A stretch of DNA of 27,359 nucleotides from Promethearchaeota archaeon (GTDB taxonomy: Archaea; Asgardarchaeota; Thorarchaeia; Thorarchaeales; Thorarchaeaceae): the NCBI GenBank assembly GCA_014728035.1, contig WJMJ01000102.1, forward strand, positions 1 through 27,359, given 5' to 3'. Under the pieces are notes generated by a model. It was not told the origin of the DNA and made no database searches. It saw only the letters and a list, made by a program, of their open reading frames with translations. This document shows positions 1-27,359 of this stretch, piece after piece (position 1 is the stretch's first letter; every line of letters starts with the position of its first letter). Position numbers and translations under genes: made by a program.

Positions 1-1
1 C

Positions 2-712
2 GTTGATGGCTCTGTTTATGATGCTGATATTGTGATATCAAATGCTGATACTGCTCATACATACATGGATCTGATTGACAGGAAGTATCGTAAGAAGAAC
101 AAAGACAAACGGTATAAGAAAGCTAAGTATAGCATGAGCCTATTCATGACCTACTTTGGTGTGAAGAAAAAGTATGATGATATGGTTCAACATAGCATAG
201 TATTTGGTCCACGATACAAGGGATTGATTGAAGACATCTTTAAGAAACATATTGTGCCGGAGGACTTCTCAACATATCTTCACATCCCAACTCGCAATGA
301 TCAAAGTCTTGCTCCCGCAGGATCTGAAGCAATGTACGCATGTACACCTGTTACAAATCTTGAAGGAGATGTTGATTGGGAAGAGAAGAAAGATGAATTC
401 CGCGATCATATTCTTCAAACTCTTGATGAAACCGTCCTTCCAGGATTGTTGGATAACCTCGCAGTCACTAGTGTATTTACTCCAGCAGATTATGAACGAG
501 AGTTCAATTCATATAGAGGAAGTGGATTCCAACTGCAACCTATTCTTCTTCAATCCGGTTCATTCAGACCTCATAACAGATCAAAGGATGTCAAAGGTCT
601 ATATCTTGTTGGTGCTGGCACACATCCCGGAGCAGGAGTACCCAGTGTTATCATGAGCGCTGATATTACCTCTCAATGTATCCTTGAGGATATCGAGAAA
701 GAGAAAATATAG
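2..712 (+). CDS. crtI: Phytoene desaturase / carotenoid oxidoreductase (CrtI family), C-terminal part, 5'-truncated by window edge
   Basis: Frame is open from position 2 (VDGSVYDADIVISNAD). Contains CrtI C-terminal motifs SMSLFMTYFG, D(Q)SLAPAG, FRPHNRS and LYLVGAGTHPGAGVPSVIMSA. Exact substrate (CrtI vs CrtD/CrtN) is not resolvable. Confidence 0.85.
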   Translation, partial: VDGSVYDADIVISNADTAHTYMDLIDRKYRKKNKDKRYKKAKYSMSLFMTYFGVKKKYDDMVQHSIVFGPRYKGLIEDIFKKHIVPEDFSTYLHIPTRNDQSLAPAGSEAMYACTPVTNLEGDVDWEEKKDEFRDHILQTLDETVLPGLLDNLAVTSVFTPADYEREFNSYRGSGFQLQPILLQSGSFRPHNRSKDVKGLYLVGAGTHPGAGVPSVIMSADITSQCILEDIEKEKI

Positions 713-717
713 TAGAA

Positions 718-750
718 TAAGAGGCCCCTTTTTGGCCTCTTACATTATTT
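718..750 (+). terminator. Hairpin plus T-rich tract after crtI
   Basis: TAAGAGGCC-N7-GGCCTCTTA (9-bp stem) followed by CATTATTTTT, 5 nt after the stop codon. Confidence 0.7.
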
Positions 751-871
751 TTCAAATCGTTACGTATTTACATAACAAATTGCTATCAGACAGTGATATT
801 AGGAATAATTATGGAAGGTTATGAAGCTCATTCTACAAGAAGAAATATGACGTTGAACCTTCCAGGATAGA

Positions 872-1978
872 TTGTGGAAATTACTGGTGAAGAAATTGGT
901 TGAGGGAAATGAAACTTTTCAAAAAACATTGAATTCTGACAGGATAATATACGATGTGCCATTTCCCTCTACTAGATTTCAAGGTAGTAAGAGAAGAGTT
1001 ATCAAATGGATAAAGAAACAAGCAATGAAGCTTGAATTTGACTCGGTTCTCGATTGTTTTGGCGGTACCGGAATTGTTAGCCATGTTTTCAAAAAACTAG
1101 GGATTGAAGTCACATATAACGACTATCTGAAATGTAATGCAATAATGGCAAAAGCGCTGATTGAAAATAGAGATGTAACTATTTCAACAAAGAAAATTGC
1201 TAACTTATTCCATCCTACAAATCCGCCATATGATGATTTTATTCAACGCACATTTCAAGACATATACTACACAGATGAAGAGAACAAACAGATAGATATA
1301 GTCACACAAAATATCCATCTAATCGAAAGTGAATATGAAAGATGCCTAGCTTTTTTTGCATTGTTTCAAGCTTGTCTTATCAAAAGGCCCTATAATCTAT
1401 TTCATCGAAAAAATTTGTATATGAGAACATCTCATGTCGAAAGATCCTTTGGAAATAAGACCACATGGGAAAGACCATTTGATGAACTGATGATTCAGTT
1501 TGCGAATGAAGCTAACAAAGCAGTTTTTGATAATGGTAAAGATAATACTGTACTGAATCGCGATGCACTTTCGATAGAACAACAAGATTATGGTCTTATT
1601 TATGTTGATACTCCATATATTTCACCAAAAGGGGTCGGTGTCGATTATCATCATTTCTATCATTTTCTAGAGGGGTTAGTACAATATAAGAGATGGAACG
1701 AGAAAGTGGATTTCAAATCAAAACATAGAAGATTATACTCTGTAGATAATCCATGGCATGATAAAGAACGAATTCATCAAGCTTTTAACTTGCTTTTTGA
1801 AAAATTCAGAAATTCGATTATCATGGTTTCTTATAGGTCGCCAGGTATTCCAAGTATAGAAGAATTAGAGGAGATTCTATTAAAATACAACAAAGATGTT
1901 CAAACATTTGAAAGAAAGCATCAATATGCCTTATCCAAAAGGAGAAGATCACACGAAGTTGTACTGATTGCAATCTAG
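872..1978 (+). CDS. DNA adenine (N6) methyltransferase, D12/Dam-like class, apparently orphan
   Basis: Motif X RFQGSK, motif I DCFGGTG, NDYL, and catalytic motif IV variant YVDTPY. Start codon uncertain (TTG 872). Confidence 0.85.
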   Translation: MWKLLVKKLVEGNETFQKTLNSDRIIYDVPFPSTRFQGSKRRVIKWIKKQAMKLEFDSVLDCFGGTGIVSHVFKKLGIEVTYNDYLKCNAIMAKALIENRDVTISTKKIANLFHPTNPPYDDFIQRTFQDIYYTDEENKQIDIVTQNIHLIESEYERCLAFFALFQACLIKRPYNLFHRKNLYMRTSHVERSFGNKTTWERPFDELMIQFANEANKAVFDNGKDNTVLNRDALSIEQQDYGLIYVDTPYISPKGVGVDYHHFYHFLEGLVQYKRWNEKVDFKSKHRRLYSVDNPWHDKERIHQAFNLLFEKFRNSIIMVSYRSPGIPSIEELEEILLKYNKDVQTFERKHQYALSKRRRSHEVVLIAI

Positions 1979-2078
1979 GTACAAAGTCCAGAATACGGAA
2001 CTAATTTAGAAAATTCTCATCTGAAAAAGAGTTTGAGAATCATCGTGATATCATACTTTCAGTATGGCTTCAAAAAAA

Positions 2079-2513
2079 TCATTTACGATGAGCTTTTTTA
2101 GCTCCAGAAAACCATTCATTGAATACCATTACTCGAAAGTCGTCTGATATATCAAGAGTGTCATCTACAATTGTTGTCGCAGGATGACCGAAACCATCTT
2201 CTTCTGCTTTCTCCAATTTCTCAAGACATTCTTCAAATTTATCTTTAGCTTTATCAAATTGATCTTCCGCATAGGTCCAACCTTTGAAAAGAACCCATTG
2301 ATTCTGACCCAAAATTGGTTCAACTCTGACCTCCACTCTATAGTAGACACTAGTTTCGTTAGCTACAGTATCAGTTACCTTAGCGATTCCAACACCCCAG
2401 TCCACATCAAAACATGTGATGTTTGGTTTCCAATCAATCCATTTGCGTGTGTGGTTTTCTGTGCTCAAAATAATCGCAATAGATGTAATGGACTTCCTGA
2501 TAGGTCTTTCCAT
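2079..2513 (-). CDS. Hypothetical protein (144 aa)
   Basis: ATG-started ORF with globular-protein composition, co-directional with and 28 nt downstream of the CBS-HPF gene. No recognisable motif. Confidence 0.6.
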   Translation of the reverse strand: MERPIRKSITSIAIILSTENHTRKWIDWKPNITCFDVDWGVGIAKVTDTVANETSVYYRVEVRVEPILGQNQWVLFKGWTYAEDQFDKAKDKFEECLEKLEKAEEDGFGHPATTIVDDTLDISDDFRVMVFNEWFSGAKKAHRK

Positions 2514-2541
2514 GGGAATAGAGGAGGAGGTTATCCTCCAA

Positions 2542-3759
2542 CTAATCTATACTTCCCCATTCACTATCCATAATCTCTTTTACCTTACGAGCTGCGTATT
2601 CTTCATCCATTACCTGAGCCTTACGGTCTTGGAGATTTCTCTCTACCTTCTCTAAGGCAAACCTGAATGCTTCTTCGGGACTCCATGCTTCAGCAGTACC
2701 ATAGAATTGACCTGAAGGTGAATAGAACTGTAATTTGCATTGTATATGCTGATCACCTTTTGTAGCAGGACCATATCGTTTCATATGAACATAGAGACCT
2801 CCAATACCAACCGTATCCTTGTATTTCTGAGCAAACGCTGAAAACTCCTTTCTAATTACTTCTTGTTCTTCAGGAGAAATTCCGATGTTGGGTTTTATAG
2901 AAAACTGTACTGACACTTGCGTCGGTTCTTGGATAGCTGACGCGAGAGGTTGAAGAAAATCTCGTTTCGTCATGATTCCAACTAATTCATCATCTTCTAC
3001 GACAGCAAGAGAAGATATATCATGTTTTTTCATCTTCTCAAAAGCTTCCAGTAGAGAATCACTAGGCCTTACAGCAACAACAGGTGAAGACATAATATGC
3101 TTAAGTCTGATTTCCTTCAAATCCTTTGATTCGCCGCTTCGTTCACCATGTCCACCGCGTCCTTCAGGTCCTCCAAACCCTCCCTCTGAACGTTGTCGTC
3201 TTCTATAGACGATATCGATAACATCTCGTAGACTGACAATTCCTTCTGTTTCACCATTTTTCACAACTGGCGCATGAGAGAATCCATGATCACGAAATGT
3301 CGATAGTAATTGAGCTACTGTCTGATTAGGAAATACATAGACAGGGTCAGGAGTCATAACCATAGACACCGGATTACTACCCCAATCCTCATTCACAACA
3401 CGTTGAATGATATCTTCTCTTGAAACATATCCTTTCAATCGCTCTCCAGAATAGACTGGAAGAATAGCTGAGTCACTGGTAATCATAAGACGGGCAGCCT
3501 CACTCAAAGATTCATGCTCATCAACTTTAGGAACGTTACGTGTCAAATCCTTAACTTTTCTTCGTGAAGCATCCAATTTTGACCTATCTAGCCATCGGAT
3601 AGAAATAGTTCCTGCATACTTTCCTTTCTTATCTTTAACAATCAACGCAGGTGAGGTGCTATCTTTGAAATAACTTGTAGCTTTTGATAATGTTGTATCT
3701 TCTTCAATAATTCCTAAATCTTCTTCCGAATAAACGTCTTTAACTTTGATATCTACCAT
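2542..3759 (-). CDS. Four-CBS-domain protein with C-terminal HPF/RaiA-like domain (archaeal Hib-type ribosome hibernation factor)
   Basis: Four CBS repeats (KVKDVYS, KVKDLTR, PVSMVMT, RLKHIMS, each ending in G-x-[IV/M]-[ST]-x-x-D-like motifs). The C-terminal ~100 aa show an HPF-like beta-alpha-beta-beta-beta-alpha pattern ending FYGTAEAWSPEEAFRFALEKVERNL. Confidence 0.8.
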   Translation of the reverse strand: MVDIKVKDVYSEEDLGIIEEDTTLSKATSYFKDSTSPALIVKDKKGKYAGTISIRWLDRSKLDASRRKVKDLTRNVPKVDEHESLSEAARLMITSDSAILPVYSGERLKGYVSREDIIQRVVNEDWGSNPVSMVMTPDPVYVFPNQTVAQLLSTFRDHGFSHAPVVKNGETEGIVSLRDVIDIVYRRRQRSEGGFGGPEGRGGHGERSGESKDLKEIRLKHIMSSPVVAVRPSDSLLEAFEKMKKHDISSLAVVEDDELVGIMTKRDFLQPLASAIQEPTQVSVQFSIKPNIGISPEEQEVIRKEFSAFAQKYKDTVGIGGLYVHMKRYGPATKGDQHIQCKLQFYSPSGQFYGTAEAWSPEEAFRFALEKVERNLQDRKAQVMDEEYAARKVKEIMDSEWGSID

Positions 3760-3776
3760 AGAGTTAGTACTCCAAG

Positions 3777-3790
3777 ATAACTATAGTTAT
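3777..3790. promoter_or_regulatory. Perfect 14-bp palindrome in divergent intergenic region (candidate operator)
   Basis: ATAACTATAGTTAT, 17 nt upstream of the CBS-HPF start and between divergent genes. AT-rich, so chance occurrence is possible. Confidence 0.35.
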
Positions 3791-3897
3791 TATCCCTTTT
3801 GTATCCTCGGGTTTCGAAATTTATAATTCGATTCAACAAAAAGATTAAGCTAATCTGTAGGTTTGTTCTAAAGACAATGTACTGGACATTGATTGAC

Positions 3898-4260
3898 ATG
3901 ATAGTGAATCAGAGTGGCGACTTCATTGGAACTCTACTAGCAGAAGTATTTCGTAGAGAATTGTTGTCAGATAGAAAGAGAGAGAAAGTAAAGAAGTGGC
4001 GAATCTCTTTACTTCTTGATACTGATTACTATCCCGTATCTATCAATTTCAATAATGGCATCTCTATCAAAAAAGGAATCATAAAAGACCCAGACATTAC
4101 CATGACTACCTCAATGCAGACAATCATCGATATAACAAAAGGAAAAATATCCGCATTTCAAGCTTTAAGAAAGGGCGAACTCAAAATAAAAGGCATTCTT
4201 CGTCACCCATTGGCTGCTATCAGATTATATCGTTTTATGATACCTGCTCTAGGAGGTTAA
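3898..4260 (+). CDS. SCP2 sterol/lipid-binding domain protein
   Basis: PDITMTTSMQTIIDITKGKISAFQALRKGELKIKG matches the SCP2 C-terminal signature. Start more likely ATG 3898 (or 3877) than TTG 3799. Confidence 0.8.
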   Translation: MIVNQSGDFIGTLLAEVFRRELLSDRKREKVKKWRISLLLDTDYYPVSINFNNGISIKKGIIKDPDITMTTSMQTIIDITKGKISAFQALRKGELKIKGILRHPLAAIRLYRFMIPALGG

Positions 4261-4264
4261 TTGC

Positions 4265-5686
4265 TTGATAGTAAAGAAACTCTGCAAAATTGTCGGAGAA
4301 AAATATGTTTCTGACGGTACTGCTGAAAAATACATCTACGCCCAAGACATGACAGAGAATGAACCTTGTCAACCACAAGTAATAGTTATGCCAAGGTCAG
4401 TTGTAGAAGTGCAGGCAATCCTAGAAATCGCTAACGAAACAAAGACTCCAGTAGTTCCATTCATAACCGGTCAGAATGTTGGAGGACTGACTATACCTCA
4501 AGTTGAAGGAGCCATCGTTATTGATCTCAAACGCATGGATAAGGTTCTTCAAATTGATGAGGAAGCAATGTATGCTCTGGTTGAACCAGGAGTTACCTTT
4601 GGGCATTTGCGGAAACATTTAGACAAACATCACCCAGATTTACGATACACATATCCATTAGCTCCACCATATACATCAGTAGTAGCCAATGCACTGTTAC
4701 AGGGTCTCTGTGACCTTTCAACAAGACATGGTGCTATGGCTGATTTTGTTAACGGTCTTGAGGTAGTACTTCCCACCGGGGAAGTTGTAAGAGTTGGCTC
4801 TGGAATATTGGGGGAAGAGAATTGGTTTGGACGATATCCCCTACCTGATCTAGTAGGTCTCTTTAGTGGCTGGCAAGGAATGACTGGTATAATAACTAAA
4901 ATGGCACTACAGTTGTATCTGAAACCACCATATATTGAGCATGCTGCACTCTTCACTTTCGGAGAGCAGAACACTACAGAGATTCTAAAGAATATAGCTC
5001 GAAAACAAATCCTAGACGATGCAGATTGCATGTCTTTATCCCTAGTGAAAATGCTTCTTGGTGTTGAATATCCTGTTGAAGCATTGAAAGGAGAGCCAGA
5101 CTATGCGACTCTTATCGCGGTCTCGGGTAATACTAAGATAGAAGCTCTGGAAAAGATTCGAGTTATTGAGGAAGAAGTGTCAAACGCTCAATCCAATGAA
5201 CCAAGGCATCTTCTTGTGACATGGGATGCAATCACAAAGCTGATGGGTGAACAGGCGCAATCTTGGATTGATTTTCCATCAGATGCATTCAAAATCTTGA
5301 CCGAGTTCGATGGACTCACTTGGGTCGGTACCTACATTCATCCTAAAGCTTGGGGGCAGGCTCTTGCTGGTGGAAGGAAAATTGTGGAAAAACATGGATT
5401 TGAACTCATGGCTTTTCTAAAACCTATGAATGGAATGCATTTTGCAGAATTCAAATTTATCATCCGATTTCCCAAAAATTCTGAGAAGATAGAACAAGTG
5501 AAAAAATGTAATTCGGAACTCCTTGACTATGCATTGGATCAGGGAGCTATACCATACAAGACATCAGTTTGGGCTGCTAAGAAATTGCAAGAACGGATAG
5601 ATCCCCAATTTATAGAACTACTCAGGAAGATAAAACAGACTCTTGATCCGAACAACATCATGAATCCAGGGAGGTGGAATCTATGA
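4265..5686 (+). CDS. FAD-binding oxidoreductase (VAO/PCMH/GlcD superfamily)
   Basis: PQVIVMPRSVVEVQAIL, IVIDLKRMDKV, VEPGVTF, GLEVVLPTGEVVR, GIITKM and C-terminal LDPNNIMNPG. GGAGG Shine-Dalgarno-like sequence upstream. Confidence 0.9.
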   Translation: MIVKKLCKIVGEKYVSDGTAEKYIYAQDMTENEPCQPQVIVMPRSVVEVQAILEIANETKTPVVPFITGQNVGGLTIPQVEGAIVIDLKRMDKVLQIDEEAMYALVEPGVTFGHLRKHLDKHHPDLRYTYPLAPPYTSVVANALLQGLCDLSTRHGAMADFVNGLEVVLPTGEVVRVGSGILGEENWFGRYPLPDLVGLFSGWQGMTGIITKMALQLYLKPPYIEHAALFTFGEQNTTEILKNIARKQILDDADCMSLSLVKMLLGVEYPVEALKGEPDYATLIAVSGNTKIEALEKIRVIEEEVSNAQSNEPRHLLVTWDAITKLMGEQAQSWIDFPSDAFKILTEFDGLTWVGTYIHPKAWGQALAGGRKIVEKHGFELMAFLKPMNGMHFAEFKFIIRFPKNSEKIEQVKKCNSELLDYALDQGAIPYKTSVWAAKKLQERIDPQFIELLRKIKQTLDPNNIMNPGRWNL

Positions 5687-6819
5687 CTCAGGAAACCTCA
5701 CCTATCTCAGAGTGGCTCCACCGATGCATTCGTTGTGGAAACTGCAAATTCATCTTTAGAGATTATGACAAATCTTGTCCCTCAGGACATTATCACAAAT
5801 TTGAGAGTTATTTTGCTTCAGGACGGATTTGGTTAGCTAGAGGTATAGAAACAGAAGAAATCACTTTTGACCAATCAATTGTTGAAGCAATATTTTCATG
5901 CCCTACCTGTGCAAGCTGCGAAATTCAGTGTCAAGCACCTCATCGAGATCATATTGTTGATATCATCGAAGAATTAAGAGCTAAAGCAGTGGAAGCTGTT
6001 GGAGCTTTACCGAAGCACAAAGGGTTTCTGGAAAAAATCAGACAGCACAAAAATCCATACGGTGAAACACATCATTCGAGAGAGCTTGCGGAAAAACACT
6101 CGCTCCCCGATGAAGCTGATACCATCTATTTCATAGGATGCACCTCTAATTATCGTACAACCTCAATACGTGATGCTACGATTCAACTTCTAAACATTAG
6201 CGAAATCGATTATACTATTATTGATGAGGTATGTTGTGGGTCTCCGCTCTTGAGAACTGGACAGCGATCTGAGGTTCCAAATCTAGTTACACACAATCTA
6301 CAGAAATTTCAAGAAGCTGGCGCAAAAAGAGTTGTCACATCTTGCGCAGGATGTTACAGGACACTAAAGAAGGATTATCAGCGGTACACAAACGGATTAG
6401 ATATAGAAATTCTACACATTTCCCATCTCCTTCCCACTCTAATTGAGAGAAAGAAAATTCCTATCAAAGAAGAAAAGTCCAAGTTAAAGATTACATACCA
6501 CGATCCATGCCATCTTGGCAGACACATGAATGTTTACGATGCGCCTCGCAGATTGATTGATACTATCCCAGTTGACTTAATTGAGATGCACCGAAATAGA
6601 GAGAATTCCTGGTGTTGTGGTGCAGGTGGAGGATGCAGAGCTGAATTTACAGATTTTTCACTTGAAACAGCAAAAGCTCGAATTGAAGAAGCTAGTAAAA
6701 CAGGAGCAGATACTCTGGTGAGTTCGTGTCCTTTCTGTATTACCCAATTGAATGATGCAAATACTTCCGAGATGCACATTATTGATATTACACAATTATT
6801 ATTAAAATTCTTAAAATGA
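5683..6819 (+). CDS. (Fe-S)-binding protein with two CCG domains (GlcF/HdrD/GlpC-like)
   Basis: N-terminal CIRCGNC...C and CPTCASCEIQC, plus YFIGC, CCG, SCAGC, YHDPCHLGR, WCCGAGGG and SCPFC. ATGA overlap with the upstream stop suggests start at 5683. Confidence 0.9.
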   Translation: MTQETSPISEWLHRCIRCGNCKFIFRDYDKSCPSGHYHKFESYFASGRIWLARGIETEEITFDQSIVEAIFSCPTCASCEIQCQAPHRDHIVDIIEELRAKAVEAVGALPKHKGFLEKIRQHKNPYGETHHSRELAEKHSLPDEADTIYFIGCTSNYRTTSIRDATIQLLNISEIDYTIIDEVCCGSPLLRTGQRSEVPNLVTHNLQKFQEAGAKRVVTSCAGCYRTLKKDYQRYTNGLDIEILHISHLLPTLIERKKIPIKEEKSKLKITYHDPCHLGRHMNVYDAPRRLIDTIPVDLIEMHRNRENSWCCGAGGGCRAEFTDFSLETAKARIEEASKTGADTLVSSCPFCITQLNDANTSEMHIIDITQLLLKFLK

Positions 6820-6824
6820 GAAAA

Positions 6825-7712
6825 TCAGCTTTTATGGACAATTATATCTTGATCAGACTTTGGTCCAATCCCTATCCTTGCTGCGTGCTTAATCTGTGGA
6901 ACTGCCCAAACATCTGAACCTAGTGAGTTATCTGCTTTGTAGCTCTGAAGGAGTTTGACACCCTCAACATCAACTGATAACATGTTATCTCCAGTAATAA
7001 TTTGACCTGGTTCTTCTATGGTTCCTGACGCTGGACCACCAGTAACGAAAACTTTTCGAGCATCCATCATAACTAAATCAGGAGTGAAGAATGATGCAAG
7101 GTCAGCAATTTTTTCCTGTAATTTTCGTATGTGCATTCGGATTCTATCGCGACCTCTCACCCAACCAATCAATAACTTCATTGCACCTGTGAAACCTGCA
7201 AGTTTGTGCGTCTTAAGGCATGGAACAAGAAAGAGTCTATCAGAACCTATAAGAGCTGGTCCACCAATCTGTCCGCCTTTCATATATTGCCCCTGTGAAA
7301 ACTTTTGATGGGGCCAATCATGTTCATCCAAGATAACTAGTTCAGCCTCAAGTTCCTCAACGACATCTGCAAGCCCGACTTTTTCTGCAACTTCACGAGT
7401 ATCCAATCTGAACATCGAACTCTCAACAATGCGAATTTTCTTAGCTCCAGCTTCAAGAATCAAACTTCCAAATTCTCTTATGAATTCAGGATCGCTTGAA
7501 GCGGGATATGGGTCTGCGGTATTCAGATTTGGTTTGAGTGTAACTATATCACCTTCAGTTACAAACCGTTCAAAACCACCTAGTTGACCTATTGCTTTTT
7601 CAATCGAGCTTCTCAGAGACCCCCGTACTGTGTGTCTAATAACTGGATATTTCCTTGTAGTTCCAGATATAGGAGAAGAACTGGAGTCGGTTTTTCTAGA
7701 TGAAGCGGTCAC
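6825..7712 (-). CDS. DUF362 domain protein
   Basis: LGGFERFVTEGDIVTLKPN, PCLKTH, FTGAMKLLIG, PDLVMMDA and GGP motifs typical of DUF362. Confidence 0.85.
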   Translation of the reverse strand: MTASSRKTDSSSSPISGTTRKYPVIRHTVRGSLRSSIEKAIGQLGGFERFVTEGDIVTLKPNLNTADPYPASSDPEFIREFGSLILEAGAKKIRIVESSMFRLDTREVAEKVGLADVVEELEAELVILDEHDWPHQKFSQGQYMKGGQIGGPALIGSDRLFLVPCLKTHKLAGFTGAMKLLIGWVRGRDRIRMHIRKLQEKIADLASFFTPDLVMMDARKVFVTGGPASGTIEEPGQIITGDNMLSVDVEGVKLLQSYKADNSLGSDVWAVPQIKHAARIGIGPKSDQDIIVHKS

Positions 7713-7779
7713 ATTCTGTCCTCTAGTTCCATGTACCAGAGAGCTAGATGAATCTATGGAAAGGTGAATAAGATAAGAC

Positions 7780-8001
7780 CTATTTTATAGTGATTGCTTG
7801 ATTGGGACATATGTTCACACAGTCCATACAGCGAGTACAGAGGTCTAGAAAAGCTACATCGACCCTCCATTCATCAGGATCATTGCTCTCATAATCAGGA
7901 GAGTACATCATAAAAAGTGCAGGAGGACATATCTTCATACACTTTTTGCAATCACGAGGATCTCCGCATTTCTCATAATCAACTATGATATCAGTTTTCA
8001 T
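7780..8001 (-). CDS. Small 2x[4Fe-4S]-type ferredoxin (73 aa)
   Basis: CGDPRDCKKCMKICP and CTRCMDCVNICP. True start is probably ATG 8001 (TAATG overlap with the upstream stop), not 8103. Confidence 0.85.
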   Translation of the reverse strand: MKTDIIVDYEKCGDPRDCKKCMKICPPALFMMYSPDYESNDPDEWRVDVAFLDLCTRCMDCVNICPNQAITIK

Positions 8002-8870
8002 TACCATTCCTCTACAAGTGTTGGATAGCTGGTCCGGTCTATCATCTGAATTGCACCTTGGGGACAAGATGTAGCACAGAGACCGCATCCATAACATCGC
8101 CAAGCATCAATAAACGGACGGTTTGTTGAATCAGCAAACGTAAGAGCACCGAATTGACAGCGGCTTACACATGTCTGACATCCATCACATTTTGAAAAGT
8201 CAACCTTAGCTACATATTCTCCTTTAAGCAATGCATTGAGACCATAGTCCATTCGTATTCGGGTTGCAGCACACTCAGGATATTCACAACTACAGAGAGC
8301 CGCGATATAAGGAACGGGACCAAACCACACAGTATTAACTCGACCTGAAAGGTTCATCTCCTCAATGAAGTCTTGAGCTTCATCAACATGCAGAGGTTCG
8401 ACTCCGCCATCTGGAATATACCTTGGAAGCTTTGGTACCATTTCAGCTAGAGCTCCAAAAGCTAGACAACATGGGTCTTCAATCCCTCGCGTCATATGCC
8501 GACAAGCACAATTTACTTTGAGAATTGGCTCTGCAAGTTCAAGAATTTTCTTTCCATCTTCAAGTGGAACAACTTGACCAGGATGCCCTTCAGCACGCCG
8601 AGGGTTTCTTCCTTTGAGGGGCTTCTCTTTGCTGAACCAGCTATTGATGTATTTCTTGATATATTTGCCAACAATCGGCCAACTGAACTTGTATCCTGGA
8701 CCGCGAGCTGAAATCCCGTAAATCTTCTGCAAATAGACCTTCTCAAAATTCTTCCAGAGCTCAAAGATGTATTCATGAGCTCCGACTTCTTCAGCAGTTT
8801 CTTGAAGATAGTTTCTGGAGTTCAGATACCATTTCTTTCCAGCACCATGCTTGTAGCACCATTCACACAC
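8001..8870 (-). CDS. 4Fe-4S dicluster-binding protein
   Basis: N-terminal MCEWCYKHG, central CACR / CC / CSCEYPEC, and C-terminal CDGCQTCVSRC and CYGCGLCATSCP ferredoxin motifs. Confidence 0.85.
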   Translation of the reverse strand: MCEWCYKHGAGKKWYLNSRNYLQETAEEVGAHEYIFELWKNFEKVYLQKIYGISARGPGYKFSWPIVGKYIKKYINSWFSKEKPLKGRNPRRAEGHPGQVVPLEDGKKILELAEPILKVNCACRHMTRGIEDPCCLAFGALAEMVPKLPRYIPDGGVEPLHVDEAQDFIEEMNLSGRVNTVWFGPVPYIAALCSCEYPECAATRIRMDYGLNALLKGEYVAKVDFSKCDGCQTCVSRCQFGALTFADSTNRPFIDAWRCYGCGLCATSCPQGAIQMIDRTSYPTLVEEW

Positions 8871-9072
8871 TGCGAATCACATTAGCACAATAGAAAAGAA
8901 CCCTAATATTAACGCCTACTATTCCAAAGATTATAAAATCATTAAACAAAATAACACGAAAAGACTACAACCTGCTCTCTAGGTAATTCGAGTTACAGTT
9001 TGATATCCTCTGCTTGTATTTGGTGGTTTTTGGATTTCTTTTTTTCCACTACTGAATCTATCCAACGATAGA

Positions 9073-9103
9073 CTTATTAACGATTTAGCATAAACTAAAT
9101 CGT
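9073..9103 (+). promoter_or_regulatory. TATA-like box abutting a perfect inverted repeat (candidate autoregulatory operator)
   Basis: CTTATTAA (9073-9080) directly overlapping ACGATTTAG-N6-CTAAATCGT (9080-9103), 33 nt upstream of the wHTH regulator start. Confidence 0.6.
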
Positions 9104-9136
9104 ACCGTTCAGGATTAACTAAATGGTGAAACGTAA

Positions 9137-9859
9137 ATGAAGTCTGATAAAGAGAAGAATCAAGACGATAGGAAATCTCTCTATACATACTGGCACGAAT
9201 TAGGATTTTTTAGCGAAAAAGAAGCAAAGAATATAGAACAAGTACGTCAGTCTGAAATTAAGTGGTTCATAATCAAATACATCCGTGATGGTGTAGAGGA
9301 TGAATTTGGGAGGAAACATAACCTCTCTCGCAGACATGCGTTTTCTGCAAAGGAGCTGCACGAAGCCTACCTCAAAAGCCCAAATCACGAGGAATGTTCT
9401 TTATCTAATTTCCACTTCCATATCAAAAGTCTAGTAGAAGATGGATATCTGAAGGAAGTAGCAAGAATTCTTGAGGGTCGCCACTACGTCACATATTATG
9501 GACGAACTTCAATCATATTCTTTGATCAGTTCGAGGGGCCCTTACAAACTAGTATCAGTCAAGATTTCTTTGATCCGTTGAAGATATTGATTAAAACGAT
9601 GAATTCAGATCTTGAGGTTGATTACATTAACCAGCTTGTTGAAGACCATCTAAAAGCCATAGTCGATTTCTTTAGCAGGTTCTTCTCGTGGATAAAAGAA
9701 AATTATCCACAAATCTACAACTCTAAAATCGATTTGCATACCTTCACGCAGATTGCAAGCCATTATTCTATCTTTCACCCTGGTCTGCAGAAAACCTCCA
9801 AGGAGATTGGTTCTCTGATTGGTCTGGACAAAATAATGGACTATGAACGTTACTTTTGA
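9137..9859 (+). CDS. Winged-helix (ArsR-like) transcriptional regulator
   Basis: FSAKELHEAYL...SLSNFHFHIKSLVEDGYLKEV...YYGRT winged-HTH pattern followed by a helical C-terminal domain. Confidence 0.7.
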   Translation: MKSDKEKNQDDRKSLYTYWHELGFFSEKEAKNIEQVRQSEIKWFIIKYIRDGVEDEFGRKHNLSRRHAFSAKELHEAYLKSPNHEECSLSNFHFHIKSLVEDGYLKEVARILEGRHYVTYYGRTSIIFFDQFEGPLQTSISQDFFDPLKILIKTMNSDLEVDYINQLVEDHLKAIVDFFSRFFSWIKENYPQIYNSKIDLHTFTQIASHYSIFHPGLQKTSKEIGSLIGLDKIMDYERYF

Positions 9860-9865
9860 AAAAGG

Positions 9866-10858
9866 ATGATTAAGAAAATGAAAACAATAGTATGTAAGAG
9901 ATATGGACCTCCAGAAGTTTTGGTCATTGAAGACAGAGAAAAACCGATAATTAAGGATCATCAAGTCCTGATACAGGTGCATGCCACATCTGTAACCCCC
10001 ATGGATTACAGAGCTAGAGGTGCCAAGATGCCTTTGTGGCCTTTCACACGGGTGATGACAGGTATTCGAAGACCTAAGCAGGATATTCTCGGCATTGAAG
10101 TTGCGGGAGAAATCGTTGAAGTCGGAAACGAGGTCACAGAGTTCAAGAAAGGAGATCGAATATTTGGTCTTGCTGACAAGTCTTATGCAGAATATGTAGT
10201 TGCTAGAGGTACTAAGGGTGCAACGATTACAACCATGCCTCCCAATCTAAGCTATGAAGAAGGTGCTGCCATTCCTGTTGGAGGATTAACATCCCTCTAT
10301 TTCCTGAAAACTTTGGGTAATATCCAAGTTGGACAAAAAGTCCTCATAAATGGAGCATCGGGAGGTGTAGGTGTCTACGCGGTTCAACTAGCAAAATACT
10401 TCGGAGCTGAAGTAACAGGGGTCTGTAGTACTAAGAATTTGGATCTAGTCAAGTCACTTGGAGCAGATAGAGTAATCGATTATACTGAGAATGACTTCAC
10501 AAAGGAAAATGAAGAATATGATATTGTGTTCGATGCTGTGGGAAAGAGTTCTTTCTCCAAATGCAAGAAAATACTCTGTGAAGAGGGGATATATCTATCA
10601 ACCGTACCCAGCTACCGTCTTCTCTTTCAAATGCTTTGGACATCAAAGGTAGGTAAGAAAAAGGCAAAATTCGGTCTGGGCGGCGGTCCTGATGAACTAC
10701 AATTCATAAGGGAGCTTCTAATTAATAATGAAATTCGAGTAGTTATTGATAGAACGTATCCATTTGAGCAGATTGTTGATGCTCATGCATATGCGGATAA
10801 AGGTCACAAAGTAGGAAGTCTTGTGGTCACATTAAATCAAGGGAAGGTGACACAATGA
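9866..10858 (+). CDS. NAD(P)-dependent medium-chain dehydrogenase/reductase (quinone-oxidoreductase-like, Zn-free MDR)
   Basis: YGPPEVL, LGIEVAGEIVEVG, VLINGASGGVG, LGADRVIDY and IDRTYPF. No GHE zinc ligand. Alternative start ATG 9878. Confidence 0.9.
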   Translation: MIKKMKTIVCKRYGPPEVLVIEDREKPIIKDHQVLIQVHATSVTPMDYRARGAKMPLWPFTRVMTGIRRPKQDILGIEVAGEIVEVGNEVTEFKKGDRIFGLADKSYAEYVVARGTKGATITTMPPNLSYEEGAAIPVGGLTSLYFLKTLGNIQVGQKVLINGASGGVGVYAVQLAKYFGAEVTGVCSTKNLDLVKSLGADRVIDYTENDFTKENEEYDIVFDAVGKSSFSKCKKILCEEGIYLSTVPSYRLLFQMLWTSKVGKKKAKFGLGGGPDELQFIRELLINNEIRVVIDRTYPFEQIVDAHAYADKGHKVGSLVVTLNQGKVTQ

Positions 10859-11298
10859 GTGAATCACAAAACACCCCCAAGTCTACAGCGAAACTAATGG
10901 CAGAAAGGAAAGCGCAATGTGCTCAAGCAATCTTTGCTACTTATGGTCCATTACTAAGTTCTGGGGAAATTGATTATGACATGTGCTTGAAGATAGCATC
11001 GGCATTTGGTGGAGGAATCAATCTAACTGGCAACGTCTGTGGAGCATTAACTGGTGGCTTGATGGCACTGGGTCTCAAATTTGGAGGAAGTCCATTGGAA
11101 CATGATATGTCTGAAGTTTCAACAAAACTACTGGAGGATTTCAAGACAACCCATGGGTCAATCTTATGTCGTGAGTTAGTGGATGGCGTATTAGACCGTG
11201 AAAAAGCTATGGAGCAATCGGCACAAAAAGATGCGGTTATGCAATGCATGAAGTATGTTGAAGATGTAGCTAAACTAATTTCGGAATATGTAGATTAA
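10855..11298 (+). CDS. C_GCAxxG_C_C family redox-active protein
   Basis: CAQA, AFGGG, VCGALTGG, GSILCREL and a C-terminal C. ATGA overlap with the MDR gene. Confidence 0.9.
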   Translation: MSESQNTPKSTAKLMAERKAQCAQAIFATYGPLLSSGEIDYDMCLKIASAFGGGINLTGNVCGALTGGLMALGLKFGGSPLEHDMSEVSTKLLEDFKTTHGSILCRELVDGVLDREKAMEQSAQKDAVMQCMKYVEDVAKLISEYVD

Positions 11299-11544
11299 CT
11301 TCTCTATGATTAAGATAAGAAACTTGAATTGAAATTCAGAGTTGTATTCTGTAGATCAATTTTCAATTCTTATTCCTATTTTTTATCAAATTTCTATTTC
11401 TTTCGAGTGTCGTATTTATGGTTTTTTTTTCTACATATCTCGTCACTATCTAATAGCAGAAAAATGCAAAACATTAACGCTGATGTTTTCAAGAACGGAT
11501 TGCAAACATCTGTCAAATAGTTGAACAGGAATCCTCATCAACTT

Positions 11545-11976
11545 TTAACAATCCCACTTCACATCAATGTCAAGTCTATGGAGTGAGTTCTGTAACACCT
11601 TCAACTCATCTCCAGTGATACTGGAGGTATACCCAAGTGAGTGTAGTAATCGCTCAATGATTGCGTATCTAACAATAGATGATCCGTTGTAACGTCCATC
11701 TACCTCTTCAGGAACAAAGTCTGTGATACGTTGAACCTCTCGTTTTCGAAGAGCCATAATATCGGAATACAGCACAGCAGCTCCAGACTTTTCAATGACA
11801 TCAAGGGACAGTAGAGCTGTACTCCTGCCTTGAGTTAGATAGGTCCTAAGTACTCCGACATTTTCAGTGTAAAAGTCTACATCTAAGTTTTCTAGGATAT
11901 AGTCACGCAGCTTGCTTCGGTCTTCAGGACTTGGTATCTGATAGATGATACAAGCTATGTCACCTAGATTGTACAT
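11545..11976 (-). CDS. Small orphan protein (143 aa), N-terminus weakly Cas2/VapD/ChrB-N-like
   Basis: ATG-started ORF. IIYQIPSPEDRSKLRDYILENL...ENVGVL resembles the beta1-alpha1-beta2 start of Cas2/ChrB-N/PaaX-type folds (fold call is by eye, low confidence). Located downstream of repeat copy 1. Confidence 0.6.
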   Translation of the reverse strand: MYNLGDIACIIYQIPSPEDRSKLRDYILENLDVDFYTENVGVLRTYLTQGRSTALLSLDVIEKSGAAVLYSDIMALRKREVQRITDFVPEEVDGRYNGSSIVRYAIIERLLHSLGYTSSITGDELKVLQNSLHRLDIDVKWDC

Positions 11977-12057
11977 GGGATGTGTGAAGAGTTCGATTGG
12001 GTTAAGGGTCGCAGTCAGCTACTGAAAACTTGGACATTGTTGGACACGACCGGATAG

Positions 12058-12195
12058 GAGGTTATGTGGGATGATACACGATGAAGGTCTGGTCACCAGA
12101 CACACATTCCCTGACCAGGACCGAGCCAGTTCCAATACCGTTTCTGGACGGACAACGCTCGGAGATTTAATATTATCCATCAACCAATAAACGGT
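12058..12195 (-). repeat. Copy 1 of a conserved structured intergenic element (candidate ncRNA/leader)
   Basis: Reverse complement aligns without gaps to 27222-27359 (106/138 identical). Core 12108-12162 is 53/55 identical. Stems CCGAGC/GCTCGG, TCCAG/(T/C)TGGA and TGGTC/GACCA. Confidence 0.9.
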
Positions 12196-12206
12196 TCTGG
12201 GCGGTT

Positions 12207-12239
12207 AAAATAAAAAATGAGAGAGCAAAAAGCGCTCTC
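12207..12239 (-). terminator. Hairpin plus T-tract terminating the 863-aa membrane protein gene
   Basis: Minus strand: GAGAGC-GCTTTTT-GCTCTC-TC-ATTTTTTATTTT, just after the stop at 12244. Confidence 0.7.
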
Positions 12240-12243
12240 GAGT

Positions 12244-14835
12244 TTATACTATACTTCGTGATACATTTCCAGTTTCATTTATCGATTTCAGCGTGGTAAT
12301 AATACCAGGATAAGGATTATCAATCGATAGAAATTGATCGAATGAACCTCTGCCATCCAAGAATAGACCCCATGCGGGAACAACTGCTTTGATCAGATTG
12401 TAAACTGCGTAGCTAGAGCCAAATGCAGTTATGAAGACCAATATGAATAACAACCATAATTGAAGAGCAGGAATCATTGCTGATAGACTATTGAACACAA
12501 GGTAGACAATTCCTAGGATGAATCCAACTGCAACAAATCTGCTCATTCCAGGTGAATAGGATGTTGCAGTGTTTGCGATTGAATGAGCGTACGTTAGAGA
12601 ATAATATCTTCCTCGTGAATCATAACCTAATGGTCCGTACTGAGTAACAGTCTCATCAGAATCTGATACGGTATAGGCATAGACCCTGCTTCGTGTAGTC
12701 CAAGTAAGACCGAACTTTTCTAGCCATAGAAATCCATCAAATTCTCCACTCCACGTTCCGAACATGAATAACTGGAAAACCATACCTTTGATGACATACC
12801 AGCCAATTAGCTCGGCTCCGAACAGGACAAACATCCAAATTCCCAAGCTGGAAAAGGAAATGAAGATGGATCCTAAACCAACTAATAGGATTACTATACT
12901 AGTAACAGAGTGGATTGAAGCAAAATATCCTTCATACTTCAAATTATGTTCTGCATTACTATCTTTGTTTACAACTAAGGAAAAGAAATTCTGTATCTTC
13001 TCCTCAAAGGACAGTAAATATGCTGAAAATAATCCACTATATCCAACTACAAGTATTAACGATAGTCCAAGAAGAACAATCAGGATGACTTCAAAGATTG
13101 ATAATGACAGAAATGCAATTGCCATGAATGGGAAAGATACTGCGGTTGCACTAACTAAGTCGGCTTGCGGCTTTGCATGTGCATACATATACTCAACACA
13201 AGTTGAATCGTGTAATTGAGTTCCCAATTGAACAACTTTATCATTTCCAAGCGAGGGTGAATCAACCTTTTTGAATCGAGCCGAGTCAACTGTTGCATAT
13301 CTTAGGCCGTCAATGTTTAGAAATGAGAGGATTCTATCCACTGCATTAGCATGATGATGTACAATCTTGGGTGGATTGATACACACATCATGTTGTGTAC
13401 TAAATTTCAAAGCGTGGAAATAATGAAACTCGATCTCATTTTTAGCTATATTATGCATTCGGTAGATTAGATAGAGTTCAACAAGAGGAGTGGTACTACT
13501 GATAAGAATACCAAACATCACATAACCTAGTCCAAAGATTCCACTTGACAATAGTATTATTGCTATAACCATCAATATTGCTGCAATTCGTGATTGCTCT
13601 ACTGCTTTTTCAGCTCCTTCAGAACAAGATCTCTTACATACAACTAATGGTAGCAATATGAAAAGGACAAGTGAAACTATCGAGCCAATTACAGAAAAAG
13701 GGTCTCCTATCCCATAACCACTAACACCAGATGAAAGTAAGATATAATAGCTCCATGCAAAAGAAATTGAAAAAGATGCAATCAATGACGCATATATTTC
13801 GATTGGAATCTCCCCAGTCATTATTCTTGTTGGATGTGTCCTCGTTTCAACTCTGTTGATAGCTGAAATTGGTATGTCTTGCTCATGATATTGACCACCA
13901 TGAATCATTTCAGTTGAGATTCGATTCCAAAATCGAGAGATTCCACTTGGTCTAGCTAATATTTGCGACCAAAGTGAAGAATTTCTTGTTGGAGAAGATT
14001 TTCCGGAACCTCTCTTCTTTGCATTTACGAATATGTAGACACCAATTCCAAAAATTAGTGATAATGGCAATTGAAAGAATCCAAATGGAATTCCAAATGT
14101 CAAGAGGGAAAAGAACACAAAAATGGTCTGTATTGCAGCAACCACAAATGCTTGTGGAAAAACATCTAATAAAAGAATAGGGTCTAGAGTTGAACTGCTT
14201 GAAAAATACAGATAATAAACAAACGCAGTAACACCTGCTAGAATCAACCCTTTTTTCCACCCTCTTTTTCCAACAATTGTAAATACAAACACTAAGAAGG
14301 GCACAATAAATAATCCCAGACTAATAGGTGTAGCTTCAACTGGTCCGATTCCGATAATTGAAAAAAGATTCAGAAAAGATATTCCAAAAGCATAAGAAAA
14401 CATGAGCAACACTATGGGAAGTACAATTGTAACTCCATAGAAGTATGATAGAAGCTTGGAAGAATATGTATCAAGCTGAGGACCCGACCCAGTATCAGCT
14501 GATTCCGCTCCAACCCTTGTTGTATTGATTAATCTATCATTTGTAAGAATCAAAGAATAAATTGGCACTACAACTGGACACTCATCTAGCTTCTTGGAAG
14601 CCCACACAAAAAATACGCCTATAGCAATGCAAGTGGGTCCGAAAATGAAATTTAACAGGGTGATAGTTAGTATACTACCAATTACGATCAAAATGATTCC
14701 CAATCGACCGAATAGAACTCTTAGTTTCTTATTCATTGGTTCTTCATCACTTTCTACAATCTTCTCTATCACCTGTTCTTCTTCCCTTGGAAAGAGTGGA
14801 AAATCCTCACGTTGATCTTCCAAATTTGTTTGCAT
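12244..14835 (-). CDS. Large polytopic membrane protein (863 aa) with bacterial-PH-like motifs
   Basis: Many hydrophobic TM segments. LILTNDRLI and EQDIPISAINRVETR resemble bPH-domain strands. GTGAG Shine-Dalgarno-like sequence upstream, 10 nt from the upstream gene. Confidence 0.75.
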   Translation of the reverse strand: MQTNLEDQREDFPLFPREEEQVIEKIVESDEEPMNKKLRVLFGRLGIILIVIGSILTITLLNFIFGPTCIAIGVFFVWASKKLDECPVVVPIYSLILTNDRLINTTRVGAESADTGSGPQLDTYSSKLLSYFYGVTIVLPIVLLMFSYAFGISFLNLFSIIGIGPVEATPISLGLFIVPFLVFVFTIVGKRGWKKGLILAGVTAFVYYLYFSSSSTLDPILLLDVFPQAFVVAAIQTIFVFFSLLTFGIPFGFFQLPLSLIFGIGVYIFVNAKKRGSGKSSPTRNSSLWSQILARPSGISRFWNRISTEMIHGGQYHEQDIPISAINRVETRTHPTRIMTGEIPIEIYASLIASFSISFAWSYYILLSSGVSGYGIGDPFSVIGSIVSLVLFILLPLVVCKRSCSEGAEKAVEQSRIAAILMVIAIILLSSGIFGLGYVMFGILISSTTPLVELYLIYRMHNIAKNEIEFHYFHALKFSTQHDVCINPPKIVHHHANAVDRILSFLNIDGLRYATVDSARFKKVDSPSLGNDKVVQLGTQLHDSTCVEYMYAHAKPQADLVSATAVSFPFMAIAFLSLSIFEVILIVLLGLSLILVVGYSGLFSAYLLSFEEKIQNFFSLVVNKDSNAEHNLKYEGYFASIHSVTSIVILLVGLGSIFISFSSLGIWMFVLFGAELIGWYVIKGMVFQLFMFGTWSGEFDGFLWLEKFGLTWTTRSRVYAYTVSDSDETVTQYGPLGYDSRGRYYSLTYAHSIANTATSYSPGMSRFVAVGFILGIVYLVFNSLSAMIPALQLWLLFILVFITAFGSSYAVYNLIKAVVPAWGLFLDGRGSFDQFLSIDNPYPGIITTLKSINETGNVSRSIV

Positions 14836-14845
14836 CAGATCTCAC

Positions 14846-15376
14846 CTACCTCGGAATTATTTTCCCAATAAAAATACGTGAGGCGTTAATGATATCTTGA
14901 ATCATCTCGCGGGGTAAATTCCAGAATTCGGAATCTCCAGAACTTAGGTGGATAGTCATTCTAGCCTCATTCGAGTCTGTATTCGCTAGTATTTCAACAG
15001 ATTCAAAAAATCTATAGTGAAGGTCTCGAACAGCAGCATTCTTCATACGGATGTCAATAAATTCCTCAACAATGCGATCAGTAGTTACAATTATCCTAAG
15101 TCGTTTTCTCATAAACAAATAGGTGTATATCCCTAAAATCACGAGTAATACACCTGCAATTATCATGCCATATCCAATATAGTTTGTAACAAGCAGATAT
15201 GATAATGAGAGAAAAGCTCCAATAATAATCAATGCCACTCCCAAAATAATGAAGAGAATAGCCTTAAGATTTTCATTCTTTTCGACTGTTGCTTCACTAA
15301 GAATTTCTTCATTGGGATTTGTTTTGAATCCGATAACTTCTTCGATTTCTGTGATACCATTCATTAATTTCACCAC
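14846..15376 (-). CDS. Two-TM protein with C-terminal bacterial PH (bPH_2-like) domain
   Basis: PNEEIL, two TM helices, then IIVTTDRIVE...VRDLHYRFFESVEI...MTIHLSSG, a typical bPH layout. Confidence 0.7.
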   Translation of the reverse strand: MVKLMNGITEIEEVIGFKTNPNEEILSEATVEKNENLKAILFIILGVALIIIGAFLSLSYLLVTNYIGYGMIIAGVLLVILGIYTYLFMRKRLRIIVTTDRIVEEFIDIRMKNAAVRDLHYRFFESVEILANTDSNEARMTIHLSSGDSEFWNLPREMIQDIINASRIFIGKIIPR

Positions 15377-15629
15377 GATTTGAGGTCACTAATTACTACC
15401 TCAATCATGATAACGTTATAATAGGAAGAAAAGGATAAAGATAATTTATGCAAATAAAAAAATAGTATTCTATAATAATCTGGTAGATATACTGAATAAT
15501 AAAGCTCAAATTTCTCAAAACAAATATTATGGAAAGTAGCTTCATAGAAACTTTGCCCAAGTTCTGTGCAACGGTTATTTCGGTACTCAATTAGGTGAAC
15601 ATTCAGCTCCTAGTGACAGAGGAGTTCAC

Positions 15630-16067
15630 ATGGAATTTGAGTTGGCAGAAACGGGAATAATAACTATTGAAGTAAATGAAATAGGGGGAAATAGAGGATT
15701 CTATGAAATAGGAATATATGACCCGATTAGTTCAATTCTACCTTGTCTAGGATGGTGGGTATGTCCTATAGCTTTTGGTTTTATCTTTGCTTCTATTGTT
15801 ATTTGCTAACGAAGAAGAGGAATCTTTGATAGTGCAACACGCGTAAGCAAGTTCCCTGTGACTGTTCAAGCTCCGAGTCATGCAATTCCAGAAAAGTATA
15901 GAGATAGTCCAGATATCCGAACTGTAAGAATACCTGAGCAATGCCACTCGTGTGGAACGAATCTTTCGCAAGATAACCTTGAATGGACAGGACCACTGGA
16001 AGCAAGATGCCTATACTGTGGTGCAGCAGTCAAAGCCAAGTTCGAAAGAGTACAGTATTCAGTATAA
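15630..16067 (+). pseudogene. Interrupted TM + C-terminal zinc-ribbon protein (in-frame TAA at 15807-15809)
   Basis: ATG 15630 frame reads ...WWVCPIAFGFIFASIVIC*RRRGIF... and continues in the same frame into the 15858-16067 ORF with CHSCG...CLYCG. Confidence 0.7.
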
Positions 16068-16068
16068 T

Positions 16069-17136
16069 TCAGCTGAATACTTCTCGAACTAAATTATCTG
16101 CATTCCTGAATGGATCTATATTGCCCTGATAACCAGCTAACTCGTCTCTGTACCTTTTTTCCAATTCTAGAGCAAACTTCTCCAATCTATATTTCATCTC
16201 GGGAATTGATCGTTCTGTTATCAAGATGCAGGTAAATGCAGCACGCCGATGAAATAGTATCGTTCTGGAGCCATGTTGAATCTCATCGAGACCACTCTTA
16301 TCAGCTAATATCTCTCCAATCAGATTATTGATGCCACTCATTGCTCCTGCAACAAGGATACTATCAGGAGCTTTTTCATCGCCGCCATTGGGCAACTCAA
16401 TCTGTCTGAAAGTGAAATCAACCATCGGAAGGGAAGCCTCAGCATCAACAACCAATAGACGGTTGAGGTCGAATAGCCAATTAAGGTCCTCAGAGCTTGG
16501 TATATACCACCATGACACGTAGAGGAATATTACCCCTACTAGGACTAAGATATTTTTAATGACAAAGAATAGTACACTATAATCAAAAGCTACTATGAAA
16601 TTCGCAAAGCCACTCAGCATAAATCCAAGTACGAACCATATTTGAGGAAACTTAGCCCTTGCAGTTTCAAGTTCGAGGATACGGTCAAGATATGCCTGAG
16701 TAACGTACACGATTGCCACAGCAAGACCAATGAACGCCAAATAGCCCATCCCAAGTGTAATTCCAAGAGGAATTGACACTAATGTAAAGATGAGACAAAA
16801 TAATGTAACAAATGGTTTCCTTTCTCCAAATACAGCTTGATCCTGTTCCATTGCATATGTGAAGAAAATTATCCCTGATATCCATGTTGCATTTCCTATG
16901 AATTCTATACTCGCATTAGAAATACCTTGGTATAAGAAATGAATCGATGTGAAGAACGTATAGACACCGAATGTGAAAAGATACACAGCTAAACCTGTGA
17001 TACTCGATACAATTTTCTTACTTCTCCGAATCATCCCAATAGAAATAGCACAGAGAATGAATACAGTCAAGTAGGTAGAAGTGACTGCAAAATCGCGCAT
17101 TATTATTTGGAACAGGTTTTCCTGCATCAATATCAT
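16069..17136 (-). CDS. Seven-TM membrane protein with C-terminal longin/roadblock-like domain (Asgard-type)
   Basis: Seven hydrophobic helices in the first ~210 aa. C-terminal LVAGAMSGINNLIGEI...LDEIQHG..TILF...LEKFALELEKRY...GNIDPF pattern characteristic of Asgard longin-like domains. Confidence 0.7.
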   Translation of the reverse strand: MILMQENLFQIIMRDFAVTSTYLTVFILCAISIGMIRRSKKIVSSITGLAVYLFTFGVYTFFTSIHFLYQGISNASIEFIGNATWISGIIFFTYAMEQDQAVFGERKPFVTLFCLIFTLVSIPLGITLGMGYLAFIGLAVAIVYVTQAYLDRILELETARAKFPQIWFVLGFMLSGFANFIVAFDYSVLFFVIKNILVLVGVIFLYVSWWYIPSSEDLNWLFDLNRLLVVDAEASLPMVDFTFRQIELPNGGDEKAPDSILVAGAMSGINNLIGEILADKSGLDEIQHGSRTILFHRRAAFTCILITERSIPEMKYRLEKFALELEKRYRDELAGYQGNIDPFRNADNLVREVFS

Positions 17137-17193
17137 TTCCCGTTGATTGGCTTATGAGATAAAGATAATTAAAATAATCGCAATCTGAAAGAA

Positions 17194-17877
17194 TTACTTC
17201 TTCCAAGCCCAGTGGATAACGGATACTCCTGGCGGAAGAGTTTTCCATTGCACCTGGACAAATCCAGACTGACCTATGATCTGTGCAAACCTCTTTCTGG
17301 TGTAAAATGACATTATGGACTCGGCTAAAAATCCATATTCATCCTTGCTTCTGGTGAATATTCTTCCTAGTGTCTTCACAATTATCTCAGTATAGACTTC
17401 TAGAAGATATTTGAATGGCCTCCGTTGAGGAATTGTCGTTTCAAGATTCAGAAACAGACCACCTCTTCTAAGAACTCGATGAAACTCTTTGATTGCGGTT
17501 TGCAGAGTATCTAATGATTGATTCAGATTTCGCGTAGCAAATGAAATGGAAAGGACATCAAATGTTTCATCTGGAAATGGAAGGTGTTTTGCCTCAGCTA
17601 AGGTCAATCCTAAATTTTCTGTTTTCAACAAGGTTCTAGCTTTATCCAGCATAGGTTTTGAAAAATCAATTCCGATAATCCTTCCAGAGAATCTTGATTT
17701 CAGTTCCTGGAGCATGTCTCCAGTTCCACAACAGATATCAAGAATATCCAAAACACCAGAACGAGGTATACTGTCAGCAGCATTTCTACGCCAAAAAGAA
17801 TCTAGCCCCAAAGTAAATAGTCTATTTACGGACTCGTAATATTGAACGATTTTTGAGAAGGTTTTTTTCAAATTCAA
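17194..17877 (-). CDS. UbiE/MenG-family SAM-dependent methyltransferase
   Basis: YESVNRLFTLGLDSFWR, ILDICCGTGD, IDFSKPML, LPFPDETFD, ISFATRN, EFHRVLRRGG and Y.FLAESI. Confidence 0.85.
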   Translation of the reverse strand: MNLKKTFSKIVQYYESVNRLFTLGLDSFWRRNAADSIPRSGVLDILDICCGTGDMLQELKSRFSGRIIGIDFSKPMLDKARTLLKTENLGLTLAEAKHLPFPDETFDVLSISFATRNLNQSLDTLQTAIKEFHRVLRRGGLFLNLETTIPQRRPFKYLLEVYTEIIVKTLGRIFTRSKDEYGFLAESIMSFYTRKRFAQIIGQSGFVQVQWKTLPPGVSVIHWAWKK

Positions 17878-17931
17878 AAATACATCTCCAAAAGATAAAA
17901 GGTGAGCAATAACGATTCCTCTAGAAATTAT

Positions 17932-20274
17932 TTACTCTGGGGTGGATTTCAGGTAAATATCCACTTTTGCGCCACCGAGTGTAGACTTTGAAATTTCAAT
18001 CCAACCGCCGTACTCTTCAGCAATTTTTCTCACAAGGTATAAGCCAATTCCAGACATATCATCGATATTATCCTCAATTGATCCCGTTGTGACAGATTCT
18101 ACAATTCTTTTATCAATACCTAATCCGTCATCTTCAACAGAAACGATGATGTATTCATCCCGCTTTCCAACTTGGATGTGAATACGTGTTCCATTGGAAT
18201 GAATTACTGCATTAGAGATGACATTGGTGAATAATGGCTTGAGCAAACCACCCCCTAATGCACTTATGTTGTCGGGCATCTCGAATTGAAAAGTAATTCC
18301 TGTCTGTTCTGCTTGGAGCTCATACTCACTAATGATTTCTTTGAAGATGGGATTAAGTAAAACAAGATCAACTTCTTCAGAATCAACTTGATAGAGAAGC
18401 TGAACCCGTTCAATCAATCTCTTCTGTTCATTGATGCCATGTTTTGCTTTTTGAAGTAACTCTGTTTGAGTTTCACTAAGGTCTGTACCATCAAACAAAT
18501 CGAGATAAGTCTGTACAACGAACACCTTATTTTTCATATCATGCTTGAGAAGAGAATAGAGAAATTCTCGACGTTTTTCTGTTTCTATTTGATTAGTCAC
18601 ATCCCGAATCAGTCCAATATAACCTTCAACCTCACCATCATTATTCTCAAAATAGAATACATTAGTTTCTCCAGGAAAAATTTCGCCTGATTTTGTTCTG
18701 TAATTCACGGTGTAGAAGAAATTCGAATCAGAACTATGACTTGAAAGCTGCTCACCTAGAGTTCTGTACTGCTCTTTGCTTTCATAGAGATAATGAGTTT
18801 TCTTTCCTCTGATTTCTTCTAGGCTATACCCGAATAGTTCGGTTAATGCAGAATTACAATTGATAATATTTCTATCAACGTCAGCAACCAAGATTGCATC
18901 TCGAATACTATGAAATAATGCTTGATAGCGATCCTGAGACTCACGATATGCTTCCTCAGCCTGACGATGTTGAATCATTTCGGAGAAATGACTTACTAGG
19001 GTTTCAATAGCAGATTTGTGTCTTATCTCTCCACCTTCAAGTAAGTAAATCGTGACACTCCCATATGGTTCACCTTCTAAAGCAAAACCTACTGTGTAAA
19101 CCTTCTCAATTCCGATTTGCTCCATTATACTGTCACTTCGTTCTTTTGGTATGGATAAAGGAACTAACTCGGATAACCCATTTGTAACATATTCTAACTT
19201 TCCACTCAACGTGTATTTTTTGAGATGCTGCAATTCGTCTTGTCTAGCAGCAATTGACTCAGAAGAGCCAAAGAAATATTCTGCTAATCCTTCAACATCA
19301 TCAAGACCAACTATGGTGCGAAAACGTACTCGATCTATCTTTCTATCATAAAGTGTCACAGTGACAAAACTCTTTGGAATCGCATCACATATCGCTTGAG
19401 CGATGACTTCACAAATTTCATCAATGTCCTGAAGTCTACTTGCTTGAACTATTGTATCGTTTATCATTTGGAGTTCTGAAATGTATTGTTTTCGAGCCAT
19501 TTCTGTTTTCAGGCGTTCCGTGATATCTTGAGCAACGCCTAATATCATTGGTTCATTATTTAGGGTAATTGCAGCAATATTGATTTCTACATCATAACTT
19601 GAACCATCCTTTCGTAGATGGGTTGACGCAATCTTCATGCGTCCTCCAGTCTTTAGCTGTATCCAAACTTTTTCCCGATCTTCACGAGATATACTTTCGG
19701 GGTCAATATCACCTACGGACATTTCCATAAGCTCTTTTCTACTATATCCAGTATTTTTGCAGGACTGTTCGTTTACCATTACTATTTCGCCATCAAGATT
19801 ATGGATAAATACACCATGAGGAAGATTCTCGATAGCAATACGGAAACGCTCCTCACTTTCTCGAAGATCTTTCATAGCTTGTTCTTTTTCTTGTTCAGCT
19901 CTATGATGTCGTATCTCCTGAATGATTACATCTGCAAGCAGCTTGTACTGATTTTTCACATCACCACTTTTCTGCAGGTATCGATTTGCCCCTCCATTCA
20001 AAGCTTTCATTGCAACCTCTTCTCTTCCTCTACCAGTCAACATTATGAAAGGGATATCAGATTGTTCGCGTACTATCTTTAAGAAGACTAATCCATTAAC
20101 ATCTGGCATCTGATAGTCTGAGAGAATAAGGTCATACGAATTATTTTTGAGATGCATCATGGCTTCTTCAACTGATGCTGCACTATCAATCGTAAAACGA
20201 CTATCCTGCTTTTCAAGAAATCTTCTAGTGATTTCTAACATATCAGGTTCATCGTCTACATGAAGTATCCTCAT
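17932..20274 (-). CDS. Hybrid sensor histidine kinase (REC-PAS-GAF-like-PAS-HisKA-HATPase)
   Basis: REC (ILHVDDEP, DLILSDYQMPDVNG), two PAS domains (TGYSRKEL..RKDGS; FGYSLEEI..TKSGE), H-box KHDMKN, N-box NVISNAVIH, and G-boxes DDGLG and GIGL. Confidence 0.9.
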   Translation of the reverse strand: MRILHVDDEPDMLEITRRFLEKQDSRFTIDSAASVEEAMMHLKNNSYDLILSDYQMPDVNGLVFLKIVREQSDIPFIMLTGRGREEVAMKALNGGANRYLQKSGDVKNQYKLLADVIIQEIRHHRAEQEKEQAMKDLRESEERFRIAIENLPHGVFIHNLDGEIVMVNEQSCKNTGYSRKELMEMSVGDIDPESISREDREKVWIQLKTGGRMKIASTHLRKDGSSYDVEINIAAITLNNEPMILGVAQDITERLKTEMARKQYISELQMINDTIVQASRLQDIDEICEVIAQAICDAIPKSFVTVTLYDRKIDRVRFRTIVGLDDVEGLAEYFFGSSESIAARQDELQHLKKYTLSGKLEYVTNGLSELVPLSIPKERSDSIMEQIGIEKVYTVGFALEGEPYGSVTIYLLEGGEIRHKSAIETLVSHFSEMIQHRQAEEAYRESQDRYQALFHSIRDAILVADVDRNIINCNSALTELFGYSLEEIRGKKTHYLYESKEQYRTLGEQLSSHSSDSNFFYTVNYRTKSGEIFPGETNVFYFENNDGEVEGYIGLIRDVTNQIETEKRREFLYSLLKHDMKNKVFVVQTYLDLFDGTDLSETQTELLQKAKHGINEQKRLIERVQLLYQVDSEEVDLVLLNPIFKEIISEYELQAEQTGITFQFEMPDNISALGGGLLKPLFTNVISNAVIHSNGTRIHIQVGKRDEYIIVSVEDDGLGIDKRIVESVTTGSIEDNIDDMSGIGLYLVRKIAEEYGGWIEISKSTLGGAKVDIYLKSTPE

Positions 20275-20743
20275 TCAGTATCTCCTCAAATACTTGGAGG
20301 GCGGATGGCAAAAAGCTTTACTTGCTCGCTTCTTCCAGTTCAAACCCATACATTTTGAAATATACTATAACTATTCTGTATTAGCTACATATATTCATTC
20401 CTTGGAGATAGATTACAATTATTCAAGAAAAATGAAATACGCAATTTTGTTTTTTATGAAGCCAAGTAATGGGTATTCAGAAGGGAATGATAGCACTTTT
20501 GGGATTTGAGTTGCTTGTGATACAATAATGAGCTTCCTTAAAGGTAATCTGATTATCATAATAAGCAAATTGCAAAAAAAGTCACCAACTTGTACTAATG
20601 AGATAATTATTTTATGTAACCTTTTAAAAAATGTAACAAATACGATACCTGTTTAATAAAGAACTATGGTCCTAGAAAATGATGTGCCAATAGTTCAGAA
20701 ATGCTGATATTTTCTTAATAGTGCAAAACTCTAGGTAATCGCG

Positions 20744-21023
20744 ATGAAATGCTGTTGAATGTGGTTCAAGTGCTGTAAGATATAATAAATGCTGGAATTG
20801 TGGCTGGACTCTACCCGACATTTCCATTCCATATGAGTACAAACGTTGTGGACATAAAGCTCATCATGCGCAAGATTTTCAAAATGATCTGTGTCCTAGA
20901 TGTAGGACAGATGCCGGAATCTGTCTACGTTGCGGAAGGAAAAGTGGAAGCCTTGATATTCTTGGTCTATGTCAAGAATGTGTAATCGAAAAACGAAAAT
21001 CACAATATGATTCGAGATTTTGA
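20744..21023 (+). pseudogene. Frameshifted multi-zinc-ribbon small protein (~92 aa if one base is removed)
   Basis: ATG AAA TGC (T) GTT GAA TGT GGT: skipping one base gives MKCVECGSSAVRYNKCWNCG...CPRCR...CLRCG...LCQEC...RF*. AGGT upstream. Not in the ORF track. Confidence 0.7.
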
Positions 21024-21030
21024 GTTTCTG

Positions 21031-21048
21031 TGAGCCCAGTTGGGCTCA
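21031..21048. terminator. GC-rich hairpin after the zinc-ribbon gene
   Basis: TGAGCCCA-GT-TGGGCTCA, 7 nt after the TGA at 21021-21023 and between convergent genes. Confidence 0.55.
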
Positions 21049-21179
21049 TAATAATTCTTGATATCAGTATATTATTCATGAGTGTATATTTGACTCTAAT
21101 AATCATGGATTGAAAAGAATATACTCAGAAAGTCAATTGGATGTATCTGGAAAGTGTATTGAATGCATATTACTGGTGT

Positions 21180-22751
21180 TCAAGATTTTATTTCTGAATA
21201 TTTAGACTCAACTTTTTTCCGGTGAACTGTGTTATATGTACAAAATGGTATAATCGTACCTTCGGGTGTAGCGTAATTTATAGTACAGTGCTGAACCCGT
21301 TCAAGATCTATATTCCAAGCATCTTGAAAATGCATCATACCTAGCATCACGACCCGATGCATAAAGGAAGCGAGAGAATCATAATCGCCCCGATTTAGAA
21401 ATGCAGAGATGATATCTTTCATGAATGAACGCTTCTTAATATGTCGCATAAAACCTGCAAGTTTTAATTTCGCTCTGAGCCCTCGGAATCGTTTCTTATC
21501 CGCATAGAGTTCGCAGATGTCTTCCAATACCTCCATCAATTTCTCAATATCGAGTACCTGAGTTATTGGATAATACGTTCCGTCAGGATCTATGAATAGA
21601 AATGTCGCCATTCCACAGGCAAAATGTGAATGTAATTCAACAGTTGGGACTCCCTTCATAAGACCGAGAGCTCGGCCAACCCCCATCATGGAAGCGACTG
21701 GATACCAATCATCCGCTTTTACCTTCCCACCCGTCTGCTTCTCTATTGCATGAATTGCATCAGGAATGGTGATGCGCATTCTTCTTCGTTCTTCGTAATC
21801 GATTCTACCTGTGATACTGACTGGTTGAAAGTTGATACATCGTACAATATCACGATTATCAATTGCGTACTGGATAATGCCACCCAGTTCCTGGTCATTT
21901 GTACCTTTTACGATTGTAGGAACCAATACTACTCCATCGAGTTTGATCACCCGACAGTTATCAAGCACTTTATCTTTGACTTCTCGCAGGTCTTGACCTC
22001 GAGCTTCAAGATACGGTTTTTCTGATACTCCATCGAATTGAAGATAAATTGTATTCATTCCTGCATCCATTAAGGACTTGAGATAGTCTGCACCCCTGGA
22101 CATTCTAATACCATTTGATGCAACCATGATATGATTGAAGCCTAGTTGCTTGGCCCATTTGATATATTGAGGTAAATTGTCACTGACAGTCGGCTCACCA
22201 CCTGCAAATTGAACTGCAGGACTTGGAACAGGAAGATTTCGTCTCAATGTCTTGAGCATATCAAGAACCTGTTCTGGTGTGGGTTCGTATACCCGACCAG
22301 ATTCAGCTGCATTAGCAAAGCAAATTGGACATCGCATGTTGCACCGATTGGTCACATCAATGAGTCCCAATGCAGTATGTGCTAGATGACGGTCGCAGAA
22401 TCCACAATCATTTGGACATCCTTCTGAGGATTTATTTCTAGGATTATCAACTCCAACGGATGTGTACCAATGTCGCATAACCCGTTTGAACATATCTGCA
22501 TCAGACCAATATACATCAGTGAAATGGCCATGTTTCTCACAGGTCTTTGACATCAATACTTCTCCATTCTCTTCGAATACTGTTGCAGGAATTACTGTGG
22601 TTTCGTTATTCTCCAAAAGACACTCGGGACATAGTGAACGTGTTTCGTAGGGTAAATCCCTTACCGGATACTTGGTCATTCGGTATCGTTCAAGGTCATC
22701 AGGATCGTGACGTTCCTCTTTAAGAGGTATTCTATCCAATTCCTCCTTCAT
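21180..22751 (-). CDS. tes: Tetraether lipid synthase (Tes / GDGT-MAS, MJ0619-like radical SAM)
   Basis: N-terminal rubredoxin-like SLCPEC...KTCEKHG, auxiliary GCPNDCGFC..H, radical SAM CNMRCPIC, QFAGGEPT, IYLQFDG, FQPVSITGR, HFACG and C-terminal C..YATPEG.IIPFCTYN. Confidence 0.8.
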   Translation of the reverse strand: MKEELDRIPLKEERHDPDDLERYRMTKYPVRDLPYETRSLCPECLLENNETTVIPATVFEENGEVLMSKTCEKHGHFTDVYWSDADMFKRVMRHWYTSVGVDNPRNKSSEGCPNDCGFCDRHLAHTALGLIDVTNRCNMRCPICFANAAESGRVYEPTPEQVLDMLKTLRRNLPVPSPAVQFAGGEPTVSDNLPQYIKWAKQLGFNHIMVASNGIRMSRGADYLKSLMDAGMNTIYLQFDGVSEKPYLEARGQDLREVKDKVLDNCRVIKLDGVVLVPTIVKGTNDQELGGIIQYAIDNRDIVRCINFQPVSITGRIDYEERRRMRITIPDAIHAIEKQTGGKVKADDWYPVASMMGVGRALGLMKGVPTVELHSHFACGMATFLFIDPDGTYYPITQVLDIEKLMEVLEDICELYADKKRFRGLRAKLKLAGFMRHIKKRSFMKDIISAFLNRGDYDSLASFMHRVVMLGMMHFQDAWNIDLERVQHCTINYATPEGTIIPFCTYNTVHRKKVESKYSEIKS

Positions 22752-23050
22752 TGATGTTCAATCCAGGCTTGATTCAGGGAGTAGCAGGATTCAATTGTAA
22801 TTCAAGGTTGTCTGATGCGTCAACACATACTCTCAGGTCTTCTAGAATGTAATTTGCCACTTATTACTCTGTTTCTTTGCGCCCATTCAGGAGATATTTT
22901 CAAGTTTGGTTACAATTATGGTAAAGTAGGTGAATCCGTCCCTACATTTGATAGTATATCGTAGAAAGACAAAACGAAAACATAGGTTCCAACATCGAGA
23001 ATATACAACTGGAGGATGAAAATTCGACCAGTGTTGAATCTAAACAATCA

Positions 23051-23659
23051 TCATTTTTTCCTAACGGGATGTCTGATTACGGTCTTTATTTTAGATGGTT
23101 CAGTCCTAGCAGGGTCACTAAGATATATCTCATGATATTTTCCGTGTAAAAGGTATCCAAACTTTTTTGCATGGGCGTGTATCTTCTCTATTGATGCTTG
23201 TGTAGTATTGGGCGGACCAATATGAAGAATCTGAACAGATTTTCCCTCATGAAATGATTCTAACCGAACCTTCTCTATCGCAATTGGATTCTTCATCTCG
23301 GTGACAGTAACCACAGCTTTGTTGAATATGTCTTCAGTCACTCGATCAGGTTGCATAATCATACTCGTCCAAGAGAATTGATCTTTCTTCTCTATAGAAA
23401 ACTCTGAATCCTCAACCCATAACAGACATTCTAGAGGCATGACTTCAAAATCATAATCCTGTTCTCTCAGCATAGCCCGAATCGTATATGCGACCTCTTG
23501 AAGCGCTTCAACACCTTCTTGATATCCCTGAGAGGTATACGGGTCACCCATTCCATCAATCATCACGAATTTCATTTGAGGAACAATAACAACTACAGGG
23601 ATTGCAGGAGAAGGTTGATACAAGACTTTTAGTGCATTCTTGAAATCAATTTTTGGCAT
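23051..23659 (-). CDS. GyrI-like small-molecule-binding domain protein
   Basis: FVMIDGMGDP, VMPLE.L.W, WTSMIMQP, VQILHIGP and YHEIYLSDP..T...IKTVIRHP. Confidence 0.9.
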   Translation of the reverse strand: MPKIDFKNALKVLYQPSPAIPVVVIVPQMKFVMIDGMGDPYTSQGYQEGVEALQEVAYTIRAMLREQDYDFEVMPLECLLWVEDSEFSIEKKDQFSWTSMIMQPDRVTEDIFNKAVVTVTEMKNPIAIEKVRLESFHEGKSVQILHIGPPNTTQASIEKIHAHAKKFGYLLHGKYHEIYLSDPARTEPSKIKTVIRHPVRKK

Positions 23660-23804
23660 TACTGGTCCTCCGTAACAGATAAGTTCTCAAATCCAAAAAA
23701 TGCATTGTTCCTCATAATGATACCTATTACCAAGCTCATTCATTGAATCAATCGAAGCTGCAGTAGTAGGTATATTGATTTGCATTCTTGATTAAAATCG
23801 TTCT

Positions 23805-24698
23805 ATGACATTTTCAATTGTAGCAGTTGATGTTAAGAGTAAAGAGATTGGATTTGCCATCGCATCATGTACCTGGGATGCAGGAATGGTCGGTACTGCA
23901 AAAGCGGAGAGAGGTGCACTATGTTCACAAGCTCAGGGTTACTTTCCATTTCACTCAGTTCTATACGAAAAACTAGAGGAAGGCTTGAATCTGGAACAGA
24001 TATTTGAAGAGTTCAAAAAGATTGACGAAGATATTGAAAATCGTCAGGTGGGTATGGTTTCATTCTCAGGAGAAGTTTTTGCATTTACTGGAAGTAGAAA
24101 TGATGACTACGCAGGTCACATAATCGGAGATTCCTATGCTTGCCAAGGGAATATCTTAACTGGCCCTGAGGTTCTTGAACATATGTCTAAAGCATTCGAG
24201 TCAACCAATGGGATGTTAGCTGAAAGACTTTATGCTGCTCTTCAAGCTGGTGATGACGTCGGTGGAGACATTCGTGGAAAAATGAGTGCACGAGTACTGG
24301 TGAAGAAAAAGAAAGGGTCGGATTTAGAGGATACATTCATTGACTTGCGAGTTGAAGACCACAAAGAGCCAGTGAAAGAGATTGGACGTTTGCTCGAGGT
24401 TAGAAGAAAGATACTGAAAGCGTATCTATCAATGCAGAAAGTGATTGAATCGGAAGGAGAGGACAAAATTGATGCTTTGAAAGAAATGGAGAAATTCCTT
24501 TCTGACAAAGTGGATAGAACGGTTATAGATTATCACTCATTTCTTGCAGATACATTCCTAAAGCTTGGAATGGAAGAAAAAGCAATCAAAGCATATCAGA
24601 ATGTTCTCACAATTGGACCGAAAATGATCAGAGTAATTCGAAAACAGACGAGTTCTGGAGAGATACCAAATTCAGTTTTTGAAAGAATTGTCGATTAA
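23805..24698 (+). CDS. DUF1028 (Ntn-hydrolase-like) protein with C-terminal TPR-like helices
   Basis: MTFSIVAVD, RQVGMV, AFTG, CQGNILTG, GGDIRG and DLRVEDHKEPVKE. TPR-like LADTFLKLGMEEKAIKAYQNVL. Confidence 0.9.
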   Translation: MTFSIVAVDVKSKEIGFAIASCTWDAGMVGTAKAERGALCSQAQGYFPFHSVLYEKLEEGLNLEQIFEEFKKIDEDIENRQVGMVSFSGEVFAFTGSRNDDYAGHIIGDSYACQGNILTGPEVLEHMSKAFESTNGMLAERLYAALQAGDDVGGDIRGKMSARVLVKKKKGSDLEDTFIDLRVEDHKEPVKEIGRLLEVRRKILKAYLSMQKVIESEGEDKIDALKEMEKFLSDKVDRTVIDYHSFLADTFLKLGMEEKAIKAYQNVLTIGPKMIRVIRKQTSSGEIPNSVFERIVD

Positions 24699-24703
24699 TT
24701 AAC

Positions 24704-25930
24704 TCAGAGTTTGACGATAAAGGATTGAAGTAGATTGGATTCTCCAGTCTTCAAAACATCTCCGATTACTGATACCGCCCGTTGGTCAAGCTTAAGACGT
24801 TCTGCAATCTGAGGGAGAATATCGAGAGTAATTTCGCCCTCAATATTATTCTCTATGAGCCAAATAGCAGAATCATATGGTTTTGCTCGATACCAAGGTT
24901 GCTGATTGATATATTTAATGTGGAAAGAAATTCTAAGAAGGGTTTCAATAATGACCTGATTGATTTGGGGTACTCCATGTATAGGCCATAGAGGAATCCT
25001 ATAATCGATTCCTAACTTGTTACATAGATGGTACCCTTCCTTTATCACGTTAACAGGTAATAGTTTGTATGCTGGAGCACCGTAAGGATCTTCATTTTGG
25101 TATATGCGTTCAATTAAGGGACGCTTTTCCGAAAACCGTTTTCTTAGGACGGACATGAAATAGTCTTTCTGCCGGCCTGGCTTCAATGTGAGACCCCCCC
25201 ATAAAATATACTCTCCTTTAGCTTTTTTCGTGGCTTCTGCCAACTTTCGCATATTTTCCTGAGTATCGCTTATACCAGGAATCAAAGGCATAGCAGCAAT
25301 GCCACCATGAAGTCCCGCTTCACGAATCTCTTTGAGTGCATTAAATCTCTCATTTGTTGTTGACGATTTAGGCTCAAAGACTTTCTTCACTCCGTCATCC
25401 ATTAGTGTGACAGTGAAGGCTACATTAACCAAAGACCGTTCATGAATCTCCTTCAGCAAGTCTAGGTCTCGAAGTACCAAATTCGATTTTGTAAGAAGAA
25501 AGATAGGTATCTCGAAATCCAACATAACCTCTAGAATTTTCCTTGTGACTTTGTATTTCTTCTCAGCTTGTTGGTATGCATCTGACACACCACCCGACAC
25601 CCCGATAATGAATTTTGGAGGACTGTCATTTTGTAATCTCTTTATATCATCAGAATCTAGAAAAGGAATCAGGCTCTCGGTTTCCATTTTTGACCGTGAA
25701 GAAAAGCCCATCGATTCAAGCTCTTTTCTAACAATCTCCGGAGCATTCTCTTTGACTCGGATATGAGTGAGGAAATTATCAACATGGTAAGATTCAGACA
25801 TACCATCACAATATACACATCCAAATTCGCAGCCGCGATATGCGTTCATTGAGTGACGTGAGTTAAACCAGTGATCAACTCCTTTCTGTTTGGATAGTAT
25901 GGATTTTGCTATAATGCACTCATACCTCAT
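24704..25930 (-). CDS. SplB-like (Rv2578c-family) radical SAM protein
   Basis: MNAYRGCEFGCVYC, SDAYQQAE, LLTKSNLVLRDLDLL, FEPKSSTTNERF and MPLIPGISD. Confidence 0.85.
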   Translation of the reverse strand: MRYECIIAKSILSKQKGVDHWFNSRHSMNAYRGCEFGCVYCDGMSESYHVDNFLTHIRVKENAPEIVRKELESMGFSSRSKMETESLIPFLDSDDIKRLQNDSPPKFIIGVSGGVSDAYQQAEKKYKVTRKILEVMLDFEIPIFLLTKSNLVLRDLDLLKEIHERSLVNVAFTVTLMDDGVKKVFEPKSSTTNERFNALKEIREAGLHGGIAAMPLIPGISDTQENMRKLAEATKKAKGEYILWGGLTLKPGRQKDYFMSVLRKRFSEKRPLIERIYQNEDPYGAPAYKLLPVNVIKEGYHLCNKLGIDYRIPLWPIHGVPQINQVIIETLLRISFHIKYINQQPWYRAKPYDSAIWLIENNIEGEITLDILPQIAERLKLDQRAVSVIGDVLKTGESNLLQSFIVKL

Positions 25931-26045
25931 TGTTATCCAAGTTATGATTATGTTCTATCAAATTAAGTAGTTGCCTTTGATTATTGGATAGAGAAACACA
26001 ATTATCAATACAGGATAATTAACAAAATTGAGTTTGAGGATAAAA

Positions 26046-27062
26046 ATGGATGAGAGAAGATGCAGAGCTAGAGAGATTCGCAGAGAGTACTTCAAGGATA
26101 AATCTGAAATCAGCATCGCACACGGACTGAATCAGGAATTAGTTGAGGATATTTTAGCAGTGAATCCAGATATTCAAATCTTACAATTCGAGTTACTAAC
26201 AGACACAAAATTTGAAACCGAGCTTCTATCTCATTTCAAGTCGCTCATACAGATTGGAGTCTGGGGAGGTACCAGCCTGAAAGAGGTTGACCTGAAAGGA
26301 CTATCTGATGTGAAGTCATTGGTCAAGTTCGTTCTTAGTATACAACCTACAAACGGAATTGATAAAGTGGATATTTCACCCCTCGGCAATCTTGATAATT
26401 TGGAGATTGTAAATATTCTCTGTCCTCTTCGAAAGCTAATAGGTCTAGAAAAATTAGGCAATTGTCCAAATCTTTATGCTTTACAACTTGCTTCTTTGGA
26501 TGTGGATAACCTCGATCTTTCTAGACTGAGTGGCTCTGGAATTAAAAGTCTACACATAAACGACTTGGGTAAGCAATACCCAACTCAACCGTACATCATA
26601 AAAATGCCAAGGAATATTCCACTCTCTGAATTTGTGGTCTCCCAATGTTATAGTCCAGAGTTAAAGGTAGAGATTGACTTTTCCTGGATTGAAGATGTTG
26701 AAGCTATAGATAATCTAACGCTTAGCCAATGTAATCTATCATCATTTGATCTCAATGTTCTATCCCCTTTACGGAGAATTGGTTCTATTGATCTTACAGA
26801 AAATGAGTTTACTCATCTTGATATCACACCCATTCTTGACAAACCAATGTTCACCGAAAAGACATTTACAGAGTCAGTATTCAAAGTAGATGAAAATGTC
26901 ATGATTCAGATTGATAAAACGAAACAAGATGAAATCGATTCGCTTATCGCAAAAGAAGACACTATGATTGAAGAACATCAAGGATACCTAACGGTACTTC
27001 CAGAGTTTGGACACCATTGGCTAGAGGATTTAATAGAGAAACATGATGTCGAATGGATCTGA
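26046..27062 (+). CDS. Leucine-rich repeat protein
   Basis: Repeated LxxLxL/DLSPL units (VDLKGLSDVKSL, VDISPLGNLDNL, LDLSRL, FDLNVLSPL, LDITPI). ATG 26046 follows GAGGA; the ORF track starts at TTG 26028. Confidence 0.8.
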   Translation: MDERRCRAREIRREYFKDKSEISIAHGLNQELVEDILAVNPDIQILQFELLTDTKFETELLSHFKSLIQIGVWGGTSLKEVDLKGLSDVKSLVKFVLSIQPTNGIDKVDISPLGNLDNLEIVNILCPLRKLIGLEKLGNCPNLYALQLASLDVDNLDLSRLSGSGIKSLHINDLGKQYPTQPYIIKMPRNIPLSEFVVSQCYSPELKVEIDFSWIEDVEAIDNLTLSQCNLSSFDLNVLSPLRRIGSIDLTENEFTHLDITPILDKPMFTEKTFTESVFKVDENVMIQIDKTKQDEIDSLIAKEDTMIEEHQGYLTVLPEFGHHWLEDLIEKHDVEWI

Positions 27063-27163
27063 TCAACGAGTTGAATCAGTATCCCCCACACTTGTTCAAA
27101 TTTGTTATTGGATGGATTTTAGAATACAATTGCTATTCACGCGAAAAAGAGGAGTGATGGAAA

Positions 27164-27183
27164 AAGGAGTCAGAAGACTCCTT
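27164..27183. terminator. Perfect 8-bp hairpin between LRR gene and repeat copy 2
   Basis: AAGGAGTC-AGAA-GACTCCTT preceded by an A-run (T-run on the minus strand). Confidence 0.55.
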
Positions 27184-27221
27184 ATCCAATCAAGTAGCGA
27201 CTTCACAGTCTTCAGATTGCG

Positions 27222-27359
27222 ACCGTTCATTTTTAGTTGGACAAACTTAGACACCCGAGCTTTGTCCGTCCAGAAACGGTACTGGAACTGGCTCGGTCCT
27301 GGTCAGGGATCCTGTGTCTGTAGACCAAATCTCTATTCCAGATCACTCCATATAAACTC
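27222..27359 (+). repeat. Copy 2 of the conserved structured intergenic element (runs off window end)
   Basis: Ungapped 106/138 match to the reverse complement of 12058-12195. Core 27255-27309. Confidence 0.9.

Follow-up and report, generated by a model that had tools for sequence, protein, structure and literature searches.

The window, which is the whole stretch of DNA that was analyzed (27,359 nt), is the entire contig C71 and contains two copies of one repeat in inverted orientation. A repeat search of the window finds this inverted pair at 12058-12195 and 27222-27359, where 138 nt are 77% complementary (106/138), while the runner-up inverted pair is only 35 nt long at 71%. The pair has a 55-nt core (12108-12162 and 27255-27309) with two differing positions. 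Each copy is located just past a hairpin that follows a co-directional gene: the hairpin GAGAGC...GCTCTC at ~12219-12238 lies 3' of such a gene with copy 1 ~30-35 nt beyond it, and the hairpin AAGGAGTC...GACTCCTT at ~27165-27184 lies 3' of such a gene with copy 2 ~30-35 nt beyond it. A sequence-only reading of this DNA had described the pair, its core and its position past the hairpins, and all of these are borne out by our searches. It had suggested a new ncRNA or cis-element family (a riboswitch, a leader or an sRNA) and, as one further option, the end of a non-autonomous mobile element; it is this last option that proved right.

Extent, copy number and insertion sites

The genome to which the window belongs gives 52 nhmmer matches, far beyond chance, of which 15 are of full length, 30 are cut by contig ends and 7 are decayed or partial; about 35 copies of the element are present in this Thorarchaeota (Asgard) genome. 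Of 24 genomes of the same family, 18 contain the module, with 2-53 copies each. The boundaries were set by a multi-copy alignment of nine full copies with their flanks, which gives a sharply bounded element of 190 nt; the inverted pair is real, yet the extent first proposed from it (at least 138 nt) is too short. Copy 1 is a full 190-nt mini-transposon at 12006..12195 on the + strand (nhmmer model positions 1-190, score 206), written here in the tnpA-to-tnpB, omega-RNA orientation, which is the reverse complement of the one used previously. It is 97% identical to the copies on contigs C126 and C166 over 157 nt. What is left of copy 2 (27222..27359, - strand), cut by the contig end at element position 53, runs from the right end through the omega module to the TATA-like box. 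Copy 2 is a fresh copy: its 138 nt are 100% identical to those of 8 others, likewise located at contig ends. Since 30 matches are cut by contig ends, the repeat breaks the assembly, as had been supposed from the end of the window inside copy 2.

The ends of the element are invariant (GGGT... and ...AACGGT), and each end carries two subterminal TTGGACA motifs whose orientation is inverted between the ends. Terminal inverted repeats are absent, the tips GGGTTGC... and ...GAACGGT not being inverted copies of each other, and no target-site duplication is seen, the flanks of at least 30 junctions being unrelated. In copy 1 the left-end junction GGGT (G + GGT) is at 12006..12009; GGGT is found in 29/32 aligned copies, and the right end reads CGGT. 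The junctions are thus G-GGT on the left and C-GGT on the right, with GGT at both in 29-30 of 32 copies, although the sequence cannot tell which dinucleotide is exchanged. The GGT that closes both ends is presumed to be the recombination core as well as a TAM-like motif. The left subterminal direct repeats of copy 1, TTGGACA-ttg-TTGGACA, are at 12030..12046 and are presumed to be binding sites for the HTH of TnpA. The right subterminal repeats, TGTCTAA-gtt-TGTCCAA in copy 2 (27237..27253, - strand), are inverted relative to the left-end pair. All other fresh copies have TGTCyAA-gtt-TGTCCAA where copy 1 has an aberrant segment (12163..12189, + strand), from which both TGTCCAA motifs are absent. 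No second copy of this segment was found in the genome, nor its source. With both motifs missing, copy 1 has lost its right-end TnpA motifs and is probably stranded as an immobile copy.

The copies are inserted in either orientation, mostly in intergenic DNA with unrelated flanks, and the left flank shows a weak A-W preference and no fixed motif of 4-5 nt. The two copies in the window suggested that hairpins are a preferred target, and at two other loci GGGT completes a host hairpin. This preference was rejected, as reconstructed empty sites fold at a mean of -8.2 kcal/mol against -9.0 kcal/mol for random GGGT sites (one-sided p = 0.93). An intron or in-frame insert was also rejected: in silico removal of 15 copies restores no long frame, and signs of splicing or of gene interruption are absent. 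Compared with the same-genus genome G001, the DNA on either side of copy 1 gives no match, and for copy 2 the match ends at the stop codon of the upstream gene, with no orthologous empty site that can be aligned.

Related TnpA/TnpB elements

The ends recur in two larger elements of this genome, which encode a serine recombinase with a MerR-type HTH (IS607 TnpA) together with a 713-aa TnpB. At C25:210045-212645 the same end motifs enclose a truncated MerR-HTH tnpA and the 713-aa TnpB, which matches Pfam Cas12f1-like_TNB at E 1.4e-15. On C16 the TnpA is intact, with 204 aa, a MerR HTH at residues 11-45 and a Resolvase domain at 69-192, and tnpB runs off the contig. The HTH precedes the catalytic domain in the C16 protein, and the truncated C25 copy keeps the same HTH, while the C-terminus of TnpB matches solved TnpB/Cas12f chains. 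Both elements share with the mini copies the motifs, including the TTGGACA pair at the left end, and the tips; over the ends as a whole the identity is only ~60-70%, as judged by eye. No autonomous element with near-identical ends is present in the assembly.

The homology extends into the coding part of the larger elements. Covariance model R1, which was built from gene-less copies only and finds copy 2 at 27222-27330 on the minus strand with 127.8 bits, also hits the 3'-terminal part of tnpB and the adjoining right end at 20/23 TnpB loci. Conservation ends at GGT in the tnpB-linked loci too, and all 19 that were examined end in an IS607-type right end. Based on these sequence matches, the conserved core corresponds by homology to the final part of tnpB together with the right end, the place of TnpB guide (omega) RNAs.

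These data bear on the proposal of a cellular ncRNA or cis-regulatory element that follows terminators, on the strand originally folded. Such a proposal fits the location of both window copies ~30-35 nt past a hairpin after a co-directional gene, the good folding of that strand (z -2.3) and the lack of an Rfam match. Yet ~35 copies are found with unrelated flanks and in either orientation, 30 contig ends fall within the element, its ends are common to TnpA/TnpB transposons, the hairpin preference is not seen at reconstructed empty sites, and the genes that adjoin the copies are unrelated and without a Pfam family. This proposal is largely refuted and we regard it as very improbable; the repeat is a known kind of mobile element and not a new cellular RNA, which removes a false lead toward a new RNA family.

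Another option is an IS200/IS605-family palindrome-associated element (PATE), which a Y1 HUH transposase would move in single-stranded form. The asymmetric ends, the lack of target duplication, the hairpins and the TnpB-type RNA module are all as in Geobacillus PATEs. However, the related full elements encode a MerR-HTH serine recombinase and not Y1, GG(T) is found at both junctions, and the left flank has only its weak A-W preference where a fixed 4-5 nt motif would be expected of a PATE. No Y1 tnpA was found inside an element with these ends, and we consider this origin even less probable than a cellular RNA.

Helices, strand and promoter-like box

Three helices covary in the right half of the element, P2 and P3 clearly and P1 clearly mainly when tnpB-linked versions are compared. 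Overall 90.6% of cells are paired, a count that overstates the number of independent events as the copies are related, against 85.1% in shuffles (0/500 reach the observed value) and 24-46% with slid partners. The tnpB-linked versions have the same helices (81% vs 62%, in an alignment that was fitted to the model), with P1 at the same place but in a different sequence. In copy 1, helix P1 (CTGGTC ... GACCAG with an 18-nt loop) is at 12089..12118, with 85.8% of cells paired. Helix P2 (CCGAGC/GCTCGG) encloses hairpin P3 at 12121..12162, and all 6 of its pairs are changed on both sides. P3 is formed by 12131-12135 with 12144-12148, and its closing pair is U-A in 17 copies and C-G in 13. The 55-nt core consists of this P2/P3 region and the 3' half of P1. 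In copy 2 (- strand, coordinates verified) the region is at 27255..27328, with P1 at 27323-27328 and 27299-27304, P2 at 27291-27296 and 27255-27260, and P3 at 27282-27286 and 27269-27273. The helices CCGAGC/GCTCGG, TCCAG/CTGGA and TGGTC/GACCA of the original fold are therefore real and covarying; it is the strand that probably has to be changed.

The loop of P3, ACCGTT, is located at 12137-12142 in copy 1 and at 27275-27280 (- strand) in copy 2, and is complementary to the right-end tip AACGGT (12190..12195, + strand, in copy 1), which is kept in 19 tnpB-linked loci. ACCGUU and AACGGU are paired in 92.7% of cells, none of the pairs shows a change of both bases, and recombination puts a constraint of its own on the tip. 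We can suggest the tip as a candidate pseudoknot partner of the loop; its bases would be the last of the scaffold.

The choice of strand draws on several signals. Across the copies P1 has 12 U-G wobbles on the omega-RNA strand (+ for copy 1), and in total the G-U wobbles favor the tnpB strand by 56 to 24. The folding energy is ambiguous or contrary to the tnpB strand, with a minimum-free-energy z for the commonest subtype of -2.3 on the strand folded earlier and -0.1 on the tnpB strand. If an RNA is made, it is most likely on the strand opposite to that earlier fold. Upstream lies a BRE/TATA-like box (12057..12068, + strand; GGAGGTTATGTG in copy 1 and GGAGyTTATATr in the family consensus), with a column identity of 0.83 against 0.72 and 0.68 in the neighboring segments. 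Its distance to P1 is a constant 21 nt in 30/32 copies, and it may act as a promoter.

Rfam, with RAGATH-type TnpB RNAs and riboswitches among its families, gives no match at gathering score in the whole window, and at E up to 10 the region 11900-12300 gives only the unrelated CRISPR-DR26 (E = 5); a tRNA scan gives no tRNA. Neither a conserved frame nor codon periodicity is seen in the copies. That the repeat is a piece of an ordinary duplicated protein-coding gene might have been argued from the former tnpB frame, which is still open in many copies, but the open frame differs between subfamilies and the variability by codon position is 0.81, 0.67 and 0.67, the third position not being the most variable. 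This reading was rejected and is the least probable of all.

One alternative accepts the same IS607 mini-transposon and differs only in the right half, which would be kept as DNA for TnpA, or inherited from a recent master copy, with no guide RNA made or used. It agrees with the strongest conservation being found in the ends and the TTGGACA/TGTCCAA motifs (0.85-0.89 column identity), with the pseudoknot lacking covariation, with the folding energy not favoring the tnpB strand, and with the short ends that suffice for IS607 excision in the Cbo system, 40 bp on the left and 60 bp on the right. Against it, P2 and P3 stay paired through changes on both sides across subfamilies of different genomes and without reading-frame constraint, a serine recombinase acts on double-stranded DNA with no known need for such hairpins, the ~105 bp retained exceed the 60 bp needed by the Cbo right end, and the conserved TATA-like box lies at a fixed distance upstream. 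We regard this alternative as a serious competitor, though a doubtful one.

A probable miniature IS607 derivative and its possible guide RNA

The explanation that best fits our data, to which we give a probability of about 0.6, is that a Thorarchaeota IS607-family transposon gave rise to the repeat as a miniature form of 190 bp without genes (MITE, or 'mini-IS') that keeps the TnpB guide-RNA scaffold. The derivative keeps ~85 bp on the left, with the GGGT junction, the two TTGGACA motifs and the BRE/TATA-like box, and ~105 bp on the right; in full elements these ~105 bp are the last part of tnpB followed by the right end, which bears a pair of inverted TGTCCAA motifs and closes with the tip AACGGT. 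A serine recombinase TnpA from another locus of the genome, such as the intact 204-aa copy on C16, would mobilize the element in trans by excising and inserting it through the GG(T) core without target duplication; identical copies at different loci and the presence of an intact TnpA in the genome touch on this step. The retained right half would serve as the TnpB guide (omega) RNA scaffold. We infer that transcription from the TATA-like box would start at P1 and run through P2/P3 and the loop-to-tip pseudoknot into ~20 nt of flank. By analogy with IS607/TnpB biology, the would-be guides are 12196..12215 (+ strand) for copy 1 and 27202..27221 (- strand) for copy 2, each found once in the genome; no 20-nt right flank of any copy has a second match of at least 16 nt there that could be a target in trans. 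Loaded with such an RNA, the 713-aa TnpB, supplied in trans, could be guided by the flank to the empty site left by excision, and the copy would therefore be restored by recombination. P1 and P2 of the mini copies differ in sequence from those of the C25 tnpB, and use by the C25 TnpB is therefore not assured.

A more tentative extension is that the mini-transposons are self-promoted guide-RNA cassettes, in which each of the ~30+ copies per genome would have its own archaeal promoter and provide a locus-specific guide to a large Asgard TnpB in trans. If true, a gene-less parasite would exploit both the recombinase and the RNA-guided nuclease of its parent, and the archaea most closely related to eukaryotes would have a natural multi-guide system.

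The closest described system is the Clostridium botulinum IStron (Zedaveinyte et al., bioRxiv 10.1101/2023.11.20.567912). IS607 elements have a GG core with neither inverted repeats nor target duplication; the target/TAM reads TGGG where the scaffold ends in UCGG, a pseudoknot involves the scaffold 3' end, and the omega RNA works in trans (10.1101/2023.11.20.567912). For the IStron and the Thorarchaeota element alike, the serine recombinase has its HTH in front, the ends are asymmetric, with neither inverted tips nor target duplication, and sequence motifs are present in both ends. Both also have GG at either junction, where the base that precedes the core is G for the target and C for the transposon (TGGG/UCGG in the IStron, G-GGT/C-GGT in Thorarchaeota). 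In both, tnpB adjoins the right end and the scaffold stops at the boundary, and the IStron pseudoknot to the scaffold 3' end has a candidate counterpart in Thorarchaeota. The Thorarchaeota element differs in being a natural element of only 190 bp that has lost both genes, in its archaeal host, in its putative 713-aa partner TnpB and in having no group I intron; its candidate pseudoknot partner is the loop of the innermost hairpin, whereas in the IStron it is the first 'nexus' stem-loop. The 'mini-IS' of that paper (10.1101/2023.11.20.567912) is a laboratory construct, and our literature search gave no natural mini element of IS607 origin with this design. Among IS200/IS605 elements, gene-less PATEs often encode omega RNAs (Meers et al. 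2023, PMC10055086). Like the repeat described here, such elements are protein-less and multicopy, retain the ends and the guide-RNA scaffold, and depend on TnpA and TnpB supplied in trans; unlike it, they use a Y1 HUH transposase on single-stranded DNA and insert next to a fixed TAM, while the Thorarchaeota element belongs to the IS607 serine-recombinase lineage. Altae-Tran et al. (2023, PMC10691335) described TnpB groups specific to Asgard archaea and associated with Asgard Cas1; the 713-aa partner may belong to this Asgard-confined lineage. The transposase proposed there is aCas1, whereas an IS607-type right end closes all 19 TnpB loci that we examined.

If the RNA is made, these copies would be a natural case of gene-less IS607 elements with promoter-driven TnpB guide RNAs, and would offer a compact, well-aligned scaffold (~105 nt) for the study of an unusually large Asgard TnpB. 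The exact boundaries can be used to mask or annotate the repeat in most sampled genomes of this Thorarchaeota family, and in the present assembly the element explains ~9% of the contig breaks (30/346 contig ends).

Extent, copy number and larger relatives

The inverted pair that the sequence-only reading described at 12058-12195 and 27222-27359 was recovered by a repeat search of the window (138 nt, 77% identity), the runner-up inverted pair being only 35 nt long. As it also described, the 55-nt GC-rich core differs between the copies at two positions, and a hairpin follows a co-directional gene in both cases, with copy 1 or copy 2 found 30-35 nt further on. Alignment of nine full copies with their flanks reveals a sharply bounded element of 190 nt that, in the orientation of that reading, starts with ACCGTTCATT... 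and finishes with ...GC(A/T)ACCC, so that copy 1 covers 12006-12195. Copy 2 is truly cut by the contig end, since the window is the whole contig.

A profile built from the full copies gave 52 matches in the own genome (173 contigs, 4.33 Mb). Fifteen are full or nearly full, seven are decayed or partial, and the rest are two types of ~140-nt halves (15 of each) that are truncated at contig ends and overlap by ~90 nt, as expected from a repeat exceeding the assembler's k-mer. Thirty of the 346 contig ends lie in the element interior, in line with the suggestion that the assembly broke at a multicopy repeat. The flanks on either side differ without relation from copy to copy.

Through a partial profile match we reached a 2.6-kb element on contig C25 whose motifs and tips are those of the short copies; one of its ends reads GGGTTGCGGG...TTGGACAaagTTGGACA and the other TGTCCAAgttTGTCCAAgtaacaatcaACGGT. 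The product of its first gene is a 123-aa MerR-HTH protein that ends shortly after entering the serine-recombinase domain, and that of its second a 713-aa protein with a Cas12f1-like TNB domain (E 1.4e-15), whose C-terminus aligns to solved TnpB/Cas12f chains. An HTH-first serine recombinase, asymmetric ends, a GG core and no target duplication are the hallmarks of IS607 (10.1101/2023.11.20.567912). On the tnpB strand the core reads TCCAGTACCGTTTCTGGACGGAC, and the final codons of C25 tnpB are TCCAGTACCGTTGCTGGACGGAC; based on this resemblance, the mini element consists of the left end (~85 bp) and the tnpB 3' end with the right end (~105 bp). The proposal of a new ncRNA or cis-element family is therefore not supported, since the element is mobile and its core matches the tnpB 3' end and right end of IS607-type transposons. 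Another option raised then, the end of a non-autonomous mobile element, is the one that fits: the element is multicopy, with invariant ends and with motifs and tips common to TnpA/TnpB elements. A palindrome-associated element (PATE) of the IS200/IS605 type is ruled out, as the partner transposase is a serine recombinase.

The assembly contains no autonomous element whose ends are identical to those of the short copies. Contig C16 carries an intact 204-aa TnpA (MerR HTH 11-45, Resolvase 69-192) behind a matching left end. At this locus (C16:28000-31891, L032) the TnpA is followed by an opposite-strand 539-aa ORF without Pfam family and then by a tnpB fragment, 66% identical to C25 TnpB residues 258-325, that runs off the contig. 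The locus is a larger or rearranged element, and may be the active TnpA source.

A putative omega-RNA scaffold and its distribution

An alignment of 32 distinct copies, drawn from the own genome together with seven related ones, was analyzed by RNAalifold and pair counts, which support three helices: P1 (CTGGTC/GACCAG), P2 (CCGAGC/GCTCGG) and, within P2, P3 (TCCAG/CTGGA). The homologues and covariation to which the sequence-only reading had looked are both present, the former as the 52 own-genome matches and the latter in the pairs of P2 and P3. All six P2 pairs are changed on both sides, and P3 is closed by U-A (17 copies) or C-G (13 copies). In total, pairing holds in 90.6% of cells versus 85.1% after shuffling, with none of 500 shuffles matching the observed value, and sliding the helix partners drops pairing to 24-46% of cells; as the copies are related, these cell counts exceed the number of independent events. 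The subfamily of the related genome G009 is off by one column in this alignment and in the correct register pairs perfectly (CGGAGU/ACUCCG). The final six bases, AACGGU, could pair with the P3 loop ACCGUU in 92.7% of cells, with no pair changed on both sides; in the Clostridium botulinum IS607 IStron, a pseudoknot with the scaffold 3' end is essential (10.1101/2023.11.20.567912).

A covariance model built from gene-less copies only (R1) matches the tnpB 3' end and right end in 20 of 23 loci with homologues of the 713-aa TnpB. At tnpB-linked loci the three helices are paired in 81% of cells versus 62% when shuffled, with different sequences, in an alignment fitted to the model and hence favouring structure; conservation there likewise ends at GGT. 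No Rfam family was matched at gathering score or at permissive thresholds. A tRNA is ruled out by a negative tRNA scan, and a coding sequence by an open frame that varies by subfamily and third codon positions that are not the most variable.

One question raised by these helices is which strand would be transcribed. P1-P3 are uninformative here, because G-C and A-U pairs are symmetric between strands. G-U wobbles number 56 on the tnpB strand versus 24 on the strand of the sequence-only reading. A GGAGyTTATATr box is conserved 21 nt from P1 in 30 of 32 copies, with more variable segments on either side; with the box centred near -26, as is general for archaeal promoters, transcription would begin close to the first base of P1. 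Against this, minimum-free-energy z-scores for the commonest subtype are -2.3 on the opposite strand versus -0.1 on the tnpB strand (copy 1 being equal). Placement and orientation relative to tnpB, the wobbles and the TATA-like box together make it quite probable that any RNA made is of the tnpB strand.

DNA similarity revealed whole 190-nt copies in 8 related genomes out of 41, and these 8 belong to the same family. Of 24 other genomes in the family, 18 contain the R1 module (2-53 matches each); it is absent from all 16 genomes examined outside the family and far outnumbers tnpB genes; 17 of 19 genomes with R1 matches have a TnpB homologue and 13 a TnpA homologue, counts that are descriptive only, since the genomes are interrelated and incomplete. 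R1 matches number 46-53 in G008, G009 and G013 versus 37 in the own genome, which points to independent mini-element expansion in several genera. The 713-aa TnpB family (~700-740 aa; 41-57% identity among full-length matches) occurs in 16 of the 24 other genomes, and all 19 TnpB loci examined (within L077-L102) end in the IS607-type TGTCCAA-nnn-TGTCCAA...AACGGT. Asgard TnpB groups were linked to Asgard Cas1 by Altae-Tran et al. (PMC10691335).

Insertion sites and a working model

In transposon orientation the element starts with GGGT and finishes with AACGGT, and GGT thus stands at both junctions. Each end has two 7-mers (left TTGGACA-nnn-TTGGACA, right TGTCyAA-nnn-TGTCCAA) that jointly form subterminal inverted repeats; neither inverted repeats at the tips nor a target duplication was found among the compared copies. 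On contigs C4 and C121 the first GGGT of the element closes a host hairpin, ACCCC-loop-GGGGT, so those bases are common to target and element. These hairpins (C4:10725-10740 and C121:79700-79715, L004 and L010; ACCCC-CGTA/TTCG-GGGGT) indicate that the insertion site of both copies was the 3' arm of a tetraloop hairpin resembling a terminator. The left flank is only weakly biased, position -2 being A in 19 copies out of 30 and position -1 being A or T in 25 out of 30. In-silico removal of 15 copies restored no long reading frame, which suggests that retained copies are mostly intergenic, and a same-genus genome yielded no orthologous empty site that could be aligned.

In the C. botulinum IStron, TnpA favours TGGG targets and depends on GG core dinucleotides that match, excision can proceed with 40 bp from the left end and 60 bp from the right, the TnpB TAM is TGGG and the scaffold ends in UCGG, the omega RNA is active in trans, and a G/C difference ahead of GG shields the occupied site from cleavage (10.1101/2023.11.20.567912). 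The mini element junctions, G-GGT on the left and C-GGT on the right, show the same G/C contrast. Gene-less IS200/IS605 PATEs often encode omega RNAs and need TnpB in trans (Meers et al., PMC10055086). The most likely working model is that of a mini IS607 that would be moved by TnpA supplied in trans and retained because TnpB would be guided to cut the empty site that it leaves; of this, only the anatomy, homology and covariation are demonstrated. In the papers covered by our literature search, natural mini elements derived from IS607 went unreported, as did this family in Asgard archaea; the concept of a gene-less element with a TnpB guide RNA is already established.

The two copies in the window

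Copy 2, at 27222-27359 on the minus strand, is both fresh and typical. Across its 138 nt it is 100% identical to eight other contig-end copies, and therefore belongs to a recent burst; its putative guide runs from 27221 down to 27202 on the minus strand. Copy 1, at 12006-12195 on the plus strand, is a member of a second subfamily; its TATA-like box, GTTATGTG, is weaker, and its P3 contains an A-C mismatch. Neither TGTCCAA motif is present in its 27-nt right-end segment (12163-12189), which occurs nowhere else in the genome; copy 1 is probably stranded. This segment is only ~60% identical to the family, though copy 1 is 97% identical over 157 nt to fresh copies on C126 and C166, and loosely resembles the right end of an old copy (C121:79234-79418). 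By these comparisons, copy 1 may have arisen by recombination between subfamilies.

The ORFs that flank the copies (11545-11976, 143 aa; 12244-14835, 863 aa; 26028-27062, 344 aa) match no Pfam family at E 0.01, and a same-genus genome has no DNA match to the flanks of copy 1; most simply, these ORFs adjoin a mobile element incidentally. On each side, 12-13 nt of the flank of copy 1 (TCGATTGGKTTAM ... TMYGGGCGGTTA) recur next to a copy of a different subfamily, whose two parts lie at the end of C163 and at the start of C83 (overlap 135/135). The shared flanks lie at 11993-12005 and 12196-12208 in the window and at C83:147-159 and C163:16671-16682 in the own genome (G000), and could mean that the target sequence is a preferred one or that the insertions went into another small repeat.
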